In this document: positions 1-64,000 of the stretch, piece by piece | Layout of the letters: each line of letters starts with the position of its first letter | Numbering within the stretch: position 1 is the stretch's first letter | Origin: Escherichia phage LHE83 | Direction: 5' to 3' (one strand) | Sequence record: OQ561750 | DNA length: 64,000 nt | Notes under the pieces: generated by a model | What the model was told of the DNA's origin: nothing | The model's database searches: none | What the model saw: only the letters and a program-made list of their open reading frames with translations | Made by a program: the position numbers and the translations under genes

Positions 1-554
1 CTGCATTAGTTAACTCTGTCAATCCAGGGACCTATTCTAAAGAAATGCCTGAGCCTCGTTTGGTTATTCCTATTTTCAATAAGGATAAACAAATAGAAAG
101 TTTTCAAGGTCGAGCCTTGCGTAAAGATGCTCCACAAAAATATATTACAATAAAGGCTCATGACCAAGCTACAAAAATATATGGAATGGATACAGTTGAC
201 GAACGTCAGTTGGTGTGGGTAATGGAAGGTCCTATTGATTCATTATTCGTACCGAATGCAATAGCAATTACTGGCGGGTCGTTGGACTTGGCTATGGTTC
301 CATGTAAAGAAACTCGTGCCTGGGTAATGGACAATGAACCCCGCCATCCCGACACAATTAAGCGTATGCAACGATTAGTTGATGCTGGCGAAAGGGTTCT
401 ATTCTGGGACAAGGCTCCATGGCCTTCTAAAGATATAAATGATATGATTATGAAAGATAAAGCTGATATAAATGATGTACTGGCATATATGAAAGCTAAT
501 ATAGCCCAAGGTCTAATGGCTAAAATGAGACTTTCAAAATATTCTAAAATTTAG
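1..554 (+). CDS. 61: DNA primase gp61, C-terminal portion (5' end lies outside window)
   Basis: Frame open from window edge to TAG 552-554; Toprim-like segment (EGPIDSLF, ITGGSLD); sits directly upstream of 56 and soc as in T4-type genomes. Confidence 0.7.
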   Translation, partial: ALVNSVNPGTYSKEMPEPRLVIPIFNKDKQIESFQGRALRKDAPQKYITIKAHDQATKIYGMDTVDERQLVWVMEGPIDSLFVPNAIAITGGSLDLAMVPCKETRAWVMDNEPRHPDTIKRMQRLVDAGERVLFWDKAPWPSKDINDMIMKDKADINDVLAYMKANIAQGLMAKMRLSKYSKI

Positions 555-751
555 GCAGGAACTCCGCTAAAGAATCCAATTATGCTTAATACGTGTTCCA
601 TTGTAACCGCTGGTAAAATTATCCCTTGGCTAGCGGCTACAGGGACTACTAGAAGATTCCAAAGGAATACGTCTAGCGCAAGAAAACCTAACATCATTTT
701 CTTGTCTTTCTTTTCGGCCAATTTCCAGATTTGGTAAAAAATACTGCCCAT
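551..751 (-). CDS. hypothetical small membrane protein (66 aa), antisense to flanking genes
   Basis: ATG preceded by AGGAGG at 5-nt spacing on the minus strand; two hydrophobic segments; stop overlaps primase stop convergently. Confidence 0.35.
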   Translation of the reverse strand: MGSIFYQIWKLAEKKDKKMMLGFLALDVFLWNLLVVPVAASQGIILPAVTMEHVLSIIGFFSGVPA

Positions 752-780
752 GTTATCCTCCTGTTAAATTAATATTTATT

Positions 781-804
781 CGCTTTAATCTAACAGTTTA
801 TAAT
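781..804 (+). promoter_or_regulatory. candidate MotA-box middle promoter upstream of gene 56
   Basis: cGCTTTA box, 11 nt, then TATAAT; box deviates from tGCTTtA consensus. Confidence 0.25.
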
Positions 805-842
805 TATCTAACTTACTAATGAATTGAAAAGGAAAAAATATA

Positions 843-1364
843 ATGGCACACTTTAACGAATGCTCACAACTTATTGCTGGTGTTGATAAAGCTGAGGAAG
901 CTTATTTTAATGCTCTGATTCACGAAGATAAAGACCCTCTGCAGGTTATGCTTGATATGCAGAAATCATTACAGGTCCGTTTGGCTAAAGATAAACCTGA
1001 ATATAACCGTCATCCTGATGACTTGGCTACTGCAGGTGAAGTTGTTGATTGGTTGCGCAATCAGAAAGATTATATTGATGATGAATTCCGCGAACTTCTG
1101 ACTTCTCTTGGTGGCATGAGCAATGGCGAAAAAGATGCGAGCGCTGTATGGAAGCCTTGGAAAGCTCAACATGCTGAACGTCGTGAAACCCTGATTAACG
1201 ATTTGTCTCCTGAAGACCAGCTCGAAATTAAATTCGAAATGATTGATATTCTGCACTTTGTTCTGAATATGTTCCAAGGTCTTGGACTGACTGCTGAAGA
1301 AATCTTTAAACTGTATTACCTGAAAAATGCCGAGAACTTTGCTCGCCAGGACCGAGGTTATTAA
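843..1364 (+). CDS. 56: dCTPase/dUTPase gp56 (MazG-like nucleotide pyrophosphohydrolase)
   Basis: 173 aa; N-terminus MAHFNEC and acidic EExxE-type segment as recalled for T4 gp56; synteny 61-56-soc; SD AAGGAAAA. Confidence 0.8.
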   Translation: MAHFNECSQLIAGVDKAEEAYFNALIHEDKDPLQVMLDMQKSLQVRLAKDKPEYNRHPDDLATAGEVVDWLRNQKDYIDDEFRELLTSLGGMSNGEKDASAVWKPWKAQHAERRETLINDLSPEDQLEIKFEMIDILHFVLNMFQGLGLTAEEIFKLYYLKNAENFARQDRGY

Positions 1365-1366
1365 GT

Positions 1367-1374
1367 TATAAATA
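1367..1374 (+). promoter_or_regulatory. late promoter TATAAATA for soc
   Basis: Exact TATAAATA 32 nt upstream of soc ATG. Confidence 0.6.
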
Positions 1375-1405
1375 CACCTGTAATTAAACAACAAAGGAGT
1401 TAATT

Positions 1406-1639
1406 ATGGGTGGTTTCGTTAATATTAAAACCTTTACGCATCCGGCTGGTGAAGGTAAAGAAGTTAAAGGTGTTGAAGTATCTGTCCCGTTTGAAATCTA
1501 TTCAAACGAGCATCGTATTGCGAATGCACACTATCAGACATTTCCTTCTGAAAAGGCGGCATACACTACTGTAGTAACTGATGCAGCCGATTGGCGAACT
1601 AAGAACGCGGCGATGTTTACGCCTACCCCAGTAGTTTAA
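1406..1639 (+). CDS. soc: small outer capsid protein Soc
   Basis: 77 aa; core YVNIKTF...AHYQTFPSEKAAY matches T4 Soc as recalled; late promoter upstream, terminator downstream. Confidence 0.9.
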   Translation: MGGFVNIKTFTHPAGEGKEVKGVEVSVPFEIYSNEHRIANAHYQTFPSEKAAYTTVVTDAADWRTKNAAMFTPTPVV

Positions 1640-1645
1640 TTATAA

Positions 1646-1667
1646 GGAACCTTCGGGTTCCTTTTTT
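1646..1667 (+). terminator. intrinsic terminator (GGAACC-UUCG-GGUUCC plus U6)
   Basis: Perfect 6-bp GC-rich stem with UUCG tetraloop followed by TTTTTT. Confidence 0.75.
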
Positions 1668-1677
1668 GGTTTTAAGG

Positions 1678-1707
1678 GTTTACTTTCTAAGAAGGTTATG
1701 TTAAGAT
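1678..1707 (+). promoter_or_regulatory. candidate early promoter (GTTTAC, 18 bp, TAAGAT)
   Basis: Good -35 GTTTAC; weak -10. Confidence 0.3.
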
Positions 1708-1733
1708 GGTCTTATCTTATAGAGGAGAATGCT

Positions 1734-1943
1734 ATGTTAAATCGTTGGATTAAACCAAATAAAACTTTAGATGAAATTATCGCTAACCACGTATTGAAAA
1801 AGTACTTTTATACGCCTTGGTATACCGAAGTTATTGTCCATTCATTTATGATGCATGAAGACGGTTCTATCGAATTTAATGCCGAAATCCGTCACGAGAC
1901 TGATGATATTGATAAAGTTGAATTTAAACGAGGTTTCCTATGA
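1734..1943 (+). CDS. hypothetical protein (69 aa)
   Basis: ATG with GAGGAG SD at 6 nt; track ORF start at 1698 lacks a usable SD. Confidence 0.45.
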   Translation: MLNRWIKPNKTLDEIIANHVLKKYFYTPWYTEVIVHSFMMHEDGSIEFNAEIRHETDDIDKVEFKRGFL

Positions 1944-2263
1944 TTCGTTGGCTTAAGAATTTTTTCAAGACCAAACCTGGTGAAGGGGTGGTTCCTATCT
2001 CAGGTCTGAAGGAATATGTTTATGTGGGCGATGGTATGATGGAAGAAGTTATCCGTCAACCTGAAAAAGCCGGTAATGTAGGCCCGGGTGCCCTTCCTTT
2101 GAATTCTAAAAAGTTTAAAGAGCATCTAGAAGCTCGTCGCACAAGCCATATTGATACTACTCCTATTATGGTTGCGGCTGCTGTCAGTTCTTGGACTGGT
2201 GATTCTTCTTATTCGTCTTATGACTCAGGAAGCTGTGACTCATCGTCCGGCTCGTGTGATTAA
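1940..2263 (+). CDS. hypothetical protein (107 aa), Ser-rich C-terminus
   Basis: ATGA overlap with upstream stop (translational coupling). Confidence 0.5.
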   Translation: MIRWLKNFFKTKPGEGVVPISGLKEYVYVGDGMMEEVIRQPEKAGNVGPGALPLNSKKFKEHLEARRTSHIDTTPIMVAAAVSSWTGDSSYSSYDSGSCDSSSGSCD

Positions 2264-2463
2264 TGAAACCTTTATCATGGCTTAAAGATTGGCTGGACCG
2301 TCCTGGTGATTATCTTGATGACGGGTGGTTGGACCAAGCTAATGCAGAAATGAAACGCGAGTCCGAAGAATGGATTCTTAAAGGTATCCGTGAAGAACGC
2401 GAAAAGAAATTAGAACGCGAAGCTCTTAGAATTATGCGTGACATCTATGGGGATAAATCATGA
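2263..2463 (+). CDS. hypothetical protein (66 aa)
   Basis: Start overlaps upstream stop (TAATG); charged helical composition. Confidence 0.45.
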
Positions 2464-2627
2464 CTACTGAAGAGGCCGAAAAACAAGCTAAAGAGGCACT
2501 GGATTTGCTTCTTAAAATTGGTAGTAAAATGATGAAAGAAAACGAGAAATACATCCAAGAAAATAAAATTCCGGATGGTCCTTTAGTAGGTAAACTAAGA
2601 AGAGGAAATCATAATGAAAGTTTATGA
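2460..2627 (+). CDS. hypothetical protein (55 aa)
   Basis: ATGA overlap with upstream stop; translated by hand; below the 60-aa track cutoff. Confidence 0.35.
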
Positions 2628-3102
2628 ACTAGAATTCCATGTACGTGATTCATCTGGACAGACACGTCCTTATGATGCTACAGTGTGTCTTATCTTTGTC
2701 GACAATGGTACGAATTCTATAACCCAGTTAGAAACACGATTAAAAGATATTAAGCTTCCAGAAAATATTATGATGAAGGCTTACCATAACAAAAATGTTG
2801 ATGTTGCTGAAGATTGTCCTTTTAGCCTGGCTGAAGCATTACATATCAAGGGTTATCGCCATCCGGACCCGTATGGCGAAGGAACAATGGACATTTTCTA
2901 TAAAGATACCGATAGAATGTCCAACGAACGTCTTAAAGGTCGTACTTATCTTATTTCCGCTACCGAAGACCTTATTGAAGTTGAACGTCAGATTTGGAAG
3001 CACTTTGATATTGGATTGCGCTTTACCATGACTGAAGACGCTATTCGTGATGCTAAGGTACGAGCTCGTATGTACGAGTACGGTCCTATCGGTGGTTACT
3101 AA
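2614..3102 (+). CDS. mrh: hypothetical protein (162 aa) at the T4 mrh position
   Basis: Size and position between soc and the mod genes match T4 mrh; sequence not verified. Confidence 0.4.
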
Positions 3103-3290
3103 TGGACTTATTTGATATGTTTGTCATTCCGGACCCTGAGCCTGAAACAACTCAGGAGCCGCCTGTTGACCTTGTCAACGAACTTGATATGATTATACAG
3201 AAGCATGGTTTTAAGTTGCCTAAAGATGTTCTTAGTGACCTAGCTTCTTATTACTTAGACCCTCCACCCTGGGCTCCTTGGGTAAAATAA
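3102..3290 (+). CDS. hypothetical acidic protein (62 aa)
   Basis: Start overlaps upstream stop (TAATG). Confidence 0.4.
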   Translation: MDLFDMFVIPDPEPETTQEPPVDLVNELDMIIQKHGFKLPKDVLSDLASYYLDPPPWAPWVK

Positions 3291-3292
3291 AG

Positions 3293-3321
3293 TTTTACAC
3301 CTCCTCCCTTCATGTTATAAT
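3293..3321 (+). promoter_or_regulatory. early promoter (TTTTAC, 17 bp, TATAAT) with leader hairpin sequestering SD
   Basis: -10 TATAAT at 3316-3321; inverted repeat TGACCTC / GAGGTCA spans the GGAGG SD before ATG 3346. Confidence 0.5.
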
Positions 3322-3345
3322 GACCTCTAAATCACTGGAGGTCAT

Positions 3346-3915
3346 ATGAACATCGAACAAAAATGTCTTTATCAAGACCGAATCAATTCCAAATTCTCAA
3401 AACACGAACAGAATCTTTTAGAAAAATGTCTAGATGCTAAAAAGGACCCTAACTTCCATTACGACCTTGATAAGCTAGTTCGTAAGCATGTTACTTCAGC
3501 GGTTCCGGTAGAGCTTTATCGTGGGATTACCGCTATGGAACTTGAGCAACTTGAAGTTCTTTCTGTTGGGTGCCAGTGGTCTCCTGGCCGGGTTACTTCT
3601 TTTAGTACACAATACTCACAGGCTCGTCAGTTCGCAGGGGCATGGGAATATGGAACCAGAACCATTTTAAGTCTCAGGAATGCACCGTTCATTTTCGACT
3701 ACTATAACCATGCTATCGACCTTGTTCTTGCAGGGAATGTAGATGAGCTTGAAATAGATGAAACCCGTATAGACCTCTACGATATGGTCGAAACTGAATG
3801 TGAGTTCATGGTCTCCAGCCAATCACGATTTGAGATTGTGGAAATCGAAACTATCAAAAGGGACCCGTACGAAATCGAGTACAAAACAATTCATTTAAAA
3901 ATGTTGGATTTTTAG
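3346..3915 (+). CDS. modB: ADP-ribosyltransferase, ModB-like
   Basis: 189 aa; ART motif set R (LYRGI), S-x-S (SFS), E-x-E (ETECE); paralogue of next ORF; modB or modA identity by gene order only. Confidence 0.55.
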   Translation: MNIEQKCLYQDRINSKFSKHEQNLLEKCLDAKKDPNFHYDLDKLVRKHVTSAVPVELYRGITAMELEQLEVLSVGCQWSPGRVTSFSTQYSQARQFAGAWEYGTRTILSLRNAPFIFDYYNHAIDLVLAGNVDELEIDETRIDLYDMVETECEFMVSSQSRFEIVEIETIKRDPYEIEYKTIHLKMLDF

Positions 3916-3944
3916 TTTACAGGCAAGGAAGCTTGTGGTACTAT
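3915..3944 (+). promoter_or_regulatory. early promoter (GTTTAC, 18 bp, TACTAT, then CTATCAACT)
   Basis: -35 overlaps upstream stop codon; conserved downstream block. Confidence 0.5.
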
Positions 3945-3969
3945 CTTTCTATCAACTGAGGAGAATAAT

Positions 3970-4584
3970 ATGTTATATCCAAGCCATAAATTAGCAGAAT
4001 TTATCAACAACGCCAAATGCGATGATTTCCGTGAGAATACTCAGATAGAAATTGATGAGGTGTATTCTGATTTAGAACAGAGCACGCTCTGGCAGTGTAT
4101 GGAAAATAAACCAGATACTATCCAGGAAACTCTGAACAAAATTATTCGTAAGAACCTGACTTCTGCAGTGCCTGATAAGTTGTATCGCGGAATTTCTAAG
4201 AAGACTATGGCATATCTTGAATCTACGATGTGCGTAGGTGCTGTAATTGAATTCGACCGTGTGATGAGCTTCTCAAAAGATTTCAATGTAGCTCGTAACT
4301 TCGCATCTTATAACTTCTACGGCACATTTAATATCTTTTGTATTAATGATGCACCATTTGTGTACAATTATCAGGAAGAAATCTTTAAAATGTTATGTGC
4401 CGCGCCCCCTGAAGAGTTCCCAGGTGCATTTCCTGAATCTACCCGTGTAGCAAACTTACAATTAATCAATGATGAAGATGAGATGATGTTCCCTGCGGGA
4501 ACTACGCTGAGCGTAGACTCTATTGAGAGAAATCCTAAATGGAATAATTACACCATTTGGAATCTTTCCGTTCTTTCTTACTGA
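3970..4584 (+). CDS. modA: ADP-ribosyltransferase, ModA-like
   Basis: 204 aa; ART motifs R (LYRGI), SFS, E-x-E (EDEMM); paralogue of previous ORF. Confidence 0.55.
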   Translation: MLYPSHKLAEFINNAKCDDFRENTQIEIDEVYSDLEQSTLWQCMENKPDTIQETLNKIIRKNLTSAVPDKLYRGISKKTMAYLESTMCVGAVIEFDRVMSFSKDFNVARNFASYNFYGTFNIFCINDAPFVYNYQEEIFKMLCAAPPEEFPGAFPESTRVANLQLINDEDEMMFPAGTTLSVDSIERNPKWNNYTIWNLSVLSY

Positions 4585-4653
4585 ACCACCCGGTTTAATT
4601 GAAAGGCAAAGTCCTTGATTCATTATACCGTCGAAAATTTAAAGCAAAAAAGT

Positions 4654-4682
4654 GTTTACTTTACCGAGCAACATGATACTAT
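4654..4682 (+). promoter_or_regulatory. early promoter (GTTTAC, 17 bp, TACTAT, AGACCTATCA)
   Basis: Matches the recurrent promoter block of this genome. Confidence 0.55.
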
Positions 4683-4722
4683 AGACCTATCAGCTAATCG
4701 TCCGTAAGATGAGAAAAATATT

Positions 4723-5472
4723 ATGCCTACTATTAAAACTAACGATGAATTTGAGTTAAAGGTTTACAAACGTCGCGAACACACTAAAGCCTCTGCCAAA
4801 AAACGTGGTAAGGACTTTAACCTGTCTAGTAAGTACGTTCGTAGACTTCTTGAACAAAAAGTGTGTGCATATTCAGGCGAGCGCTTTGATGAGAATTCAG
4901 ATAAAGATAAGATTTCGTTTGAACGCTTTAACAACGATATAGGTTATATCGAAGGTAATGTAATCCCGGTTAAAGTTAAGTACAACGGGTTGCGAGCTGA
5001 TTTGTCTTTAGATGAATTGAAACGTGCACAGACTCGTTTAGCGTCCCGTATTTCAGGTGGTTCTAAAATGCCTAATAGTTTTAAAGTTACCCCAGATAAT
5101 TATTATAAAATTCGTAAAATAGTTAAAAATATTAAAGATACCCAAAGAGGTCTTAAAAAGCGTGAAAAACGTCTTAAGGACCTTATTAAATCAGGAGCCA
5201 CTGATAATACCCCTTCTGTCATCGCGGTTAAGGCCCGTATCCATGGTTCTAACGCTTCAATAGGTACTATGGAAAAGGGTCTTAAATCTTTAATTGGTGG
5301 GCCTGATTGGCGTGTCAAGTTTAAATTGTCTGAAGCAGAAACGCGTTACGATATGTATGATAAAATTATTCAAGGTCTGGAGCGTTTAGAACACCTTTCT
5401 TTTATTGACAAAATGAAGTTGAAAAAAGGTCTTCCGCTGAATGCTTCAATTTTTTCACTGATTAGAGGTTAA
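4723..5472 (+). CDS. srd: basic Lys-rich protein at the T4 srd position
   Basis: 249 aa; size and position as T4 Srd; sequence identity not verified. Confidence 0.4.
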   Translation: MPTIKTNDEFELKVYKRREHTKASAKKRGKDFNLSSKYVRRLLEQKVCAYSGERFDENSDKDKISFERFNNDIGYIEGNVIPVKVKYNGLRADLSLDELKRAQTRLASRISGGSKMPNSFKVTPDNYYKIRKIVKNIKDTQRGLKKREKRLKDLIKSGATDNTPSVIAVKARIHGSNASIGTMEKGLKSLIGGPDWRVKFKLSEAETRYDMYDKIIQGLERLEHLSFIDKMKLKKGLPLNASIFSLIRG

Positions 5473-5476
5473 CGTG

Positions 5477-5773
5477 ATGTACTATGCATACGTATTAGTT
5501 CACAAGGACAAAGACGGGTACGAAATTCCATTAGAAGAGGCCGGTGAAGTGACTTTGTATTCGACAAAGATTGGAGCCGATACCGCTCTATCCGTTTATG
5601 AAATGTCAACAAAAAGATATCTTCGGCTTGGACGCCTTGAAACGGTGTGCACACCTAGAAAATGGTGGTTTGATAAGTGGGAAACTAAAACAGTATATCC
5701 TACCGAAGAACGAGCCCGAGAACTTAAATTAGTTTTAGACACTTTATATGTTAAGCGAGTAAAATTGGCATGA
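5477..5773 (+). CDS. hypothetical protein (98 aa)
   Basis: ATG with AGAGG SD; track start is a GTG one codon earlier. Confidence 0.45.
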   Translation: MYYAYVLVHKDKDGYEIPLEEAGEVTLYSTKIGADTALSVYEMSTKRYLRLGRLETVCTPRKWWFDKWETKTVYPTEERARELKLVLDTLYVKRVKLA

Positions 5774-7101
5774 TTACATTTGAAGACTTGAACAACGGCC
5801 AGAGGACGGCCTTTAAAGAAATCATTGAAGCTATTAAACGACGTAAGGGTGAATGGATTACATTGAACGGTCCTGCTGGTACAGGTAAAACAACCCTTAC
5901 CAAATTTATTCTTGACCATCTAGTCAAGAATGGTGAACTCGGAGTTATTTTGACTGCGCCTACTCATGCGGCCAAAAAGGTATTGTCGAAACTCGCAGGT
6001 CAAGAAGCATCAACAATTCATAGAATTCTAAAAATTAACCCTACTACGTACGAAGACCAGGACATCTTTGAACAACGCGAAGCTCCTGACTTGAGCAAAT
6101 GTAATGTTCTAGTTGTTGACGAAGGCTCGATGATTGACGGTAAGCTGTTTAAGATTATTGAATCCTCCGTGCCACCATGGTGTACTGTATTAGGGATTGG
6201 CGACAGAGCTCAGCTACAGCCAGTGGAACCTGGAAGTGATGGTAGCCCTCAGTTGTCTCCATTCTTTACACATCCAAAAATCAAACAATTACATTTGACT
6301 GAAGTGATGCGTAGTAATGCTCCTATCATTGAGGTGGCTACTGAAATCCGTAATGGTGGGTGGTTTAGAGATTGTGTATTCGAAGGACATGGTGTCCATG
6401 GTTTTAAATCCCAAACAGCATTAAAAGATTTTATGATGAATTATTTTTCCATTGTAAAAGATGCTGATGCCCTGTTTGAGAATAGGATGTTTGCTTATAC
6501 CAATAAATCGGTTGAAAAGCTGAATAGCATTATTCGTAAAAAGCTTTATGAAACCGATGCACCTTATATCAAGGGCGAAATCCTAGTGATGCAAGAGCCT
6601 TTTATGAAGGAACTTGAATACGATGGTAAGAAATTCTCTGAAACCATTTTTAATAACGGACAAATGGTTCGTATTCTGGATGTGAACCATACCTCGTTGT
6701 TTTTGTCTGCTAAGGATGTAGGCACTCGTCAAATGATTAATTACTGGGACCTGCAAGTAGAATCTGTTGATGAAGACGACGAGTACTATGTAGAGCATTT
6801 AAAGGTTATCGATGAGGCTTCAGTTGAGAAGTTCCATTATTTCTTGGCTAAGGTTGCTACAGAGTACAAAGCCATGCGTGGTAGTGGTAAGAAACCTAAG
6901 TGGGCTGATTTCTGGAAAGCCAAGCGAATGTTCAGTAAGGTTCGAGCTCTTCCTGTGAGCACTGTTCATAAATCCCAAGGACTTACAGTCCAAAACAGTT
7001 TCATCTATACTCCATGCATGCATATGGCTGATGCGAATTTAGCTTCACAGCTGGCTTATGTTAGTATTACTCGTGCTCGTACTGACGCCTACTACGTTTG
7101 A
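5770..7101 (+). CDS. dda: Dda DNA helicase (SF1B)
   Basis: 443 aa; Walker A GPAGTGKT; N-terminus MITFEDLNNGQR as recalled for T4 Dda. Confidence 0.9.
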   Translation: MITFEDLNNGQRTAFKEIIEAIKRRKGEWITLNGPAGTGKTTLTKFILDHLVKNGELGVILTAPTHAAKKVLSKLAGQEASTIHRILKINPTTYEDQDIFEQREAPDLSKCNVLVVDEGSMIDGKLFKIIESSVPPWCTVLGIGDRAQLQPVEPGSDGSPQLSPFFTHPKIKQLHLTEVMRSNAPIIEVATEIRNGGWFRDCVFEGHGVHGFKSQTALKDFMMNYFSIVKDADALFENRMFAYTNKSVEKLNSIIRKKLYETDAPYIKGEILVMQEPFMKELEYDGKKFSETIFNNGQMVRILDVNHTSLFLSAKDVGTRQMINYWDLQVESVDEDDEYYVEHLKVIDEASVEKFHYFLAKVATEYKAMRGSGKKPKWADFWKAKRMFSKVRALPVSTVHKSQGLTVQNSFIYTPCMHMADANLASQLAYVSITRARTDAYYV

Positions 7102-7108
7102 GGAAAAT

Positions 7109-7348
7109 ATGATTAAAGTAACTAAAGACCAATTTTATAAGTTGAAATTCGAAACCGAACATATTATTAAAGTCAACCAAAATAATATCAGCATTAGGCA
7201 AAAGGCCCATACTGTCCTGAACTCTCTTAAAGAGATTGAAAGTGATTTTATTGCAGTACAAAATCTGATGGACGACAATATCTCTTCGGTTTATATTGAA
7301 GACTACACCGTTGGCCAAATCCGAGACCTTATGAGGTACGTTAAATGA
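7109..7348 (+). CDS. hypothetical protein (79 aa)
   Basis: ATG with GAGGAAAA SD just after dda stop. Confidence 0.45.
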   Translation: MIKVTKDQFYKLKFETEHIIKVNQNNISIRQKAHTVLNSLKEIESDFIAVQNLMDDNISSVYIEDYTVGQIRDLMRYVK

Positions 7349-8019
7349 AAGATATAATTATTGACTTTGAAACCTTTGCCACTACTCAAAATGCAGCGGT
7401 TATCGACCTAGCCGTAATTGCTTACGACCCTAATCCAGAGGTTGTAGAAACGTTTGAAGAGCTTACTAAACGAGGCCTTCGTATTAAATTTGACCTCGCT
7501 TCTCAACGTGATAAACGACTGTTTTCTAAAAGCACGTTGCAGTGGTGGAAAGAGCAAGGGCCTGAAGCGCGTAAAAACCTGGCTCCATCTGAAATTGATG
7601 TGTCCACTTCTATTGGTCTCGGTAATTTCCTGGAATACTGTCGTAAAAACGAAGTAGACCAATGGAAATCCCAGATGTGGTGTCGTGGAATGTCCTTTGA
7701 CTTTCCTATCTTAGTCGACCTTATTCGTGATGCTTATCGTTCTGAAGGGGTTCCTGAGAATGAAATCGATACCAGTAAATTAGAACCGGTTAAATTCTGG
7801 AACCAACGTGACATCCGTACAGCTATTGAAGCATATTCACTAACTCGTGGATTGAGCATGTGTCCTCTGCCTAACGGAACATTGAACGGCTTTGTTGCTC
7901 ATGACTCCATCCATGACTGTGCTAAGGATATCTTGATGCTGAAATATGCCCAACGTTATGCCTTAGGCCTGGAAGATGTCCCTGAGAATCCGGACCCATT
8001 AAGTATAAAAAATCGATAA
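7345..8019 (+). CDS. dexA: exonuclease A (DexA, DEDDh-type)
   Basis: 224 aa; IIDFET N-terminus and HDSIHDCAKD C-terminal motif as recalled for T4 DexA. Confidence 0.85.
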   Translation: MKDIIIDFETFATTQNAAVIDLAVIAYDPNPEVVETFEELTKRGLRIKFDLASQRDKRLFSKSTLQWWKEQGPEARKNLAPSEIDVSTSIGLGNFLEYCRKNEVDQWKSQMWCRGMSFDFPILVDLIRDAYRSEGVPENEIDTSKLEPVKFWNQRDIRTAIEAYSLTRGLSMCPLPNGTLNGFVAHDSIHDCAKDILMLKYAQRYALGLEDVPENPDPLSIKNR

Positions 8020-8023
8020 AAGT

Positions 8024-8052
8024 GTTTACTTCTCCTCATGACATGTTATTAT
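8024..8052 (+). promoter_or_regulatory. early promoter in hairpin cassette (GTTTAC, 17 bp, TATTAT)
   Basis: Arms CTCCTCATG (8032-8040) and CATGAGGAG (8065-8073); 3' arm contains the SD of the next gene. Confidence 0.55.
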
Positions 8053-8079
8053 CTACCCTATCAACATGAGGAGAACAAA

Positions 8080-8589
8080 ATGAAAATTTATCGAGTCGAG
8101 TCATCGTTCAGTATCTTAGATAACAGCGATGTTATAGCAATCACTCACCAACAGTGCCGCCAATTAACACCGTATAGAGGCTCGTTTGATGAATGGAGCG
8201 AAGGTTGGTTATTAGAAGTAGGTTTCGACAGACCCAATTTTAGGCACCACCATACCAATAATAAAAATATTCCGCTACCAGGTCAAGACAAGTTGTTGGT
8301 GGAAAATTCTAATAAAAGCATTAGAACTAAGTGGAACCAGCCTGATTATGAAGGCTGTGATGATTATATTCCAGGTTGGTTTGTTAATCTCTACCATTTT
8401 GCTTTTGCCAGTGAGTATGATATGATGCGCTGGTTCACTCGTGAAGAGCGTGAAGAATTATCTTCTAAAGGATTCTATCTTGCCGTTTACGAAATCCCTG
8501 AAGATGAGGTTGTCATTGGTGGCCGCCAAGTAATGTTCCGCAAATCCCATGCTGAACTCGTAGATTTTATTGAATTGAGAACAATATGA
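8080..8589 (+). CDS. hypothetical protein (169 aa)
   Basis: ATG with GAGGAG SD; track ORF start 8038 falls inside the promoter. Confidence 0.5.
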   Translation: MKIYRVESSFSILDNSDVIAITHQQCRQLTPYRGSFDEWSEGWLLEVGFDRPNFRHHHTNNKNIPLPGQDKLLVENSNKSIRTKWNQPDYEGCDDYIPGWFVNLYHFAFASEYDMMRWFTREEREELSSKGFYLAVYEIPEDEVVIGGRQVMFRKSHAELVDFIELRTI

Positions 8590-9134
8590 AATTTAATTAC
8601 AACCCTAAATACACCCCGAATCCGGCAGCTAAACTGATTGATTTTGATGTTTTAAGCACTTATGTATGCCCTGTTAAACCACTGGAAATTAAGGAACCTG
8701 CTATGAATACTCAGACTATCGAAATCGGCAAAACCTACAAACTGGTTGAACCTGAAATTAAAACTAAGGCCTTGATTTCCGGCCATAAAACCCTGACTGA
8801 TGTTTTTGGTGAAGGCGAATTTATTGTTGAAGAATTTGCCAAAAGTGAGTGGTTCTCTAAAGCCTATATTCTCCACGGCCGTCGTTTAGACAATAACAAA
8901 ATTGAGCAAACCCTGGTTTATGAAGATGAGTTCATCCTGTTCCAAGAAGTTGAAGAACAAGACCCTACCGACCTTCTAACTCGTGCTGTGTCTATCCGTC
9001 GTCCTTTTGATAATCCTATCTGTGGATGGGTAACAGACCAGTGGGTTGAAGACGGTGTTGAGCTGCTGAACGTTGTACATGCTGGTGATTTTAGCGTAGT
9101 ACCTCGTAGTGCAGTGGTTAATGTATTGAATTAG
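8586..9134 (+). CDS. hypothetical protein (182 aa), paralogue of 9208-9759
   Basis: Shared C-terminal motif TDQWVE.GV.L.N.V..G.F.VVP.S with the next ORF. Confidence 0.5.
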   Translation: MKFNYNPKYTPNPAAKLIDFDVLSTYVCPVKPLEIKEPAMNTQTIEIGKTYKLVEPEIKTKALISGHKTLTDVFGEGEFIVEEFAKSEWFSKAYILHGRRLDNNKIEQTLVYEDEFILFQEVEEQDPTDLLTRAVSIRRPFDNPICGWVTDQWVEDGVELLNVVHAGDFSVVPRSAVVNVLN

Positions 9135-9136
9135 TA

Positions 9137-9165
9137 GTTTACTTTATCGAGAGCCATGTTATAAT
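9137..9165 (+). promoter_or_regulatory. early promoter in hairpin (GTTTAC, 17 bp, TATAAT)
   Basis: Stem GAGAGCCAT / ATGGCTCTC encloses the -10 region. Confidence 0.55.
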
Positions 9166-9207
9166 GGCTCTCATGGAGAATAAACTTATTAACCAAGAGA
9201 GAAAATT

Positions 9208-9759
9208 ATGATTACTATCGGTGAAATTGTTCGTGTATCCAAAGAATCTCGCTCAAAAGCCGCAGGTCGTTTTGTTGAAGTTGCAGGTATTCGTACTAAT
9301 TTAGTAGGCGGAATTAAAGAAGTTAAAGTGCGTATTATTCCTAAAAATGGCCATACCGAAACCGAATTTGCCTATGTGCATCCTAAATTCTTGGAATCGA
9401 CTGAATTTACTGGACACATCGCTCCTGTAGTTGAAGAAGTTGAATCCCATGATGGGTATGTATGTGAAAGCAATGATATCCGTGGCGTAGTAGCTCAAGA
9501 CGTTGAAACTATTGACCAATCTCATGTTGGTGTTGATTTCAAATGGAAATTAGGTAAAGGTGTCTTTTTCGTTTCACCTAAACCGTTTGAATACAATTGC
9601 AAGTATGGCCCGACTTATGAAACCACTAGTATGTCCGGTTACATCACAGACCAATGGGTTGAAGAAGGTGTTAAGCTGTATAACATCGTGTTCCTTGGCA
9701 CCTTTAAAGTAGTTCCTGAAAGTTTTATTGTTGAGTACGCTGATATTCATTTTGCATAA
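9208..9759 (+). CDS. hypothetical protein (183 aa), paralogue of 8586-9134
   Basis: C-terminal similarity to previous ORF; own promoter. Confidence 0.5.
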   Translation: MITIGEIVRVSKESRSKAAGRFVEVAGIRTNLVGGIKEVKVRIIPKNGHTETEFAYVHPKFLESTEFTGHIAPVVEEVESHDGYVCESNDIRGVVAQDVETIDQSHVGVDFKWKLGKGVFFVSPKPFEYNCKYGPTYETTSMSGYITDQWVEEGVKLYNIVFLGTFKVVPESFIVEYADIHFA

Positions 9760-9771
9760 AGTTTAAAAACA

Positions 9772-9801
9772 GTATACACTATGGTAGGGTAGTGATACTA
9801 T
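9772..9801 (+). promoter_or_regulatory. early promoter in hairpin (GTATAC, 18 bp, TACTAT)
   Basis: Arms TAGGGTA / TACCCTA flank the -10. Confidence 0.5.
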
Positions 9802-9831
9802 TACCCTATCAACAAATGAGAGGAAAATAAA

Positions 9832-10050
9832 ATGGCTAAAGTTACTGTGAACTCGACTCGTGAAGAATTTGAAGATGTTCTGTTCAACCCTGATTTAATC
9901 GTGGTTCAAAAGGAACATTCTGATACGTTTTCTCATTTATCGTCGGTTTATGTATACGAAAACCAAGGTGACAAAAATCCTATCTATGCAGTGTTCCGTG
10001 AAATCACTGCTGAAGGCATTGACTACTGGAAGGAGACTTATAATGTCTAA
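9832..10050 (+). CDS. hypothetical protein (72 aa)
   Basis: ATG with GAGAGGAAAA SD. Confidence 0.45.
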   Translation: MAKVTVNSTREEFEDVLFNPDLIVVQKEHSDTFSHLSSVYVYENQGDKNPIYAVFREITAEGIDYWKETYNV

Positions 10051-10447
10051 TGAAGCTAAATTTGAAGCCGGTAAATGGTACTATTTTAAAGATGAGGCGG
10101 CCGAAGCTGAATTCCGTCGTAGAGATATCAATAATATTGTAGCCGATGTTATTATTGAAGGTGAAGGTTTTTCCCCGGTTAAAATTTCAAATGGATGTGT
10201 AATCAACTTCGACCTGGTTTACGGCGATAATAAAGATATGGTTATATACGCTAGTGAGAGGAAATTTTTTACCGAAATGGTTGAAGTTGAGTGCGACGAA
10301 GAATTGGATGAAGACCGTGATTATGGCTACGATGATAGTGATGATCTGTCCGAACTAAGTGATTTCCCTTTGACTAAAATCACTATCTCTAATAATTCTG
10401 AAGCCTGGTCAGTTTACCAGATGTTGAAAGCTCACTTTAAGGAATAA
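10043..10447 (+). CDS. hypothetical protein (134 aa) with acidic C-terminus
   Basis: ATG with AAGGAG SD; overlaps upstream stop. Confidence 0.45.
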   Translation: MSNEAKFEAGKWYYFKDEAAEAEFRRRDINNIVADVIIEGEGFSPVKISNGCVINFDLVYGDNKDMVIYASERKFFTEMVEVECDEELDEDRDYGYDDSDDLSELSDFPLTKITISNNSEAWSVYQMLKAHFKE

Positions 10448-10448
10448 T

Positions 10449-10625
10449 ATGCCACTTTATGATTACAAATGCCAATCTGAAGACTGTGCAAAAGAATACG
10501 AAAAAATCAAGAAAATCTCTGAAAGAGATAATGATGTTTGTCCTGATTGCCATCGGCTGGCTGTTCGGTTAGTCTCGGCTCCTAAACATGTTAATGGCGG
10601 TTTTTACGACCTGCTGACTAAGTGA
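10449..10625 (+). CDS. zinc-ribbon protein, FmdB-like (58 aa)
   Basis: MPLYDYKC...C(x2)...CPDC pattern typical of FmdB-family zinc ribbons; hand-translated. Confidence 0.45.
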   Translation: MPLYDYKCQSEDCAKEYEKIKKISERDNDVCPDCHRLAVRLVSAPKHVNGGFYDLLTK

Positions 10626-10631
10626 GAAATT

Positions 10632-10892
10632 ATGAAATATATTAATCGTTCTATTGCAGCTCTCGTATTAGCAGTTTCTTTGGTTGGATGTACTGATGCC
10701 GATAATGCTACCCGTGTATTGGATGCAAATGGCTACGAACAAATCCAAATCACAGGATACAACCTATTTGGCTGCTCTGAAGATGATTTCCAACGTACAG
10801 GCTTTATTGCTGTGGGTCCGACAGGTAAAAGGGTTGAAGGAACTGTTTGTTCTGGATTATTCTTTAAAAAGTCGACCATTCGATTTGATTAA
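10632..10892 (+). CDS. putative lipoprotein (86 aa)
   Basis: Signal peptide with lipobox LVGC. Confidence 0.5.
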   Translation: MKYINRSIAALVLAVSLVGCTDADNATRVLDANGYEQIQITGYNLFGCSEDDFQRTGFIAVGPTGKRVEGTVCSGLFFKKSTIRFD

Positions 10893-10908
10893 GGGCTTCG
10901 GCCCTTTT
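10893..10908 (+). terminator. hairpin terminator (GGGC-UUCG-GCCC plus U4)
   Basis: Short GC stem with UUCG loop and U-tract directly after the lipoprotein stop. Confidence 0.5.
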
Positions 10909-10909
10909 A

Positions 10910-10934
10910 TGCTTTAAGTGAAATGGGATAATAT
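10910..10934 (+). promoter_or_regulatory. MotA-dependent middle promoter for gene 39
   Basis: MotA box TGCTTTA, 12 nt, then -10 TAATAT. Confidence 0.5.
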
Positions 10935-10958
10935 TCTCCTACTACATGAGGAAATAAC

Positions 10959-12776
10959 ATGATTAAGAATGAAATTAAAGTACTGTCCGACATTGAACAT
11001 ATCAAAAAACGTAGTGGGATGTATATTGGCTCAAGTGCTAATGAAGCTCACGGTCGATTCCTGTTTGGTAATTTTACACAGGTAAACTATGTTCCTGGAC
11101 TGGTTAAATTAATTGATGAAATCATTGATAACTCTGTCGATGAAGCTATTCGTACCAATTTTAAATTCGCAAATAAAATTGATGTTCAAATTAAGAATAA
11201 CCAGGTTTCAGTTTCTGATAATGGTCGTGGTATTCCACAAGCAATGGTCACCGACCAAAATGGTGAACAGATTCCAGGTCCTGTAGCTGCATGGACTATT
11301 CCAAAGGCAGGTGGTAACTTTGGAGATGACGCTGAGCGTAAGACAGGCGGCATGAATGGTGTCGGTAGTAGTTTAACTAATATCTTCTCTGTTTTGTTCA
11401 CCGGCATCACCTCTGATGGTGAGAATGAGATTACTGTTAACTGTTCAAACGGAATGGAAAACAAAGGTTGGTCTACTAAGAAATCTAAAGGTAAGGGTAC
11501 TTCGGTTATATTCACCCCAGACTTTAATCATTTCGAAGAAAATAGCCTGTCACAAATTTATCTGGATATTACATTAGACCGATTGCAAACTCTGGCCGTA
11601 GTTTATCCTGATATTCAATTTACTTTTAATGGTAAAAAAGTAGATGGCAACTTTAAAAAGTATGCTAAGCAATTTGGTGAAGACTTTGTAATCCAAGAAA
11701 CCGATAATGTTTCGATGGCATTTACTCCTTCTCCGGATGGATTCCGTCAACTGACTTATGTAAACAATATCCACACCAAGAATGGTGGCCACCACGTTGA
11801 ATGTGTATTCGATGATATTTGTGAACACCTTCTGCCAGGCATTAAAAAGAAATACCGTGGAATTGAAGTAACTAAAGCTCGTGTTAAAGAATGCCTTACG
11901 ATGGTGATGTTCATTCGTGATATGAGCAACATGCGTTTTGATTCACAGACTAAAGAACGTTTGACCTCTCCTTTTGGTGAGATTCGCAATCATATCCAAA
12001 TTGATGCTAAGAAAATTGCTCAAGCCATTCTTAAAGTTGATGGGTTGATTATGCCTATCGTTGAAGCTGCTTTAGCACGTAAATTAGCAGCTGAAAAGGC
12101 TGCCGAAACTAAAGCCGCTAAGAAAGCTTCTAAAGCCAAGGTCCATAAGCATATTAAAGCTAACCTATACGGCAAAGATGCTGATACAACCCTGTTCCTA
12201 ACCGAAGGTGATTCCGCTATGGGTCCTTTCATTGAAGTTCGTAATAAAGACCTTCAAGGTGGTTACCCATTGCGTGGTAAGGTTATGAATACCTGGGGAA
12301 TGACAGCAACAGATATCATGAAGAACAAGGAACTATTTGATATCTGTGCAATCACTGGATTGGTTATTGGTGAACCCGCAGATAAAACCAACTATCGTAA
12401 TATTGCTATTATGACCGATGCCGATGTGGATGGTACTGGTTCGATTTATCCATCATTGCTAGCCTTCTTTAGTCAATGGCCCGAATTGTTCGAACAAGGC
12501 CGAGTACGGTTCTGTAAAACTCCGGTGATTATTGCTCAGGTTGGTAAAGAACAGGAATGGTTCTATGATGTGCCTAGTTATACCAAAGCTAAGGACTCTC
12601 TACCAAAACACTCCATTCGTTATATCAAAGGACTGGGTTCTCTTGAGAAGGCTGAATACCGTCGAATGATTCAAGACCCTAAATTTGATGTGGTTCAATT
12701 ACCTGAAGATTGGAAAGAACAGTTCGAAATGCTCCTTGGTAATGACCCACAACTCCGTAAGGCCTGGATGTCGTAA
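10959..12776 (+). CDS. 39: DNA topoisomerase II large subunit, unsplit gp39 (ATPase plus Toprim)
   Basis: 605 aa; GHKL ATPase IDNSVDEA plus Toprim LFLTEGDSAMG and MTDADVDG in a single ORF. Confidence 0.9.
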   Translation: MIKNEIKVLSDIEHIKKRSGMYIGSSANEAHGRFLFGNFTQVNYVPGLVKLIDEIIDNSVDEAIRTNFKFANKIDVQIKNNQVSVSDNGRGIPQAMVTDQNGEQIPGPVAAWTIPKAGGNFGDDAERKTGGMNGVGSSLTNIFSVLFTGITSDGENEITVNCSNGMENKGWSTKKSKGKGTSVIFTPDFNHFEENSLSQIYLDITLDRLQTLAVVYPDIQFTFNGKKVDGNFKKYAKQFGEDFVIQETDNVSMAFTPSPDGFRQLTYVNNIHTKNGGHHVECVFDDICEHLLPGIKKKYRGIEVTKARVKECLTMVMFIRDMSNMRFDSQTKERLTSPFGEIRNHIQIDAKKIAQAILKVDGLIMPIVEAALARKLAAEKAAETKAAKKASKAKVHKHIKANLYGKDADTTLFLTEGDSAMGPFIEVRNKDLQGGYPLRGKVMNTWGMTATDIMKNKELFDICAITGLVIGEPADKTNYRNIAIMTDADVDGTGSIYPSLLAFFSQWPELFEQGRVRFCKTPVIIAQVGKEQEWFYDVPSYTKAKDSLPKHSIRYIKGLGSLEKAEYRRMIQDPKFDVVQLPEDWKEQFEMLLGNDPQLRKAWMS

Positions 12777-12820
12777 TAAATATGTATGGTACTAATTGGT
12801 GCCATACAAAAGGAGACTTT

Positions 12821-12982
12821 ATGAGAAAGTACTGGGTTACGCTCGTCACCGGTGAATACGGTTATATCTGGACTGATACTAGACCTCAGTTTGCAGAATA
12901 CGTGACTATTACAGTCGAGACATGGGACGGCGAAGTTTACCAAACCCGCGGACAAGTCTATAAGGTCGATTCAAGTAACTAA
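12821..12982 (+). CDS. hypothetical protein (53 aa)
   Basis: ATG with AAGGAG SD; track start 12782 has no SD. Confidence 0.35.
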   Translation: MRKYWVTLVTGEYGYIWTDTRPQFAEYVTITVETWDGEVYQTRGQVYKVDSSN

Positions 12983-12985
12983 TAA

Positions 12986-13003
12986 GGGCCTTCGGGCCCT
13001 TTT
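12986..13003 (+). terminator. hairpin terminator (GGGCC-UUCG-GGCCC plus U4)
   Basis: GC stem with UUCG tetraloop and T-run. Confidence 0.6.
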
Positions 13004-13007
13004 CGGG

Positions 13008-13037
13008 GTTTACAACTGATTAAAAGTATGATACGAT
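13008..13037 (+). promoter_or_regulatory. candidate early promoter (GTTTAC, 18 bp, TACGAT)
   Basis: Good -35; degenerate -10. Confidence 0.35.
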
Positions 13038-13055
13038 TCTCTAAGAGGTGAGAAT

Positions 13056-13379
13056 ATGATTATGCAAGATAACAGTATAGTGAACACTGACAACCTGGCT
13101 CTATCCTTTATGGAAGCAGCCATTCGTAACTGTAAGGACGAAGGAGTAGTGACTACAAGCGGTAAGGGACTTGAATACCTTAAGGCTGTAAAATCTATTG
13201 CCTTAAAGATTAAAGATAACCAGGCGCTCTCTCCTGTTGTCCAGGAAAAGGTTTTAGAGATAATGTATCGCCACAGAGAGCACAAAAGTACAATAGGTTC
13301 TATGAGAAGAATTCTGGCTGAACTAGGTTCTACCAGAGAATATGTTCAACATGAGGTAGTTAAAAATGACAAACTTTAA
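13056..13379 (+). CDS. hypothetical protein (107 aa)
   Basis: ATG with GAGGTG SD. Confidence 0.5.
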   Translation: MIMQDNSIVNTDNLALSFMEAAIRNCKDEGVVTTSGKGLEYLKAVKSIALKIKDNQALSPVVQEKVLEIMYRHREHKSTIGSMRRILAELGSTREYVQHEVVKNDKL

Positions 13380-13569
13380 AGTGAATATTGATTTGTTTGA
13401 TAAAGCTGTTCATAAAGAATTCCGGTTAATCCAGCGATTTTTTGATATCAATGCAGCTGAGGATTTTAAAGAACGCTTTAAAGAAATCAGATATAAAATA
13501 CTCAACGACATCGCTACTAAGGACGAGCTCCTTGAAGTGGCAAATATTTTCAAACGTAACCTGAATTGA
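13366..13569 (+). CDS. hypothetical protein (67 aa), rIIA.1 position
   Basis: Overlaps upstream ORF end; precedes rIIA. Confidence 0.4.
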   Translation: MTNFKVNIDLFDKAVHKEFRLIQRFFDINAAEDFKERFKEIRYKILNDIATKDELLEVANIFKRNLN

Positions 13570-13576
13570 GAAAAAT

Positions 13577-15787
13577 ATGATTATTGAAACCGAAAAAGAA
13601 CAAATCATTGGTAATGGTGCTAAGTCCACAGGCTTTACTATCCAGGCATCGCCTAAGGTCTTTAAAATTTTGTCATCAGACCTTTATAGTAATAAAGTAC
13701 GTGCTGTAGTACGTGAACTAATTACCAACATGATTGATGCCCATATTCTGAATGGTAATAAAGAACGTTGGAAAGTACAGGTCCCTGGTAAACTGGACCC
13801 TCGTTTCGTGTGTCGTGATTTCGGTCCGGGTATGAGTGATTTCCAAATTCGTGGTGATGAAAACGAAACAGGTTTGTACAACTCTTATTTCGCATCATCC
13901 AAAACGGCTTCTAATGATTTCATCGGCGGCTTTGGCCTTGGTTCAAAATCTCCGTTCAGTTATACCGAAACGTTTAATATCACCTCATGGCACAATGGCG
14001 AAGTTCGCGGTTATGTAGCATATATGGATGGTGATGGCCCGCAGATTAAACCTACTTTCGTAGAACCTATGCAGCCAGGTGATAAAACAGGTATCGAAAT
14101 CACGGTTCCTGTTGATGAAGAAGATTTCCGTAAGTTTGAAACTGAAGTTCGTTATATCATGCGGCCTTTCATTGGTCTTGGTGATGTAGACGGTGTTGAA
14201 GTTGATTATTTCCCTGAATTTGACGATTACCATCCTGTAACCACTACAAATTATGGCAGCTTCGAACGTTCAGGACTTTATGCAGTTTATGGTGGTATTG
14301 TTTATCCATTGGATTCCGCCTATAATAAAGGCACGTGGATGCGTACTCGCCATGATGTAGTTTATATTAAGTTCCCTATGGGTTCACTGGATATTGCTCC
14401 TTCTCGTGAAGTGTTGTCTCTTGATAAACGTACGATGGAAAATATTGCAACCCGTATCGAAGCACTGGACGCAGTGGTCTTTAAAAACGATACACAGGAA
14501 TGGGTTGAATCTGATAATCCACGCCATGTTTATCGTGACCTTTCTAACCTTGGTTACAGTGCTCGTGACTATCTTACCAAAAAAGGTGGAACTAGCCTGT
14601 TTACTACAGAAAAATTGACATATGAGAAATTATACCAGCGTTATACCCTTCAAAACGACCTTATTAATTTAGGTGTGGTTTACGAAGTCGTTTCAGACCC
14701 ACGTTTGAAACGAATTAAGTCAAGTGGTAATACTTCTTCGGTAGCAGGACTTAGTAATTTATTAGGCATTAATAAGAAAGAAATCCATGTTGTTTATGAT
14801 GATGAAAAAGGTCGTGTGCCATTAGTTCGAGGTCTTTGGGCTCTGGCAATGGACAACAGTGCTTCGGCTAAGAAAATTGTTAAAGAGAACAATATTCCTA
14901 AATACGGAACTGACCTTATTTTTGTCGACCCAAATTCAATGTTGCAAATGCAACAACTTGAAAAGGTTAAAGAACTTTTTAAAGGTGACACAATTCATTT
15001 TTATAAAGTCTCTGAACTGAATAAAATTGTTAAGCCATGGATTCCGGTTACTGTCCGTTCATCAGAACCGCGTCCTAAAACACCGAGTGCTTATCGTTGG
15101 TTCATTAAAGACGGGCGCTGGCAACAAGAGACCATGTATTTGACTGCTGCCGAAGCAGAAGAAATTACAGGTTATGTTCTGTTTGGCAGTCGTTCTGATA
15201 TTATGGGAATGGATGAAGCTTATGGTATCTTTGACATCAATACCATTACCATGTGTCGTATGGCTAATTTGATTGGTGCTACCGAATTCCATATCATTCG
15301 CCCTCAGATTGCCAAAAAGATTAAAAAGTTAGGCCAATGCGAATGCTTGATGGAAGCTACATTAGAAGCTTATGCTGAAGCCTTAGACGCGGTAGATGTT
15401 GATGACTACCTTGGTAGCAATACTCGAGCTCGGTATTACCTTGAAATCATTGCTAAGTTCCCTCAGCTTAATTTCATGACCAAGTATTTCAGTGATAAGC
15501 CGGTAACTGAAGCATATACTCGTCTGAGTAATTTCTATGATATATTCCGTTATATGAATTTCCATGGTTATATCACTGATGATAAGCTTTCCGTTATCAA
15601 GAAAATTTGTAACAATACTTTTTTTAAGTTGACTGATAATGCTTCAAGCAACAATGATAAAATGACTGTACAGTTTGAATCTGATTACCATTTAGTTTCG
15701 GACTACATGTATCGTCGTGGAACATCCATTACCGAGGCTTCTGTAGCTCAAATTGTTAAATTCATGAAAGCCGTGGAAGCGGCTTAA
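13577..15787 (+). CDS. rIIA: rIIA membrane-associated protein (lysis-inhibition/exclusion related)
   Basis: 736 aa; N-terminus MIIETEKE...KVFKILSSDLY and LITNMIDAH ATPase-like motif as recalled for T4 rIIA. Confidence 0.9.
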   Translation: MIIETEKEQIIGNGAKSTGFTIQASPKVFKILSSDLYSNKVRAVVRELITNMIDAHILNGNKERWKVQVPGKLDPRFVCRDFGPGMSDFQIRGDENETGLYNSYFASSKTASNDFIGGFGLGSKSPFSYTETFNITSWHNGEVRGYVAYMDGDGPQIKPTFVEPMQPGDKTGIEITVPVDEEDFRKFETEVRYIMRPFIGLGDVDGVEVDYFPEFDDYHPVTTTNYGSFERSGLYAVYGGIVYPLDSAYNKGTWMRTRHDVVYIKFPMGSLDIAPSREVLSLDKRTMENIATRIEALDAVVFKNDTQEWVESDNPRHVYRDLSNLGYSARDYLTKKGGTSLFTTEKLTYEKLYQRYTLQNDLINLGVVYEVVSDPRLKRIKSSGNTSSVAGLSNLLGINKKEIHVVYDDEKGRVPLVRGLWALAMDNSASAKKIVKENNIPKYGTDLIFVDPNSMLQMQQLEKVKELFKGDTIHFYKVSELNKIVKPWIPVTVRSSEPRPKTPSAYRWFIKDGRWQQETMYLTAAEAEEITGYVLFGSRSDIMGMDEAYGIFDINTITMCRMANLIGATEFHIIRPQIAKKIKKLGQCECLMEATLEAYAEALDAVDVDDYLGSNTRARYYLEIIAKFPQLNFMTKYFSDKPVTEAYTRLSNFYDIFRYMNFHGYITDDKLSVIKKICNNTFFKLTDNASSNNDKMTVQFESDYHLVSDYMYRRGTSITEASVAQIVKFMKAVEAA

Positions 15788-15801
15788 TCTAAGGAAATAT
15801 T

Positions 15802-16767
15802 ATGTACAATATTAAGTGTTTGACCTCCGCTGAGCAAGTTGAAATCGTTAAGTTATATATTTCTGGTAATTATACTCAGAATGAGTTGGCTGACTGGTAC
15901 AGTGTATCAGTTGATACAATCCGTAAAGTCCTGAAAAATGCTAAAGGAGCTGGACAGGCCCAGGTAGTTATTACCGGAAATATCAAAGTAACAGTTCCTA
16001 ACGAGCCTCGTGAAGTTCCCGTTGAAGTTACTATTGGCGGCTCTCGCCCTGAAATTATCTGGAACGCGAGTTCTAAATTCGTATCCATCACTGAAGGTCG
16101 TACAGTATGGAACACCACTAATAAGAACAAACATTTTGATGCCATCGTACAGGCCCTTAAAGAATCCCGTTTTGACGACGCGATTAAACTGATTTCCATT
16201 AAAGAAGCTGTTAAGGCCTTCGTCAAAGGTAACGTTCGTATTGAAGGTGGTCGTCTGGTTTACCAAGGCATCGAATTGCGTTCAGGGTTGATTGACCGTA
16301 TTATTACTTCAATGGAAAATGGTGAAGACTTCGAATTCTACCTGCCTTTCCTTGAAAACCTGTTAGAAAACCCAAGCGAAAAAGCTGTACAACGTTTGTT
16401 CGACTTCCTGGTTGCAAACGACATCAAAATTACTGAAGATGGCCACTTTATTACGTGGAAGGTAGTTAACTCCGATTACACCGACTGCCGTACTGGTACG
16501 TTTGATAACTCACCAGGCAAACCGGTTAAAATGCCTCGTTCACGTGTAAACGATGACGATACAGTAACTTGTTCAAGAGGTCTGCACGTTTGCTCTCGTA
16601 GCTATATCGGTGCATTCGGTAATTCAAACAACCGTGTAGTTTCATGTAAAGTTAACCCACGTGATGTTGTTAGTATTCCTGTTGATTATGGTGATGCTAA
16701 AATGCGCGTATGTTATTATGAAGTTCTGGAAGACGTTACCGATCAGTTTAAATCAGATTTACGTTAA
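15802..16767 (+). CDS. rIIB: rIIB protein
   Basis: 321 aa; near-colinear with T4 rIIB as recalled (MYNIKCLT..., FEFY.PFLENLLENPS). Confidence 0.9.
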   Translation: MYNIKCLTSAEQVEIVKLYISGNYTQNELADWYSVSVDTIRKVLKNAKGAGQAQVVITGNIKVTVPNEPREVPVEVTIGGSRPEIIWNASSKFVSITEGRTVWNTTNKNKHFDAIVQALKESRFDDAIKLISIKEAVKAFVKGNVRIEGGRLVYQGIELRSGLIDRIITSMENGEDFEFYLPFLENLLENPSEKAVQRLFDFLVANDIKITEDGHFITWKVVNSDYTDCRTGTFDNSPGKPVKMPRSRVNDDDTVTCSRGLHVCSRSYIGAFGNSNNRVVSCKVNPRDVVSIPVDYGDAKMRVCYYEVLEDVTDQFKSDLR

Positions 16768-16775
16768 AATTAAAC

Positions 16776-16791
16776 GGAGGCTTCGGCCTCC
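16776..16791 (+). other. RNA stem-loop (GGAGGC-UUCG-GCCUCC) without U-tract
   Basis: Perfect 6-bp stem, UUCG loop; followed by the SD of the next ORF rather than a T-run. Confidence 0.5.
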
Positions 16792-16803
16792 TAAGAGGAA
16801 ATT

Positions 16804-17001
16804 ATGTTAGATTACCAAGCACGTGTAGTTGAAGAATACGACCAGTTGGTTCTTAAAATTAATGCTCTCGAAGAGTTTATTAAAGGCGGTGTTTTTGAAA
16901 CTCTTGATATCCGTCAACAAGGGTTACTGATTTCACAACTGGATGCGATGGGTGCTTATGCTCATTGTTTAGAGGTTCGTATTTCTTATTTCGGTGAGTA
17001 A
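16804..17001 (+). CDS. hypothetical protein (65 aa)
   Basis: ATG with AAGAGGAA SD. Confidence 0.45.
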   Translation: MLDYQARVVEEYDQLVLKINALEEFIKGGVFETLDIRQQGLLISQLDAMGAYAHCLEVRISYFGE

Positions 17002-17002
17002 A

Positions 17003-17302
17003 ATGATTAATTACCTGAATGTCGGTGAACGTGATATCAAGATTTCCAATTTGCGTGGGTTCCATCGTGCAGGTACTGTTTATTGTGCTAAGCTCGTTAA
17101 ACACCCTGGTGATGTTCATTACGCTTTTCTAGAATGCGATGAGGTGGTTGAAGGCGAGTTTCCTTTAGTAGATTCTGATACTTTAGAACCCGACGACCGA
17201 ATTTATTACGGTGAACTTCATATTCGAGGCATTTATGGTGAAGACGAACCCGGGACTACTCCGATTGGCAGCGATGCCGACATTTACCCTGAAGACATCT
17301 GA
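17003..17302 (+). CDS. hypothetical protein (99 aa)
   Basis: ATG directly after upstream stop; track start is GTG at 16994. Confidence 0.45.
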   Translation: MINYLNVGERDIKISNLRGFHRAGTVYCAKLVKHPGDVHYAFLECDEVVEGEFPLVDSDTLEPDDRIYYGELHIRGIYGEDEPGTTPIGSDADIYPEDI

Positions 17303-17315
17303 TTTAACAGGCGAA

Positions 17316-17792
17316 ATGAAGGTCAAGATTAAGGATACCGTATTGTATTCCTTAAGTCAAGACCCGTCCCAAGATAAGAAAGAAGTATTGACTCGGTGTG
17401 TCATTGCAACGTACGCCGAGTACATGGTTGCAGATTGGTTGAAAGGATATGTTAACAGTGGTCTGGAAGACCATGACGACCCTTATACCTATGCATGGGA
17501 TGTTTTAGCTCATCCTATGTACTGTGGACTACGCGTAGAGGTCAAGACCCATCAGTCGGATTCTAAGTGGATTTCCTGCACTACAGGATACTCCGGTGAC
17601 TTCCCTTATGGAACAGGGATTAACCTGGGCCCGCTCTTGAATCATAAAGTTGCAGACTGTATAATTATATTCGACACTTCAGTAAATGAGGCAGGCGACG
17701 TCCTGTTCACTCCTAAGTTCTCTGGCGACAGAGAAGCCATCAAAAAACTAGTCCGTAAGAGTAATTTCAACGGCTGGTATCTCGCCTTATAA
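17316..17792 (+). CDS. hypothetical protein (158 aa); start uncertain
   Basis: First ATG downstream of upstream stop; track ORF extends to 17211 overlapping previous gene. Confidence 0.4.
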   Translation: MKVKIKDTVLYSLSQDPSQDKKEVLTRCVIATYAEYMVADWLKGYVNSGLEDHDDPYTYAWDVLAHPMYCGLRVEVKTHQSDSKWISCTTGYSGDFPYGTGINLGPLLNHKVADCIIIFDTSVNEAGDVLFTPKFSGDREAIKKLVRKSNFNGWYLAL

Positions 17793-17807
17793 ATTTTTTA
17801 AATAAGT

Positions 17808-17837
17808 GTTTACATACACCAAGGATGGTGTTACTAT
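17808..17837 (+). promoter_or_regulatory. early promoter (GTTTAC, 18 bp, TACTAT, CTTCCTATCAAC)
   Basis: Conserved promoter block. Confidence 0.5.
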
Positions 17838-17865
17838 CTTCCTATCAACTTGAGAGGAAAACAAA

Positions 17866-18123
17866 ATGAAATTCTATTACGCCAAACATAAAATTACCCG
17901 TGAGTTTGTATCGTTTTCAACCTTTTCAGATGAAGAAGACTTTTGCATCACTGGTCTGGATTTATCTAAATATGAAACCGACCAGCCTTATTTGACCACT
18001 CATGACGAGATTCAACGTTTGGTGAACGGTGAGCTAAATAATTCTTACTGCACTCAAATTTACCCTGCTTTGAAAAAAGCTATCAATGCTAATCAGATTG
18101 AAATCATTGAGGTGGAATTGTGA
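17866..18123 (+). CDS. hypothetical protein (85 aa), paralogue of next ORF
   Basis: Shares N-terminal YYAKHK.T and C-terminal IEI.EV motifs with 18120-18386. Confidence 0.5.
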   Translation: MKFYYAKHKITREFVSFSTFSDEEDFCITGLDLSKYETDQPYLTTHDEIQRLVNGELNNSYCTQIYPALKKAINANQIEIIEVEL

Positions 18124-18386
18124 ATATCAAATTATATTACGCTAAACACAAAGTTACGGGTACGGTTGTTGCCGCCATGTATGACGCGTCAGGTGATGGT
18201 GACGATATTACTACAGAGTTATCTCTTTCTGAATGTAAATTTCTCCGTCCTTTAATCGCATCAAAGGAAGATTTACAAAAACTTATCGATGGAAAACTGG
18301 ATAATGTTGATGGCATAGATATTCTTTATGACCTTCGCACTGCATTGTACAGAGGATTGATTGAAATTAAAGAGGTAGTATTTTGA
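18120..18386 (+). CDS. hypothetical protein (88 aa), GTG start, paralogue of previous ORF
   Basis: GTGA overlap with upstream stop; GAGGTGG SD. Confidence 0.45.
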   Translation: MNIKLYYAKHKVTGTVVAAMYDASGDGDDITTELSLSECKFLRPLIASKEDLQKLIDGKLDNVDGIDILYDLRTALYRGLIEIKEVVF

Positions 18387-18476
18387 GTAGCAAAATGTGG
18401 TGCCTTATTTGGTTGACCTGTATCCCAGTGATTTGCGTATGTTTTAGTTTATTGTTGTGAAAATTGGCATAAAACA

Positions 18477-18505
18477 GTGTACATCTCCATTAATCATGAT
18501 ATTAT
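18477..18505 (+). promoter_or_regulatory. early promoter in hairpin cassette (GTGTAC, 17 bp, TATTAT)
   Basis: 11-bp arms CATCTCCATTA (18482-18492) and TAATGGAGATG (18518-18528); 3' arm carries the SD. Confidence 0.5.
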
Positions 18506-18531
18506 AGACCTATCAACTAATGGAGATGATT

Positions 18532-18642
18532 ATGAAAAACTTACTTAAAGCAATTTGGAACATGTTTGTGTTGTTAATGGTATTGAGCATTTTCCCAATC
18601 GTTTTTATGATTGACCATGTACGTGTATTCTTTAATTTCTGA
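18532..18642 (+). CDS. small hydrophobic peptide (36 aa)
   Basis: ATG with GGAGATG SD; single predicted TM helix; hand-translated. Confidence 0.35.
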   Translation: MKNLLKAIWNMFVLLMVLSIFPIVFMIDHVRVFFNF

Positions 18643-18652
18643 GGAAAATATT

Positions 18653-18865
18653 ATGAAACTTTTTAAAGATGTCGCAGTTGGTGAGAGCTTTGTATTACAT
18701 AACGGCCAACAACTGATTCGCATTTCTCCTTTGCAAGTTGGTACTGAATTACAACCTGTTAATGCCACAGACCTTTATGATTCAACTAAGCGTTTTTGTG
18801 TAGGCCCTAGTGTGCAATGCCTTACTGTTGATGAACTGATGGCTATTTCTGTTGACGCTGAATAA
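18653..18865 (+). CDS. hypothetical protein (70 aa)
   Basis: ATG with GAGGAAAA SD. Confidence 0.45.
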   Translation: MKLFKDVAVGESFVLHNGQQLIRISPLQVGTELQPVNATDLYDSTKRFCVGPSVQCLTVDELMAISVDAE

Positions 18866-18875
18866 GGAAAATATT

Positions 18876-19220
18876 ATGTCTAAATTATTTTTTGGTAATC
18901 GCAACATTATGTTCTTTAAACAACTCAGCCTCCAAGATGCATCGGTGGCATTCAATCAAAGTATGATTCCCGGTGTAGATTCAAAAATTATGACGAGTGC
19001 TGATTTCGTTTTCGTTCAAGACCCAGAAACAGGCTTTTATCGGTTCATTAAATTTCGTATGAGTATGGACCCAGGTTATCATAGTGCTTACTACGTGAGT
19101 TATGAAAACGTTATCAAAGAATTACGTGATACCTATGGACGCGCTTTGAACCCGCTGAACAAGGTTTATAATGCTTCTTTTTATACGAGCGGATTTATTT
19201 TAGAACAGCTACAAAAATAG
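18876..19220 (+). CDS. hypothetical protein (114 aa)
   Basis: ATG with AAGGAAAA SD. Confidence 0.45.
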   Translation: MSKLFFGNRNIMFFKQLSLQDASVAFNQSMIPGVDSKIMTSADFVFVQDPETGFYRFIKFRMSMDPGYHSAYYVSYENVIKELRDTYGRALNPLNKVYNASFYTSGFILEQLQK

Positions 19221-19248
19221 TTTACAACCTCGAGAATCGTGTTATAAT
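19220..19248 (+). promoter_or_regulatory. early promoter in hairpin (GTTTAC, 17 bp, TATAAT)
   Basis: Stem CGAGAA / TTCTCG encloses -10; -35 overlaps upstream stop. Confidence 0.55.
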
Positions 19249-19297
19249 GGTTCTCGTTGACTGGATAACAAAACATTAATCTACTGAGGAAATTGAT

Positions 19298-19747
19298 ATG
19301 AATACTTATATGACTCGCCGTAACGTTCTGTCTGCTGGTGCTACTACTGTTGCTTATGTTAAGAACGGTGAATACCAAAATGGTAAACCTTCTAAAGAAA
19401 TCTCTGCTCAGCCAGGCTTCTACTTCTTTGTTAAAGGTGGTGCTGATTCTCGTGTCGTAGCGGCTCGTTTTTATGTCGGTAATCAACGTTCGGCCCAAGG
19501 GCTCGACGGTATCGTGGCTAACATTCGTAAGAAACGTTCTCAATCAGCTCGCACTATGGCAGTGAACGGTGTTGTGTATGAAGTTCTTTATGTACCGGCT
19601 TCTAAGATGAAACCCCTGACTACAGGTTTTGGTAAGGGTCAAATTGCAATGGCTTTCACTCGTAATCATAGTTCCGACCTCCAGACACTGGAAGAAATGA
19701 ACCGTATGTTGGCTGATAACTTTAAATTCATCCTGCAGGCTTACTAA
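19298..19747 (+). CDS. ndd: nucleoid disruption protein Ndd
   Basis: 149 aa; long colinear match to T4 Ndd as recalled ([10 protein letters not shown]...TGFGKGQ...[13 protein letters not shown]). Confidence 0.85.
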
Positions 19748-19824
19748 TGAGTAATTTCCATAACGAGCATGTGATGCAGTTCTATCGTAACAATCTTAAA
19801 ACTAAAGGCGTCTTCGGACGCTAA
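19747..19824 (+). CDS. stp: Stp peptide (host anticodon-nuclease/restriction modulator)
   Basis: 25 codons [25 protein letters not shown], matching T4 Stp; start overlaps ndd stop; 3' end forms a GGCGUC-UUCG-GACGC hairpin. Confidence 0.8.
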
Positions 19825-19834
19825 TGAGGAAAAT

Positions 19835-19996
19835 ATGGTTATCCTAGTTTTTATTGAACTTATTATGGCTATAGTCTGTTCAGTTTGCTTCTTTTTAGGT
19901 GTGTGGGCCCCTCGTCCGATATTCTTAAGTTTTCTGCTTATTGGTTGGGTTCTTTCTACTTTTGTCGGTTTACTTAAGACGATTAAAAATGATTAA
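19835..19996 (+). CDS. ac: small membrane protein (53 aa) at the T4 ac position
   Basis: Two hydrophobic helices; lies between stp and 52 as T4 ac does. Confidence 0.45.
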   Translation: MVILVFIELIMAIVCSVCFFLGVWAPRPIFLSFLLIGWVLSTFVGLLKTIKND

Positions 19997-20129
19997 TAAA
20001 ATCCTGGGCTACTCGTTAGCCCTTGCTGCTTTATTAGTAGCGCTGTATTACGGAGTAATGTTCGGACTTATCCAAGTTGTGCTTTTTATTTCCGATGTTA
20101 TTATGGCTATTCATTCACTAGTATGGTAA
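19989..20129 (+). CDS. small membrane peptide (46 aa)
   Basis: ATG overlapping upstream stop; hydrophobic. Confidence 0.35.
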   Translation: MINKILGYSLALAALLVALYYGVMFGLIQVVLFISDVIMAIHSLVW

Positions 20130-20133
20130 AATT

Positions 20134-21513
20134 ATGGCTGATGTAATTGATACCCTTTTTAAACAGGCTTTAGATGTTTACGATGATTCTTTCACTCGTC
20201 GTGACTTAAAAAGTATTATCGACAACGAAGCATTGGCTTATGCAATGTATACTGTCGAAAACCGAGCCATTCCAAATATGATTGATGGCTTTAAACCTGT
20301 ACAACGTTTTGTAGTGGCTCGTTGTCTTGATATGGCTCGTGGTAATAAAGAAAAATTCCACAAACTGGCTTCTATCGCTGGTGGTGTAGCCGACCTCGGA
20401 TATCACCACGGTGAAGGTTCTGCTCAGGAAGCAGGGGCTTTGATGGCTAACACATGGAACAACAACTATCCATTGTTAGACGGTCAAGGTAACTTCGGTT
20501 CTCGATTGGTTCAAAAGGCTGCAGCCTCTCGTTATATTTTTGCTCGTATCGGAAGTAACTTTGCAAAAGTTTATAAGGACACAGAATATGCTCCGGTTCA
20601 TGCGGATGTCGAACATAAGCCACCGGCTTTTTATCTGCCTATTATTCCTACTGTTCTTCTTAATGGCGTTTCCGGTATTGCAACTGGTTATGCAACTAAT
20701 ATTCTTCCTCATAGTTTTGATTCTGTTAAGAAAGCTGTACTGCAAGTTCTTCAGGAAAAACGAGTAACCAAACCCAAAGTGGCTTATCCTGAATTCCGTG
20801 GTGAAGTTGTTGAGATTGAACCTGGTAGTTATGAGATTCGTGGAACGTATAAGTTCACATCCCGAACCCAAATGCATATCACGGAAATCCCATACAAATA
20901 CGACCGTGAAACATATGTGGCTAAGGTATTAGACCCTCTGGAAGACAAAGGGTATATCACATATGATGATGACTGTGACGAGAACGGTTTTGGCTTCAAG
21001 GTTAAGATTCGTAAAGAATACGAATTGCCTACCGAAGAAAACAAGAAGCATGAAAAAATCATGAAGGACTTCGGGTTAATCGAACGTCGTTCACAAAACC
21101 TGACCGTCATTAATGAAAAAGGTAAACTTAAGGTTTACGAAGATGCAGTTGAACTGATTCGTGATTTCGTTGAGGTCCGTAAGACCTTTGTACAAAAACG
21201 TATTGATGGTAAAATCATCGAAACCGAAGAAGCTTTTAAACTAGCATTGGCTAAAGCCACATTCATCAAAGATGTTATTGACGGGACTGTAGTTATCCAA
21301 GGTAAGACTCGTAAGGTTTTAACTGAGGAATTGGCTGGTAATAAAGTCTACGGCGAATACGCTGATAAACTGGTTGCAATGAACATTTTCCATATCACAT
21401 CCGATGAAGCCAAGAAACTGGCCCTCGAAGCCAAGGCTAAGAAAGAAGAGCATCAATACTGGAAATCTACTGATGTGGTAACTGAGTATGTTAAAGATTT
21501 GGAGGCTCTATGA
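20134..21513 (+). CDS. 52: DNA topoisomerase II medium subunit gp52 (GyrA-like)
   Basis: 459 aa; N-terminal region RDLKSIIDNEALAYAMYTVENRAIPNMIDGFKPVQRF as recalled for T4 gp52. Confidence 0.9.
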   Translation: MADVIDTLFKQALDVYDDSFTRRDLKSIIDNEALAYAMYTVENRAIPNMIDGFKPVQRFVVARCLDMARGNKEKFHKLASIAGGVADLGYHHGEGSAQEAGALMANTWNNNYPLLDGQGNFGSRLVQKAAASRYIFARIGSNFAKVYKDTEYAPVHADVEHKPPAFYLPIIPTVLLNGVSGIATGYATNILPHSFDSVKKAVLQVLQEKRVTKPKVAYPEFRGEVVEIEPGSYEIRGTYKFTSRTQMHITEIPYKYDRETYVAKVLDPLEDKGYITYDDDCDENGFGFKVKIRKEYELPTEENKKHEKIMKDFGLIERRSQNLTVINEKGKLKVYEDAVELIRDFVEVRKTFVQKRIDGKIIETEEAFKLALAKATFIKDVIDGTVVIQGKTRKVLTEELAGNKVYGEYADKLVAMNIFHITSDEAKKLALEAKAKKEEHQYWKSTDVVTEYVKDLEAL

Positions 21514-21614
21514 GCCTTGGAGTCGAGTTCTTGTTACTCTGTATCTTTGCTGTTATTCTGGGCCTGGCGACAGGCTTAGCTATAGGTTTAATAGCAGCTC
21601 ACTTTAAAAAGTAA
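21510..21614 (+). CDS. small hydrophobic peptide (34 aa)
   Basis: ATGA overlap with gp52 stop; one TM-like segment; followed by terminator. Confidence 0.3.
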   Translation: MSLGVEFLLLCIFAVILGLATGLAIGLIAAHFKK

Positions 21615-21636
21615 GGAACCTTCGGGTTCCTTTTTT
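21615..21636 (+). terminator. intrinsic terminator (GGAACC-UUCG-GGUUCC plus U6)
   Basis: Identical hairpin to the one after soc. Confidence 0.75.
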
Positions 21637-21653
21637 GGTTTAGTGAAAAAAGT

Positions 21654-21682
21654 GTTTACTTCTGCTTTAAACATGATACTAT
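21654..21682 (+). promoter_or_regulatory. early promoter for motA (GTTTAC, 17 bp, TACTAT, AGACCTATCA)
   Basis: Conserved promoter block. Confidence 0.55.
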
Positions 21683-21720
21683 AGACCTATCAAAACAATA
21701 GAGTGAAATGGAGATACAAA

Positions 21721-22356
21721 ATGTCTAAAATTACTTATATCATCAAAGCTTCTGAAGACGTCCTGAATGAAAAAACTGCTTCGATCTTAGTACATATCAT
21801 CAAGCATAACTTCATCACTTCAGGCGAAGTCCGTGAAGCCCTGAGTGAGCAATTTAGTGCTGCGGTAGTTAACTCTAACATCGGTGTATTGATTAAGAAA
21901 GGATTCATCGAAAAATCCGGTGATGGTTTAGTGGCTACGGGTGAAGCAATGGACCTAGTTCAAAAAGCCGCCGACCTGTTCGCTTCTGAAAATGCTCCAG
22001 AGATGTTGGAAAAACGTAAAACGCGTAGTTCACGTGGTGTTACTCCTGAAATGGTAACACTGGCTGATGAAGTTAAAGCTTTATTAGAAGACCGTATCGA
22101 GATTCGTGAAATTGCTGAAAACCGTAGCAACCTTGAAGTTCGATTCGCTAAACGTACCAACGGTATTCGTCAAATCGAAGTCCGTCGTGATGGAATGATG
22201 CGTATCTTCGGTTATAATATGACTGATAAAGAAAAACAGGTATTTACTTCCTTGAATCTTGATGTTAAGATTAAGACTGGTGGTAAGAATACTTATATCG
22301 ACTTCCAAAACGTATCATCTGAAGTTATCAAAACCGTAACCAACGCAATTATCTGA
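21721..22356 (+). CDS. motA: middle-transcription activator MotA
   Basis: 211 aa from ATG 21721; matches T4 MotA as recalled (SK.TYIIKAS.DVLNEKTA, RTNGIR, MRIFGY). Confidence 0.85.
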   Translation: MSKITYIIKASEDVLNEKTASILVHIIKHNFITSGEVREALSEQFSAAVVNSNIGVLIKKGFIEKSGDGLVATGEAMDLVQKAADLFASENAPEMLEKRKTRSSRGVTPEMVTLADEVKALLEDRIEIREIAENRSNLEVRFAKRTNGIRQIEVRRDGMMRIFGYNMTDKEKQVFTSLNLDVKIKTGGKNTYIDFQNVSSEVIKTVTNAII

Positions 22357-22370
22357 CTGAGGAAATTATT

Positions 22371-22700
22371 ATGAACAAGTTTAATATTCTGTGTGAATTA
22401 CAGCGTTGTAAAGAAAACACCCAAGAAGGTTGGGATATCTGGTATCACGGTGCTTATCTTGGAAGTATCATAAAGGTTAAAGTCGGTAAATACTTAATCG
22501 TCCGTAATGATTCAGGCGCTCCATACGGTTCTCGTGATACTTTTATGGCGGCATTAGGTTCTTTCGTTGATGCTGCTGGTGAGGTGTACCAAGCAGACTA
22601 CAAAGAATACCAGGAATCACAACCTGTTATTCGTTCAATTGGTGTAAATAAAGCTCAACAGAAAACTTTATGGCAACGTGTTAAAGGATGGTTCAAATGA
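22371..22700 (+). CDS. hypothetical protein (109 aa)
   Basis: ATG with GAGGAAA SD. Confidence 0.5.
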   Translation: MNKFNILCELQRCKENTQEGWDIWYHGAYLGSIIKVKVGKYLIVRNDSGAPYGSRDTFMAALGSFVDAAGEVYQADYKEYQESQPVIRSIGVNKAQQKTLWQRVKGWFK

Positions 22701-23035
22701 TTCCGATGGAACTTAACTGGGACGGTGAAGGTCATTCCCTTAAATTGATTGAAGAACAACGTAATGATTGGGACGAGCGTGTAGCTTTGGTAAGCGGTAT
22801 TAAGAAAATTTACCAACTCGATCTCCAGATTGATAACGTTTATCTTGAATTTGGTATGCAGTTATTACGATTTCTTGAGATTATTTTTATTGAAAAGGTA
22901 AATATAACTTCGTATGGCGAGGGCCAAACAGTTAATATTAAATTATCATCCTATTATAAAGGTGATTTAATTGAAACTGCCACCAAAATTCAAGAATTTG
23001 CTAAAGATAATGGTCATAAGGTGATTTTCAAATGA
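22697..23035 (+). CDS. hypothetical protein (112 aa)
   Basis: ATG with AAAGGATGG SD; overlaps upstream stop. Confidence 0.45.
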
Positions 23036-23520
23036 ATCCATTAAAAGGTAAAGCATTATCCTTTAAAGACCGTATGGCTTTATTAGATAAAGCTCTTTCT
23101 CGCGAGACGCCTGAAAGTCTAGCAGCTAAATTACGGGCATATGGTGATTACACCGAATATACAGAAGAGGATGTTTTAGAAGAGGTTCCTGAAATCTGTT
23201 GGCAAATCGCTCATTGGAACAATAATGAAAAATATCAGCGCAGGATTGTGTGCGCAGCCAACCGCTTTAAGTTAAAAGACGGTGGGACTCTGGTTATTCC
23301 TGGCGCTCGTCATTATTCTAAAGATATGGCTGAAGTTCTCGACCAGGTAAGTGATAAACTTGCATCAGACCATGTTTGTGGTGATGACCAAGGATTTATT
23401 GACCAATATTCAAACTATTGGACTCGCGAAGAAGCAATGATTATTGCGACTTATGCTAATCAAGTTCGTATTGAACGTGATGGCAGTGAAAAAGAACTTT
23501 ACTCTGAGGACCTTTACTAA
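23032..23520 (+). CDS. hypothetical protein (162 aa)
   Basis: ATGA overlap; conserved-looking motifs RIVCAANRF and LVIPGARH; family not recognised. Confidence 0.5.
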
Positions 23521-23801
23521 TGAATCTTAAACAACTCCAGATTGATGCAATCGAAGCCCATATTAATCATGTTAAACGTCTTAATGTCATGGTGGAAGAC
23601 AACTGGGGAACTTATGTCAACCAACCGGCTTGGGATGCCTTAGACCACGAATATATAAAGAATATTAGTTCTAAGACAATCCATGGTAATATGGAAGGGT
23701 TGAAGCCGTTCCTACGTGATATGTATATTGCAACTAATAAAGAAATTATCAGCTCTCTTGAATATCAATTAAGGAAATTACGTGAACAATCCGGTAGCTA
23801 A
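23520..23801 (+). CDS. hypothetical protein (93 aa)
   Basis: Start overlaps upstream stop (TAATG). Confidence 0.45.
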   Translation: MNLKQLQIDAIEAHINHVKRLNVMVEDNWGTYVNQPAWDALDHEYIKNISSKTIHGNMEGLKPFLRDMYIATNKEIISSLEYQLRKLREQSGS

Positions 23802-24034
23802 GCACGATTTCAATAAGGCTTCTGTCCATAAGGATAAGAAGAAAAATCTTAAAGAGTCTAAACGTAAACAGAAACATAAGGGTAAAGGCTATGAGTCATA
23901 ACTTAGAGAATACCGTAACAGGCATGCGTACACGTGAGCAGGAGTGCTTTGAGGAATTCCTGGGAGCTGATTTTAAGTTCCAGGAACCAATAGAAGAGAT
24001 GTATCAGGAATATGTTAAAAAGAACGAAGAACAT

Positions 24035-24063
24035 GTTTACAATCCCTAAGGATATGTTAGTAT
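24035..24063 (+). promoter_or_regulatory. early promoter for asiA (GTTTAC, 17 bp, TAGTAT)
   Basis: -35 at 24035-24040; followed by CCCTATCAG block. Confidence 0.5.
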
Positions 24064-24104
24064 AGCCCTATCAGATAATGACGTACTGAATTGAAGAGAA
24101 TATT

Positions 24105-24380
24105 ATGACTAAAATTGAAATCGTTTCCGAAATTGCTACTATTGTTTCCATTTTGATTAAAACGGATTGTGAAGACATCATGCAACGTCGTGATGAGTTT
24201 ATTGCCTTTTTGAATGAGTTGGGTATTCGTAATGAACATGGAAAGGAACTTAATGGTTTGTCTTATAACAAATTATTTAAGTCATTAACTGAAGATGAAC
24301 GTGACACTCTTATTGAGCAATTTAATGAAGGGTATGAAGATATACACCGTTACTTAATGATGTATACCTCCAATTTCTAA
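24105..24380 (+). CDS. asiA: anti-sigma70 factor AsiA
   Basis: 91 aa; matches T4 AsiA as recalled (IVSILIK...FIAFLNE.G...LI..FNEG.E...RYL.MYT). Confidence 0.85.
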   Translation: MTKIEIVSEIATIVSILIKTDCEDIMQRRDEFIAFLNELGIRNEHGKELNGLSYNKLFKSLTEDERDTLIEQFNEGYEDIHRYLMMYTSNF

Positions 24381-25030
24381 CGGGTTCGACCTAATGTCCT
24401 CCCAGCCTGACCGCACATAGACGAAAGTCTAGGAAATCCTAAATCCGGTTTGATATCATACCAGTACAACGATATCGAGCCGGCGTAGACGTTATCCAAA
24501 TTAAAAAACGGGCACGAAAACATATACGTGAATTGTGTTTTCTTCTTTGTAGGAAGGAATACAGTTTCGGTACTTGATTCAAAATAGTTCCCGTTAACTC
24601 CCGCCATATATTCTACTGACGTTTTGTCAATTGGAAACCCTCCCGTGTTTTTTGCGTCTACCGTTTCCGGTAATTTACCCTCGTAAGCCACCATATCCAC
24701 AAAATAATTCATGTTGGTTGGTCTAAAAGAATATATTGCTGTGAAGTCTGCGCCTGAAGAAGAATGCACTATTCGGAGCTGCTCGATAGCCGCAATTTTA
24801 AATCTATTGTCCTGGCCTTGTCTAATCATTTCAGTATAAGAGGCATAAGTTGTCTCTTTGTAAAAGTTTAGAATATACTCGCCTTTATACCAAACCAATG
24901 CCATAAAGAACAATAATATTACGACTAGGACCCGGGAAAAAACAACTTTCCCGGAAGAAGTATCTTTAAAAATTCTATCAAGAAGTCCAAAAAGTAGGTC
25001 TGATAATGATATTCCTACTTTTGGTTCCAT
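24377..25030 (-). CDS. t: holin T
   Basis: 217 aa; N-terminal TM then large C-terminal domain; colinear with T4 holin as recalled (DRIFKD, YEGKLP, FLPTKK, CPFFNLDN.YAG). Confidence 0.9.
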   Translation of the reverse strand: MEPKVGISLSDLLFGLLDRIFKDTSSGKVVFSRVLVVILLFFMALVWYKGEYILNFYKETTYASYTEMIRQGQDNRFKIAAIEQLRIVHSSSGADFTAIYSFRPTNMNYFVDMVAYEGKLPETVDAKNTGGFPIDKTSVEYMAGVNGNYFESSTETVFLPTKKKTQFTYMFSCPFFNLDNVYAGSISLYWYDIKPDLGFPRLSSMCGQAGRTLGRTR

Positions 25031-25048
25031 ACTTTTCTCCTTTAAAGA

Positions 25049-25056
25049 TATTTATA
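25049..25056 (-). promoter_or_regulatory. late promoter TATAAATA for t
   Basis: Exact TATAAATA on minus strand about 20 nt upstream of holin ATG. Confidence 0.6.
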
Positions 25057-25067
25057 GAGCTTATGCA

Positions 25068-25868
25068 CTATAGCCAGGAACCGTAGATAACACCTGTATT
25101 ATGCCAAGTAGGAGAACTTCCAGCAACAGCAGCTCCTGCGCCGCCACCAGCGCCGACTTTTAGAACTTTACCACCATCAGACCATGCATTCTGACCTGCG
25201 CCGCCTGCATCGCCACCCTGACCAGAGTGGGCATTTCCGTATTGATAACCACCTCCTGGACCATCCAAAGAAGCTCCGCCACCTGAATATCCACCACCGC
25301 CGCCCGGGCCAAATGGACGTCCACCACCGCCACCGATATCTTGCCAGTTAGCACCCGAGTGTACTCGATAGGCAATACCGCCACCGCCACCGCCACCGCC
25401 GCAGATAACCCCACCATTATTAATTCTTAAACGACCGCCAATATCATTTACAATACAAGTTCCACCCCATTGGCCGTTGCCATCGCCACCCGAGTGGGTC
25501 CATCCACCTTGACCACCTCGGCCCCATATATGAACCCCACCACCAATATTCAATTGAACATATTCGTTTGGAGTATCCCCATACATAAAGAACAATGGAA
25601 CATCACGGGTATAAGATACTAATGTACCTGTAAGATTAAACACAATAGGCGCACTACCGGCTTCAAGGCAACGGTCGCGGAACCATTGCCCATTAAAGTT
25701 ATGGTCCGCTCCTAAAGTATGAATAATCTCACGAGACCGACCAGCAAATTGTGACATCCAAGATGGGTTCCCTAGACGCAATTCTCTAGAAGCCGCAGAC
25801 ATCCAACGTTGACCTGTTTCAGCCACTGCTGATGTTCCAATCCAACCAGGTATTCCTACTACTGCCAT
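25068..25868 (-). CDS. 38: long tail fibre tip adhesin gp38 (T2-type, glycine-rich motifs)
   Basis: 266 aa; several poly-Gly blocks (GGGGGGGG, GGGGG, GGGGG, GGG) separating short variable segments; GGAGG SD; directly downstream of gene 37. Confidence 0.75.
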
Positions 25869-25879
25869 AAAAACCTCCA

Positions 25880-25893
25880 GGGCCCGAAGGCCC
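25880..25893. other. GC hairpin (GGGCC-NGAA-GGCCC) between genes 37 and 38
   Basis: Perfect 5-bp stem; T-rich only on the plus-strand side. Confidence 0.45.
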
Positions 25894-25897
25894 TTTC

Positions 25898-28800
25898 TTA
25901 TAATAATGATTTAATTAATGCTTTCAATTCAGCAATTTCAGATTTCAATTCCTTGATTTCGTCAGTATGCTCGTTGATAGTAGCAGTATTTAAACCGATA
26001 ATACCGTTATAGTTCAAACGAAGTAAGCCAGTCTCTTTATCTTCAGTCACAAGTTCAGGCAATACTTCTTGAACTTCCTGAGCGATTAAACCTGCGGATG
26101 GTTTAACTTCGTCTGTAACAGAGTTTTTAAGCAAATAAGTATAACCACCTAAGAGTTTGGATTTCTCTTGAGCGTTATCAATAAGCTTAATTTCCGACTT
26201 ACAGCGAATATCAGAACGGATATAAACGTCGTTAACATCGATATTATCACGAACATACATCCCGGCGTTAACGTTAAGGGCCACGTTGCCAAATGTCTGA
26301 GCAAGTCCGGCTCTAAAACTAAACACACCTTGACCGTTTGCATGTGCGTTGAAAATACCATCGGATTCCCAGACCAATCCAGTGTCAGCGTCACCAATAG
26401 CAATACACGGCGTAGTCCAGGCGGGTTCAACACCGACACCAATACCAGCCCAACCAGAAACAATTCTTCCTGGGGAACTAAACTGACCGTTGGCCTTAAA
26501 TTGATAAACCGCTGCAGGATGACCACTTTCCGGGGTATTTTCTGATGAACGGACAATTATACAACCAGTACCCCATTCAGCATTACCACTGCGTAACGAG
26601 CCTAGTTCTACGCTTGTGTTATATCCATGCCCTGCTGAAGAACTTCGCCCTTTAATAATAGGATAGTACACGTTCCCGTTTAATTCGCCGTGTTCTACAA
26701 ATATAGGGGCTTCAAGACCATACTGCGGGCTAATGGCACCCGGGTTTTGAGAGACCCATCTTGTGGCATTAACGTACATACGGTTTTCACTCATATTAAC
26801 CAAACCAAACCCGCCCGGGCTAAATCCGATTGTCCTGTTATCTGATAAATCAATACCGGTAGTTGTTTTGTAGTTATAAAAAGATACTGAACCGCTTTCA
26901 CCACCTTTACCAACAAACCAACTATTAGCACCACCAACTTCTGAACGAATATGCGAACTATTAGTGGCATTAGGTGCTCTAATTACTAAAGCATCATCGG
27001 CCGCAGCAATAGTCAGCTTACCGGTCATCGTGTCGCCTTCTTTAGCCACACGGGAGGCAATAGCATCATGGATGTTGGTTATATCACCAGCAGAGCTAAA
27101 TAATTTCCAAATATCAGAGAAGATATTACCATTTCGAGCAATAGTAGCTTCACCGCCGCCGACCTGTACGTTATCCGGGAAGTTAACTGTACCGTCAGCA
27201 TTAAATCTTGAGGTATGACCTCCGGTCCCGTCTTCTTTAAGATGGTGTAAAACAAAAGTCCCGGAATTAATTTCAGTACCTAAAGACCAAACAGCTTTTC
27301 CTTGTAAGAATTTTTGCTTAACAATAGGATAATATTTACTTACTGCGTCATCATCAATTTCTTGGAAAACAGGAGCGGCCTGGGCATATTGAATATCATA
27401 ACCACCTGCACCTGCACCATGTCCACCGAATTTAATATAGCCGTTTGCTGCAAAAGAAGCATAACTCAAATCTAGGTCAGGAATAACAACCTTACCTGTA
27501 TCTAAAGCCATACTAAATGGACGGAGTGGGCCTATATCACCGGTCATGCCCTCACCAAATGCAGTAGGAATAATGTGAAGACTTCCTTCTGAACGTCTAA
27601 AAATGACCCCGTAATCGTTGTTCCAGATGCGGAGCCCGTTAACAGCATTTGTAGTAATTTCACCAGCGGTGTGGACCGCTCTATCAACCAAAATATCTTT
27701 TTTAACAACAAGATTTTCGTTAATAGTTTGTTGCCCATTTAATACAGCCTCAATGGTATTATCTTTATTGCGCTGGATATAATGCATCCAACTAATATCA
27801 TCAGATATTTCCATCACGTTTTTACGAAAGCCATCTACTGTATTAAAGGTGTTACCCCATACGGCAATAGACATATTATCAACAGAGCTCTGGCCGGTGG
27901 TATAACCTTTAAAAAGCAAAATCGAGTTGTTATTACGACCGTCAATATTAACAGAACCACCAACAACATCAATATTACCAGGAGTAACTAACAAACCACC
28001 AGCGGTGTTAACGTTTGTAGTACCCTTACCACGGAAATAGTGGTGATAATTGCCACCTTGGTAATAACCTAAAAGAGTTTGACCATCACCAAATGCGTTA
28101 TTATCATGATAAGTAACAACAGTGGCTAATGCATAGTTTTCCGACGGAGGAGTGGTTAAATCGGTACCGTTTACAGAATAACCCATAACCATTTTTCTAA
28201 GACTGGTGGTTTCTGCAGGGCTGTACAGGAAAGTTCTCGTGCCGTTATTAACGCTGAAATAATATCCATCCTGATGCCATTTTAACCCGGTGTCATTATC
28301 GCCAAGAGCAATTGAAGCCGTTCCTAATTCAGAATATCCTTTAGAGTTGCCTGGGGTGCCTACAGAAATAGAATGACCGGCTTTCAATCCGCCAGACCAG
28401 GTAAACGACCAAAGATAAGCTTCTAAGCCATCGCCGGCATACCAGGTTATTCCGTCGTTATCTTTAACTTCATGGAAAATGCTCGAACTAACTGCATTTC
28501 GCATAACACGAAGGTGGTTAATAGCCGTTTCACTTTCAGCCAATGGGTTATTATCGGCCATTGAATAGATATCATAATCGCCTGTCTTCTTCCCATTTGT
28601 AATAACTTTATCGGTCAGAATTTGTGGAGACGAAATAGATTTCCATGCTGATACTTCAGGTGAAGTGAACAAACCATTACCTGAAAATGCATAAGTGCTT
28701 TCGCTTGCAGTAGAATAATCTTGTACACGAATATTAACTACCTGATTGGTCAAACCTGCATTATTAGGAGAAAAGATAATACCACGCTCACGGTCATCGC

Positions 28801-29176
28801 CATCAAAGAAACGAAGGTGAGAAGTTGAAGCGCTCTTAGAAATAAGTTCGCCACCATGGGTCATTATCTGACCTGCAGCAATAATATCACGAGTTACGCG
28901 AGCAATACCGTTGAGATTAAAATCACCAATTTGAGTAAATACACCATTTAGGGTGTAATCGCCGGTCTGGTTGTAGTTACCGTTATGAATAACATTGCCG
29001 TCAATATTACCACCTTTAGCAAAGCCAAGGTCGATAATCGCTCCAGTATCGTCTTTAGTAAAAAGTAATCGGTCCTTTAAGTTAATAGCCAGTTCACCTT
29101 CAGCCAACTGGGCCGGTGTCGGACGTACACCGGCTACTTTACTTCTTTTAAATTGGATTTGCTTTAAAGTAGCCAT
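25898..29176 (-). CDS. 37: long tail fibre distal subunit gp37 with C-terminal intramolecular chaperone-like domain
   Basis: 1092 aa; N-terminus [13 protein letters not shown]...[10 protein letters not shown] matches T4 gp37; last ~105 aa (SDIRCK...[14 protein letters not shown]...) resemble an S74-type autoprocessing chaperone domain. Confidence 0.9.
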
Positions 29177-29184
29177 AATGCCTC

Positions 29185-29832
29185 TTAATAATAACCAAAA
29201 TCTTGAATAGAATCTTTAATAACAATCTGGTCAAAACGAGGGACGTGTCCCGCGTCAGAGGCCGGATTCAGCGAAATAAAGTTAGGAGCAGCAAGCACTC
29301 CGGTCATTGTTTGCATGTTAGTATTATTTATTTGGACCTGTTTTGCGTTATCTACTAACGATAATCCTACTTGAGCTTTAGTAGGGGTGTTGCCGGGGCT
29401 GAATACACGACCTGATTCGTCATATACTTGGCGGAATAATGAATCACCCATTACTGTAAGGCGTTTAGCACCTACTACTGTACTTGGGTCAAATATAACG
29501 AACGGTGTACCATCTTCCGTTTCGTATCCAAAAGCACCTTTAATACGGAAAGAAGCTGTGAACGGGGCTCCGCCAGTTCTTGCTCCTAATTTAATACCAT
29601 ATCCATTGGTATCATTAAAGGTCAGCCCTTTTTCAAAATACACGTTATTCTTATAATTACCACCATTTGCTTTTGAAACAAAATCGTTATCAGTGGCTTG
29701 TGGTTTATTATATTCGGTGTAAACTTTATATGTTTTGTAAAGAAGGTCATTTGATACAGGCGTTAAGGGAAAATTACCTTGGTGCCATAATACTGAACCT
29801 CCTGCTGTAGAACCTAATTTTAAATCTGCCAT
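29185..29832 (-). CDS. 36: long tail fibre hinge subunit gp36
   Basis: 215 aa; N- and C-termini match T4 gp36 as recalled (MADLK.GST.GGSV.WHQGNFPL; HVPRFDQIVIKDS.QDFGYY). Confidence 0.85.
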   Translation of the reverse strand: MADLKLGSTAGGSVLWHQGNFPLTPVSNDLLYKTYKVYTEYNKPQATDNDFVSKANGGNYKNNVYFEKGLTFNDTNGYGIKLGARTGGAPFTASFRIKGAFGYETEDGTPFVIFDPSTVVGAKRLTVMGDSLFRQVYDESGRVFSPGNTPTKAQVGLSLVDNAKQVQINNTNMQTMTGVLAAPNFISLNPASDAGHVPRFDQIVIKDSIQDFGYY

Positions 29833-29891
29833 TTGAGTTTCCTTTGGGAGTTATAGCCTTTTATATATTTATGGTCGTAGAAAACGAAAAA

Positions 29892-29907
29892 GGAACCCGA
29901 AGGTTCC
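29892..29907 (-). terminator. hairpin (GGAACC-UUCG-GGUUCC) followed by U-rich tract on the minus strand, after gene 35
   Basis: Minus-strand reading gives stem-loop then TTTTTCGTTTT. Confidence 0.5.
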
Positions 29908-31029
29908 TTAATATTTTTCTCTAAATTCAGCGACCCAAACCTGACCAGGTTTAGTGCCTGTTTTATCATATAGCTGGGCTATGGTAGTACCCATATTTTT
30001 AGTTTCCGTACCAAAGTTCATACGAATACCGTTAACACCAAATTCAGCAGGTTTTGGCCGAGGTTCTGATTCAGATATCTCACCGAACATAACATTTCGA
30101 ACTCCACCTTGTCCGGCCGAAGCTGTTTTTCTGGCATAAAGGGTAAAGTCTGTAGTACCTTCAGGAACCATTACTACCCGTTCAAATGTCATCCATGCAC
30201 CAGCAGGAACGTTGGAAGGAACGTCCATATTAACTGTCCCGGTTAAAGCGCCTGAGGCATTAAAAAATCTAACAGACATCTGAGAGGTCCCGACGTCTTT
30301 TAAAGCTTGGTCACACATTAATTGAAACTTAAGGTAAAAGAATTCACCTGGTTTCATATTATAATCTGTTAATGGGGTAGTAGGAGATTCGGTAGGAAAT
30401 CGCTTAATTTCATCTCCATCATTGCTTAGATAAGTGCTTTCATCTTCAACAATTCTGACAGGATATCCTGTACCACCGACGTCGCTGATATCATCAAATA
30501 CCACTTCTAACGGAGTAGAAACATCTTCGACAAATACCCCATCATTATAAAGCACATGTTCCATTACTATGGTATTCCTTCCTGAAACATAAAATGCAGA
30601 ATAAGACGGCTCGAAGCGGTCTATTAGCCATTTAGATGGAAATGCAGTACTTCCTGCTGCACGGAACCAATCGATAAGTTTTTGTGAAGCATTTAATCTA
30701 CCAGAAGATACTAAACAAACTATTCTATTAGCCGGTATAGAATTTATATATGTTATAAAAGCTTCAGAGATAACATCAAAGTCTTTAGTAAAACTATAAG
30801 TTTTGTTAGCAACGATTTTAGGTTCGGCGCTAACATCGATTTCTATAAGGTTTAATCCATTTTGAAAATTCTGGGAACCGAAGTTCCCATCTTGAAATTT
30901 AACATATGCTTTTGTGGTAGACTTAGTACAACTACCCGCTATACTAAGTTTATACCTCACAGCATTGTTTTCAGATAATGTAGGAACCTGGACATATCCT
31001 TGTCCAAATTCTGCCATAAATCTTTCCAT
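29908..31029 (-). CDS. 35: long tail fibre proximal connector gp35
   Basis: 373 aa; position between 34 and 36; N-terminus MERFMAEFGQGY. Confidence 0.8.
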   Translation of the reverse strand: MERFMAEFGQGYVQVPTLSENNAVRYKLSIAGSCTKSTTKAYVKFQDGNFGSQNFQNGLNLIEIDVSAEPKIVANKTYSFTKDFDVISEAFITYINSIPANRIVCLVSSGRLNASQKLIDWFRAAGSTAFPSKWLIDRFEPSYSAFYVSGRNTIVMEHVLYNDGVFVEDVSTPLEVVFDDISDVGGTGYPVRIVEDESTYLSNDGDEIKRFPTESPTTPLTDYNMKPGEFFYLKFQLMCDQALKDVGTSQMSVRFFNASGALTGTVNMDVPSNVPAGAWMTFERVVMVPEGTTDFTLYARKTASAGQGGVRNVMFGEISESEPRPKPAEFGVNGIRMNFGTETKNMGTTIAQLYDKTGTKPGQVWVAEFREKY

Positions 31030-31037
31030 AATACCTC

Positions 31038-34000
31038 TTATTCAATCCACTCAAACTTAACGGATTTAGTGACCGGGTCAGGAATAATACGAACGTTACC
31101 AATACGTAACCAATCAAGGATTGTAATGTTACCCATTGTAGCGTTATCAGCAGGCAATGCACCAACCTCTTCTGCAGAAGGAGGGTTATCTGCGGTATAG
31201 ACCATAGAGAACGTAGTCCACGCGTTTTTATTTTTCTGCCAGGTACGTGTATAACGAATAGTACCACCATTCAATCCTGTAGGATAGCACACCCAATCCT
31301 GATAACATGAATCCAGAGTATTACCAAACTGAGTTAACGTACCAGGATATTTAACTTCCTTATCACGAACAGAATAATCAAACCAAGTACCACGTAATTT
31401 CTGACCTGATGTACTTAGAACTTCGTCACCAAAACTACCGTCTTCGTTACGATAACGAATAGCCGGAGAACTAAATGCGCCTGTTTCTGTTAACCAACCA
31501 GAAGCATTCCATATCTCGTCAGAAACACCAGCAGGTTTAGTTTGGACCGTATCAATATTAACCTGACGTTTCGTTTTCATCGTCCAATAACCAGGGAACA
31601 GGTTAAATGTGGCCGAATCATTGATATCAACAGACCAGAATCCAACTGTTTCTGCAGTAGGGGCCTGGGATGCTAATGTAGGTTTAACACCAACAGAACG
31701 GACGTATTTTTGAGCAACCAAACCATTATTTGCCGATACCTGTCCGGTGGAAACGATAGTACCTGAAGTAGTTACGTTTTGCAACGAAGACAGAGCAGAA
31801 GCATTTAGTGTGGTTGTAGAAACACCGTTAGAAGTGGTTATACCTGTGATATTAGCGTTCTTGGAAATACTAATAGAACCACTATTAACAGCAAAATCAC
31901 CGGTCGTATTAAAGGTCCAGTAGGAAGATTTTAAAGCACCAGAAGCACTGCTGATATGATGGATTTTAAAATCGCCGGAACCGTCATTTAAAGTACCTAA
32001 AGAGAAAGTACCCTGCCCTAATCGTTGCTTAACAATAGGGTGATAACTAGCATCAACAGTAGAATTTATCTCAGAGAAAATAGGTGCAAAATTAGTTGCC
32101 TGAGAATCCCAAGAACCTGCGCCAGACTGGGGTCCTACAAATTTAATAGATTTACCTGAGCTAACAGATACATCATTTTTAAAAGTAGAATTTCCAGTTA
32201 CTTCTAGAGAACCTAAAATAGTATTGCCAGTAATATTAGCAGTACTAGAAGACACTAGAGGAGCTGCCAGGTTCAATTGTTTGGTCAGGGTTAAAGAACC
32301 ATTAACCGTTTGGTCGACGTCTCTACGAATGAACTGAAGTGAATCCAGGCCATCCAATTTCTCGGAGTTCACAGCCGTAGCATTTATAGGTAAAAAGTTC
32401 TGTAAAGTTTTATTCATCTCGTAAGATGAAACAGCATAACCCGTTTTAGGGTAGTTCGCTGCGTTCAGAACAGTATCATCGTTCTCATAAAGGCCTGTGC
32501 CTGAGTTAAATTTAACACCGGAACCGGTAACTTTATTTCCTGAATGGGTTAAAGCACCTTCGGTTAGTTTAACAAATCCACGACGAAGTGCAGTAGCTTC
32601 CCAAGTGGTTTCGGTTTGTACTACATATTTTAAACCAGAAGGGCTTACAGCCAGAACTTTAGAAGTTCCTGCGGTTGTTTCGGTATTCGTTGCAACACGA
32701 ATAATACCTTCAGAACTTTCAGTAGATTTTTTAGAATGCAATTTCAAAGGAGTGATGATAGTTTTGTCATCAGTACCAACGTTGACTTCGGTCTGGGTTG
32801 CCAGGCGAGCAGTACCACGTTGTGTCTCATTTGCTTCTCTAATATCTAGTGTATAATGGTTCCATAAGGTTCCTGATTCAACCAAACCACTGGCTGCTGA
32901 GACAGAAGTTCTAGCAGTATCATTAAATCTTGTTTTAATTTTCAACGGAGTTGAAATAACATTATCTAACGTACCTGCATCAAATTCTACCTGTGTTGCA
33001 ATTCTAGCAATACCAGTCAATCCTTCCGTAGCTTTCCTATCATTTAACGTCTTAGGCGTTACCGCACGAGTATAATCTGTTCCAGTATCAGTCTCTGTTT
33101 GCGTAGCAATTTCAATTAACCCTGTACGAGTATCAAGAGCCACACGAGCATGTAATGTTTCAGGAGAAACAGCACTGTTGGCAAATCCACTTGCCGATTG
33201 ACCTGCGTTAACTTCAGATTGGTTAGAAAGATATACTGTACCCTGTTGAACTTGGGTAGCTTTATACTGGTCGAGAGCTTTAGGAGAAATAACCAAATTG
33301 CCTACGTTCTTATTATAAACGTTAGTACCTACAGTGTCTCTAGCAGTCGCAGGAGTGGTTCCTACAGTAGAGGTATATGTTACAATACCTGAAAGACTTT
33401 CCGAACCCTGGCGTGCTTGTAGCTTCTTAGGAGTGATGATTGTAGTATCATCTGTACCCGTGTTAGTTTCAACTTGCGTAGCAATTTCAGCAACACCACG
33501 GCGAGTTTCGGTTGCAGTACGTTCGTTTAATTTCTTAGGAGAAATAATCAAATCGTCCTGGAATGCGAAGGTTGTGTCCTGGTTCACCTGAGCAGTAGTA
33601 GCAATACGAGCAATACCACGACGAGATTCAGTCGCCACACGATTAGCTAAAGTCTGCGGAGTAATTGCCAGTTCTTTTTCAGGATTATTTTCATGGTCAA
33701 CGTTTGCTTGAGTCTGGGACGCAAGGGCAATAACACCTAAACGAGCACGAGTTAAATCATCTTTAGAATCCACACGTTCTATAGTAGGAACGTTCTGGGC
33801 AACAACCCAATATTTGCCACCTGTAGTGGTGTCTTCGATATAACTCAGTTCAATAACCGGAGTATAACTTATATTGCCATTAAAGGTCAGTACGTCATTC
33901 AATACCCATTCGGTTTCTGGTGGATATTCTGAACGTTTAGGGAATTGAAGCAACTGGACGGATGAAGCAATCTTATCTCCTACGGCAGCCTTAATATTTA

Positions 34001-35090
34001 CTGTCTGAGCTTTACGGAGATAGTTCAGAGCAATCTTAACGACATCGCCCTGGGCCACACCGGTAGGTAATGTGATATTAATTGTCTGGGGTGTCGTGTT
34101 ATTAGGACCAAAAACAATAACACTTTCGTTAGCCAAGAGTTCAACATCGTCACGAATTACACGTAAACGAGTTTGTCGGTCGCCGTCCCAAACATACCAT
34201 AATTTTTCGGTAGAGTTATAAACAAAGAATCCATCACCTGAAGTACGGAATTCCATGCTATGCTGGCCAGGCTTACCTAATGAAGATGACGCATCAAATG
34301 TTTCAACGATTAAGTGGAATTTACTTCCTAAACCATCGATATCAACGGTTTTAATAATATCACCTTGGTTCGCATACTTAGGAAGAGTAAACTTAATTAC
34401 TGCACCTGAAGTATAACGACGTAAAACGTTATCACCCGCTTGTGATTGGAACTGGGCGGTGTTCGGTTCTACACGAATACCACGTTCTTCATTAGCTGCT
34501 TCCCAGAAATGCCATAAACGGTTGGCAAAGATAATCATATTATAGGAAAAAGGCTTCGTAATTAAGGTCTCAGTGAACTGGTTACCGAAACGGACAATTT
34601 TCTGATTACCACCACCTGGAGCAGAACTAGACTGGAGCTTAATTTCATTATAACCTACACGGCCACCAATATCCTTGATTACGATGGTATCACCATCAGT
34701 AGGGTTCGGAGGCAGGGTAAATGTAGTAAAGCTAGCAGCAGAATCCACAGCAATATATTCACCGGAAGCCAGCTGGCGTGTAGGAGATGCTACGGTAATC
34801 CATTTAGGGTCAGTACGGGTAGCAGTCCAATAACCAGGTACAAAGGTTCCTGCTGGAGCATTGATATCACGTTGAGCAACCCAGATACGTTGGTCATGGA
34901 TTACGGCAAACCCTTTCTTATATCCGCGCGTCTCGTCGTACGCCTGGATGGTGTTCTCATCTATAAAGAATTCAACGTTGACGCCGTCGTCTAATACATT
35001 GTAATCGGCTTTGGCAACATTGATAACTTTCTCGCCTGCAGCATCGAGTCCGGATGTAGCACGGAAGGCAGGTTTTAAAATATCGGCCAT
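31038..35090 (-). CDS. 34: long tail fibre proximal subunit gp34
   Basis: 1350 aa; N-terminus MADILKPAF...NVAKADYNVLDDGVNVEF matches T4 gp34 as recalled. Confidence 0.9.
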   Translation of the reverse strand: MADILKPAFRATSGLDAAGEKVINVAKADYNVLDDGVNVEFFIDENTIQAYDETRGYKKGFAVIHDQRIWVAQRDINAPAGTFVPGYWTATRTDPKWITVASPTRQLASGEYIAVDSAASFTTFTLPPNPTDGDTIVIKDIGGRVGYNEIKLQSSSAPGGGNQKIVRFGNQFTETLITKPFSYNMIIFANRLWHFWEAANEERGIRVEPNTAQFQSQAGDNVLRRYTSGAVIKFTLPKYANQGDIIKTVDIDGLGSKFHLIVETFDASSSLGKPGQHSMEFRTSGDGFFVYNSTEKLWYVWDGDRQTRLRVIRDDVELLANESVIVFGPNNTTPQTINITLPTGVAQGDVVKIALNYLRKAQTVNIKAAVGDKIASSVQLLQFPKRSEYPPETEWVLNDVLTFNGNISYTPVIELSYIEDTTTGGKYWVVAQNVPTIERVDSKDDLTRARLGVIALASQTQANVDHENNPEKELAITPQTLANRVATESRRGIARIATTAQVNQDTTFAFQDDLIISPKKLNERTATETRRGVAEIATQVETNTGTDDTTIITPKKLQARQGSESLSGIVTYTSTVGTTPATARDTVGTNVYNKNVGNLVISPKALDQYKATQVQQGTVYLSNQSEVNAGQSASGFANSAVSPETLHARVALDTRTGLIEIATQTETDTGTDYTRAVTPKTLNDRKATEGLTGIARIATQVEFDAGTLDNVISTPLKIKTRFNDTARTSVSAASGLVESGTLWNHYTLDIREANETQRGTARLATQTEVNVGTDDKTIITPLKLHSKKSTESSEGIIRVATNTETTAGTSKVLAVSPSGLKYVVQTETTWEATALRRGFVKLTEGALTHSGNKVTGSGVKFNSGTGLYENDDTVLNAANYPKTGYAVSSYEMNKTLQNFLPINATAVNSEKLDGLDSLQFIRRDVDQTVNGSLTLTKQLNLAAPLVSSSTANITGNTILGSLEVTGNSTFKNDVSVSSGKSIKFVGPQSGAGSWDSQATNFAPIFSEINSTVDASYHPIVKQRLGQGTFSLGTLNDGSGDFKIHHISSASGALKSSYWTFNTTGDFAVNSGSISISKNANITGITTSNGVSTTTLNASALSSLQNVTTSGTIVSTGQVSANNGLVAQKYVRSVGVKPTLASQAPTAETVGFWSVDINDSATFNLFPGYWTMKTKRQVNIDTVQTKPAGVSDEIWNASGWLTETGAFSSPAIRYRNEDGSFGDEVLSTSGQKLRGTWFDYSVRDKEVKYPGTLTQFGNTLDSCYQDWVCYPTGLNGGTIRYTRTWQKNKNAWTTFSMVYTADNPPSAEEVGALPADNATMGNITILDWLRIGNVRIIPDPVTKSVKFEWIE

Positions 35091-35122
35091 TTTATTTCCT
35101 TTTCGTTTTCAGGGTATAGAAC

Positions 35123-35130
35123 TATTTATA
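35123..35130 (-). promoter_or_regulatory. late promoter TATAAATA for gene 34
   Basis: Exact TATAAATA on minus strand about 33 nt upstream of gp34 ATG. Confidence 0.6.
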
Positions 35131-35137
35131 GCAAAGT

Positions 35138-35166
35138 GTTTACTTCTTCTAGGGTCGTGATATAAT
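35138..35166 (+). promoter_or_regulatory. early promoter for rnh (GTTTAC, 17 bp, TATAAT), divergent from the gene 34 late promoter
   Basis: Consensus hexamers; leader hairpin TGAACCTCT / AGAGGTTCA spans the SD. Confidence 0.55.
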
Positions 35167-35197
35167 GAACCTCTACACTAATTGGACAGAGGTTCAT

Positions 35198-36145
35198 ATG
35201 AACGATTTAGATTTTTTACTTCCTGAAGAAGACCAACAAAAAGATGGATTTTTACTCCTAGATTTCAGCCAAATCATTATGGCTGCAGCTTTCCAAGAGT
35301 TTGGTGAGAATGCTGGATTTCCTAAAGTAACTACCGCAATGCTTCGACACCTCGTGTTGAATTCAATTAAGAAAAACATTAAAGACTTCCGTAAACAAGG
35401 TTACAACCAATTAATTATTTGTGTTGATAACTCCAAATCAGGTTATTGGCGTCGTCGTTATTCTTCTTATTATAAGAAAAACCGTGCTAAGGCTCGTGAC
35501 GAATCACCATTTGACTGGGAAGGCCTATTTACAGCAATGCATATTATTGTCGATGAATTGGAACATAATATGCCTTATATTGTTATGAATATCGATACAA
35601 TCGAGGCTGATGACCATATTGCTGTATTGACTCGTATCCTTACGGCTTTAGGTCACCCTGTTATGATTGGTTCTTCTGATGGTGACTTTACCCAACTTCA
35701 TAAATTCCCTGGTGTAAAACAATGGTCCCCAATGCAGAAAAAATTCGTCAAAACAAAATCTGGTGATGCATTGCTTGATTGCGTGACTAAGGTTGTTAAA
35801 GGTGACCGTAAAGATAACGTCGCGAGTATTAAAGTTCGTGGTGATTACTGGTTGACGATGGTTGAAGGCGAACGTACTCCTAGCACTCGTGCCAAGGAAC
35901 TTGAAGCAATTGCTCTGAATTATTATGACCATGATATAATTAAAACACTTCTTACTGAAGAACAATATGAACGTTTCTGTGAAAACCAAATCTTAATTGA
36001 TATGGACTTTATTCCAGATGATATTGTTGCTTTAATTACTGAAAGATATAATACGTATAACAAACCTTCGAAATCTAAAGTTTATCCTTATTTCGTTAAA
36101 TCAGGTTTGTCTAAACTAACTGCTACAGTAGCTGATTTTTATTAA
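35198..36145 (+). CDS. rnh: RNase H (5'-3' exonuclease, FEN family)
   Basis: 315 aa from ATG 35198; colinear with T4 RNase H as recalled (CIDN.KSGYWRR, SSDGDFTQLHK, KGD.KDNVAS). Confidence 0.85.
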   Translation: MNDLDFLLPEEDQQKDGFLLLDFSQIIMAAAFQEFGENAGFPKVTTAMLRHLVLNSIKKNIKDFRKQGYNQLIICVDNSKSGYWRRRYSSYYKKNRAKARDESPFDWEGLFTAMHIIVDELEHNMPYIVMNIDTIEADDHIAVLTRILTALGHPVMIGSSDGDFTQLHKFPGVKQWSPMQKKFVKTKSGDALLDCVTKVVKGDRKDNVASIKVRGDYWLTMVEGERTPSTRAKELEAIALNYYDHDIIKTLLTEEQYERFCENQILIDMDFIPDDIVALITERYNTYNKPSKSKVYPYFVKSGLSKLTATVADFY

Positions 36146-36155
36146 GGTGAATATA

Positions 36156-36425
36156 ATGGCTAAAGAAAAAGTGAAAGTTGAATTCAATCAAGAAGAACAC
36201 GGTAACACATTGGCACAACTGATTAAGTCTGCTTCCGATACTAAATTAAAAATGGAAGCTTATGGCGACGAAATTAAAGATATCAAAGACCGTGCTAAGA
36301 CTGAACTTGGTGTAGACGGTAAAATGTTTAACCAGCTGTTCTCACTGTACCATAAAGGCACTCGTGAACGTTTCGAAGACGAAAAAACTGAAGTGGTAGA
36401 ACTGTATGACACAATCTTTGAATGA
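36156..36425 (+). CDS. dsbA: dsDNA-binding protein DsbA
   Basis: 89 aa from ATG 36156 with AAGGTGA SD; position rnh-dsbA-33. Confidence 0.6.
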   Translation: MAKEKVKVEFNQEEHGNTLAQLIKSASDTKLKMEAYGDEIKDIKDRAKTELGVDGKMFNQLFSLYHKGTRERFEDEKTEVVELYDTIFE

Positions 36426-36708
36426 TTTTGATGGAGCGGTTAATACCGCTTCCGAACCTGTCCATGTATTAGTAAACAAACAACAGAATGGCCTTGATAT
36501 TGAGGCCTTTGTTGAAGCTGAAGGTTGTAGTTACCTCGAAGCGGCTACCGCATGGTTGGAAGAGAATAGCATCCCTGAAGGTAACTTTGCTCGTTATTTG
36601 CCTGCAGGAATTATTGATAAAATTATGAACGAAGCCATTGATGATAACTTGCTTCGACCTTCAATGGCTCGAACGCAAAAAACTAATACTCTGGATTTCT
36701 TGTTATGA
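36406..36708 (+). CDS. 33: late transcription co-activator gp33
   Basis: 100 aa; C-terminus ...LLRPS...KTNTLDFLL; position between dsbA and 59. Confidence 0.6.
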   Translation: MTQSLNDFDGAVNTASEPVHVLVNKQQNGLDIEAFVEAEGCSYLEAATAWLEENSIPEGNFARYLPAGIIDKIMNEAIDDNLLRPSMARTQKTNTLDFLL

Positions 36709-37358
36709 TTAAGATTCGCATGCCACCAAACAATAACCGTATGGTGAATGGTAAGAGCGTATATTCACTATACTTAATGCTCAAACATCACTTCAATGCC
36801 AAATACGACGTTATAAAATATAACTGGGTCATGCGAATCTCTGATACGGCTTATCAAAAACGTCGTGACAAATATTTCTTTGAGAAATTGAGTGATAAAT
36901 ACACTTTGAAAGAGCTTGCTCTTATCTTCATGAGTAACTTGGTGGCTAACCAAGATGCATGGATTGGCGATATCAGTGATGCTGACGCCTTAGTCTTTTA
37001 CCGAGAATATATCGGTAGACTTAAAAGAATAAAACAAGTTTTTGAGGATGATATCAAAAACATTTATTATTTTAGTAAGAAAGTGGAAGTTCAAGCGCTT
37101 TCTGAAATTTTTGATTATAATAAAAAAGTTAACTCGAGCTATATTTTTAAGCTCCTTCAATCGAATGTTATTTCATTCGAAACGTTTATTTTGCTTGATT
37201 CATTTATGGATATAATTGATAAACATGATGAACAGACCAACGATTTAGTGTGGTCTAAGTATTCGACTAAATTAAATGCTTATAAGAAAATTCTTATAAT
37301 TGATAATTTAGAAGCTCGTAAATTGTTCATCGAAACAATTAAGGGTTGCAAATTTTGA
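36705..37358 (+). CDS. 59: helicase loader gp59
   Basis: 217 aa; near-colinear with T4 gp59 as recalled (GKSVY.LYLM.K.H..KYDVIKYNW). Confidence 0.9.
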   Translation: MIKIRMPPNNNRMVNGKSVYSLYLMLKHHFNAKYDVIKYNWVMRISDTAYQKRRDKYFFEKLSDKYTLKELALIFMSNLVANQDAWIGDISDADALVFYREYIGRLKRIKQVFEDDIKNIYYFSKKVEVQALSEIFDYNKKVNSSYIFKLLQSNVISFETFILLDSFMDIIDKHDEQTNDLVWSKYSTKLNAYKKILIIDNLEARKLFIETIKGCKF

Positions 37359-37372
37359 ATATAGTTTATAAA

Positions 37373-37990
37373 ATGACTTGGATTAATCGTCAGGCTAATA
37401 ATATTAAGCCGTTTTCGTACATAGGTTCTAAAACTAATTGTACTTTTGAAAATGGCGTGATTATTGACTGTAAAGGTAAAGAGTATTGGACCTCTTGCGA
37501 GCAATCAAGATTTAAAGAGGCCATCGAAGAAGAAAAACCTATTGTTGAAATTTTGGCTATAACGCCATTTGATATTGTTATTAATATTGAACGTTCAGAA
37601 CAATTGGAAGTTCAAGCTAGAGATAATGATGATTATTTTAATTTGGTTTATGCCGGTGGCGGATTTGGAGTCTTTGGATGCACTCACCCAGCCAAACGTC
37701 CTGAAGTTAGAGCCCATATGAAAGCTGCTAACTATATGAATCAACCCGATTACCGTCCTTGGAAAACTTCTAGAGCAAACCCTTTAGATTGGATGCTTAG
37801 TGATATTGCTTATACTAATTATTGTATAATTAATTCTAGTGGAAGAGCTTGTGGATGGAGGCGTCTCATTAACTCTGGTATAAATGTTAGTGAAACTACA
37901 TCAAAGAGTATGATTAAACAATTTAATGAGGGTTGGGTTCCTAATGATGACCCTGAATTCATTAAGTTAAAAATGCTTTATTCGAAGTGA
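37373..37990 (+). CDS. hypothetical protein at the T4 segG position; weak GIY-YIG-like N-terminus
   Basis: 205 aa from ATG 37373; N-terminal ...NN.K..SYIGS resembles the second half of a GIY-YIG motif; start uncertain (track start is TTG at 37346). Confidence 0.4.
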   Translation: MTWINRQANNIKPFSYIGSKTNCTFENGVIIDCKGKEYWTSCEQSRFKEAIEEEKPIVEILAITPFDIVINIERSEQLEVQARDNDDYFNLVYAGGGFGVFGCTHPAKRPEVRAHMKAANYMNQPDYRPWKTSRANPLDWMLSDIAYTNYCIINSSGRACGWRRLINSGINVSETTSKSMIKQFNEGWVPNDDPEFIKLKMLYSK

Positions 37991-37998
37991 TATATAAT
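37974..37998 (+). promoter_or_regulatory. MotA-dependent middle promoter for gene 32
   Basis: TGCTTTA box, 12 nt, then TATAAT; overlaps the upstream ORF stop. Confidence 0.5.
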
Positions 37999-38029
37999 TA
38001 CTTCATCTTCAAAACCTAGTTATCAAGGT

Positions 38030-38088
38030 AAACGTGATAACAACAACTGTTAATAAATTTATTAAATATATCAAATAAGGTAAATAAT
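38030..38088 (+). promoter_or_regulatory. candidate gene 32 translational operator (AU-rich leader)
   Basis: GTGATAACAACAACTG followed by UUAAAUAAAUUUAUUAAAUAUAUCAAAUAAGGUAAAUAAU up to the ATG. Confidence 0.4.
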
Positions 38089-39000
38089 ATGTCTATGTTT
38101 AAACGCCGTAATCCTGCTGAACTTGCTGCTCAACTGTCTGCAATGAAAGGCGGCTCTTCTTTCTCGTCTGATGACAAATCCGAATGGAAATTGAAAGATG
38201 ACAATGGCGTAGGAACCGCAGTTATTCGATTCCTTCCTTCGAAAAACGAAGCTAATCCATCCCCATTCGTTAAGCTTGTTAACCATGGTTTTAAGAAAAA
38301 TGGTCAGTGGTATATCGAATCATGTACGTCTACTCATGGTGATTTCGATTCATGTCCTGTATGTAAATACATGAACCAGAATGATACCTTTAATACTAAT
38401 AATGCCGAATACAAACTGATGAAACGTAAAACTTCCTTCTGGGCTAACATCCTTGTTATTAAGGATAGTGCAGTACCTGCTAACGAAGGTAAAGTGTTTA
38501 AATTCCGTTTCGGTCAGAAAATTATGGATAAAATCAACCAGATGGTTGAAGTTGATACTGATATTGGTGAAGTGCCGGTTGACGTAACATGTCCGTTTGA
38601 TGGTGCGAACTTCGTACTGAAATCTAAGAAAGTTGGCGACTTCAAGAACTACGACGATTCCAAATTCATGGGTCAGTCTGAAATTCCTAACATCAATGAT
38701 GAAGCTTACCAAGCTAAATTGATGGAAGAAATGCACGACCTTTCTAAACTGCTCGATTTCAAATCATTCGAAACTAACGAAGCTAAGTTTAAGAAAGTTG
38801 TTGGTACAGCTGCTCTTGGTGGTGCTGCCGCTAAAGCTTCTGCAGCCGCTGATAAGATTGGTGATGACCTGGACGCATTCAGTGCAGACCTTGATGCATA
38901 TGACTCCAAACCATCTACACCGACTCGTTCCACTACTCCTGAGCCGTCAGTAAGTCCTTCTGATGACGATGGTCTGGACGACCTGTTAGCTGGTCTATAA
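38089..39000 (+). CDS. 32: ssDNA-binding protein gp32
   Basis: 303 aa; colinear with T4 gp32 as recalled (VIRFLPSKN, zinc site C..H..C..C, acidic C-terminal tail). Confidence 0.9.
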
Positions 39001-39016
39001 GTTATTGATTTATAAT

Positions 39017-39041
39017 GGGAAGACTTCGGTCTTCCCTTTTT
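39017..39041 (+). terminator. intrinsic terminator (GGGAAGAC-UUCG-GUCUUCCC plus U5)
   Basis: 8-bp stem, UUCG loop, TTTTT. Confidence 0.75.
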
Positions 39042-39052
39042 GGCATTTAACG

Positions 39053-39081
39053 GTTTACAATGCCTTTAAACGTGATACTAT
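39053..39081 (+). promoter_or_regulatory. early promoter (GTTTAC, 17 bp, TACTAT, AGACCTATCAACT)
   Basis: Near-identical to the promoter at 39764. Confidence 0.55.
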
Positions 39082-39109
39082 AGACCTATCAACTACATGA
39101 GGAAATAAA

Positions 39110-39499
39110 ATGGAAATCGGTAAAACTTATGAACTTCGTCCTGAATGCATTAAAGACTTTATTGAAATGGACGAATATGAAAATAATAAAAGCATGGTCA
39201 ACCTTATCCAAGACAACGGAGGTTGGTTTGAAGTAAAGGATATGTTGACTATGGATGGCGACAAATTTGTGACTGAAATCGAATGTGCTAACGGCGAGAT
39301 TTATAATGCATTTGGGTTGGTGCCAAATTATTTTGAGTTGCATGAAGATGAGTTCTATTGCTTCCGTGAATATGTTGTGGAAGATAAAGAAATCGATGAG
39401 CCTATTGCTAAGGCCGGTGTGACTCAAATCCATTGCATTGTCACCGAACAGAACGTTGACCAAATCATTGAACTTTTGCAAAAAACTTTTAAGGCCTAA
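39110..39499 (+). CDS. hypothetical protein (129 aa), paralogue of 40112-40489
   Basis: Shared pattern M..GK.Y.L.P...F...YFEL.E.EF...TF with the later ORF. Confidence 0.5.
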   Translation: MEIGKTYELRPECIKDFIEMDEYENNKSMVNLIQDNGGWFEVKDMLTMDGDKFVTEIECANGEIYNAFGLVPNYFELHEDEFYCFREYVVEDKEIDEPIAKAGVTQIHCIVTEQNVDQIIELLQKTFKA

Positions 39500-39500
39500 T

Positions 39501-39761
39501 ATGACTAAAGATGATTTCCTGGATGCAGTAGAAAAAGCCAGTGAGAAATTTGAAGTGATGGGTGTACGGGTTCATAAAGACCGAAATTACGGGCTCGATA
39601 TCCAAACTTATTCATTATGGCTTGTAGGTGAACATAGTCTTGTAACCACCTTAGTTATGGGTGTTGATGCCCAACCTTTACTGGTTAAATTTAGAAGTAT
39701 GGAAAAAGCTACCAAAGAAATGATTAAACTTGGTAAATGGCTTGATAAAATTCAAAAATAA
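39501..39761 (+). CDS. hypothetical protein (86 aa)
   Basis: ATG with AAGG SD immediately after upstream stop. Confidence 0.45.
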   Translation: MTKDDFLDAVEKASEKFEVMGVRVHKDRNYGLDIQTYSLWLVGEHSLVTTLVMGVDAQPLLVKFRSMEKATKEMIKLGKWLDKIQK

Positions 39762-39763
39762 AT

Positions 39764-39792
39764 GTTTACAACGCCTTTAAACATGATACTAT
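39764..39792 (+). promoter_or_regulatory. early promoter (GTTTAC, 17 bp, TACTAT, AGACCTATCAACT)
   Basis: Duplicate of the 39053 promoter. Confidence 0.55.
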
Positions 39793-39824
39793 AGACCTAT
39801 CAACTAATGAGTGAGGAAAATAAA

Positions 39825-40052
39825 ATGGCTAAGGTTAATATTGATATCGTTGATTTTGAATACACTTACGAAGTTATCCGTAATCGTTATCCTTCTTTAG
39901 TTATGACCCATATTAAAGATACCCAATTCTGTAGTATGCAAATTGAAGTCCAAGGTCCTCTTGAAGACCTTACCCGCTTTATGGCTGACGAGTATTGTGA
40001 CGGTATGCACCCGGAAGACGCTAAATTTTATATGGGCTTGATTCAAGCTTAG
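39825..40052 (+). CDS. hypothetical protein (75 aa)
   Basis: ATG with GAGGAAAA SD; track start 39807 has no SD. Confidence 0.45.
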
Positions 40053-40081
40053 TGTACAAACCAACGGGAACATATTATCAT
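40052..40081 (+). promoter_or_regulatory. candidate early promoter with hairpin (GTGTAC; arms GGGAACAT / ATGTTCCC)
   Basis: Inverted repeat 40066-40073 and 40080-40087 around a TATTAT-like -10; spacing suboptimal. Confidence 0.3.
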
Positions 40082-40111
40082 GTTCCCTCAATTGAATATG
40101 AGGAAATTAAA

Positions 40112-40489
40112 ATGATGGAAACTGGTAAATTTTACGTATTAGACCCTGCCGCTAAAAAACAATTCATCGCGGGTAGTCCTGATGATAATTATAATTCGTG
40201 CATAGTCAAGTTGATGGAACAGCATGGCAATTCCTTCAAAGTCCTGGATATGTGTTATATTGAAGGCAGTTATTTTGTTGAAAAAGTTGAAATGAAAGAT
40301 GGTACCATCCTGAATAGTATGGGCGGTGCTGATGAGTACTTTGAACTCGGTGAATGGGAATTCTGTCACTTCCTGGAAGTTGATGGCGATGTTCCTGATG
40401 TTGATACCCAAACCATTCATGTACAAGTCAATCACAAAAATGCCGCTGAAGTCATTGCCCTGATTAAAGCAACTTTTGATATTCAGTAA
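40112..40489 (+). CDS. hypothetical protein (125 aa), paralogue of 39110-39499
   Basis: ATG with GAGGAAA SD. Confidence 0.5.
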   Translation: MMETGKFYVLDPAAKKQFIAGSPDDNYNSCIVKLMEQHGNSFKVLDMCYIEGSYFVEKVEMKDGTILNSMGGADEYFELGEWEFCHFLEVDGDVPDVDTQTIHVQVNHKNAAEVIALIKATFDIQ

Positions 40490-40495
40490 AAAGTA

Positions 40496-40525
40496 GTATA
40501 CACCCAAATGGGGCTATGATATAAT
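40496..40525 (+). promoter_or_regulatory. early promoter (GTATAC, 18 bp, TATAAT)
   Basis: Consensus -10; partial inverted repeat around it. Confidence 0.45.
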
Positions 40526-40565
40526 GGTCCCATACTGAGATAACAACTAAACACCGGAGAATAAA

Positions 40566-42248
<1,683 letters not shown>

Positions 42249-42305
42249 AAATTCAAATAATCTGTACTCTGTTTTTGGTTATTATGGTCGGACTGAATTT
42301 CATTC

Positions 42306-42313
42306 TATAAATA
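42306..42313 (+). promoter_or_regulatory. TATAAATA late-promoter-like element upstream of nrdA
   Basis: Exact TATAAATA about 64 nt upstream of nrdA ATG; followed by inverted repeat GTTCTA / TAGAAC. Confidence 0.35.
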
Positions 42314-42376
42314 TCAGTCCATGCTTAACAGGTTCTATGATAGAATAATTGTAGAACCTAACACATTGAGGAAATT

Positions 42377-44632
42377 ATGCAAGTACAAAAAAGTAGTGGT
42401 GTATCCCAAGATTTTGACGCACAAAAAATTATTAAAGTTCTGACTTGGGGCTGTGAAGGAACCCAAATCGACCCCTATGAATTATACGAAGAAATCAAAT
42501 CTCACCTTCGTGATGGTATGACTACCAAAGATATCCAGAATCTGACTGTTAAGGTCGCAGCCAACCTTATTTCGGTTGAAGAACCTGACTATCAGTATGT
42601 TGCTGCAAAGCAATTGATGTTTGCACTGCGTAAAGAAGTTTACGGCCAGTTCGAACCACGTAGCTTTATCGACCATATTTCCTATTGTGTTAACGAAGGT
42701 AAATATGACCCTGAATTGTTGTCTCGATATTCTGCAGAAGAAATTACTTTCTTAGAATCTCATATAAAGCATGAACGCGATTTCGAATTGACTTATGCTG
42801 GTGCGATGCAGCTTAAAGAGAAATATCTGGTTAAAGATAAAACAACCGGTAAAATCTACGAAACCCCTCAGTTCGCTATCATGTGTATTGGTATGGCCTT
42901 ACACCAAGACGAGCCAGGTAATCGTTTAGCACATATTATTCGTTTTTATGATGCTGTAAGTACCCGTCAGGTTTCATTACCAACTCCTATTATGGCTGGA
43001 GCACGTACACCAACCCGTCAATTTAGTTCTTGTGTGGTTATTGAAGCAGGCGACTCACTGAAATCTATTAACAAAACTGCTAACTCAATAATTGAATACA
43101 TTTCTAAACGTGCCGGTATTGGTATCAACGTTGGTATGATTCGTGCTGAAGGTTCTCGTATTGGCATGGGCGAAGTCAAGCATACCGGTGTTATTCCATT
43201 CTGGAAACATTTCCAGACTGCTGTTAAATCATGTTCACAAGGTGGAATCCGTGGCGGCGCTGCTACTGCTTATTATCCTATTTGGCATTTGGAAGTTGAA
43301 AATCTGCTCGTTCTGAAAAACAACAAAGGTGTCGATGAGAACCGTATTCGCCATATGGACTACGGAATCCAGATGAACGACCTTATGATGGAACGTTTCG
43401 GTAAAAATGATTACATCACGTTGTTTAGTCCTCATGAAATGGGTGGTGAGCTTTACTATTCTTATTTCGAAGACCAAGACCGTTTCCGTGAATTGTATGA
43501 AGCCGCAGAAAAAGACCCTAGTATTCGTAAGAAACGTATTAAGGCACGCGACCTTTTCGAATTGTTCATGACTGAACGTTCAGGCACTGCACGAATTTAT
43601 CCTCAGTTCGTTGATAACACTAACAACTTCACACCATTTATTCGTGAAAAAGCTCCTATTCGTCAGAGCAACTTGTGTTGTGAAATTGCTATCCCGACTA
43701 CTGACGTGAATAGTCCTGACGCTGAAATTGGTTTGTGTACGTTGTCTGCATTCGTATTGGATAACTTCGATTGGCAGGACCAAGACAAAATCAACGAGCT
43801 GGCTGAAGTACAAGTACGTGCACTTGATAACCTGTTGGACTATCAAGATTATCCTGTTCCTGAAGCTCTGAAGGCTAAGAAACGTCGTAACCTGGGTGTT
43901 GGTGTTACGAACTACGCCGCTTGGTTAGCAAGCAACTTTGCTTCTTATGAAGACGCTAACGATTTAACTCATGAATTGTTTGAGAGATTACAATATGGAC
44001 TTATCCGAGCATCCATCAAGCTGGCCGAAGAAAAAGGACATTGCGAGTATTATTCAGACACTAAATGGTCTCGAGGCGAATTACCTATCGACTGGTACAA
44101 TAAAAAGATTGACCAAATCGCAGCCCCTAACTATGTTTGTGACTGGACGTCGTTGCGGGAAGACTTGGCTAAACATGGCATCCGTAATAGCACATTATCA
44201 GCACTTATGCCGTGTGAATCAAGCAGCCAGGTTTCCAACTCTACAAACGGTATCGAACCTCCACGTGGTCCGGTAAGTATTAAAGAATCTAAAGAAGGTA
44301 ACTTCCGTCAGGTAGTTCCTAATGTAGAACATAACCAAGGACTCTACGATTACGCTTGGAGCCTCGCTAAGAAAGGTAATAAACCTTATCTTACCCAAGT
44401 GGCAATAGCGTTGAAATGGGTGTGTCAATCGGCATCAGCTAATACATATTATGACCCACAGATTTTTCCAAAAGGAAAAGTTCCGATGTCGGTAATGCTT
44501 GACGACCTGCTGTATTTCTGGTACTACGGTGGTAAGAACCTTTACTATCATAATACCCGTGATGGCTCTGGTACTGATGACTATGAAATCGAAACTCCTA
44601 AAGCCGATGATTGTGCAGCTTGTAAATTGTAA
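42377..44632 (+). CDS. nrdA: ribonucleotide reductase class Ia alpha subunit
   Basis: 751 aa; ATP-cone N-terminus, active-site NLCCEI motif, C-terminal CAACKL. Confidence 0.9.
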   Translation: MQVQKSSGVSQDFDAQKIIKVLTWGCEGTQIDPYELYEEIKSHLRDGMTTKDIQNLTVKVAANLISVEEPDYQYVAAKQLMFALRKEVYGQFEPRSFIDHISYCVNEGKYDPELLSRYSAEEITFLESHIKHERDFELTYAGAMQLKEKYLVKDKTTGKIYETPQFAIMCIGMALHQDEPGNRLAHIIRFYDAVSTRQVSLPTPIMAGARTPTRQFSSCVVIEAGDSLKSINKTANSIIEYISKRAGIGINVGMIRAEGSRIGMGEVKHTGVIPFWKHFQTAVKSCSQGGIRGGAATAYYPIWHLEVENLLVLKNNKGVDENRIRHMDYGIQMNDLMMERFGKNDYITLFSPHEMGGELYYSYFEDQDRFRELYEAAEKDPSIRKKRIKARDLFELFMTERSGTARIYPQFVDNTNNFTPFIREKAPIRQSNLCCEIAIPTTDVNSPDAEIGLCTLSAFVLDNFDWQDQDKINELAEVQVRALDNLLDYQDYPVPEALKAKKRRNLGVGVTNYAAWLASNFASYEDANDLTHELFERLQYGLIRASIKLAEEKGHCEYYSDTKWSRGELPIDWYNKKIDQIAAPNYVCDWTSLREDLAKHGIRNSTLSALMPCESSSQVSNSTNGIEPPRGPVSIKESKEGNFRQVVPNVEHNQGLYDYAWSLAKKGNKPYLTQVAIALKWVCQSASANTYYDPQIFPKGKVPMSVMLDDLLYFWYYGGKNLYYHNTRDGSGTDDYEIETPKADDCAACKL

Positions 44633-45273
44633 TGAATTATCAAAAAATCTATAACAACCTAATTTCCCGAGCTCAGGCTCGGGAACCTTTATCTGAATAT
44701 AAAGAGAATCATCACATAATCCCTAGATGTTTAGGTGGTTCTGATGATAAGGAAAATCTGGTTTATCTTACTGGGCGCGAGCACTTTATTGCACACTGGC
44801 TTCTTACAAAGTTTAATGATTATCCAGGCCTCAACCAAGCCTTTGGCATGATGTGTCTCACTAATAAAAATAGGCAATATAATGTTTCTTCTAGGTTATA
44901 CGAAATAGGTAAAAAGCTTTTATCGGAAGCCATGACTGGTAAAGAAATGGCTGAAGAGACTAAGAAGAAAATTAGTGAGACTATGAAAGGAAGGGAATTT
45001 ACCGAAGAGCATTTGGCTCGCATGAGAAAGCCTAAAACCGAAGAAGCTAAAAAGAATATAGCTTCTGCCAAAGTTGGTGCGCTTAATCCTATGTATGGTA
45101 CAATTTCTCCTACAAGAGATGTCCCTCATACTAAAGAGACATGTGATTTAATTTCTTTGAAGACCAAAGAGAGAACAGACTATCCACCTTGCCCACATTG
45201 TGGCAAGAAAGTTAACAAAGGTAATGCTTTAAGATGGCATTACGATAAATGCAAATTTAAGGATTCTAAATGA
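44632..45273 (+). CDS. mobE: HNH homing endonuclease, MobE-like
   Basis: 213 aa; HNH motif HHIIPRCLGGSDDKENLVYLTGREH; C-terminal CPHCGK zinc knuckle; between nrdA and nrdB as T4 mobE. Confidence 0.7.
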   Translation: MNYQKIYNNLISRAQAREPLSEYKENHHIIPRCLGGSDDKENLVYLTGREHFIAHWLLTKFNDYPGLNQAFGMMCLTNKNRQYNVSSRLYEIGKKLLSEAMTGKEMAEETKKKISETMKGREFTEEHLARMRKPKTEEAKKNIASAKVGALNPMYGTISPTRDVPHTKETCDLISLKTKERTDYPPCPHCGKKVNKGNALRWHYDKCKFKDSK

Positions 45274-46448
45274 GTACAGTTTTTAATACCGAACAGGTTG
45301 ATGTTTTATCAGAACCTATGTTCTTTGGTTCAGGATTAGGATTGGCCCGTTATGACATCCAGCGCCATAAAGTATTTGAAGAACTCTGTGAAAAGCAACT
45401 CGGATTTTTTTGGAGACCCGAGGAAGTTAACTTGATGATGGACGGTGCTCAATTTAATAAGCTTCCACAATTCCAACAAAATATTTTTACCAATAACCTG
45501 AAGTATCAATCACTTCTGGATAGTATCCAAGGACGTGCTCCTTCTGCTGCACTTCAAGCCTTGATTTCAGACCCTAGCCTTGATACATGGGTGGCTACAT
45601 GGACCTTTAGTGAGACTATTCACTCTCGTTCATATACCCATATCATGCGTAACCTCTATACAGACCCGTCAAAGGTATTTGATGAAATTCTGTTAGATGA
45701 CGCTATTATGAAACGTGCTGAATCTATTGGTCGTTATTACGACGACGTTATTGAGAAAACTCGCTATTGGCAGAATGCTAAAGCTGATATCGAATACCAA
45801 AAAGAAATTAATGCAGACGAAGACGATATTGAAGATGCTATTGAGCATGAGATGTATTGGAAGCGTGAGCTAATGAAATCCCTTTACCTTTGCCTTCATG
45901 TAATCAACGCATTGGAAGCTATTCGTTTTTATGTATCTTTCGCATGCACCTTTAACTTCCATAAAAACATGGAAATCATGGAAGGTAATGCTAAGATTAT
46001 GAAGTTCATTGCACGTGATGAACAGCTTCACCTTAAGGGTACCCAGTACATTATTCGTCAACTTCAACTTGGTACTGATGGTGATGAATGGGTTAAAATT
46101 GCTCAAGAGTGTGAACAAGAAGCAGTTGATATTTTCATGGAAGTTAACCGTCAAGAAAAAGAATGGGCAGCTCACCTGTTCAAAGATGGTACTTGCCCTG
46201 GATTAAATACTCAGAACATGGGTGCTTTTGTCGATTACCTGACAGTTTCTCGTATGAAGCAATGTGGCTTACCGTGTCCTATTACCGATGCTCCTGCCCG
46301 CCATCCTTATCCTTGGATTCGCGAATACCTGAACTCTGATGCTGTACAGGCTGCTCCTCAGGAAGTGGAAATCAGTTCTTACCTTGTAGCACAAATTGAT
46401 AACGATGTCGATGAAAAAGTAATGGCATCGTACAAGAAATATTTTTAA
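45270..46448 (+). CDS. nrdB: ribonucleotide reductase class Ia beta subunit, uninterrupted
   Basis: 392 aa; di-iron/tyrosyl-radical subunit motifs; continuous ORF. Confidence 0.9.
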   Translation: MSTVFNTEQVDVLSEPMFFGSGLGLARYDIQRHKVFEELCEKQLGFFWRPEEVNLMMDGAQFNKLPQFQQNIFTNNLKYQSLLDSIQGRAPSAALQALISDPSLDTWVATWTFSETIHSRSYTHIMRNLYTDPSKVFDEILLDDAIMKRAESIGRYYDDVIEKTRYWQNAKADIEYQKEINADEDDIEDAIEHEMYWKRELMKSLYLCLHVINALEAIRFYVSFACTFNFHKNMEIMEGNAKIMKFIARDEQLHLKGTQYIIRQLQLGTDGDEWVKIAQECEQEAVDIFMEVNRQEKEWAAHLFKDGTCPGLNTQNMGAFVDYLTVSRMKQCGLPCPITDAPARHPYPWIREYLNSDAVQAAPQEVEISSYLVAQIDNDVDEKVMASYKKYF

Positions 46449-46453
46449 GGAAT

Positions 46454-46470
46454 GGGGCTTCGGCCCCTTA
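46454..46470 (+). terminator. hairpin (GGGGC-UUCG-GCCCC) with short U-rich tail
   Basis: GC stem and UUCG loop between nrdB stop and denA start. Confidence 0.45.
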
Positions 46471-46475
46471 TTGCT

Positions 46476-46889
46476 ATGAAAGAAATCGCAGACGAATTTA
46501 GCTTTATCAAGTACGTCACCCTAGAACTCCAAGATGACGCCAGCATTGCTCCACTCACAGTACCAAATAAACAAAATGTCATATATGCTATAGCGGTTGA
46601 TGATATACTAGTCTACATCGGGAAGACTAAAAATCTTCGTAAGCGCATCAACTACTACCGAACCGCTATTAATCGTAAGGACCAAACGTCAGATTCGACC
46701 AAGTCCATTCTGATTCATGAAGCATTAATGGCAGGTAAAAAGGTAGAGTTCTATGCACGGCAGTGCTTTAATCTGTCGATGACTAACGAACTTGGAACTA
46801 TGTCAGTTGAGACCATGTCTCTTGAAGAGCCAATGTTCATAAAGAAATTTAATCCACCTTGGAATACCCAACATAGGATAAAGCAATGA
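46476..46889 (+). CDS. denA: endonuclease II (GIY-YIG family)
   Basis: 137 aa from ATG 46476; near-colinear with T4 DenA as recalled (MKEIA.E.SFIKY, NVIYAIA..D.LVYIGKTKNLRKRINYYR). Confidence 0.85.
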   Translation: MKEIADEFSFIKYVTLELQDDASIAPLTVPNKQNVIYAIAVDDILVYIGKTKNLRKRINYYRTAINRKDQTSDSTKSILIHEALMAGKKVEFYARQCFNLSMTNELGTMSVETMSLEEPMFIKKFNPPWNTQHRIKQ

Positions 46890-48034
46890 TTGAATTATAT
46901 GATAACTTGATGGCCCTGGTTAAAAACTCGACTAAATCTAAGTTCTTCTTTAAAGACTTTCAGAGTGCGCTAGGAGTCAACTATCGCATCTTTAGTTATA
47001 ACTATGCATCGTACAGTGATTGGTTGGAAGACGGCGCACTAGAGTGCCGAGGCATTATGTTTGAAATGGACGAGAACGGTCCAGTACGTATTGCTGCTCG
47101 TCCTATGCAAAAGTTCTTTAACCTTGACGAAAACCCTCTGACCATCGGTCTAGATTTGTCACCAGAAAATATTGACCTCGTAATGGCTAAGGAAGATGGT
47201 TCTCTGATTTCTACATTCATGGACCGACAGTATCTTTCTGTTAAATCTAAAGGCTCTATCCATTCATCAATGGTGCATGATTCTTTACGGTTCCTTCGTC
47301 TCCCTGAGAACGAGGCCTTTGCCGCACGTCTAGAAGAAATCACCAAAGCTGGGTATACCTGCAACCTTGAATATGTAGCACCTACCAACCGTATCGTTCT
47401 GGCTTACCAAGAAACAAACCTCATCCTGTTGAACGTTCGTAATAATGAAACAGGTGAATATATTCCGTATGCTGAATTGTTTAAAGATGGTGCCCTGCGT
47501 AAGCATTTGGTTGAAAGCTATGACCTCGCTGAAGGTGATTTCGTAGAAAACATCCGTAAGAAGGAAGGCATTGAAGGTTTCATCTTTGTACTGAAAGATG
47601 GTACGTTCTTTAAACTCAAAACCGCCTGGTACAGTGCACTGCATCATACCAAAGATTCCATTAACAACAACGAACGTTTGTTTGAAGTTGTAGTGGCTGG
47701 TGGAACTGATGACCTTCGTGGTCTGTTCAGTACAGATTCCTTTGCTATCGAGAAAATCGATGCCTTTGAACGCATCCATTTAGATTACCTAGAACAATCA
47801 TTAGCCTTGTTAGAAGCAGCTTACTCTCAACTCAAAGGTCGCGACCGTAAAGACTATGCCGTTACTGGACAGCTAATCCTTAAGGACTTCCCAGGGTTGT
47901 TCTCTATTCTTATGCAGGCGTACGTAGGTGGTATTAATTACGATACGGTTGTAGACCAGATTAACTCTGTGTTCTTGAAAAATCATAAGGCCCAAATCCC
48001 TGAAAAATATTTGAAAGAAATTGTGGTAGAGTAG
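46886..48034 (+). CDS. rnlA: RNA ligase 1
   Basis: 382 aa; ligase motif I KEDGSL; colinear with T4 Rnl1 as recalled (YRIFSYNYASYSDW, ECRGIMFEMD). Confidence 0.85.
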   Translation: MIELYDNLMALVKNSTKSKFFFKDFQSALGVNYRIFSYNYASYSDWLEDGALECRGIMFEMDENGPVRIAARPMQKFFNLDENPLTIGLDLSPENIDLVMAKEDGSLISTFMDRQYLSVKSKGSIHSSMVHDSLRFLRLPENEAFAARLEEITKAGYTCNLEYVAPTNRIVLAYQETNLILLNVRNNETGEYIPYAELFKDGALRKHLVESYDLAEGDFVENIRKKEGIEGFIFVLKDGTFFKLKTAWYSALHHTKDSINNNERLFEVVVAGGTDDLRGLFSTDSFAIEKIDAFERIHLDYLEQSLALLEAAYSQLKGRDRKDYAVTGQLILKDFPGLFSILMQAYVGGINYDTVVDQINSVFLKNHKAQIPEKYLKEIVVE

Positions 48035-48062
48035 TTTACATCTCCTCATGATGTGTTAGTAT
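48034..48062 (+). promoter_or_regulatory. early promoter in hairpin cassette (GTTTAC, 17 bp, TAGTAT)
   Basis: Arms CTCCTCAT (48042-48049) and ATGAGGAG (48077-48084); 3' arm is the SD. Confidence 0.55.
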
Positions 48063-48092
48063 AGACTTACCAACTAATGAGGAGAAAACAAA

Positions 48093-48593
48093 ATGAATAT
48101 GCAAATGATTACTAACGAAATGGTTGTTAAGGCTTTTGGTGACTCTACTGACGGTATCCAAGTTTTTAAAGGTTCTCGTGCAGTAGGTTACCTGACCGAT
48201 CTTCGTGTTACTTTAGCCAAAAATGCTAAAAAGAAAATCAAGCAAAAAGAATACTCTACCCGTTATGCTGAAGAAAAGCGTGAAGCCATGCCTGAAGCTG
48301 TCAACTCTATGGTTGAGTTTCTCCAAAACAACCTTTCCAAGTACGATGCCGAGGTATTCATTAACATCAGCCAGCCTAATGTTAAAATCTCAGGCATCAC
48401 GTTCTATTTGATTTGCGACCCATTAAGCGACAAGTTTAATCGCCTTGGCATTTCAAGTCCTTACCATACCGCTGAAGAATTGTGTTTTATGTTCGAAACG
48501 TACAAAATTCAGTGTGAAAATCCTAAAACAGTTCTTATTAATTCCCTGTCACGTGATGACATCATCGAGATTATTACCAAATGTCTAAATTAA
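48093..48593 (+). CDS. alc: hypothetical protein (166 aa) at the T4 alc position
   Basis: Size and position match T4 Alc; sequence not verified. Confidence 0.4.
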   Translation: MNMQMITNEMVVKAFGDSTDGIQVFKGSRAVGYLTDLRVTLAKNAKKKIKQKEYSTRYAEEKREAMPEAVNSMVEFLQNNLSKYDAEVFINISQPNVKISGITFYLICDPLSDKFNRLGISSPYHTAEELCFMFETYKIQCENPKTVLINSLSRDDIIEIITKCLN

Positions 48594-48934
48594 GTATTTA
48601 CCTTTTAGCTGGAGCCATTGCAGTAGGTGCTTACGGTTTTATTTCGTATCAATCAAGTCGTATTGATACCCTTACTGAAGAACTGAAAACTACCCAGCAA
48701 ACGGCAAAACAGAACGCTGAAGCTGTAGAGGACCTTCGTGGTCAATACTCTGATATTGAATTCCGTACTACTGAAATGAATGCCCTAATGGATAAAATTA
48801 AGGTAGAAAATGAAAAGCTCCGTAAAGATTCGAAGAAGGCGCACGTGGTGGCAAGTAAGCCAGGACTGGTCGAAAAACAAATCAACAAGTCCTTCGATTC
48901 CTTTACAGAAGACTTCAGGAGCATTACAGAATGA
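48581..48934 (+). CDS. i-spanin (Rz-like; T4 pseT.3 position)
   Basis: 117 aa; N-terminal TM helix then coiled-coil-like charged region. Confidence 0.6.
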   Translation: MSKLSIYLLAGAIAVGAYGFISYQSSRIDTLTEELKTTQQTAKQNAEAVEDLRGQYSDIEFRTTEMNALMDKIKVENEKLRKDSKKAHVVASKPGLVEKQINKSFDSFTEDFRSITE

Positions 48935-49221
48935 TTAAATTATCTGTAGTAGTATTATCTATTGGCTTGTTAGTTGGATGTGCTCAGGAGCTTCCTGTAG
49001 TGCCTAAGCAACAACTACATCCTTCATGGCCACAACCTATTGCCGAACATAATGTTAAATGGCAGGTTAAGGTAATCGATGGTAAAGCTTGGGTTGGGAT
49101 GCCGTTTGAAGACTCCCAAGAACATCGTATTTGGTTGAATGACGTAAAAAGATATGTACAAGACCAGAAATCTATGTTATGTTATTATCGTTCCGGTCTA
49201 AAAGAGGAGAAGTGCAAATGA
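48931..49221 (+). CDS. o-spanin lipoprotein (Rz1-like; T4 pseT.2 position)
   Basis: 96 aa; signal peptide with lipobox LLVGC; Pro-rich mature part. Confidence 0.65.
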   Translation: MIKLSVVVLSIGLLVGCAQELPVVPKQQLHPSWPQPIAEHNVKWQVKVIDGKAWVGMPFEDSQEHRIWLNDVKRYVQDQKSMLCYYRSGLKEEKCK

Positions 49222-49325
49222 TTGAGACATGTGTTTGCGGTTGGGATGCCGTTAGATTTGGCGCTGCATTCTTTTGTTTTGGGATTGTGTTCAGCATGTG
49301 TATGCATGGTCTTTTCGGAAAGTAG
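49218..49325 (+). CDS. small hydrophobic peptide (35 aa)
   Basis: ATGA overlap with o-spanin stop; GAGGAG SD at 8 nt; Cys-rich hydrophobic; hand-translated. Confidence 0.3.
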   Translation: MIETCVCGWDAVRFGAAFFCFGIVFSMCMHGLFGK

Positions 49326-49354
49326 TTTACAAACTCTTGGGAGCAGAGTATAAT
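49325..49354 (+). promoter_or_regulatory. early promoter in hairpin (GTTTAC, 18 bp, TATAAT)
   Basis: Stem GGAGCA / TGCTCC around -10. Confidence 0.5.
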
Positions 49355-49388
49355 GCTCCTACGGATTATAAAAATTGAGGAAATTATT

Positions 49389-50592
<1,204 letters not shown>

Positions 50593-50593
<1 letters not shown>

Positions 50594-50790
50594 TGAATAA
50601 TATCGAAAAGATTTTTCGTACAATCGAAGAAATTGAAAAACGTAAATGCTTTTTCTTCGGCGTATGGCCTTTAACTGATGGACGTATTGGCCTGGATGTT
50701 ATGGACTATAGAGATGAAGACAAGGTCGATGGTGGTATTTTTAAATCCGCTCCTGAACTCCTTGCCTTCTTGGAAGAACATTATGTATAA
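50593..50790 (+). CDS. hypothetical protein (65 aa)
   Basis: ATG overlapping pseT stop. Confidence 0.4.
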
Positions 50791-50998
50791 CAAACACCAC
50801 GAAGTTGAAGAAGAAGCTTATAAAGAGCTTCAGAAACTGGTAGGTCAGAATATGTCTCCTACCCTCATTAACTCACTAGCAGCCCTTCGTAATGACCTCA
50901 ATGAACGTTACAAAGGCGAGTACTATGTTGAGTTCGCTCCTCTGACTGAAGTCGTTGACCGGTTTATTGTTAACGTGAAGGTCCATACAGTACACTGA
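50783..50998 (+). CDS. hypothetical protein (71 aa)
   Basis: Internal ATG of track ORF 50678; overlaps previous ORF end. Confidence 0.35.
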   Translation: MYNKHHEVEEEAYKELQKLVGQNMSPTLINSLAALRNDLNERYKGEYYVEFAPLTEVVDRFIVNVKVHTVH

Positions 50999-51005
50999 GG
51001 TAATT

Positions 51006-51284
51006 ATGTTCCCTACTTATTCTGAAATTGTTAAAGTAGTTTTTAGTCAGATTGTATCTGATTACCTATACGAACCCGTCGACACGTCGACTGAACTAAA
51101 GGTGCATGGTCGTTTGTCTGCTATTCTGGAAATCATGTTCCCGGATGCAGTTGATGCAATCACTGTTCAACTCACGCCTGGTGCAGCAATTGCAATTGTC
51201 CCATTTAAAATTGATAACCACATTTTGGCTATTTCATGCAAAATGGACTTCCAGAAACAAACGGTAGTTGTCGAAGCAATTTAA
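51006..51284 (+). CDS. hypothetical protein (92 aa)
   Basis: ATG with GAGG SD. Confidence 0.45.
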   Translation: MFPTYSEIVKVVFSQIVSDYLYEPVDTSTELKVHGRLSAILEIMFPDAVDAITVQLTPGAAIAIVPFKIDNHILAISCKMDFQKQTVVVEAI

Positions 51285-51286
51285 GT

Positions 51287-51316
51287 GTTTACACTATGGT
51301 AGGACTGTGGTATAGT
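51287..51316 (+). promoter_or_regulatory. early promoter in hairpin (GTTTAC, 18 bp, TATAGT)
   Basis: Arms GGTAGGACT / AGTCCTACC flank the -10. Confidence 0.5.
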
Positions 51317-51346
51317 AGTCCTACCGAAACAAATGAGGAAATCGAA

Positions 51347-51901
51347 ATGAGCCAGTTCTTTGAAGAGCGTAAGTTTTATAAGTTCGTTGGTGAATACACT
51401 AAAAACAAATTCACTAATAACGGTGCTTATGGCCTCAATACAGCTTTTGCTAAGTATGTGGGTATGAATCCGTTTGAAGTTGAAATTGATTACCATAACG
51501 GGAAGCCACGTGTAAGCCGAATTCGTGTATATGACGAGATGATGTTTGTCGACCCGAGCAAAATGACAGGTAATCCTAATGATGCAAATAGTGTTCTTTT
51601 TAATTCGTCAGGCTTTTTTAGCCATGAATTCGAATACTTTATCGAAGTGGTAGACCCTAAAGAACTGCAGTTAGTTTTCCAGAACCCTGAAATCAAACCT
51701 ATTAAAACTCCGGCCGATTGGAAAGTGCTTATTGTTAAAAATGGTAAGATTGAAGTTCATTCTCGCCATAACACAAAGGAACAAGCCGATCGTCAGGCTG
51801 AAGAGCTTTTGACCAGTTCGTTCCAACAAGTGTGTTATATTGTTAAAGGCGACGTTACCCAAGCTACCACTACCAAACAACTTAAGTTGGAGACCATCTA
51901 A
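51347..51901 (+). CDS. hypothetical protein (184 aa)
   Basis: ATG with GAGGAAA SD. Confidence 0.5.
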   Translation: MSQFFEERKFYKFVGEYTKNKFTNNGAYGLNTAFAKYVGMNPFEVEIDYHNGKPRVSRIRVYDEMMFVDPSKMTGNPNDANSVLFNSSGFFSHEFEYFIEVVDPKELQLVFQNPEIKPIKTPADWKVLIVKNGKIEVHSRHNTKEQADRQAEELLTSSFQQVCYIVKGDVTQATTTKQLKLETI

Positions 51902-52134
51902 TGCTGAGCGAACAACCTATTACTGTAGAGCAGTTCCAAGTTAAAGTTAAAGAATTTGCTCAGGCCCTGATTAATAAGGTTTCTGTACGTTTTCCTGACG
52001 CAACTCTGCGAGTAATTCAGGAATCACCACGTGCGGTATTGGTTATCGTTAATCCTAAAAATGGCGGCCAGATTACCCAGTTGAAACTTGGTTCTGATGG
52101 TCTGGTCGAAGCGCAGCGAGTGTTCATAGAATGA
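51901..52134 (+). CDS. hypothetical protein (77 aa)
   Basis: Start overlaps upstream stop. Confidence 0.45.
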   Translation: MLSEQPITVEQFQVKVKEFAQALINKVSVRFPDATLRVIQESPRAVLVIVNPKNGGQITQLKLGSDGLVEAQRVFIE

Positions 52135-52676
52135 AAGCAAGCACATACCTTCAGATTGCATATCTGATTTCTCAAGAATCAAAATGTTGTTCATGGAAAG
52201 TGGGTGCGGTTATCGAAAAGAATGGTCGCATTATCTCTACAGGCTATAACGGTTCACCGTCCGGCGGTGTTAACTGTTGTGACCACGCTGTGGAACAAGA
52301 CTGGACCCGTGTTGTGTATGACCCAGCGCGGATGTCGCATAAATCTGTTCTTCTTAAAGAACACCGCATGGCTCACGCTGCATGGTCATCTAAAAATGAA
52401 ATCCATGCTGAACTGAATGCTATTTTGTTTGCAGCTCGTACCGGAAGTTCTATTGATGGCGCTACGATGTATGTGACGTTATCTCCGTGCGCCGATTGTG
52501 CTAAGTCTATTGCGCAGTCTGGAATTAAAACATTGGTTTATGCTGAGCTCTATGACCGAAATCCTGAAGGGTGGGACGATATCCTCCGTGAATCAGGCAT
52601 CGAAGTTATCCAGTATAATCGTACAGGTCTCCGTTCTTTGAACTGGGAATCAATTCAAAACTATTGTGGTGAATAA
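52131..52676 (+). CDS. cd: dCMP deaminase
   Basis: 181 aa; cytidine/deoxycytidylate deaminase zinc motifs HAELNA and SPCADCAK. Confidence 0.85.
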   Translation: MKASTYLQIAYLISQESKCCSWKVGAVIEKNGRIISTGYNGSPSGGVNCCDHAVEQDWTRVVYDPARMSHKSVLLKEHRMAHAAWSSKNEIHAELNAILFAARTGSSIDGATMYVTLSPCADCAKSIAQSGIKTLVYAELYDRNPEGWDDILRESGIEVIQYNRTGLRSLNWESIQNYCGE

Positions 52677-52909
52677 TGAAATTTCGTCTAGTTAAATTTT
52701 CAGGTCTGAACTCAAAAGGTGAAAGCTTAGTAGCCTATTCAGTAGAATATAAAAAGTACTTTTTCTCTCGATGGAAATCGTACTATAAATCTGAGTGGGA
52801 TTATGCCAACATGAATTACAAAACAGTACCTATTCTTGAAAATTGCCATAGCCTATTAAGAGCTCTAAAAGAGCGTAATGCAACCACTATCAAAACTATT
52901 CTGGAATAA
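52676..52909 (+). CDS. hypothetical protein (77 aa)
   Basis: ATGA overlap with cd stop. Confidence 0.45.
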   Translation: MKFRLVKFSGLNSKGESLVAYSVEYKKYFFSRWKSYYKSEWDYANMNYKTVPILENCHSLLRALKERNATTIKTILE

Positions 52910-52911
52910 TT

Positions 52912-53211
52912 ATGATTTTAACTGAACAAGAAACTATTCGTCTGCGTGAAAAAGTCAAGACTATTTTGTCTGTCGGCTTTCATGAAGTCATGTTTGAAAA
53001 GGCAGATGGCAGCGTTCGTCGTATGACTTGCACTCGTGACTTAGACCTGCTTCCATATAAAGAAGTCCAGGCCCCTGGCCCAGAAGCTAATAAAGAACCA
53101 GTTAATTATATTCGTGTATTTGATACCAAGGTTAATGACTGGCGCTCATTCCGTTTCGATAAGCTGGTTTCCGTTAATGGGCTTCAGACTGAAACTCTGC
53201 TTGTCCTGTAA
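52912..53211 (+). CDS. hypothetical protein (99 aa)
   Basis: Track ORF; position of T4 31.1/31.2. Confidence 0.45.
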   Translation: MILTEQETIRLREKVKTILSVGFHEVMFEKADGSVRRMTCTRDLDLLPYKEVQAPGPEANKEPVNYIRVFDTKVNDWRSFRFDKLVSVNGLQTETLLVL

Positions 53212-53213
53212 TA

Positions 53214-53238
53214 TGCTTTAAGAATAGCGTGTTATTAT
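53214..53238 (+). promoter_or_regulatory. MotA-dependent middle promoter for gene 31
   Basis: TGCTTTA box, 12 nt, then TATTAT, then CTATCAAC block. Confidence 0.5.
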
Positions 53239-53269
53239 TAATCTATCAACAAAACAATATGGATTAAAT

Positions 53270-53593
53270 ATGGAACTTCCTATTAAAGCGGTCGGAGAAT
53301 ATGTTATTCTCGTTTCCGAACCAAAACAAGCTGGTGATGAAGAAACTACTGCATCTGGTATCGTTATTGGCAAACTCCATCAAGGTGAAATCCCTGAACT
53401 TTGTGAAATTTATTCTGTAGGACCTGATGTCCCTGAAGATTTTTGTGAAGTAGGTGATTTGACTCCACTTCCTGTTGGTAAGATTGCTAACGTGCCTCAT
53501 CCGTTGGTTGCATTGGGTATTAAACAACCTAAAGAAATTAAACAAAAATTCGTTACCTGTCACTATAAAGCTATTCCTTGCCTTTATAAGTGA
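53270..53593 (+). CDS. 31: co-chaperonin gp31 (GroES-like)
   Basis: 107 aa; near-colinear with T4 gp31 as recalled ([41 protein letters not shown]). Confidence 0.85.
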
Positions 53594-53601
53594 TATAAAT
53601 A
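53594..53601 (+). promoter_or_regulatory. TATAAATA late-promoter-like element downstream of gene 31
   Basis: Exact TATAAATA immediately after gp31 stop, 139 nt upstream of rIII. Confidence 0.35.
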
Positions 53602-53739
53602 ATAATATGGATTGGCTGCCGGACTAGTTAGTTAACCGGAGAATCCTAAGCGGTGGACTACAACTGAGAGACTTGCCGAAAGGAAGTGAAATTCAGAAGA
53701 ACGTGTCCACCAATCTTTATCTCGAATTGAGAAACTAAA

Positions 53740-53988
53740 ATGAACAAACAATTGAATCACGCTCTTGAACTGCAACGCAACGCTTGGAACAACGGTCACG
53801 AAAACTACGGCGCATCTATTGATGTTGAAGCCGAAGCACTGGAAATCCTGCGTTATTTCAAACATCTGAATCCTGCTCAGGCTACTCTGGCTGCTGAACT
53901 GGAAGCTAAAGATGAACTGAAATTTGCTAAGCCTTTGGCTTCAGCAGCTCGTAAAGCAGTACGTCATTTTATTATTACCCTGAAGTAA
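53740..53988 (+). CDS. rIII: lysis inhibition accessory protein rIII
   Basis: 82 aa; near-colinear with T4 rIII as recalled (NGHENYGASIDVEAEALEILRYFKHLNPAQ). Confidence 0.8.
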   Translation: MNKQLNHALELQRNAWNNGHENYGASIDVEAEALEILRYFKHLNPAQATLAAELEAKDELKFAKPLASAARKAVRHFIITLK

Positions 53989-54252
53989 GTTAAATCGAGG
54001 AGCCGTCGAACTGTTTGATTAATGATTTGCGAATCATTATAGTTTTAAGACCCCAACAGTTTTACGGTGTACCTCTTGAATGTATTTTGTACTATCACGC
54101 GTCAGAAAAAGGTTATCTGTCTAAGTCGTGGTCGGTATGATGACGAGGTTTATGGTTATCCTGTCGTTAAATATCCGAAACCTATGTTCCCCTTGAGGGC
54201 TTGCGCAGGCAATGCCAATAAGTCCTGCATTCTATTTTAAAGAGAATTTAAT

Positions 54253-54414
54253 ATGGCTAAGAAAGAAGTTAAAGTTGTTGATGGCTCCTCCAAACGCGCT
54301 GGTTACAAGCGTGCGTCCAACAAGCGAATCAATCAGGTAACTGATAAACTTCAGGCTCGTGCTCGTGCGGTATTGCGTGCCGATGCAGCTTGCTTTGGTA
54401 AGCCGAAAGCATAA
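54253..54414 (+). CDS. small basic protein (53 aa)
   Basis: Hand-translated ORF after a 260-bp non-coding stretch; followed by terminator; weak SD. Confidence 0.3.
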   Translation: MAKKEVKVVDGSSKRAGYKRASNKRINQVTDKLQARARAVLRADAACFGKPKA

Positions 54415-54419
54415 GTTCA

Positions 54420-54444
54420 GGGACTCTTCGGAGTCCCATTTTTG
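54420..54444 (+). terminator. intrinsic terminator (GGGACUC-UUCG-GAGUCCC then AUUUUUG)
   Basis: 7-bp stem, UUCG loop, T-run. Confidence 0.7.
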
Positions 54445-54464
54445 TTTCTAAATCTTTAAAAAAG

Positions 54465-54493
54465 GTATACATCTCCGGTAGGCGTGATACTAT
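54465..54493 (+). promoter_or_regulatory. early promoter (GTATAC, 17 bp, TACTAT) with 45-nt leader duplicated at 54894-54941
   Basis: Leader TATAGACCTGTACCAAATAATACGAAAACAAACTGGAGAATAAAA is repeated before the next gene. Confidence 0.5.
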
Positions 54494-54534
54494 AGACCTG
54501 TACCAAATAATACGAAAACAAACTGGAGAATAAA

Positions 54535-54867
54535 ATGAAAACTGTAAATCTGAATGCATCTGTTAAAGCTAAATGTTTCAACGGTGAATATCAAGAAACC
54601 ATGTGGGTCCTGACTGCAGTTGAAGGTGATATCATCGAAGTCGAAACAACTGAAGGTATGGGTACTGATTTTACATTCACCATCGAGCTTCACAACTTCT
54701 TTACAGGTTGGATTTATGAACTGAAAACTGTAATTACTGGTCGTATTGAAGAAAACAAAATTGGTGAATTCTATTACGTTAATGCCCGTACACGCGCTGA
54801 ACGTCTGATTGCTCAGATGAAAAAAGTTGGTAAACTTGATATGAAAAATTGGAATGTCGTGAAATAA
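54535..54867 (+). CDS. hypothetical protein (110 aa)
   Basis: ATG with GGAGAATAAA SD. Confidence 0.5.
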   Translation: MKTVNLNASVKAKCFNGEYQETMWVLTAVEGDIIEVETTEGMGTDFTFTIELHNFFTGWIYELKTVITGRIEENKIGEFYYVNARTRAERLIAQMKKVGKLDMKNWNVVK

Positions 54868-54869
54868 AT

Positions 54870-54899
54870 GTTTTACTTTGGTACAGGTTGTGTTATTAT
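54870..54899 (+). promoter_or_regulatory. early promoter in hairpin (GTTTTAC, 17 bp, TATTAT); second copy of duplicated leader
   Basis: Arms GGTACAGGT (54880-54888) and ACCTGTACC (54902-54910). Confidence 0.5.
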
Positions 54900-54941
54900 A
54901 GACCTGTACCAAATAATACGAAAACAAACTGGAGAATAAAA

Positions 54942-55307
54942 ATGAACTACATCAACTTCGAACGTAAATATGTTTCTAACGGTATCGCTGGTTCTTCCGA
55001 AGTTATTTGCCTGTGGAAACACGAAAACGGTACAGTGTGCGAAATCGAACAGTGCATGACTCCTAACTACGTTTATATGCGCTTTGAAAATGGTATTACG
55101 GTTTCAATCACAATGGAAGGTTCTACTTTTAAAATCGCTTTAGATGATGATTTCCGTCAACGTGATTTAGGTACCCATCCTTGCTGGAACGGTGTTAATC
55201 GTAAGCTTCTGGTTAAAACTTGGATTCGTCACATCCTGAGCAACCGAGCTAAACCTGAACACCTGGAAGCAATCTTTGATGTAGTTCTGAACGAATTCGA
55301 CATCTAA
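54942..55307 (+). CDS. hypothetical protein (121 aa)
   Basis: ATG with GGAGAATAAAA SD; same leader as previous gene but unrelated protein. Confidence 0.5.
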   Translation: MNYINFERKYVSNGIAGSSEVICLWKHENGTVCEIEQCMTPNYVYMRFENGITVSITMEGSTFKIALDDDFRQRDLGTHPCWNGVNRKLLVKTWIRHILSNRAKPEHLEAIFDVVLNEFDI

Positions 55308-55317
55308 TCTTAAAAAT

Positions 55318-55333
55318 GGAGGCTTCGGCCTCC
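55318..55333 (+). other. RNA stem-loop (GGAGGC-UUCG-GCCUCC), weak U-tract
   Basis: Same hairpin sequence as at 16776. Confidence 0.45.
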
Positions 55334-55348
55334 TTTGAGGAAAATATT

Positions 55349-55636
55349 ATGTTTATGACCACTTATTTCGATACTCGTAAAAATTTCTGTGAAGTTGTTT
55401 TCTCTAAAGCAGGTAAAGACGTTCCTGCCGACAAACAACCTACTCGTGAATCTATTAAGGCTTATGCTGATGTTGTATGTCCAGTAGAATTCCGTACTGT
55501 TAATGGTCGTGATACCCTAGCAATCACTAAGCTAAACCATGATATCAATATCGACCCAAGTGTCGCCCGTGAAGTCAATACCTCTGACATCTATGGTGGT
55601 AATGTTAAATCACATGGCTTTCAGATGAGGTTCTAA
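55349..55636 (+). CDS. hypothetical protein (95 aa)
   Basis: ATG with GAGGAAAA SD. Confidence 0.45.
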   Translation: MFMTTYFDTRKNFCEVVFSKAGKDVPADKQPTRESIKAYADVVCPVEFRTVNGRDTLAITKLNHDINIDPSVAREVNTSDIYGGNVKSHGFQMRF

Positions 55637-55830
55637 TGCAACTATTCTTATCACAAACTGTTCAGCTAAAAGGTGTAGGTATTCCTGGAATGATTTCAAA
55701 GGTTCTACCTGCTTTTAAATTAGGTAATGTTACTATTAAAGAAGCCTACACCGTCCTATGGGTCGATGGAACTGAAGATGTTCGCATGGGCGGTGAACTG
55801 TCTGTAATCAAATGTTTAAAGCGAGGATAA
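55636..55830 (+). CDS. hypothetical protein (64 aa)
   Basis: Start overlaps upstream stop. Confidence 0.4.
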   Translation: MQLFLSQTVQLKGVGIPGMISKVLPAFKLGNVTIKEAYTVLWVDGTEDVRMGGELSVIKCLKRG

Positions 55831-55831
55831 T

Positions 55832-56044
55832 ATGTTTAAGAAATTGATTCAGAAATTATTAGGTACGGAAATGGTCGAAGTGACTTATCGTGTAACTGAT
55901 TTATCTCCTGTGCATCCACAAGATGAACCATATACTAAAACAATTAAAATGCTGAAATCTGACGGCGGATTATCTATTAAAGACCGTCTACCTGGTTATG
56001 GTCATTGGGCTGATGTAGAGATTATCAGTGTCAAAGATATTTAA
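55832..56044 (+). CDS. hypothetical protein (70 aa), paralogue of next ORF
   Basis: Shares LVEVTYRV.DLSP and IISVKD motifs with 56054-56266. Confidence 0.45.
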   Translation: MFKKLIQKLLGTEMVEVTYRVTDLSPVHPQDEPYTKTIKMLKSDGGLSIKDRLPGYGHWADVEIISVKDI

Positions 56045-56053
56045 GGAGTCTTC

Positions 56054-56266
56054 ATGATTAAGAAATTATTTAAAAAGCTGTTTGGCTTGGAACTGGTTGA
56101 AGTGACTTATCGTGTTATTGATTTATCACCGCCATATGCTTGCGATGAAGATGCTATTAAAACTGTTGTTATGCGAAAAACATATCGCGGGCAGTCAATT
56201 AAAGAAAGATTGCCAGACCATGGCATGTGGTATGCAACCAAGATTATCAGTGTCAAAGATGTCTGA
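56054..56266 (+). CDS. hypothetical protein (70 aa), paralogue of previous ORF
   Basis: Tandem duplicate. Confidence 0.45.
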   Translation: MIKKLFKKLFGLELVEVTYRVIDLSPPYACDEDAIKTVVMRKTYRGQSIKERLPDHGMWYATKIISVKDV

Positions 56267-56717
56267 GTTAGAAATCAGAAGTAATTTTCCGTGGCCATCG
56301 TGTGCATTAAGTAACTTTGCTAAATGGCCTTTCGTTATGGATGGTATCCAATTTGGAGGGCTCGAAGGATTCCTCCAAGGGTGTAAGGTGAGAAATCATG
56401 AACAACAAAAACGTATATTTGGGATGTCCGGTCTGGCCGCACAACAAACTGGAAGAGCTTATGCAAGAGCTGCGGACCGTGGGACGCTTTTCTGGCTTGG
56501 AATTCCCTTTTCAAGATACTCTACATCATGGAAAGAGTTGTATACAAATGCATATTTTGAAGCAGCGCTCCAAAACAAAGGATTCCGCGACGCATTACAA
56601 GCTACAAAGGGCAAAGTTTTAAAGCATTCGATGGCGAGCCACCTTACAGAATGTGATACAATACTAACTGAAAAAGAGTTTATCGACATCCTAAACAAAT
56701 TGAGAGATTTATTATGA
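56259..56717 (+). CDS. NADAR/YbiA-like (DUF1768) domain protein
   Basis: 152 aa; motifs LSNFA.WP, MDG..F, E.FLQ..K and A..GR, KH resemble E. coli YbiA / NADAR family as recalled; start overlaps upstream stop. Confidence 0.5.
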   Translation: MSELEIRSNFPWPSCALSNFAKWPFVMDGIQFGGLEGFLQGCKVRNHEQQKRIFGMSGLAAQQTGRAYARAADRGTLFWLGIPFSRYSTSWKELYTNAYFEAALQNKGFRDALQATKGKVLKHSMASHLTECDTILTEKEFIDILNKLRDLL

Positions 56718-57352
56718 AACCAGTTATCTTAACAGATATCGATGGAGTATGTTTAAGTTGGCAGTCCGGCTTGCCTTATTTCGCACAGAAATATAATTTG
56801 CCTTTAGAACATATTTTGAATATGATTCAGGACGAACGTTTCTTATCTCCTGGTGAGCTGTTTAATTGTGATAATGAATTAGGCGCTCGTTTAATCGAGA
56901 AGTACAATCAGTCAGATTTTATTCGTTATCTGTCTCCTTACATGGACGCATTAAAACATATCAACAAGCTCAAAAAAGACTTCGATTTTGTAGCCGTGAC
57001 TGCGCTAGGCGACTCAATTGATGCACTGCTGAATAGACAATTCAATTTGAATGCTTTGTTCCCTGGCGCATTCAAGGAGATTCTGATGTGTGGTCATTCA
57101 GAATCAAAAGAAGACCTCTTCATAAGAGCTAAAAATACGTACGGTAAACGTATTAAGTTTTATGTTGATGATTTGGCTCACCACTGTGATGCTGCATCTA
57201 ATGTTCTCATGGATATCCAAGTTTATTGGTTAGCTCGTGGTGAACGTGACTTTAAACCTAATTTAGCCGTAAAGGTTAATTCATGGGACGATATCGCAGC
57301 AATCGAATCCCTTCGTAATAATGCCGCAGTTGAATGGATTGCTCGAGGTTAA
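56714..57352 (+). CDS. HAD-superfamily phosphatase (5'(3')-deoxyribonucleotidase-like)
   Basis: 212 aa; N-terminal HAD motif I ILTDIDGV; later YVDD acidic motif. Confidence 0.5.
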   Translation: MKPVILTDIDGVCLSWQSGLPYFAQKYNLPLEHILNMIQDERFLSPGELFNCDNELGARLIEKYNQSDFIRYLSPYMDALKHINKLKKDFDFVAVTALGDSIDALLNRQFNLNALFPGAFKEILMCGHSESKEDLFIRAKNTYGKRIKFYVDDLAHHCDAASNVLMDIQVYWLARGERDFKPNLAVKVNSWDDIAAIESLRNNAAVEWIARG

Positions 57353-57353
57353 T

Positions 57354-57632
57354 ATGTTTGTAGTTCATACAATTTCAGACTATGGTCCTACCACTACAAT
57401 GGATTATGGTCATGTAAACCAGTTTATTCGTCATGTGAATCATGATTACTCATTTGATGTAAATCCGGCTAAAGACCATCCTGTTTGGCGCGAATGCGTC
57501 GAACAGGGATTCATTTATGTCCACTTTATGTCCAAGTTCAAATCTGATGGGCGAATGAGATTTGTGTTCTCTTATCATAAGCGATTAGACTTGCTTTTGG
57601 CTGATGTGGCTTATAATAGAATCCATGACTAA
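57354..57632 (+). CDS. hypothetical protein (92 aa)
   Basis: ATG with GAGGT SD after upstream stop. Confidence 0.4.
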   Translation: MFVVHTISDYGPTTTMDYGHVNQFIRHVNHDYSFDVNPAKDHPVWRECVEQGFIYVHFMSKFKSDGRMRFVFSYHKRLDLLLADVAYNRIHD

Positions 57633-57642
57633 TGAGGTGATT

Positions 57643-59166
57643 ATGATTTTAGATATTTTAAACGAAATTGCTGCTATCGATTCCACTAAAGCTAAAGAAG
57701 CCATTATTGCTCGTGAAAAGGACAATGAGCTTCTGAAACGTGTTTATCGTATGGCGTATACCCGTCGTTTGAACTACGGTATTAAAAAGTGGCCAGAACC
57801 TGGATTTACATCTCAATCCTTTGGTATGATTACTCTTGAAGACCTTCTTGATTTCGCTGAATTCACATTAGCCACACGTAAGATTACGGGTAATGCGGCT
57901 ATTGAAGAACTGGCTCAAATCATTGCTGATGCTAAGGCCCCGGATGCCGAGGTATTACGTCGTGTAATGATGCGCGACCTTGAATGTGGTGCATCGATTT
58001 CTATTGCTAACAAGGTTTGGAAAGGTTTAATCCCTGAACAACCGCAGATGTTGGCGAGTTCTTATGATGAAGCTTTGATTAAGAAAAATATTAAATGGCC
58101 AGCGTTTGCTCAATTAAAAGCTGATGGTGCTCGTTGTTTTGCCGAAGTTCGTAACGATGGTGTGACATTCCTTACTCGTGGTGGTAATGAATACCAAGGG
58201 CTTCATCTTTTAGCTGCTGAATTAATGGCGATGACCGAAGAAGCTCGTCAACGTCATCCTAATGGCGTTATGATTGATGGCGAATTAGTTTACCATACTC
58301 CTAAAGTTGAACCTAAAGCATCTAATGATTTGTTTAGTATGTTTGACGAGGAACTTCCTGAATTAAGTAAAGCCAAAGAATTCCAAACTGTCGCCGATCG
58401 TTCTACGTCAAATGGATTGGCTAATAAGGCTCTTCAAGGAACTATCACCCCATCTGAAGCCGCTGGTATGGTATTACAGGCATGGGATTATGTCCCACTG
58501 GATGTCGTGTATTCTGAAGGCAAAATTAAAGGTGATAAGTATGATGTACGCTTTACAGCCTTAGAACTTATGGTGGCTCATAATGTCGTATTGCATGGCA
58601 CAACGCGTGTTGAAGCTATCGAAAACCAGTGGGTTAATAATCTTGAAGAAGCTAAAGTCGTTTATAAGAAATATGTCGACCAAGGTCTGGAAGGTATTAT
58701 CCTTAAGAACATGGACTCCTACTGGGAAAACCGCCGTTCTAAGAATCTTATCAAGTTCAAAGAAGTAATCGATATTGCTTTAGAAGTGGTGGGTTATTAT
58801 GAACACTCGAAGGACCCTAACAAGCTAGGTGGCGTCGAGTTGGTATCACGTTGTCGTCGAATTACAAGCGACTGTGGTTCAGGCTTTAAAGATACCACCC
58901 ATAAGAAAGATAAATCAGGTAAAAAGGTATTGATTCCATTGGAAGACCGTCCTGATTTAGACCGTGAACTTCTTATGAAACAAGCTCGTGAAGGTAAGTT
59001 GATTGGACGTATTGCTGACTGTGAATGTAATGGTTGGGTTCATTCTAAAGGTCGTACTGATACTGTAGGTATTTTCCTTCCAATCATTAAAGGTTGGCGT
59101 TTCGATAAAACAGAAGCTGATACATTTGAAGATGTATTCGGTGATTGGTCTCAAACTGGTCTATAA
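57643..59166 (+). CDS. 30: ATP-dependent DNA ligase gp30
   Basis: 507 aa from ATG 57643 (GAGGTGA SD); adenylation motif KADGARC; colinear with T4 ligase as recalled. Confidence 0.9.
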   Translation: MILDILNEIAAIDSTKAKEAIIAREKDNELLKRVYRMAYTRRLNYGIKKWPEPGFTSQSFGMITLEDLLDFAEFTLATRKITGNAAIEELAQIIADAKAPDAEVLRRVMMRDLECGASISIANKVWKGLIPEQPQMLASSYDEALIKKNIKWPAFAQLKADGARCFAEVRNDGVTFLTRGGNEYQGLHLLAAELMAMTEEARQRHPNGVMIDGELVYHTPKVEPKASNDLFSMFDEELPELSKAKEFQTVADRSTSNGLANKALQGTITPSEAAGMVLQAWDYVPLDVVYSEGKIKGDKYDVRFTALELMVAHNVVLHGTTRVEAIENQWVNNLEEAKVVYKKYVDQGLEGIILKNMDSYWENRRSKNLIKFKEVIDIALEVVGYYEHSKDPNKLGGVELVSRCRRITSDCGSGFKDTTHKKDKSGKKVLIPLEDRPDLDRELLMKQAREGKLIGRIADCECNGWVHSKGRTDTVGIFLPIIKGWRFDKTEADTFEDVFGDWSQTGL

Positions 59167-59167
59167 T

Positions 59168-59350
59168 ATGAAAGCTTATTTAGAAACCGTGGTTATTGGA
59201 TATAAAGAAGGTGGGGATGTCTCCACTGCAGTGTCCCAAATTGTCCTTGAATTTGAAAATGAAATCGCGTTCGCTGATTTTAAAGATAATTTCGACCGCT
59301 ATGAAAAGGGTCCTAAATTTGAAGTGTACCGTACGCTGTTAGTACTTTAA
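59168..59350 (+). CDS. hypothetical protein (60 aa)
   Basis: ATG one nt after ligase stop; no clear SD. Confidence 0.35.
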   Translation: MKAYLETVVIGYKEGGDVSTAVSQIVLEFENEIAFADFKDNFDRYEKGPKFEVYRTLLVL

Positions 59351-59353
59351 TAA

Positions 59354-59370
59354 AGGCCTTCGGGCCTTTT
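59354..59370 (+). terminator. hairpin terminator (AGGCC-UUCG-GGCCU plus U4)
   Basis: GC stem, UUCG loop, T-run; followed by CATAAATA. Confidence 0.55.
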
Positions 59371-59404
59371 CTGGCATAAATAAGGTTATTAAAGAGGAAT
59401 TATT

Positions 59405-61489
59405 ATGACCGAACAATTAAATGAAGTGTTTGAGTCCGAAGGCACACTGCCTACAGTAAACTTGAACCCAAAACTTAAAGTACCCCAGATTTGGAAGATT
59501 GGTGACGCAGAATCCCAATTAGTGGCGCGTATGGTATCCTACGCTTCTGAAGGTGATGCTATTAAACAGGTTAAGATGGGTGATAAATATGCCCACGTTA
59601 TCCTTATGAGCCTTTCAGCTAAAGGTTCGCCTGCCGAACTTAAAGGTGGCCTAGGCCCTACTCCCGTAGATGCGATTAATACTATTTTTGATATGGTTTA
59701 TGACCAAGTTAAAAAGCTTCGTATGGATGCCGTGATGTTCCGTTTCCCTACTAAGAAAATGAAAGGTCAAGGCCCTATCGTTCAACGGATTATCCAACGT
59801 TTGGTAGCACAGAAAACAGGTGGACGTTTTAAAGTAGTTCCGGCTATGTACCAATTTACCGGTAAACATACTTACATCCTGGTAGTTCGTAAACAAGCTG
59901 ATATAGAAGATATCAAAGGTATGCCTGGAATTAATGCTGAATTGTATACTAAGGTAGATTCTGATGTCGGTGAAGTTTATATTTCTAAAAAAGAAGGCGT
60001 GCAGGTTACTAAAGAAACTGCTATCGCCGGTAGTATTGCTAAGGTTGAAGAACGTCGCACTGATAAAATGGTTATAACCAAGACTAAGATTTCTCGACGT
60101 GCTATTGCAGCAAGTCAATCGTTAGAATCTTATCGTAATGAAAGTGAGCTGTTTAAGAAATATGAAGCTACTGCAGTAGATTTTAATAAACCGGCAACAG
60201 TTCCATTAATCCCTGAGGCCCAGGAAATGGTTACTAATAACAATTCTCCTGCGGCTAAAAATAAGGTTGCTAATATAGTGGCTGAAGGCACTGCTGAAGA
60301 ATTGCATTACGATTACAAATTGTTCCCACTTCACGGTATTGGCGAAATCCAAGAGAAAATTAAAGAGAAAATCCTTACGGCCATCAAAAACGAACCTTTG
60401 ACATCTGTTAAAGCCCTAGAAAAATATGCCTCTACTATTAATACCATTTTCGAAGAATACAAAGGCGAGTGGCTGGCTATTCATAACAGAACCCGTAAAG
60501 GCCAACCTGATGACCTTTGGAACGAATTGACAGAGGCCAAGTGGAAAGCGGCCAAGACCAAGTTCATTAAAAAACGCGTGTATAGTTTTGCTGGTGTAGG
60601 TGGCGGTATTATGGTCGATATTACTATTGCTCGTGAGGGTTCTAAATATACTCCATCACAAAAGCGTGGTATCAGAGAATATTGTGGTTCAGGATATACA
60701 GACATAAATAATCTTCTTTTAGGACGTTATAATCCTCAGAACTATGAGGTTATGAGCGAAAAAGATATCGAATCTGCAGTTAATAATTTGGATTCTGCTT
60801 TTGAAAATGGCGACCGTATACCAGAGGGCATCACAGTTTATCGTGCCCAGAGTATGACTGCTCCTATATACGAAGCACTAGTTAAAAATAAAGTGTTTTA
60901 TTTTAGAAATTTTGTATCCACTTCATTGACCCCTATAATTTTCGGACGTTTTGGTGTTACGCACGCTGGTATCGGTCTTTTAGAACCTGAAGTTCGCAAT
61001 GAATTGACAGTCGATAAAAATGAAGAAGGAATAACTATTAATCCTAATGAAATAAGAGCATATAAAGAAAATCCTGATTATGTTAAAGTTCAAATAGGAT
61101 GGGCTATTGATGGGGCCCATAAAGTTAATGTCGTATATCCAGGAAATCTCGGAATAGCAACTGAAGCCGAAGTTATTCTACCGCGTGGATTAATGGTCAA
61201 AGTTAATAAAATAACAGATGCTTCTAATAATGATGGAACAACATCTAGTAATACAAAACTCATTCAAGCTGAAGTTATGACAACAGATGAGCTTCAAGAA
61301 TCTGTGGTATATGATGGTGATGTACTAATGGAAACCGGCGAGTTGGTCGTATATCAAGATGACTTCGATACTTCCGAAAGCCCCTTATCTTTTGATTCAT
61401 TTGTTAAATCTACACGGTTTGATGTACTGCCTCTTTTGGCTTCATGCATAGACCTCTATGACATCCCAGAAAAATTCATCCAAGGGTAA
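59405..61489 (+). CDS. alt: Alt-type ADP-ribosyltransferase, copy 1
   Basis: 694 aa; N-terminal 250 aa colinear with T4 Alt as recalled (VTK..AIA.SIA...R.D..VI.K.KISRRAIA.SQSLES); C-terminal ART elements VYRAQ, FVSTSL, EAEVILPRG. Confidence 0.8.
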   Translation: MTEQLNEVFESEGTLPTVNLNPKLKVPQIWKIGDAESQLVARMVSYASEGDAIKQVKMGDKYAHVILMSLSAKGSPAELKGGLGPTPVDAINTIFDMVYDQVKKLRMDAVMFRFPTKKMKGQGPIVQRIIQRLVAQKTGGRFKVVPAMYQFTGKHTYILVVRKQADIEDIKGMPGINAELYTKVDSDVGEVYISKKEGVQVTKETAIAGSIAKVEERRTDKMVITKTKISRRAIAASQSLESYRNESELFKKYEATAVDFNKPATVPLIPEAQEMVTNNNSPAAKNKVANIVAEGTAEELHYDYKLFPLHGIGEIQEKIKEKILTAIKNEPLTSVKALEKYASTINTIFEEYKGEWLAIHNRTRKGQPDDLWNELTEAKWKAAKTKFIKKRVYSFAGVGGGIMVDITIAREGSKYTPSQKRGIREYCGSGYTDINNLLLGRYNPQNYEVMSEKDIESAVNNLDSAFENGDRIPEGITVYRAQSMTAPIYEALVKNKVFYFRNFVSTSLTPIIFGRFGVTHAGIGLLEPEVRNELTVDKNEEGITINPNEIRAYKENPDYVKVQIGWAIDGAHKVNVVYPGNLGIATEAEVILPRGLMVKVNKITDASNNDGTTSSNTKLIQAEVMTTDELQESVVYDGDVLMETGELVVYQDDFDTSESPLSFDSFVKSTRFDVLPLLASCIDLYDIPEKFIQG

Positions 61490-61492
61490 ATA

Positions 61493-63538
61493 ATGGAAAA
61501 TTTAAATGAGGTTTTTGATAGTGATTCCGCTAAAAACTATCCAGTAACAAATCTTAAACCGGGTTCCGGTATTCCACAGATTTTCTCTATCCAAGCACCA
61601 GGTAATGATAATCTGGTTGCTCGTATGGTATCTTATGCGTCTCAAGGAGACGCTATTAAAATGGTTAAGCCGGGCGACAAATATGTTCATGTTATTTTGA
61701 TGAGTTTGTCTGCTAAGGGTAGCCCAGCCGAGTTGAAAGGTGGGTTAGGTTCTGACCCACTTGGTACGCTGAATACCATTTTTGATACTGTATACGAACA
61801 AGTAAACAAACTTAAAATGGATGCAGTTCTTTTCCGGTTCCCTACCAAGAAAATGAAAGGTAAGGGTCCTACTGTTCAACGTGTATTGGCACGTTTGGCG
61901 ATGGCTCGTACTGGCGGCAAGTTTAAAGTTGTCGATGATATGTATCAATTTACAGGCAAACATACATACGTTTTACTGGTCCGTAAACAAGCTAATATTG
62001 AGGACATAAAAGGTATGCCTGAAATTGATGCAGACCTTTACACTAAGGTTGAGTCTAAAGTTGGTGAGGTTTATGTATCCAAGAAAACAGGCCAATCGGT
62101 AACCAAAATAGAAGCACTATCTGCTAGTATAGCGGCAGTCGAAGAAAAACGTATGGATAAGGCTGTTATTACTACTACCAAGATTTCTAGGCGTGCTGTA
62201 GCCGCAGCCCAGTATTCTCCTCGAGATGAAGTTCCGGAAGGTTGGAATGAGATTGATGCAGAGGCATCAAAATTTAGTGCCCCGGCAACAGCGGAACTTA
62301 TCGATGATTATGAAGAACTAGAAATTTTTATTCAACCTTCTGAAACGAATACTATGGAGCGTATGCGCGCGGCAGATATGGCTATGCGAGCAAACAGTGT
62401 TTGGAAAGAAGAAATTCGAGTCGAAGACTCTGACCCAATTTTTAACCGTATGCATCGTGAACTTAAACGTGCTCCTGTCGGCAGTATGAAGCAGATGCAG
62501 ATTTTTGCCGAATCATGTGCAGAGGTTCTTAACCTTCGCAAAGCTGCATTTATTGAAAGAAAAATGAATGAGGCTCCTCCTAATATGGATGCGGCAGAAT
62601 ATGCAGCAGAGCTTTGGGAACAAGAGTATGCTCAACGTATAAGTGCTGCTGTTACCGACTTTGCTAATGAAGCGTCAGAAAGTGTTATGCATTTTACAGC
62701 CAGTTATAGCGATAATCGATTTGAGTATGAGCAGCGTGAGGCTATTTCTTCTTATTGTGGCCAATATTATACCGATGTTAATAATTATTTGTTGGGTAAT
62801 TATTATGAAGAGGATGCAGAATTTATTGATAGTTATCGTGTAATTGAAGTAATTAATGATATGGATGCAGCATTTGAAATTGGCCATAAATTGCCACCTG
62901 ATATTACACTTTGGCGTGGTCAATATTTAAATGTTAACACTTTTGATAAAATCAAACACTCAAAATTGTTTTATTTCAGGAACTATGTATCAACGTCCCT
63001 TAAGCCGATTATCTTTGGCGGCTGGGTATCAAACGTCGCAATGGCCGCAGTTCATCAGGACTATCGCGCTGGGACATCTTTCCAAGGCGATAATGAAATT
63101 GTTCTTCCAAGTATGCTGACGAGTTCCGAAAATACAATGATGAACATCGGTTGGAAAATTTCCGGTGCAGACTCTATTAACGTAATTGTGCCAGGTAAAT
63201 TGTCAGGTTCTCCAACAGAACAAGAGGTTATTCTTCCACGTGGAACTACTGTTAAGATTACTAAAATTACAGATGCCTCATATAAAGGAAACTACAACAC
63301 CAAATTACTGGAAGCTGATATCCAGACCACAGACCAACTAGCAGAAAATGCAGTTATCTACGATGGTGATGCATTGATGGAAACCGGCGAATTGGTTGTT
63401 TACCAAGGCGTAGAAACAGAGACCGACAACCCTGTGTCTTTTGATTCATTCGTCAAATCGACCAAGGTGGATATAATGCCTATTTTAGCTTCATGTATTA
63501 ATTTTGACGAAACCCCAGAAAAATTCACCCAAGGGTAA
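61493..63538 (+). CDS. Alt-type ADP-ribosyltransferase, copy 2
   Basis: 681 aa; conserved Alt N-terminus; ART elements LWRGQ, YVSTSL, EQEVILPRG; central region diverged from copy 1. Confidence 0.8.
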   Translation: MENLNEVFDSDSAKNYPVTNLKPGSGIPQIFSIQAPGNDNLVARMVSYASQGDAIKMVKPGDKYVHVILMSLSAKGSPAELKGGLGSDPLGTLNTIFDTVYEQVNKLKMDAVLFRFPTKKMKGKGPTVQRVLARLAMARTGGKFKVVDDMYQFTGKHTYVLLVRKQANIEDIKGMPEIDADLYTKVESKVGEVYVSKKTGQSVTKIEALSASIAAVEEKRMDKAVITTTKISRRAVAAAQYSPRDEVPEGWNEIDAEASKFSAPATAELIDDYEELEIFIQPSETNTMERMRAADMAMRANSVWKEEIRVEDSDPIFNRMHRELKRAPVGSMKQMQIFAESCAEVLNLRKAAFIERKMNEAPPNMDAAEYAAELWEQEYAQRISAAVTDFANEASESVMHFTASYSDNRFEYEQREAISSYCGQYYTDVNNYLLGNYYEEDAEFIDSYRVIEVINDMDAAFEIGHKLPPDITLWRGQYLNVNTFDKIKHSKLFYFRNYVSTSLKPIIFGGWVSNVAMAAVHQDYRAGTSFQGDNEIVLPSMLTSSENTMMNIGWKISGADSINVIVPGKLSGSPTEQEVILPRGTTVKITKITDASYKGNYNTKLLEADIQTTDQLAENAVIYDGDALMETGELVVYQGVETETDNPVSFDSFVKSTKVDIMPILASCINFDETPEKFTQG

Positions 63539-63541
63539 ATA

Positions 63542-64000
63542 ATGGAAAATTTAAACGAAGTTTTTGATAAAAGCGATAAAAAAAATTACCCAGTAACAAA
63601 TCTTAAACCTGGCTCAGGCGTACCGCAGATTTTTGCGGTACATGCTCCTGGTAATGACAATTTAGTAGCACGTATGGTATCTTATGCGTCTGAAGGCGAC
63701 GCTATTAAGATGGTTAAAAATGGTGATAAGTACGTCCATGTTATCTTAATGAGTTTATCTGCTAAAGGCGCTCCGGCAGAACTCAAGGGTGGTTTGGGTA
63801 CCGATCCACTCGGTACACTGAACACCATTTTCGATACCATATATGAACAAATAAACAAACTTAAAATGGACGCGGTTTTGTTCCGTTTCCCTACTAAGAA
63901 AATGAAAGGTAAAGGTCCCACCGTTCAGCGCGTATTAGCTCGCTTGGCTATGGCTCGTACCGGTGGTAAGTTTAAAGTTGTTGACGACATGTTCCAATTC
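63542..64000 (+). CDS. Alt-type ADP-ribosyltransferase, copy 3 (3' end outside window)
   Basis: 153 codons open to window end; N-terminus most similar to copy 2; same junction sequence TAAATAATGGAAAATTTAAA. Confidence 0.75.
   Translation, partial: MENLNEVFDKSDKKNYPVTNLKPGSGVPQIFAVHAPGNDNLVARMVSYASEGDAIKMVKNGDKYVHVILMSLSAKGAPAELKGGLGTDPLGTLNTIFDTIYEQINKLKMDAVLFRFPTKKMKGKGPTVQRVLARLAMARTGGKFKVVDDMFQF

Follow-up and report, generated by a model that had tools for sequence, protein, structure and literature searches.

In the 64,000-nucleotide window analysed here, which comes from a Dhakavirus, a JS98/JS10-like relative of T4, the gap between motA and asiA is occupied by a Dhakavirus counterpart of the T4 'arn operon' from which arn is missing. 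One of its genes, the orthologue of T4 arn.3, begins with a segment (residues 9-40) that we consider, with high confidence, to be homologous to the N-terminal helix pair of the antitoxin CmdA, part of the CmdTAC (PD-T4-9) system that defends E. coli against T-even phages. This likeness suggests that Arn.3 may serve as a stable antitoxin mimic against CmdT-type mRNA ADP-ribosyltransferases, a reading to which we assign a probability of about 0.33 (range 0.3-0.35).

The gap (22371-24049) contains six closely packed ORFs on the + strand, and we regard all six as real early genes. Each matches a conserved phage protein family in PHROG (from 5' to 3', E 4e-48, 3e-68, 1.5e-71, 1.4e-40, 9e-23 and 5e-35) and the same six are annotated in close relatives, so that they are far from chance open frames. 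The region is 98% identical to that of a Dhakavirus, and its relatives are annotated there as arn.4/arn.3/arn.2. An earlier note, made from the letters alone, had placed four listed ORFs and two further short frames in this gap, and all six are present, although the 52-codon frame lies at 23891-24049, one position away from the 23890-24048 originally given. The flanking genes were also correctly named: motA, the activator of middle transcription (21721..22356, +; Pfam MotA_activ 3e-34, MotCF 9e-14), encodes from the ATG at 21721 a protein 52% identical to T4 MotA, and asiA, the anti-sigma-70 factor gene (24105..24380, +), matches Pfam AsiA at 1e-21. Start and stop codons overlap along the whole run, as ATGA at 22697 and 23032, as TAATG at 23517-23521, and by 20 nt and 11 nt in the last two cases, with Shine-Dalgarno-like AAGG(A) a few bases 5' of both the GTG at 23782 and the ATG at 23891. 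For the second ORF (112 aa) we take 22697 as the start, whereas the mechanical ORF list begins at an upstream ATG, 22688.

A terminator-like hairpin (21613..21632, +), with an 8-bp stem including four GC pairs and a following T run, stands after gp52 and a 34-aa membrane ORF and bounds the motA-arn transcription unit on its upstream side. It is followed, 5' of motA, by a site (21654..21682, +) reading GTTTAC, 17 nt, TACTAT, a putative T4 early-type promoter that would drive motA together with the six ORFs. Early in infection motA and the six small accessory genes appear to share a transcript. A second promoter-like site (24036..24063, +; TTTACA, 16 nt, TG-TAGTAT) is found in the 55-nt gap before asiA, and no known RNA family was found within the interval.

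On the strength of their sequences there is hardly any doubt that the ORFs of 109, 162 and 93 residues are orthologues of T4 Arn.4 (22371..22700, +), Arn.3 (23032..23520, +) and Arn.2 (23520..23801, +), at 74%, 74% and 38% identity, respectively. We would read the complete gene order as arn.4, a lineage-specific 112-aa cassette, arn.3, arn.2, a DUF7230 peptide and an asiA.1-like ORF. Like the T4 operon (arn.4, arn.3, arn.2, arn.1, arn, asiA.1), this run keeps the same place, gene order and strand with respect to gp52, motA, asiA and t, and it also shares the asiA.1-like start. It differs from T4 in lacking both arn, the anti-McrBC gene, and arn.1, in the cassette inserted between arn.4 and arn.3, in the DUF7230 peptide after arn.2, and in an Arn.4 of full length (109 aa, against 68 in T4). 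Likewise absent is the site (CCAGGGAAAT) at which the 3' end of T4/T2 arn.2 pairs with ArcZ.

The earlier note's reading of this interval is therefore supported only in part. Its proposed comparison with T4 arn and arn.1-arn.4 recovers three orthologues and finds arn and arn.1 missing, and a one-to-one homology of all ORFs to T4 proteins is not seen, the 112- and 39-residue ORFs having no T4 counterpart at this locus. Its suggestion that one of the ORFs might be an Arn homologue does not hold, as none of the six resembles any type of Arn: T4 Arn gave nothing beyond chance against the ORFs of the window (best pairing 20 residues, E 9.6), and tblastn of the T4, JS10 and Bas38 Arn proteins against the whole window gave no significant match (best E 0.034, outside the locus). 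JS10, a close relative, has an arn-like gene, and the window lacks exactly this gene, at a junction with CTATGA microhomology (23886..23895, +), where JS10 reads GGCTATGA|TTACT ... CCTATGA|GTCAT and the window GGCTATGAGTCAT. The database label 'anti-restriction nuclease', widely propagated on homologues of Arn.2, Arn.3 and Arn.4, is corrected by this analysis.

CmdA was described as an N-terminal helix pair followed by an unstructured tail, and the helices were inferred to be the toxin-binding part from the AlphaFold model in the same paper. Positions 2-34 of the 77 in the PADLOC profile PD-T4-9_B match Arn.3 residues 9-41 (E 1.9e-9), and the profile also matches nine other Arn.3 homologues (E 2e-12 to 3e-3). 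BLASTP of Arn.3 against CmdA proteins gave 63% (P0275) and 56% identity over 32 residues (E 8e-11 and 3e-10), with the same positions conserved, and AF2 predicts helices at residues 11-23 and 27-36 of this module (codons 9-40; 23056..23151, +). A profile of the module, searched against 5.8 billion proteins, retrieved proteins of 77 aa (E 1e-9 to 1e-10), two ending in LAA and one in AA. Two of these are encoded in three-gene operons whose products match PADLOC PD-T4-9 A, B and C over their full length, and we therefore take the 77-aa proteins to be genuine CmdA; one such operon belongs to a P2-like prophage, where it is flanked by gpA and the portal gene.

In the reverse direction, tblastn with CmdA reached 129 phage genomes, all of them large T4-like myoviruses and 115 of them at 60-80% identity; among the listed matches with gene names, every one falls on arn.3 or on its mis-named homologue. 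Truncated, stand-alone CmdA-like ORFs also occur on unclassified metagenomic contigs without CmdT or CmdC neighbours, for example one of 51 aa (P0271) that corresponds to CmdA positions 2-43 (E 2.6e-19), on a contig with no similarity to any catalogued phage. A DNA pattern scan of bacterial genomes, with a pattern that was too narrow, confirmed no CmdA relatives, and tblastn against plasmids found none.

Outside the two-helix module Arn.3 and CmdA differ. Arn.3 lacks the chaperone-addiction (ChAD) tail, positions 35-77 of the profile being unmatched, and it ends in SEDLY, without the Ala-Ala ClpXP degron. Its neighbours are the 112-aa ORF and arn.2 rather than CmdT or the SecB-like CmdC, and they match no PADLOC model. 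Arn.3 is moreover encoded by a lytic phage, and in place of tail and degron the module is fused to a domain of its own, T4_Y16D (PF26092; codons 70-162; 23239..23517, +).

This core belongs to a protein that as a whole is 74% identical to T4 Arn.3 at E 8e-82 and modelled by AF2 at a mean pLDDT of 85 (about 85-97 over the folded domain, residues 50-162). The PF26092 assignment was made through precomputed hits, borne by all Arn.3 homologues, and residues 70-162 carry every invariant column of the family: V73, A75, A76, R93, H94, Q120-F122, D124, R132, A139, Q144, L156, S158, E159, L161 and Y162, including the invariant C-terminal SEDLY. The conserved-looking motifs to which attention had already been drawn in this ORF are indeed there and fall on these columns. 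The phage family of T4_Y16D domains is very large (5425 clusters at 50% identity, E<=1e-3), and its predicted fold is not represented in the PDB, where no structural neighbour was found. The domain mostly stands alone, at 83-110 aa, but it is also seen behind N-termini of unrelated sequence, repeated in tandem, and possibly as part of large polyvalent proteins; in ten long members the fusion partners carried no Pfam domain, and around distant members only small hypothetical genes were found. A relationship of the domain to the CmdT toxin, which would make Arn.3 a relic of a fused toxin-antitoxin pair, was rejected (hhalign probability 0.1%, nothing by BLAST).

Because the great majority of Y16D proteins, unlike Arn.3, have no CmdA-like module, the core must have a function of its own. 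This leads to the alternative that survives best, and which we hold, tentatively, to be a serious contender: Arn.3 may use T4_Y16D to act on a different target, of the host or of the phage, its helices being a generic, portable hairpin (for solubility, dimerisation or as an adaptor) that is related to CmdA by descent and has no part in CmdTAC. The varied company in which the domain is found is in keeping with this, as are the invariant polar residues R93, H94, Q120, D124, R132, Q144, S158 and E159, which together with SEDLY, always at the very C-terminus, point to an active site or binding tail. A looser 'ETPESL' helical-hairpin motif, found in unrelated small proteins as well, could make the module a general adaptor; however, CmdA is far closer to Arn.3 (E about 1e-9, and 56-63% over 32 residues) than are these generic motif carriers (E 0.2-3). 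It is also hard to credit as coincidence that the module is carried by T-even phages, that the defence in question is specific to T-even phages, and that exactly the degron and ChAD part has been lost.

The antitoxin-mimic reading takes its mechanism from what is published on CmdTAC, in which degradation of CmdA by ClpXP releases the mRNA ADP-ribosyltransferase CmdT, and in which CmdA without a functional degron neutralises CmdT, as judged from an AA-to-DD mutant and from deletion of clpP or clpX. We hypothesize that Arn.3, made early, would be a protease-resistant mimic whose N-terminal helices bind CmdT-type toxins once the host CmdA has been destroyed, so that phage mRNA would stay translatable, while the Y16D domain might provide a stable scaffold or a second activity. 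Which CmdTAC variants are neutralised would depend on the allele specificity between module and toxin.

Phages are known to supply substitutes for antitoxins, as in T4 Dmd, which acts against RnlA/LsoA, and the pseudo-ToxI of phage PhiTE. The logic proposed for Arn.3 would be the same, in that the phage provides a stable neutraliser of a toxin released by infection. Dmd is not known to be homologous to the antitoxins that it replaces and pseudo-ToxI is an RNA, whereas Arn.3 is an antitoxin-homologous protein module fused to an unrelated domain, with a putative activity.

Published plating data for the BASEL T-even phages are mixed in their bearing on such a counter-defence role. Among 12 phages plated on cmdTAC only Bas35 (EOP 0.85) and Bas38 (EOP 0.32) formed plaques, and both have a well-preserved CmdA-like module, while the eight tested phages whose N-terminus is of the degenerate T4 type are all sensitive, as is T4. 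Bas36 and Bas46, whose modules are just as CmdA-like (31.3 and 29.6 bits), are nevertheless restricted 1e5-fold by the ECOR22 CmdTAC, so that against that allele the module does not suffice; the sensitivity of these two and of T4 speaks for the alternative in which the helices have no role in CmdTAC. In all, two of the four carriers are resistant against none of the eight non-carriers (one-sided Fisher P 0.09). An extension of Alt.-3 does not account for Bas35 and Bas38, as their 96-aa proteins are unextended and are identical, or differ by one residue, between resistant and sensitive phages.

It seems unlikely, if conceivable, that the resistance of Bas35 and Bas38 is due instead to variants of the capsid protein gp23 that escape the chaperone CmdC, with Arn.3 uninvolved and the module co-occurring by phylogenetic hitch-hiking. 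Since gp23 is the known trigger of CmdTAC, it deserves attention that, of seven phages compared, the two resistant ones alone have the pair 194A and non-Q at 195 within its loop 136-206. In the same seven, however, no single gp23 substitution is limited to the resistant phages, gp23 of Bas35 differs from that of the sensitive Bas37 and Bas39 only at positions 194 and 195, and the authors of the CmdTAC paper were unable to select gp23 escape mutants in T4.

The remaining ORFs offer fewer clues. The Arn.4 orthologue is basic (pI 9.1), and 41 clusters match it at 60-100% identity, all carrying PF26821; a role as an RNA polymerase binder like Xp10 P7 was rejected, there being neither a sequence match above cut-off nor a P7-like fold, with a model that is itself shaky (mean pLDDT >70 in one of five models only). 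The 112-aa cassette ORF (22697..23035, +; phrog_14178, E 3e-68; pI 4.99) is 63% identical to its JS10 homologue and has no match in T4, and its first 20 codons are those of the Arn.3 N-terminus in other phages (P0033, P0021, P0076, P0123); neither it nor the 109-aa ORF has sequence relatives in the PDB. The GTG-initiated, Lys-rich ORF of 39 aa (23782..23901, +; pI 10.2) is a DUF7230 protein (PF23876; 50.9 bits against a Pfam gathering threshold of 27, E 1.7e-13; phrog_1359, E 9e-23), 92% identical to the JS10 ORF. The acidic 52-aa ORF (23891..24049, +; pI 4.57; phrog_5245, E 5e-35) aligns, over its first 29 residues only, to residues 1-29 of T4 AsiA.1 (41% identity, E 1e-5), their C-terminal halves being different. 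That the 112-aa or 52-aa ORF is a functional substitute for Arn, as a DNA-mimic inhibitor of McrBC-type restriction, is very improbable: their acidity recalls that of T4 Arn (pI 4.55) and arn itself is gone from the window, but neither has sequence similarity to any Arn type, and JS10 carries homologues of both beside its arn-like gene, and hence these are not Arn substitutes.

Arn.2 (38% identity to T4 Arn.2 over 98 columns, E 3e-20; phrog_1844, E 1e-40) carries in its C-terminal helix a weak RaiA/HPF-like signal that may serve as a lead. NCBIfam RaiA and yfiA matched at E 0.063 and 0.078, both far under cut-offs, and the top five PDB matches of its profile were all RaiA/protein Y, though these matches (E 0.044-0.066) cover no more than a single helix. 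Alignment to RaiA by hhalign gave a local probability of 77% and a score of 32.9, against at most 14.6 in 21 controls; Pfam S30AE matched no member of the Arn.2 family. It is tempting, though distinctly doubtful, to extend the antitoxin-mimic reading to the whole locus: T-even-like phages would have captured the CmdA helices and fused them to a stable domain, yielding a degradation-proof, allele-specific CmdT inhibitor, and the 'arn operon' would be an island of counter-defence and translation protection, in which Arn.2 might bind ribosomes in the manner of RaiA/HPF, while the copy of the module in T4 would be decayed and inactive.

CmdTAC, described only recently, is a widespread defence against T-even phages. 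An extension of Alt.-3 selected in the laboratory is the only escape route reported for it, and the literature that we searched describes no natural inhibitor of it from phages. If Arn.3 is such an inhibitor, this would assign a function to one of the long-standing 'arn.x' ORFs of T4 and would help to explain the CmdTAC resistance of Bas35 and Bas38, with the two sensitive carriers of the module still needing an explanation. It would also be a clear case of a lytic phage having captured part of an antitoxin.

The interval between motA (21721-22356) and asiA (24105-24380) contains six small open reading frames on the plus strand (22371-24049), encoding in order 109, 112, 162, 93, 39 and 52 residues. 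The earlier note had placed six frames here, and all six are present with one coordinate pair off by one, each supported by a PHROG family match (E 9e-23 to 1.5e-71). Its description of the cluster as uncharacterised is ordinary as written: the T4 namesakes are indeed not understood, but the ORFs are mostly orthologues of named T4 genes. Gene order in the window (gp52, a 34-residue membrane ORF, a terminator-like hairpin, motA, the six ORFs, asiA and holin t, the last on the strand opposite to the motA-asiA run) mirrors the T4 order 52, motA.1, motA, arn.4, arn.3, arn.2, arn.1, arn, asiA.1, asiA, t. The 34-residue hydrophobic ORF (21510-21614, phrog_16377) overlaps the gp52 stop codon at roughly the position of T4 motA.1, and a homologue of T4 gp52.1 (96% identical) lies just upstream of gene 52 at 19989-20126. 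Across the 2.8 kb surrounding the six ORFs, identity is 98.1% with Salmonella phage vB_SalD_ABTNLS3 and 89-96% with WG01, Bp7, IME08 and JS10, of the genus Dhakavirus (T4-like Straboviridae). The ORFs are tightly packed, with stops overlapping the next starts, and promoter-like gaps occur in two places only, upstream of motA (GTTTAC, 17 nt, TACTAT; 21654-21682) and within the 55 nt preceding asiA, which leads us to infer a single early transcription unit spanning motA plus the six ORFs. No Rfam family matched within the ORF interval. A 2026 preprint on T2 handled arn.4 to arn as a single abundant transcript, and stated that arn.1-arn.4 are without known function.

The 109-residue protein is 74% identical to T4 Arn.4 over the latter's 68 residues. 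T4 Arn.4 (2628-2834 of the T4 locus, L004) is itself an N-terminally truncated outlier; the proteins in all 40 other clusters, including those of T4-like BASEL phages, are about 109 residues long. The 162-residue protein is 74% identical to T4 Arn.3 and the 93-residue protein 38% identical to Arn.2 (E 3e-20), while the 52-residue protein is 41% identical to AsiA.1 over its first 29 residues only; the 112-residue ORF has no T4 counterpart, and the 39-residue ORF none at this locus. In GenBank and UniRef, the label 'anti-restriction nuclease' is widespread among homologues of Arn.2, Arn.3 and Arn.4. None resembles Arn, and the label looks like name propagation, an annotation drift from the arn.x gene symbols. 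The hope that an Arn homologue might be found among these ORFs fails, because T4 Arn (like Arn.1) has no counterpart across the whole 64 kb window and an arn-like gene of JS10 is cleanly missing. In JS10 this gene (3150-3431 of locus L003) encodes 93 residues between the 39- and 52-residue ORFs, with 33% identity to Arn of the BASEL T-even phages Bas38, Bas42 and Bas46. Its absence from the window at 23886-23895 is precise. CTATGA flanks the missing segment on either side, pointing to deletion in the window, or insertion in JS10, via microhomology at gene starts.

The segment CCAGGGAAAT of T4 arn.2 is complementary to AUUUCCCUGG of the sRNA ArcZ. This segment ends the T4 gene (L004 1877-1890) and matches the ArcZ site reported for T2. 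The ten-mer of that site occurs nowhere in the window (23770-23801 compared), and both the intergenic stretch downstream of T4 arn.2 and the arn.1 gene beyond it are missing, so the arn transcript of this phage should lack ArcZ-dependent protection.

An alignment of 45 homologues places the conserved part of the 162-residue protein at residues 70-162, and the conserved-looking motifs picked out by the earlier note do fall on its invariant columns (V73, A75, A76, R93, H94, Q120, G121, F122, D124, R132, A139, Q144, L156, S158, E159, L161 and Y162). This core is the Pfam family T4_Y16D (PF26092), whose name derives solely from the T4 protein and for which an exhaustive profile search recovered 5425 clusters (50% identity) at E<=1e-3. 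The majority are stand-alone proteins of 83-110 residues; the domain is always C-terminal, at times as a tandem duplicate and at times preceded by long regions without a Pfam match. The AlphaFold model of Arn.3 is confident (mean pLDDT 85, core 89-97), and since structure matches in BFVD were confined to uncharacterised phage proteins and weak hits within three proteins termed 'large polyvalent', the predicted fold is without a solved relative. An enzymatic function would fit the invariant polar residues, and an interaction through the tail would fit the SEDLY fixed at the C-terminus.

The N-terminus of Arn.3 has a different affinity. Residues 9-41 match positions 2-34 of the 77 in PD-T4-9_B (E 1.9e-9), the PADLOC model for CmdA, antitoxin of the toxin-antitoxin-chaperone (TAC) defence system CmdTAC, or PD-T4-9. 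There, the toxin CmdT, an ADP-ribosyltransferase with mRNA as its substrate, blocks translation, and the SecB-like chaperone CmdC shields CmdA until the phage capsid protein gp23 titrates CmdC away. (T4_Y16D as a relic of CmdT was compared and rejected.) A search of 5.8 billion proteins with a profile built from the phage module recovered 77-residue proteins at E of about 1e-9 to 1e-10, ending in LAA in two cases and AA in one. The operons of two of these proteins (P0277 and P0275) encode a 189-195-residue protein, a 77-residue protein and a 130-residue SecB-like protein, all three with full-length matches to PADLOC PD-T4-9 A/B/C, and one CmdA operon lies inside a P2-like prophage, flanked by gpA and the portal gene, as published for ECOR22 CmdTAC. 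Direct BLASTP of Arn.3 against CmdA gave 20 identities in 32 positions (63%, E 8e-11). Reverse tblastn with CmdA reached 129 phage genomes, all of large T4-like myoviruses, with Escherichia, Klebsiella, Erwinia and Vibrio as hosts; in all listed matches with gene names the hit fell on arn.3 or a mis-named homologue. AlphaFold places helices at residues 11-23 and 27-36 of the module. The homology is solid, and we came across no earlier description of it in the literature that could be searched. Arn.3 holds the part of CmdA that is thought to contact the toxin, but CmdA has a chaperone-addiction tail, a degron and operon partners, and because Arn.3 is without all three it is not a TAC antitoxin.

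Related proteins occur elsewhere. A stand-alone 51-residue protein (P0271; 4001-4156 in L013-L015) matches CmdA positions 2-43 (E 2.6e-19) without the chaperone-addiction tail, on contigs of 32-74 kb that carry small hypothetical genes and are without nucleotide similarity to catalogued phages. We count P0271 as a second candidate inhibitor of CmdTAC. In the 250 kb Vibrio phage vB_VspM_VS2, a protein (H30 182071-182334) with 34% identity to CmdA across 96% of its length could be a phage-borne TAC-type antitoxin of full length.

Swapping of cassettes at gene starts is a known trait of T4-type plasticity regions. The first 20 codons of the 112-residue ORF (22697-22756) encode what is the Arn.3 N-terminus in homologues such as P0021, P0033, P0076 and P0123, and in P0021 these residues lead directly into the CmdA-like module; it is as though an ancestral arn.3 had received a cassette directly behind its start. 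Bas35 has an extra 51-residue ORF between arn.4 and arn.3 (L018 6841-6996) that starts with MKTFK, as does Bas35 Arn.3. In a 203-residue Arn.3 variant (P0001), a CmdA-like module is followed in tandem by a degenerate T4-type one. Together, the shared N-termini, the Bas35 ORF, the tandem modules and the clean arn deletion show that cassettes are exchanged at conserved gene starts in this locus.

Among the remaining ORFs, the 112-residue protein is Dhakavirus-specific and acidic, and the 52-residue protein, also acidic, has only its start in common with AsiA.1. The 39-residue ORF (23782-23901, GTG start) encodes a Lys-rich, extremely basic DUF7230 peptide (MNNPVAKHDFNKASVHKDKKKNLKESKRKQKHKGKGYES) that passed the Pfam threshold. 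Its KGKG-containing tail bears a loose likeness to the ribosome-rescue factor ArfA; Pfam gave no ArfA match for the peptide. Arn.2 (23520-23801) resembles RaiA/HPF ribosome-binding factors in its C-terminal helix and overall length, with weak matches to NCBIfam RaiA (E 0.063, full length) and to the PDB, where the best five were all RaiA/protein Y (E 0.044-0.066, weak) and RDMYIAMNEEIISSL.YQLRKL aligned with a RaiA segment equally placed in proteins of comparable length. With hhalign against RaiA and HPF sequences (RaiA residues 67-91 verified against the PDB profile alignment), local probability was 77% and the score 32.9, compared with at most 0.7% and 14.6, respectively, in 21 shuffled or reversed controls. 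NCBIfam RaiA/YfiA-type models were matched by window-type Arn.2 alleles only, and no Arn.2 member matched the Pfam RaiA/HPF family. A RaiA/HPF/YfiA-like Arn.2 is a lead that we consider unlikely to hold.

For Arn.3, we judge antitoxin mimicry the most economical reading: made early, the protein would display the toxin-binding helices of CmdA on a stable scaffold and would keep CmdT neutralised once host CmdA is degraded. In support of this reading, non-degradable CmdA (through deletion of clpP or clpX, or an AA-to-DD mutation) still neutralises CmdT, and truncated stand-alone CmdA-like modules occur on unclassified metagenomic contigs with no CmdT or CmdC neighbours. In published plating, only two of the 12 BASEL T-even phages escape ECOR22 CmdTAC, Bas35 (EOP 0.85) and Bas38 (0.32), the remainder plating at 1e-4 to 1e-6. 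Arn.3 N-termini in the tested phages are of two types. The CmdA-like type (MKTFKERLELLD..., 26-31 bits against PD-T4-9_B) is found in the resistant Bas35 and Bas38 and the sensitive Bas36 and Bas46; the T4-type (MNPFINRLKMLNVPL..., 14-16 bits, helix 1 containing a proline) occurs in T4 and the other eight, every one of them sensitive. Both escapers have a good module and no escaper has a decayed one, while two carriers are fully sensitive (one-sided Fisher P = 0.09 only). At most, the module would be required for resistance in an allele-specific way, and it may have no bearing on resistance at all.

Resistance of Bas35 and Bas38 might instead reside in the capsid, since among seven phages compared, gp23 with 194A and a residue other than Q at 195 is specific to the two resistant ones, although no single gp23 substitution was unique to them. 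Laboratory extension of Alt.-3 lets T4 escape CmdTAC, and Alt.-3 was rejected as the cause here, being unextended (96 residues) with 0-1 residue difference between resistant and sensitive phages. Antitoxin mimicry by Arn.3 is neither confirmed nor excluded by phenotype data to date. It is the homology between Arn.3 and CmdA that lifts the interest of this region, as it yields a specific and cheaply testable hypothesis of counter-defence.

Follow-up and report, generated by a model that had tools for sequence, protein, structure and literature searches.

The tip of the T2/S16-type long tail fibre has already been described for several phages. In S16, a Gelderlandvirus with Salmonella OmpC as its receptor (PMC12892980), gp37 is cleaved at DLNVS^SDRRIKK, by which the docking surface for gp38 is exposed (PMC7917993), and the gp38 monomer is plugged into the gp37 trimer by three tryptophans and adopts a polyglycine-II (PGII) sandwich fold, its eight-glycine run representing helix 3 (151-GGGGGGGG-158; PMC6851490). 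Cleavage of gp37 followed by capping with gp38 has been reported also for T2 and T6 (PMC3157838). The loop definitions A-E used here come from the crystal structure of the adhesin of PP01 (9V85; mBio 2026, PMC12892980), and for adhesins of the OmpA 'type 1' the residues R165, V166, H167, S168, G169 and A170 have been named as those contacting OmpA (PMC12032242). Concerning LHE83 itself—a Dhakavirus with a genome of 170,464 bp (OQ561750; Zhen et al., Poult Sci 2024, PMC10987938)—OmpA was identified as the receptor from a resistant mutant carrying a frameshift in ompA, together with knock-out and complementation experiments, and an antiserum against its receptor-binding protein GP213, reported to be Bp7-gp38-like, was found to block adsorption (PMC10987938). 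The gp37 chaperone, the five-loop mapping, the OmpA 'type 1' class and the crossover point in gene 38 are not covered by that paper (PMC10987938).

The locus described below, located in a stretch of 64,000 nucleotides of the LHE83 genome (the window), very probably encodes the distal tip of a long tail fibre of the T2/S16 type, with the steps from the chaperone cleavage to the binding of OmpA. The receptor-binding tip of LHE83 is an ordinary one, of a kind already known. The locus comprises the following elements:

24377..25030, minus strand: holin gene t (open reading frame).
25049..25056, minus strand: T4-type late promoter motif TATAAATA, an exact motif 18 nt upstream of t.
25068..25868, minus strand: gene 38, tail-fibre adhesin (open reading frame; 266 aa, 26.7 kDa, sequence identical to WEY10218.1).
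25874..25878, minus strand: Shine-Dalgarno sequence GGAGG of gene 38, 5 nt 5' of the ATG, read from the sequence.
25879..25894, minus strand: stem-loop AGGGCC-UUCG-GGCCCU, which separates the gene 37 stop codon from the gene 38 ribosome-binding site.
25898..29176, minus strand: gene 37, distal long-tail-fibre subunit (open reading frame; 1092 aa, precursor of 117.4 kDa, sequence identical to WEY10219.1).

Gene 38 is thus placed between gene 37, immediately upstream, and the holin gene t, downstream, as expected for the adhesin family; the order 37-38-t is shared by T2, S16, RB32, Bp7, NC-G, JS98, AV119, FL08 and PSD2002. The names given in GenBank are 'hypothetical protein' for gp38 and 'tail fiber' for gp37. 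The best DNA matches in the phage collection are NC-G and Bp7 (88-90%), and the GC content reaches a local peak of 0.52 at gene 38 against ~0.39 elsewhere, due to the high glycine content of gp38. Downstream, the 37-38 unit is delimited by the motif TATAAATA, the consensus of the T4 late promoter. The sigma-70 promoter scan of the region revealed no enrichment (15 sites versus 11.9 +/- 4.3 expected), and neither the tRNA scan nor the Rfam scan gave any match in the window.

The assignment of gp38 to the adhesins is based on both family profiles and solved structures. The profile PF05268 (GP38) matches residues 47-266 over its entire length (positions 1-218 of 218) with 212.8 bits (cut-off 25) and 7.1e-63, while PF21721 (Gp38_N) covers residues 1-42 with 73.2 bits (cut-off 25) and 1.6e-20; the protein also matches phrog_2056 (1.2e-105) and, among the solved adhesins, PP01 (9V85; 6.5e-69, residues 40-264) and S16 (6F45_D; 4.8e-53). 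Taken over both gp38 and gp37, the E-values against Pfam and PDB span 1e-12 to 1e-69, i.e. far outside chance. Glycine represents 27% of all residues of gp38 and 39% of residues 108-266. The earlier note had described a 266-aa protein following gene 37 with several poly-glycine blocks, and these have been confirmed as one run of eight glycines (157-164), two runs of five (179-183 and 189-193) and four runs of three (109-111, 196-198, 205-207 and 241-243). The blocks themselves stand, with one small correction: judged by homology with the S16 structure, the Gly-rich part comprises some ten short PGII helices plus five loops at the distal end instead of four blocks only. LHE83 and S16 (6F45; Dunne et al. 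2018) agree in gene order (37, 38, t) and in domain plan; the two gp38 proteins are 53% identical and their three tryptophans and G8/G5 motifs are collinear, the G8 run 157-164 lining up with its eight-residue counterpart in S16. All three tryptophans, W9, W22 and W37, are invariant across 10 aligned adhesins including that from S16. From the matches to 6F45_D and 9V85, a three-layer PGII sandwich is the fold predicted for LHE83 gp38.

An alternative would be that gp38 is an assembly chaperone of the T4 style, absent from the virion, with the receptor being recognised by gp37 itself. T4 does have the same locus (36-37-38-t-asiA), its gp37 is homologous in the N-terminal part, and several GenBank relatives are annotated as 'distal long tail fiber assembly catalyst'; these labels are, however, legacy name transfers, as stated in the own note of the Bp7 record. 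The C-terminus of T4 gp37, moreover, differs in carrying Collar and Phage_fiber domains without an S74 domain, and BLASTP of gp38 against T4 gp38 (NP_049864) found no similarity (E = 0.98; 16% identity over 68 aa). Since the matches to the adhesin families and to the adhesin crystal structures extend over the full length, and the antiserum against the protein—provided that GP213 corresponds to gp38—stops adsorption (PMC10987938), the chaperone function can be given virtually no credence, and the T2/S16-type adhesin, as had been proposed from the sequence, is retained.

Concerning gp37, it matches phrog_1699 over its full length (E = 0), with the Pfam matches Gp34_trimer and gp37_trimer in its upstream part; its shaft is far longer than that of S16 (1092 aa vs 749 aa). 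The features around its C-terminal end are:

26216..26233, minus strand: NDVYIR, gp37 residues 982-987, predicted final strand of the mature fibre.
26213-26215, minus strand: codon of Ser988.
26198-26200, minus strand: codon of Lys993.
25898..26215, minus strand: Peptidase_S74 intramolecular chaperone domain, gp37 residues 988-1092 and stop (105 aa, 11.6 kDa).

That the last 105 residues of gp37 form an S74-type domain, for which a profile search had been suggested in the earlier note, was borne out: PF13884 matches residues 988-1044 over the whole profile (positions 1-58 of 58) with 47 bits (gathering cut-off 22) and E = 3.1e-12, the domain occupies the extreme C-terminus (residues 988-1092 of 1092), and all the peptide strings quoted at that time are present in gp37. 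The upper coordinate then given, 26215, coincides exactly with the first nucleotide of the codon for Ser988, and from Ser988 to the C-terminus there are 105 residues. In the PDB, the tail matched 6F45_A from S16 at 2.4e-23; a single-sequence phmmer search retrieved only S16 and a weak match to MyRF, and a 7-sequence profile of S74 domains was needed before GA-1 and 8JOV came within reach. With this profile, the matches were 6F45_A (3.2e-53), the MyRF ICA 7DC3 (9.1e-11), the tail fibre 8JOV (1.6e-6) and the GA-1 neck appendage chaperone 3GUD (6.1e-4), whereas the chaperone domains of K1F endosialidase and T5 pb1 were not reached as sequence matches. The likeness to the S74 domains of K1F endosialidase, T5 pb1, GA-1 gp12 (3GUD) and MyRF (7DC3) consists in the placement at the C-terminus of a trimeric fibre, the Ser-Lys motif SDxRxK, the G-[LIV]-[IV]-A-Q core and the helical C-terminal tail; the sequence kinship is, however, only distant (6e-4 to 9e-11 by profile), and the LHE83 cleavage product would receive a separate adhesin as its cap instead of being itself a receptor binder or an enzyme.

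The Ser-Lys motif of gp37, S988-D-I-R-C-K993 (SDxRxK), stands at the start of the domain and aligns with SDERHK of 3GUD and ADLRAK of MyRF 7DC3. Neither the 7- nor the 11-phage comparison shows any change of its S, D, R or K, the phages sharing the motif being T2, S16, RB32, LQ5, Bp7, NC-G, JS98, PSD2002, AV119 and FL08. The pentapeptide DVYIR immediately precedes the motif also in the fPS phages, RB32 and LQ5; the docking role of the corresponding strand has been given for S16 and the fPS phages (PMC7917993), and NDVYIR would accordingly serve as the docking platform for gp38 in LHE83. By homology, gp37 is predicted to be cut by its own chaperone domain at Arg987/Ser988, the position of the scissile bond being uncertain by +/-1 residue; for S16, the released tail counts 112 residues from the Ser, as compared with the 'last 113 residues' of the literature (PMC7917993).

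It is also conceivable that the S74-like domain only aids folding and stays uncut on the LHE83 virion, with gp38 binding elsewhere or more weakly. Cleavage is no subject of the LHE83 paper (0 occurrences of 'cleav'; PMC10987938), and the Cys at the variable position of SDIRCK is unusual among the aligned relatives. This position is, however, occupied by L, I or V in other, processed homologues, both catalytic residues and the adjacent DVYIR strand are strictly conserved, and the domain is 100% identical to that of Bp7 and 47% identical to the autocleaved domain of S16, which likewise carries SDxRxK; in S16, moreover, the docking site for gp38 opens only after cleavage (PMC7917993). An uncut gp37 is therefore regarded as very improbable, and the self-cleaved form is preferred.

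The gap of 29 nt between the two cistrons is occupied by the GC-rich hairpin of the UUCG type, with a fold of -12.3 kcal/mol, a value reached in 5 of 500 shuffles. Hairpins with other stem sequences are found at the same position in T2, S16, RB32/LQ5 and PSD2002/AV119/FL08, so that the position, not the stem sequence, is kept across four T-even genera with gp38 adhesins. The hairpin is listed by the scan for terminator-like structures; as an intrinsic terminator it is not canonical, the T-run beginning 6 nt past the stem and overlapping the spacer of the ribosome-binding site. The idea that it is a regulatory element (a partial terminator, a stabiliser of the mRNA 3'-end or a translational gate) and contributes to a gp37:gp38 ratio of 3:1, the ratio following from a trimer being capped by a monomer, is put forward as a rather doubtful one.

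The division of gp38 into domains, with the five loops predicted from the alignment with PP01, is as follows:

25731..25868, minus strand: N-terminal attachment domain with W9, W22 and W37 (segment identities).
25548..25730, minus strand: first part of the beta-helix domain, residues 47-107 (segment identities).
25134..25547, minus strand: specificity domain, residues 108-245, in which hypervariable loops alternate with Gly-rich motifs (by homology, a PGII sandwich).
25470..25502, minus strand: predicted loop A, W123-Q133, aligned to PP01 loop A W119-I124; identical in AV119, FL08 and RB32.
25338..25370, minus strand: predicted loop B, Y167-D177, aligned to PP01 loop B Q161-V170; identical to AV119.
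25287..25298, minus strand: predicted loop C, G191-Y194, aligned to PP01 loop C N184-W189; 2 residues shorter.
25227..25244, minus strand: predicted loop D, Q209-H214 (QYGNAH), aligned to PP01 loop D N204-Y209; identical in AV119 and FL08.
25155..25184, minus strand: predicted loop E, W229-V238, aligned to PP01 loop E N225-S231; identical in AV119 and FL08.

The conserved Gly motifs and the hypervariable segments are collinear with those of the solved adhesins. When gp38 was aligned with adhesins including that from S16, the variable tracks delimited in this way corresponded to the PP01 loops A-E, so that the segments between the Gly blocks, which had been taken for the likely receptor-contact loops, indeed coincide with the loops of the crystal structure and vary among relatives. 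PP01, with the beta-helix, the PGII sandwich and loops A-E, is the best solved match (9V85; PMC12892980), but it binds OmpC of O157, and all five of its loops are unlike those of LHE83 in both sequence and length; compared with S16, loop A of LHE83 is 4 and loop B 6 residues longer. The specificity domain instead resembles those of AV119, FL08 and RB32, all from Tequatrovirus (Lutz et al. 2025, PMC12032242; Trojet et al. 2011, PMC3157838). In loops A, B, D and E, LHE83 agrees with AV119 at every residue, FL08 differing by one substitution in loop B, and RVHSGA, carried by loop B of LHE83, is the motif of the OmpA 'type 1' adhesins. Differences from these three concern the last ~20 residues of gp38 (GPRV there, GSWL in LHE83) and the gp37 tip, which is of another type.

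Based on the loop identity with the OmpA-dependent AV119 and FL08, the OmpA 'type 1' specificity was predicted independently, in agreement with the receptor found experimentally. We infer that GP213 of the LHE83 paper is the gp38 described here, because GP213 was compared there with Bp7 GP38, with a similar N-terminus, a divergent C-terminal HVS and GRMs present. OmpA may, however, not be the sole receptor of LHE83. It could be one of two, with gp38 or the shaft binding also LPS or another outer-membrane protein, which would add to the main reading: deletion of ompA in BL21 lowered the adsorption by merely ~50%, further receptors having been proposed by the authors (PMC10987938), and the adhesin of RB32, 87% identical, is said to target 'OmpA and LPS' (PMC3157838). 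On the other hand, the ompA frameshift by itself makes the natural host E82 fully resistant to LHE83 (PMC10987938), the adhesins of AV119 and FL08, with identical or nearly identical loops, are OmpA-dependent on MG1655, and the leftover adsorption may stem from short tail fibres or non-specific binding. A second receptor is regarded as the less likely case, and OmpA is kept as the receptor of gp38.

The individual parts of gp38 point to different relatives. Its attachment domain is 100% identical to that of NC-G and 98% to that of JS98, but just 50-57% to those of AV119, FL08 and PSD2002; the specificity domain, by contrast, is 99% identical to LQ5, 98% to PSD2002 and 86-91% to AV119, FL08 and RB32, with only 52-54% identity to NC-G and JS98. 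At the DNA level, gene 38 crosses over from Dhakavirus-type to LQ5/PSD2002-type sequence at ~25690-25750, as seen from the sliding-window identity and the segment identities. Judged from these comparisons, gene 38 is a mosaic of a Dhakavirus attachment domain and an imported OmpA-type specificity domain. It should be pointed out that the type of the gp38 N-terminal domain follows that of the gp37 tip in 11 phages, the specificity domain assorting independently.

In the proposed mechanism, gp37 would be made as a 117-kDa precursor, the 105-residue C-terminal chaperone of which would template the trimerisation of the beta-helical fibre and then remove itself by Ser988/Lys993-dependent autoproteolysis at Arg987|Ser988, leaving a mature subunit of 987 residues ending with ...NDVYIR. 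One gp38 would dock on the fresh trimeric end via its N-terminal three-helix attachment domain (W9, W22 and W37), and its Gly-rich motifs would pack into a rigid PGII sandwich, presenting the five hypervariable loops (123-133, 167-177, 191-194, 209-214 and 229-238) that would attach to the extracellular loops of OmpA, thereby determining the host range. For LHE83, we infer the cleavage, the 3:1 stoichiometry and the PGII fold.

The gp38 loop sequence reveals the receptor class, the OmpA 'type 1' prediction made here agreeing with the published experiments. One and the same OmpA specificity domain is found on three attachment domains, each paired with its own gp37 tip, which represents a clean natural case of modular exchange and provides design guidance for the host-range engineering of T-even phages.

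The tail-fibre tip locus consists of three genes reading in the same direction, on the minus strand, and the features relevant to it are the following:

25898-29176, minus strand: gene 37, ORF of 1092 aa
25068-25868, minus strand: gene 38, ORF of 266 aa
24377-25030, minus strand: holin gene t, ORF
31038-35090, minus strand: gene 34
25879-25894, minus strand: hairpin AGGGCC-UUCG-GGCCCU
25874-25878, minus strand: gene 38 ribosome-binding site GGAGG, directly downstream of the hairpin
25049-25056, minus strand: exact motif TATAAATA, 18 nt upstream of t
35123-35130, minus strand: exact motif TATAAATA, upstream of gene 34
24105-24380, plus strand: asiA homologue, 91 aa

gp38 and gp37 match exactly the Escherichia phage LHE83 proteins WEY10218.1 and WEY10219.1, respectively. 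Around the locus, the backbone shares 95-97% identity with the Dhakavirus genomes MX01, WG01, Bp7 and E33, the 37-38 region reaching only 84-90% identity to any record in the phage collection compared. It should be noted that the asiA homologue and t are convergent, their 3' ends sharing 4 nt (24377-24380), an arrangement seen also in Bp7, NC-G and JS98. Neither tRNA genes (ARAGORN) nor Rfam families at the gathering threshold were found in the whole 64-kb window (1-64000).

Concerning gp37, phrog_1699 matches it over its full length as the long-tail-fibre distal subunit. The earlier note had seen in its last ~105 residues a resemblance to an S74-type chaperone and had proposed a profile search of the C-terminus; this search was positive, residues 988-1044 scoring 47 bits against PF13884 (Peptidase_S74, "Chaperone of endosialidase"; curated cut-off 22). 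The domain starts with S988-D-I-R-C-K993, i.e. with the SDxRxK motif, and extends for 105 residues from Ser988 to the end of gp37, the Ser988 codon starting exactly at 26215, the upper coordinate of the span in that note. The S, D, R and K of the motif, as well as the G-[LIV]-[IV]-A-Q core, are invariant across the C-termini aligned (T2, S16, RB32, LQ5, Bp7, NC-G, JS98, PSD2002, AV119 and FL08). A chaperone profile made from seven of these tails matched solved domains outside the T-even group—MyRF 7DC3 (9.1e-11), the tail fibre 8JOV (1.6e-6) and the GA-1 neck appendage domain 3GUD (6.1e-4)—all aligned at SD.R.K. The last ~170 residues match 6F45_A (4.5e-29), the gp37 fragment in the S16 crystal that also contains gp38; the T4 gp37 C-terminus, by contrast, carries Collar and Phage_fiber domains without S74. 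A homologous cleavage site, DVYIR^SD, has been predicted for other T-even phages (PMC7917993), and we infer that the 117.4-kDa precursor would yield a 105.8-kDa mature subunit ending NDVYIR987 and an 11.6-kDa fragment. The LHE83 paper contains nothing on gp37 cleavage (PMC10987938).

The poly-glycine blocks described for the 266-aa product of the next gene are borne out, with G8 at residues 157-164, G5 at 179-183 and 189-193, and four G3; glycine makes up 39% of residues 108-266, which accounts for the local GC peak (0.52) and strong strand skew of the locus. Two Pfam adhesin models, PF05268 (7.1e-63) and PF21721 (1.6e-20), match gp38 over their whole length; a further match is to PHROG 2056 ("tail fiber protein; host specificity"; 1.2e-105), and near end-to-end alignments were obtained with both solved adhesins compared, from PP01 (9V85, 6.5e-69) and S16 (6F45_D, 4.8e-53). 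The protein is thus an adhesin of the T2/S16 type, as had been proposed, and not the T4 chaperone: a T4-type arrangement was rejected, T4 gp38 being unrelated (E = 0.98).

The stop codon of gene 37 and the ribosome-binding site of gene 38 are separated by a 29-nt gap, which is taken up by the GC-rich hairpin (UUCG tetraloop, -12.3 kcal/mol). It occurs at the same place with other stem sequences in T2, S16, RB32/LQ5 and PSD2002/AV119/FL08—in all 9 phages compared—its energy being reached by at most 5 of 500 shuffles in eight of the nine cases; it may stabilise the mRNA, cause partial termination or tune stoichiometry. The T4-type late promoter motif TATAAATA precedes gene 34 and t, with none directly upstream of gene 37 or 38, which suggests that genes 34-38 would be transcribed as a single late unit and t from its own late promoter.

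Gene 38 is a mosaic, as seen from the closest and the more distant relatives of its two parts:

gp38 residues 1-46: closest to Dhakavirus NC-G (100%) and JS98 (98%); distant from AV119, FL08 and PSD2002 (50-57%)
gp38 residues 108-245: closest to LQ5 (99%), PSD2002 (98%) and AV119, FL08 and RB32 (90-91%); distant from NC-G and JS98 (52-54%)

In the DNA, the switch falls at ~25690-25750, and the common backbone resumes near 25060. Across 11 phages, the type of the gp38 N-terminal domain goes with that of the C-terminal 60 residues of mature gp37 (LHE83/NC-G/Bp7/JS98; LQ5/RB32; PSD2002/AV119/FL08), the specificity domain assorting independently of both. A docking adaptor needs such a pairing, which also matches the finding that PP01 gp38 can work with T2 gp37 only once its N-terminal 113 residues have been exchanged (PMC12892980), as well as the anchoring of gp38 on the gp37 trimer by three conserved tryptophans (PMC6851490), the LHE83 counterparts of which, W9, W22 and W37, are invariant in the adhesin alignment.

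As a separate observation, the OmpA-type specificity domain is 97-99% identical in LQ5, PSD2002 and LHE83 (window 25068-26500), all with a Dhakavirus backbone, and sits on three different gp38 attachment domains, each paired with its own type of gp37 tip and chaperone; LQ5 is RB32-like over the whole C-terminal half of gp37 as well as in gp38.

The predicted receptor loops were transferred from the PP01 loop definitions via the HMMER alignment:

gp38 residues 123-133: loop A
gp38 residues 167-177: loop B
gp38 residues 191-194: loop C
gp38 residues 209-214: loop D, QYGNAH
gp38 residues 229-238: loop E

All five coincide with the most variable columns of the 10-adhesin alignment, in agreement with the suggestion that the variable segments are the likely receptor-contact loops. 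AV119 has the same loops A, B, D and E, and FL08 the same loops A, D and E, with one substitution in loop B; the OmpA dependence of both phages is experimental, they are classed as broad-range "type 1", and R165-V-H-S-G-A170 is named as OmpA contacts (PMC12032242). Since these loops match and RVHSGA is present at 168-173, OmpA is predicted from sequence as the receptor. For RB32, whose adhesin is 87% identical to gp38 of LHE83, OmpA and LPS are the reported receptors.

LHE83 has been described as a 170,464-bp Dhakavirus near Bp7, with an RBP, "GP213", resembling Bp7 GP38 at the N-terminus and differing in a C-terminal part with GRMs and divergent HVS regions; GP213 antiserum abolished adsorption, a resistant mutant had an ompA frameshift, and ompA deletion in BL21 halved adsorption, which complementation restored (PMC10987938). 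We infer from this description that GP213 is gp38 of the window. The description fits the sequence of gp38, which at its N-terminus is nearly the same as in the Bp7 group, the specificity domain being only ~50% identical. It should be pointed out that the 3' end of Bp7 gene 38 (HQ829472, L005 ~1100-1350) apparently contains two frameshifts, probably sequencing errors: the last 45 residues of the deposited AEN93874.1 are unrelated, and only with two frame changes is the conserved end (...GAPGRAVFGS, then SPTWGATGAIYGSWL) recovered. The point bears on the LHE83 paper, which takes Bp7 GP38 as its reference RBP.

None of the elements goes beyond what is textbook knowledge of T2/S16-type fibres, and the LHE83 adhesin and receptor are already published. 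Added here are, for LHE83, the S74 assignment with the predicted cleavage site, the five-loop map, the OmpA "type 1" class assignment and the crossover point within gene 38, none of them surprising to a specialist; the predicted use of OmpA agrees with the published LHE83 experiments.

Follow-up and report, generated by a model that had tools for sequence, protein, structure and literature searches.

Identical leaders of the adjacent early genes 30.8 and 30.7 in a Dhakavirus as a probable product of, and substrate for, recombination

In T4-type phages, promoter-early stem-loop (PeSL) cassettes underlie a modular shuffling of genes (Arbiol et al. 2010, PMC2839356; Comeau et al. 2014, PMC4122927). 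A PeSL is an intergenic composite in which an AT-rich stretch and a stem-loop terminator are combined with an early promoter of the sigma70 type, a Shine–Dalgarno sequence and an ATG; small early genes whose functions are unknown lie between neighbouring copies, and where close relatives differ by replacements or indels, the junctions fall in the element. In RB49 and phi1, mini-circles have been shown to arise by crossing over in the interval from the -10 box to the ATG (PMC2839356). For RegB/S1 cleavage, the consensus is the 11-nt GGAGRAYARAA, with GGAGAAUAAAA as the T4 optimum, and a single-stranded context is required (Durand et al. 2006, PMC1702504). The T4 30.7 message, an early transcript in experimental use, is a RegB substrate that is cut at its Shine–Dalgarno GGAG (PMC9409239). 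In the T4 genes e, soc, 49 and I-TevI, the promoter lies inside an inhibitory hairpin (review, PMC3014915). T4 early promoters, RegB sites and PeSL-mediated shuffling are already established, and the leader pair that we describe here, before genes 30.8 and 30.7, does not overturn the current understanding; it is a local example of the gene shuffling already described in T4-type phages.

The early promoters and RegB sites that regulate the T4 gene cluster lying upstream of DNA ligase gene 30 were reportedly described by Truncaite et al. 2006 (Virology 344:378; cited in PMC1702504 and PMC9409239). Our window, by which we mean the whole 64-kb stretch of phage LHE83 DNA that was analysed (record OQ561750), comes from a Dhakavirus, that is, a JS98/WG01-like T4-type coliphage, with 98.5% identity to Dhakavirus WG01. 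Roughly 900 genomes have a match to the locus. The gene order cd-31.2-31.1-31-rIII-30.9-30.8-30.7-...-30 is common to the window, JS98, IME08 and T4, and all the features discussed below lie on the + strand. The upstream neighbour, gene 30.9 (54253–54414, 53 aa; annotated as 30.9 in JS98 and IME08; PHROG 1427), is a Gaprivervirus-type allele, with a DNA identity of 99% to Gaprivervirus MN01 versus 90% to IME08. It is followed by an intrinsic terminator detected by a terminator scan (54420–54447; GGGACTC-TTCG-GAGTCCC and then ATTTTTGTTT), consisting of a stem–loop at 54420–54437 and a T-run (RNA fold -13.5 kcal/mol, z = -4.0), which is the stem–loop part of a PeSL-type cassette before 30.8. Gene 30.8 (54535–54867, 110 aa, the T4-type allele) matches Pfam PF06019 Phage_30_8 (E = 2.8e-48), and gene 30.7 (54942–55307, 121 aa; DNA identity 98% to IME08 and 85% to T4) matches PF06919 Phage_T4_Gp30_7 (E = 2.2e-51). 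Between 30.7 and the ribosome-binding site of 30.6 lies a GC-rich stem–loop (55318–55333, GGAGGC-TTCG-GCCTCC; RNA fold -14.8 kcal/mol, z = -3.4) that belongs to a three-copy repeat family within the window (D14) and in which the terminator scan found no proper T-run on the + strand. The locus shares with its T4 orthologue the early promoters before 30.8 and 30.7, the terminator after 30.9, the inverted repeat GGTACAGG...CCTGTACC at the 30.7 promoter and the GGAGAATAAA Shine–Dalgarno sites; it differs in that the two T4 leaders are dissimilar, whereas the Dhakavirus pair is identical.

A sequence-only reading had pointed to a 45-nt duplication in front of the two genes, and this exact repeat was borne out, although its coordinates were one base off: the 45-mer TATAGACCTGTACCAAATAATACGAAAACAAACTGGAGAATAAAA occurs at 54491–54535 (copy 1, before 30.8) and 54897–54941 (copy 2, before 30.7). 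The window contains no third copy even when three mismatches are allowed, and none of 100 dinucleotide shuffles contained any 45-mer match. Likeness extends further upstream, to 52 nt with 96% identity (54484–54535 versus 54890–54941; family D17), the longer versions beginning with GTGaTAcTATAG in copy 1 and GTGtTAtTATAG in copy 2. The repeat unit is 406 bp, with 30.8 as the segment between both copies. Copy 1 comprises the end of the -10 box, the start-site region, the 5′ untranslated region, the Shine–Dalgarno sequence and the A of the ATG. That the repeat ends just before an ATG holds for copy 2 (ATG at 54942) but not for copy 1, in which the final A of the 45-mer is itself the A of the ATG at 54535, so that the Shine–Dalgarno-to-ATG spacing of the two genes differs by one base. 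The first 9 nt of the repeat (TATAGACCT) are the early-promoter family consensus of the phage, with at least eight copies in the window (D3/D5–D7), and the last 11 nt are the consensus RegB/Shine–Dalgarno motif; the 25 nt at the centre (GTACCAAATAATACGAAAACAAACT) occur in this leader pair alone. The informative part of the repeat is less than the full 45 nt.

Each leader is preceded by an early promoter. P30.8 (54465–54493) has the -35 box GTATAC (54465–54470), a 17-nt spacer with a TGn (54471–54487) and the -10 box TACTAT (54488–54493); it belongs to the early-promoter repeat family of the window (D5: 54458–54499, 76% identity to the reference) and matches the early-promoter regular expression, with a weak -35 box that leaves it under the threshold of a generic sigma70 scan. 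P30.7 (54871–54899), which is orthologous to the T4 promoter before 30.7, has a TTTTAC/TTTACT -35 box located 3 nt from the 30.8 stop codon, a TGn-containing spacer and the -10 box TATTAT (54894–54899), and matches both the early-promoter expression and the sigma70 scan (TTTACT-16-TATTAT with TG). Both conform to the early-promoter pattern of PeSLs (TTTACW-N17-TAYWAT). Start sites are expected at about 54500 for P30.8 and 54906 for P30.7. Middle promoters were considered, and inspection of the sequence upstream of either -10 box revealed no TGCTT MotA box. The sequence-only reading had described the repeat as regulatory DNA, which is apt in so far as it spans the end of the -10 box, the 5′ leader and the ribosome-binding site; however, the whole promoter is absent, only the last 3 nt of the early sigma70 -10 box fall within the repeat, and the -35 boxes and spacers are unlike.

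At its 3′ end, each copy carries GGAGAATAAAA (54525–54535 and 54931–54941), which is both the Shine–Dalgarno sequence of the gene that follows and a match to the RegB/S1 consensus GGAGRAYARAA. The 64 kb contain four such matches, versus 0.34 expected, and both leader copies are among them. The resulting GGAGAATAAA(A)ATG agrees with the Shine–Dalgarno sequence and start codon of PeSLs. In fold predictions, the RegB site, which overlaps the Shine–Dalgarno sequence 3–4 nt upstream of the ATG, is single-stranded. The predicted 5′ untranslated region of copy 1 (about 35 nt, A-rich) is unstructured (minimum free energy (MFE) -0.7 kcal/mol, z = +1.25), and the two leaders (predicted MFE -0.7 and -0.6 kcal/mol) are less structured than 180–195 of 200 shuffles. 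A search of Rfam for known structured RNAs gave one sub-threshold chance match (mir-12, E = 0.77). By analogy with T4, the 30.8 and 30.7 leaders would be cleaved by RegB in the source phage.

The resemblance to PeSLs extends to the overall composite, to the flanking of small early genes by neighbouring copies and, as described below, to junctions between close relatives that fall in the element; the published PeSL crossovers fall in the interval from -10 box to ATG, exactly the part that is repeated at 30.8 and 30.7. Several features are nevertheless unlike a canonical PeSL. An upstream terminator stem–loop is present at copy 1 only, the hairpin at copy 2 enclosing the promoter and having no T-run. 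What is repeated is the transcribed leader rather than a promoter or stem–loop consensus, and it is found at one locus rather than dispersed. In addition, the gene between the copies belongs to the conserved T4 set and varies by allele, unlike a present-or-absent ORFan, and neither a deletion nor a circle product was observed.

Identical DNA before two genes could reflect duplication of the genes themselves. The 110-aa and 121-aa proteins, which had been noted to share no obvious similarity, indeed gave no BLASTP match, belong to separate Pfam and PHROG families and reached an HHalign probability of 0.08%. On these grounds a tandem gene duplication was rejected: homologous proteins would have pointed to a simple gene duplication, and gp30.8 and gp30.7 are unrelated. 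The AlphaFold model of gp30.7 (pLDDT 77.5) had no fold match in the PDB, and the model of gp30.8 is unreliable (pLDDT 49). An ancient tandem duplication of a promoter–leader–gene unit, with proteins diverged beyond recognition, could draw on the adjacency and similar sizes of the genes and on the beta-rich region followed by C-terminal helices that is predicted for both proteins, with the caveat of the gp30.8 model. We regard it as very improbable, given the protein comparisons and the fact that non-coding DNA could not remain 100% identical while the adjacent coding DNA lost all resemblance; the dissimilarity of the T4 leaders also argues against it.

Searching related genomes for the 45-mer returned the leader in 45 independently deposited phage records, in at most two places each, and in six IMG/VR viral contigs, each with exactly two copies; metagenome contigs gave no match. 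The leader is confined to the genus Dhakavirus and to the 30.8/30.7 locus, where it is always paired at a distance of 406 or 443 bp. An assembly or sequencing artefact can be practically dismissed when the same pair recurs in this many independent records and contigs. The same distribution contradicts the idea of a portable module, since no further copy was found in the window, at other loci or outside Dhakavirus, and the supposedly unrelated cargo proved to be the conserved, syntenic genes 30.8 and 30.7, in the same order as in T4. An integron-like cassette was considered as an analogy only.

Within Dhakavirus, the paralogous leaders are 98% identical (100% over the central 25 nt), whereas identity to orthologous leaders is only 51–89%, a pattern that points to concerted evolution of the leaders by recombination or gene conversion. 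In T4, by contrast, the paralogous leaders share 65% identity overall and 40% in the centre, with the Shine–Dalgarno sequence alone common to both. Because the 30.8 and 30.7 leaders of T4 and Gaprivervirus are dissimilar, the identity is not ancestral, and the identical pair is apparently a Dhakavirus-specific derived state. Jiaodavirus (28 nt) and lineage L048 (25 nt, with two genes intervening) have independent leader pairs, each specific to its lineage. Among Dhakaviruses, copy 1 is polymorphic at leader positions 8, 24 and 34, and copy 2 shows no variation over its first 33 nt in any of those examined; the copy-2 base (C) is present in copy 1 of the window and of IME341, which carry unlike 30.8 alleles. 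From these sequences we infer the direction of the conversion and its mechanism. The perfect identity in the window is probably the result of a fresh conversion or crossover.

An explanation by function alone, in which all 45 nt are needed for polymerase escape, S1/RegB recognition and translation and no recombination between the copies occurs, seems improbable. It would suit the first 9 and last 11 nt, which are consensus elements under obvious selection, and the unusually unstructured leader predicted by folding. However, the central 25 nt change freely from one genus to another, as they do from leader to leader within T4, Gaprivervirus and Mosigvirus, all with the same genes and RegB system, and in several separate lineages the paralogues are closer than the orthologues, each lineage having its own sequence, for which convergence cannot account. 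Purifying selection on a functional leader could still contribute to the identity, to a degree that sequence alone cannot separate from conversion.

The breakpoints of allele exchange coincide with both copies. Gene 30.8 exists as two divergent alleles (54% DNA identity; 110 versus 122 aa): that of the window is 77% identical in DNA to T4 30.8 and 54% to the 122-aa allele of IME08, dhaeg and PSD2002. Compared with phages carrying the 122-aa allele, identity is at least 93%, falls to 33–60% exactly between the copies and returns to 90–100% from 54869. In PSD2002, ESCO10 and VR5, a junction lies inside copy 2, the 3′ end of the leader being replaced along with a diverged 30.7 allele. A further junction, in the terminator stem, marks the return from Gaprivervirus-type 30.9 to Dhakavirus-type sequence, and at the terminator before 30.8 phage C6 has an extra ORF and a second terminator inserted. 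Replacements and indels between close relatives at 30.8 therefore have junctions in the element, as in PeSLs, and the locus is a mosaic in which phylogenetic affinity changes from gene to gene. Recombination between cassettes, as suggested by the sequence-only reading, fits these data best; that it was recent does not follow, the pair being genus-wide.

We consider it likely that the repeat is the downstream half shared by two neighbouring cassettes for the start of early transcription and translation, those of 30.8 and 30.7, homogenised by recombination and serving as a substrate for the exchange of 30.8 alleles. Each cassette would keep its own -35 box and spacer and be identical from the -10 box on. 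Host RNA polymerase would fire P30.8 and P30.7 immediately after infection, the two messages would be translated from identical ribosome-binding sites, and a later RegB cut within GGAG, with ribosomal protein S1, would inactivate both. Homologous recombination or gene conversion between the neighbouring cassettes would make the leaders identical, the Dhakavirus leader being a putative mosaic of a 30.7-type 5′ half, which contains the 3′ arm of the conserved P30.7 hairpin, and a 30.8-type 3′ half. The 45–52 bp of homology on either side of 30.8 would then act as the recombination substrate through which divergent alleles are swapped as a cassette, as in PeSL modular shuffling.

Alternatively, 30.8 or its present allele may have arrived as a circle of about 406 bp, akin to a PeSL mini-circle, that crossed over once within the leader; this would necessarily leave one identical copy on each side of the insert. 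Such a scar would be in keeping with direct repeats that enclose exactly one gene plus the P30.7 -35 box and spacer, with the presence of two alleles in the same bracket (406 or 443 bp) and with the mini-circle precedent of RB49 and phi1 (PMC2839356). We think it unlikely: T4, Mosigvirus, Gaprivervirus and genera further removed all have 30.8 at this position, also in genomes with unlike leaders, so the gene is ancestral at the locus rather than inserted, and a double crossover in the flanks accounts equally well for allele replacement. Flanking homology is sufficient for such replacement at 30.8, and a special element is unnecessary. A query with a synthetic 30.9–leader–30.7 junction found no empty site or 30.8-deleted genome among the best 60 records, all of which align in two pieces with 30.8 kept, and no single-copy or triple-copy leader was found in viral and metagenome contigs. 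As no natural product of recombination between the copies was found, the repeats may rarely recombine together, or the products may be selected against. Insertion by a circle is best viewed as a possible sub-mechanism of the homogenised-cassette explanation.

The promoters differ in the structures that they would form with the shared leader. P30.7 is enclosed by a hairpin (54877–54913) with its 5′ arm TTTGGTACAGGT (54877–54888) in the promoter spacer, the -10 box in the loop and its 3′ arm ACCTGTACCAAA (54902–54913) at positions 6–17 of leader copy 2. Its predicted RNA fold (-20.2 kcal/mol, z = -4.2) was equalled in stability by none of 200 shuffles. The hairpin was found in every lineage examined, with arm sequences that vary by lineage. 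In a MAFFT alignment, the arms are out of register because stem and loop lengths vary; covariation was assessed by folding each lineage separately and by a matrix of own versus cross-lineage duplexes, which replaced a column-wise count on that alignment. Own-lineage duplexes reached -20.5 kcal/mol versus -10.3 kcal/mol across lineages, and the own pairing was best in eight of nine cases. As at T4 e, soc, 49 and I-TevI, the 5′ arm lies upstream of the start site, so only read-through RNA from 30.8 can adopt this putatively regulatory hairpin. The 3′ arm covers the GGAG Shine–Dalgarno sequence, as in those T4 genes, in some genera (L043–L046 and L056); in Dhakavirus, T4 and Mosigvirus it spans +1 to +12, so there is no evident direct masking of the ribosome-binding site. 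The promoters also differ in timing, P30.7 being an early internal promoter and those of the T4 genes late.

At P30.8, a tentative read-through hairpin (54472–54529; centroid structure) pairs the spacer sequence TCTCCGGT (54472–54479) with ACTGGAGA in the leader (54522–54529), with a duplex energy of -12.6 kcal/mol (z = -4.3 versus shuffled spacers). Full Watson–Crick pairing is restored in dhaeg (ACCGGAGA) and ESCO10 (spacer CTCCAGT), and lineage specificity is weak (own -11.4 versus cross -9.5 kcal/mol). This hairpin might mask the Shine–Dalgarno/RegB site, and would do so only in RNA begun upstream. A general rule that early-promoter spacers carry an anti-Shine–Dalgarno sequence was rejected, as only about 4 of roughly 19 promoters in the window do so and lineage specificity at P30.8 is weak.

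A speculative reading, to which we give little credence, is that one leader is placed in two promoter-encoded contexts, the P30.7 spacer pairing with its 5′ end and the anti-Shine–Dalgarno TCTCCGGT of P30.8 with its 3′ end. RNA started at the promoter would be naked, and hence translatable and RegB-sensitive; read-through RNA would be folded, and either masked from ribosomes and RegB or, after a RegB cut, a 3′ stabiliser of the upstream message. Conceivably, the 5′ arm at P30.7 pairs in turn with leader 1 (long-range) and with leader 2 (local), which would link 30.8 expression to that of 30.7. If true for T4-type early promoters with a spacer CTCC and a GGAG Shine–Dalgarno sequence, the two-context reading would describe a largely unrecognised layer of early-gene control, and it would also account for copy 2 being the invariant donor when the leaders are homogenised.

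In annotation, the repeat can serve as a marker of two early promoters and of two RegB sites; in phage engineering, it flags a 406-bp segment that may be liable to loop out or to be replaced. The homogenised leaders at 30.8 and 30.7 offer a genus-wide natural example of short conserved regulatory DNA acting as recombination handles in T4-type phages, at a locus where the nearest relative of neighbouring genes varies gene by gene. They would also illustrate the reverse effect, which the PeSL papers do not stress: recombination homogenises the handles, independently in several genera, and so would maintain the substrate for shuffling.

An exact 45-nt sequence occurs twice on the + strand, at 54491–54535 and 54897–54941, ahead of ORFs of 110 and 121 amino acids (aa), respectively. 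The sequence-only reading had recognized this two-fold repeat, with coordinates one base off. No third copy was found in the window, even at three mismatches, and 0 of 100 dinucleotide shuffles contained a match. Continued upstream, the similarity of the copies spans 52 nt in all, with two mismatches (repeat family D17), and the central 25 nt of the 45-mer are private to this pair. The A of the first ATG (54535) is the last A of copy 1, whereas the second ATG (54942) lies outside the repeat, directly after copy 2. Identity of the region to Escherichia phage WG01 is 98.5%, and every best match (JS98, Bp7, IME08, QL01 and others) is a Dhakavirus, a T4-type member of the Straboviridae. The local gene order (cd, 31.2, 31.1, 31, rIII, 30.9, 30.8, 30.7 ... 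30, encoding DNA ligase) matches the annotation of JS98 and IME08, and also T4. By Pfam, the shorter protein belongs to Phage_30_8 (E = 2.8e-48) and the longer one to Phage_T4_Gp30_7 (E = 2.2e-51). These products, gp30.8 and gp30.7, fall into different PHROGs, both of unknown function; BLASTP shows no relation between them and profile–profile comparison gives an HHalign probability of 0.08%. The two proteins are therefore unrelated, as had been proposed, but their genes are conserved, syntenic T4 genes and not arbitrary cargo. For gp30.7, structure prediction gave a model of moderate quality (pLDDT 77.5) that matched nothing in the PDB; the gp30.8 model (pLDDT 49) is too poor to use.

Two tandem arrays lie further downstream. 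At the gene 30.4 position, two adjoining 70-aa ORFs (55832–56044 and 56054–56266; 78% identical in their first 77 nt, D13) without a Pfam match form a tandem duplication; JS98 and KIT01 have one such ORF and WG01, dhaeg and PSD2002 have two, so the copy number is polymorphic. Adjoining the ligase gene on its downstream side (59405–64000) are three paralogous units of about 2.05–2.09 kb, 70–80% identical (D1/D2/D4/D8), the third of which leaves the window. An ADP-ribosyltransferase domain (PF03496) is found in both complete ORFs, of 694 aa (E = 4e-36) and 681 aa (E = 7e-21); these are Alt-like paralogues.

The repeat is regulatory DNA, as the earlier reading held. Its first 9 nt (TATAGACCT), with the preceding GTGaTAc, match the -10/start-site consensus of the early-promoter family of the phage (aaaaGTGTTTACttctcc...catGATACTATAGACCT), which recurs at least eight times in the window (D3/D5–D7). 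The promoter of gene 30.7 (P30.7; TTTACT-16-TATTAT with TG) is a textbook match in a sigma70 scan, and that of gene 30.8 (P30.8; GTATAC-17-TACTAT with TGn), a member of the early-promoter family (D5), has a weaker -35 box. The two differ in -35 box and spacer, and the repeat begins within the -10 box. An intrinsic terminator (54420–54437, followed by a T-run; terminator scan and RNA fold) lies upstream of P30.8. The last 11 nt, GGAGAATAAAA, are the Shine–Dalgarno sequence and are identical, letter by letter, to the optimum T4 site for the endoribonuclease RegB acting with ribosomal protein S1, for which the consensus is single-stranded GGAGRAYARAA (Durand et al. 2006, PMC1702504). The early 30.7 transcript of T4 serves as a standard substrate for RegB, which cuts it at the Shine–Dalgarno GGAG (PMC9409239). 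The 64-kb window contains four consensus sites, where 0.34 would be expected; the only matches outside the repeat (8070–8080 and 40556–40566) each lie just 5′ of an ATG downstream of an early-type promoter. From the inferred start sites, the leader RNAs are predicted to be essentially unstructured (minimum free energies of -0.7 and -0.6 kcal/mol) and less folded than at least 90% of shuffles, as required both for a RegB/S1 site and for strong ribosome binding. The leader region matched no Rfam family.

Searching relatives for the 45-mer and the ORFs that follow it, a check that had been suggested, found it in 45 phage records; all of these are Dhakavirus, and none has it at more than two places. 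In every relative inspected the copies precede 30.8 and 30.7. Six IMG/VR contigs carry exactly two copies each, 406 or 443 nt apart, and the metagenome collection gave no leader match. The pair itself is confirmed. Its distribution leads us to reject a dispersed portable module, one of the two readings first offered for the repeat.

The accompanying suggestion of recombination fared better. Dhakavirus 30.8 comes in two alleles: one is T4-like and encodes 110 aa, the other encodes 122 aa and is shared with Gaprivervirus and Mosigvirus (54% identity between the two in DNA, 45% in protein). Compared with IME08, dhaeg and PSD2002, the window is at least 93% identical until about 54520, 33–60% identical over the 30.8 ORF, and again 90–100% identical from 54869, indicating a swapped segment whose limits are leader copy 1 on one side and P30.7 with copy 2 on the other. 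PSD2002, ESCO10 and VR5 have an additional junction within copy 2 (...ACAAAC|...), beyond which their 30.7 allele is diverged. Upstream, 30.9 of the window is 99% identical to a Gaprivervirus versus 90% to other Dhakaviruses, and this switch in affinity falls inside the shared terminator stem. Escherichia phage C6 carries, between the 30.9 terminator and P30.8, an extra GC-rich, proline-rich ORF of 118 aa (504–860 of its locus), absent from the other Dhakaviruses examined, with a second terminator of its own. Across the 30.9–30.6 block, the nearest relative differs gene by gene. Products of recombination between the copies (30.8 deletion, single or triple leaders) were not found in the databases. 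Elsewhere, an exact 30-nt terminator-like hairpin with a T-run (TAAGGAACCTTCGGGTTCCTTTTTTGGTTT; D11) occurs at 1643–1672 and 21612–21641, 20 kb apart; the 3′ end of the C6 insertion has the same stem, GGAACCTTCGGGTTCC. These repeats are candidates for further shared recombination handles.

In T4, the same two promoters are present and the leaders share only the Shine–Dalgarno sequence (65% identity overall, 40% in the centre); Gaprivervirus resembles T4 in this. By contrast, the paralogous Dhakavirus leaders are 98% identical (100% in the centre), and each is only 51–89% identical to its orthologues in other genera. Klebsiella phage K65PH164 (Jiaodavirus) has a private 28-nt sequence (GGTTACTATAGACCTGTACCACCCAAAC) before both 30.8 and 30.7, which are separated by an extra gene, and lineage L048, one of the relatives' loci, has a private 25 nt common to both leaders, with two genes between. 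One or two extra genes (about 160–175 aa) separate 30.8 from 30.7 in K65PH164 (locus positions 1731–2240) and in loci L042–L060 (about 520–1540); even so, in Jiaodavirus and more distant T4-type genera the two leaders can have lineage-specific sequence in common. Closer similarity between paralogues than between orthologues, recurring with a different sequence in each lineage, is the hallmark of concerted evolution through recombination or gene conversion.

The Dhakavirus leader itself looks mosaic. Its 3′ half (AAAACAAACTGGAG) corresponds to the 30.8 leader type of Mosigvirus and T4, in which the 30.7 leaders end in AAACATCT(C/G)GGAG, and its 5′ half (ACCTGTACCAAA) appears 30.7-linked, being the 3′ arm of an inverted repeat with its 5′ arm in the P30.7 spacer only. 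Copy 2 shows no variation over its first 33 nt among the Dhakaviruses seen, whereas copy 1 is polymorphic at positions 8 (A, T or C), 24 and 34; this would fit a role of copy 2 as the constrained donor of the 5′ half. At position 8, copy 1 of the window and of IME341 has the base of copy 2, despite their differing 30.8 alleles.

This inverted repeat places P30.7 inside a hairpin: a 12-bp stem of TTTGGTACAGGT (54877–88, promoter spacer) and ACCTGTACCAAA (54902–13, copy 2) surrounds the -10 box (-20.2 kcal/mol, z = -4.2). With the start site in the loop or 3′ arm, folding is possible only in RNA read through from 30.8. All lineages sampled have a P30.7 hairpin. Its arms are unrelated in sequence from lineage to lineage and include some G.U pairs; the energies are -17 to -26 kcal/mol (z = -4.6 to -6.1; 0 of 300 shuffles as stable). 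Spacer–leader pairing averages -20.5 kcal/mol within a lineage versus -10.3 across lineages, and is strongest within the own lineage in eight of nine. In five relatives' loci (L043–L046 and L056), the 3′ arm falls on the GGAG Shine–Dalgarno sequence instead, as in the T4 e, soc, 49 and I-TevI arrangement, the classic logic of a promoter inside an inhibitory hairpin (PMC3014915). RNA structure also shields GGAG from RegB (PMC3014915). By inference, the Dhakavirus hairpin could mask read-through RNA or, alternatively, could stabilize the 3′ end of the 30.8 mRNA once RegB cuts the 30.7 site. At P30.8 there is a weaker analogue (TCTCCGGT in the spacer with ACTGGAGA in the leader; -12.6 kcal/mol, z = -4.3) with poor lineage specificity in the own-versus-cross comparison. 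Besides 54465–54535, early promoters at 8024–8076, 18477–18529 and 48034–48086 lie inside significant hairpins (-14.8 to -16.4 kcal/mol, z = -3.7 to -4.9) that pair a spacer TCTCC (5′ arm) with the downstream GGAG Shine–Dalgarno sequence (3′ arm) and could form in read-through RNA only. Such hairpins occur at about four of some 19 early-type promoters in the window.

The T4-type promoter-early stem–loop cassette (PeSL) combines terminator, early promoter, Shine–Dalgarno sequence and ATG and mediates modular shuffling (PMC2839356; PMC4122927); experiments have placed its crossovers between the -10 box and the ATG, and under 50 bp of homology suffices for T4 recombination (PMC2839356). The Dhakavirus pair resembles it in that allele replacement, junctions and the C6 insertion fall at leader or terminator elements. 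Unlike a canonical PeSL, copy 2 has no upstream terminator and the homology is private to a single locus. Taken together, the locus is a well-resolved PeSL-type pair of T4 early promoters with RegB leaders in concerted evolution, of a kind already known; the promoter-embedded hairpins are the part of the finding that most deserves experiment.
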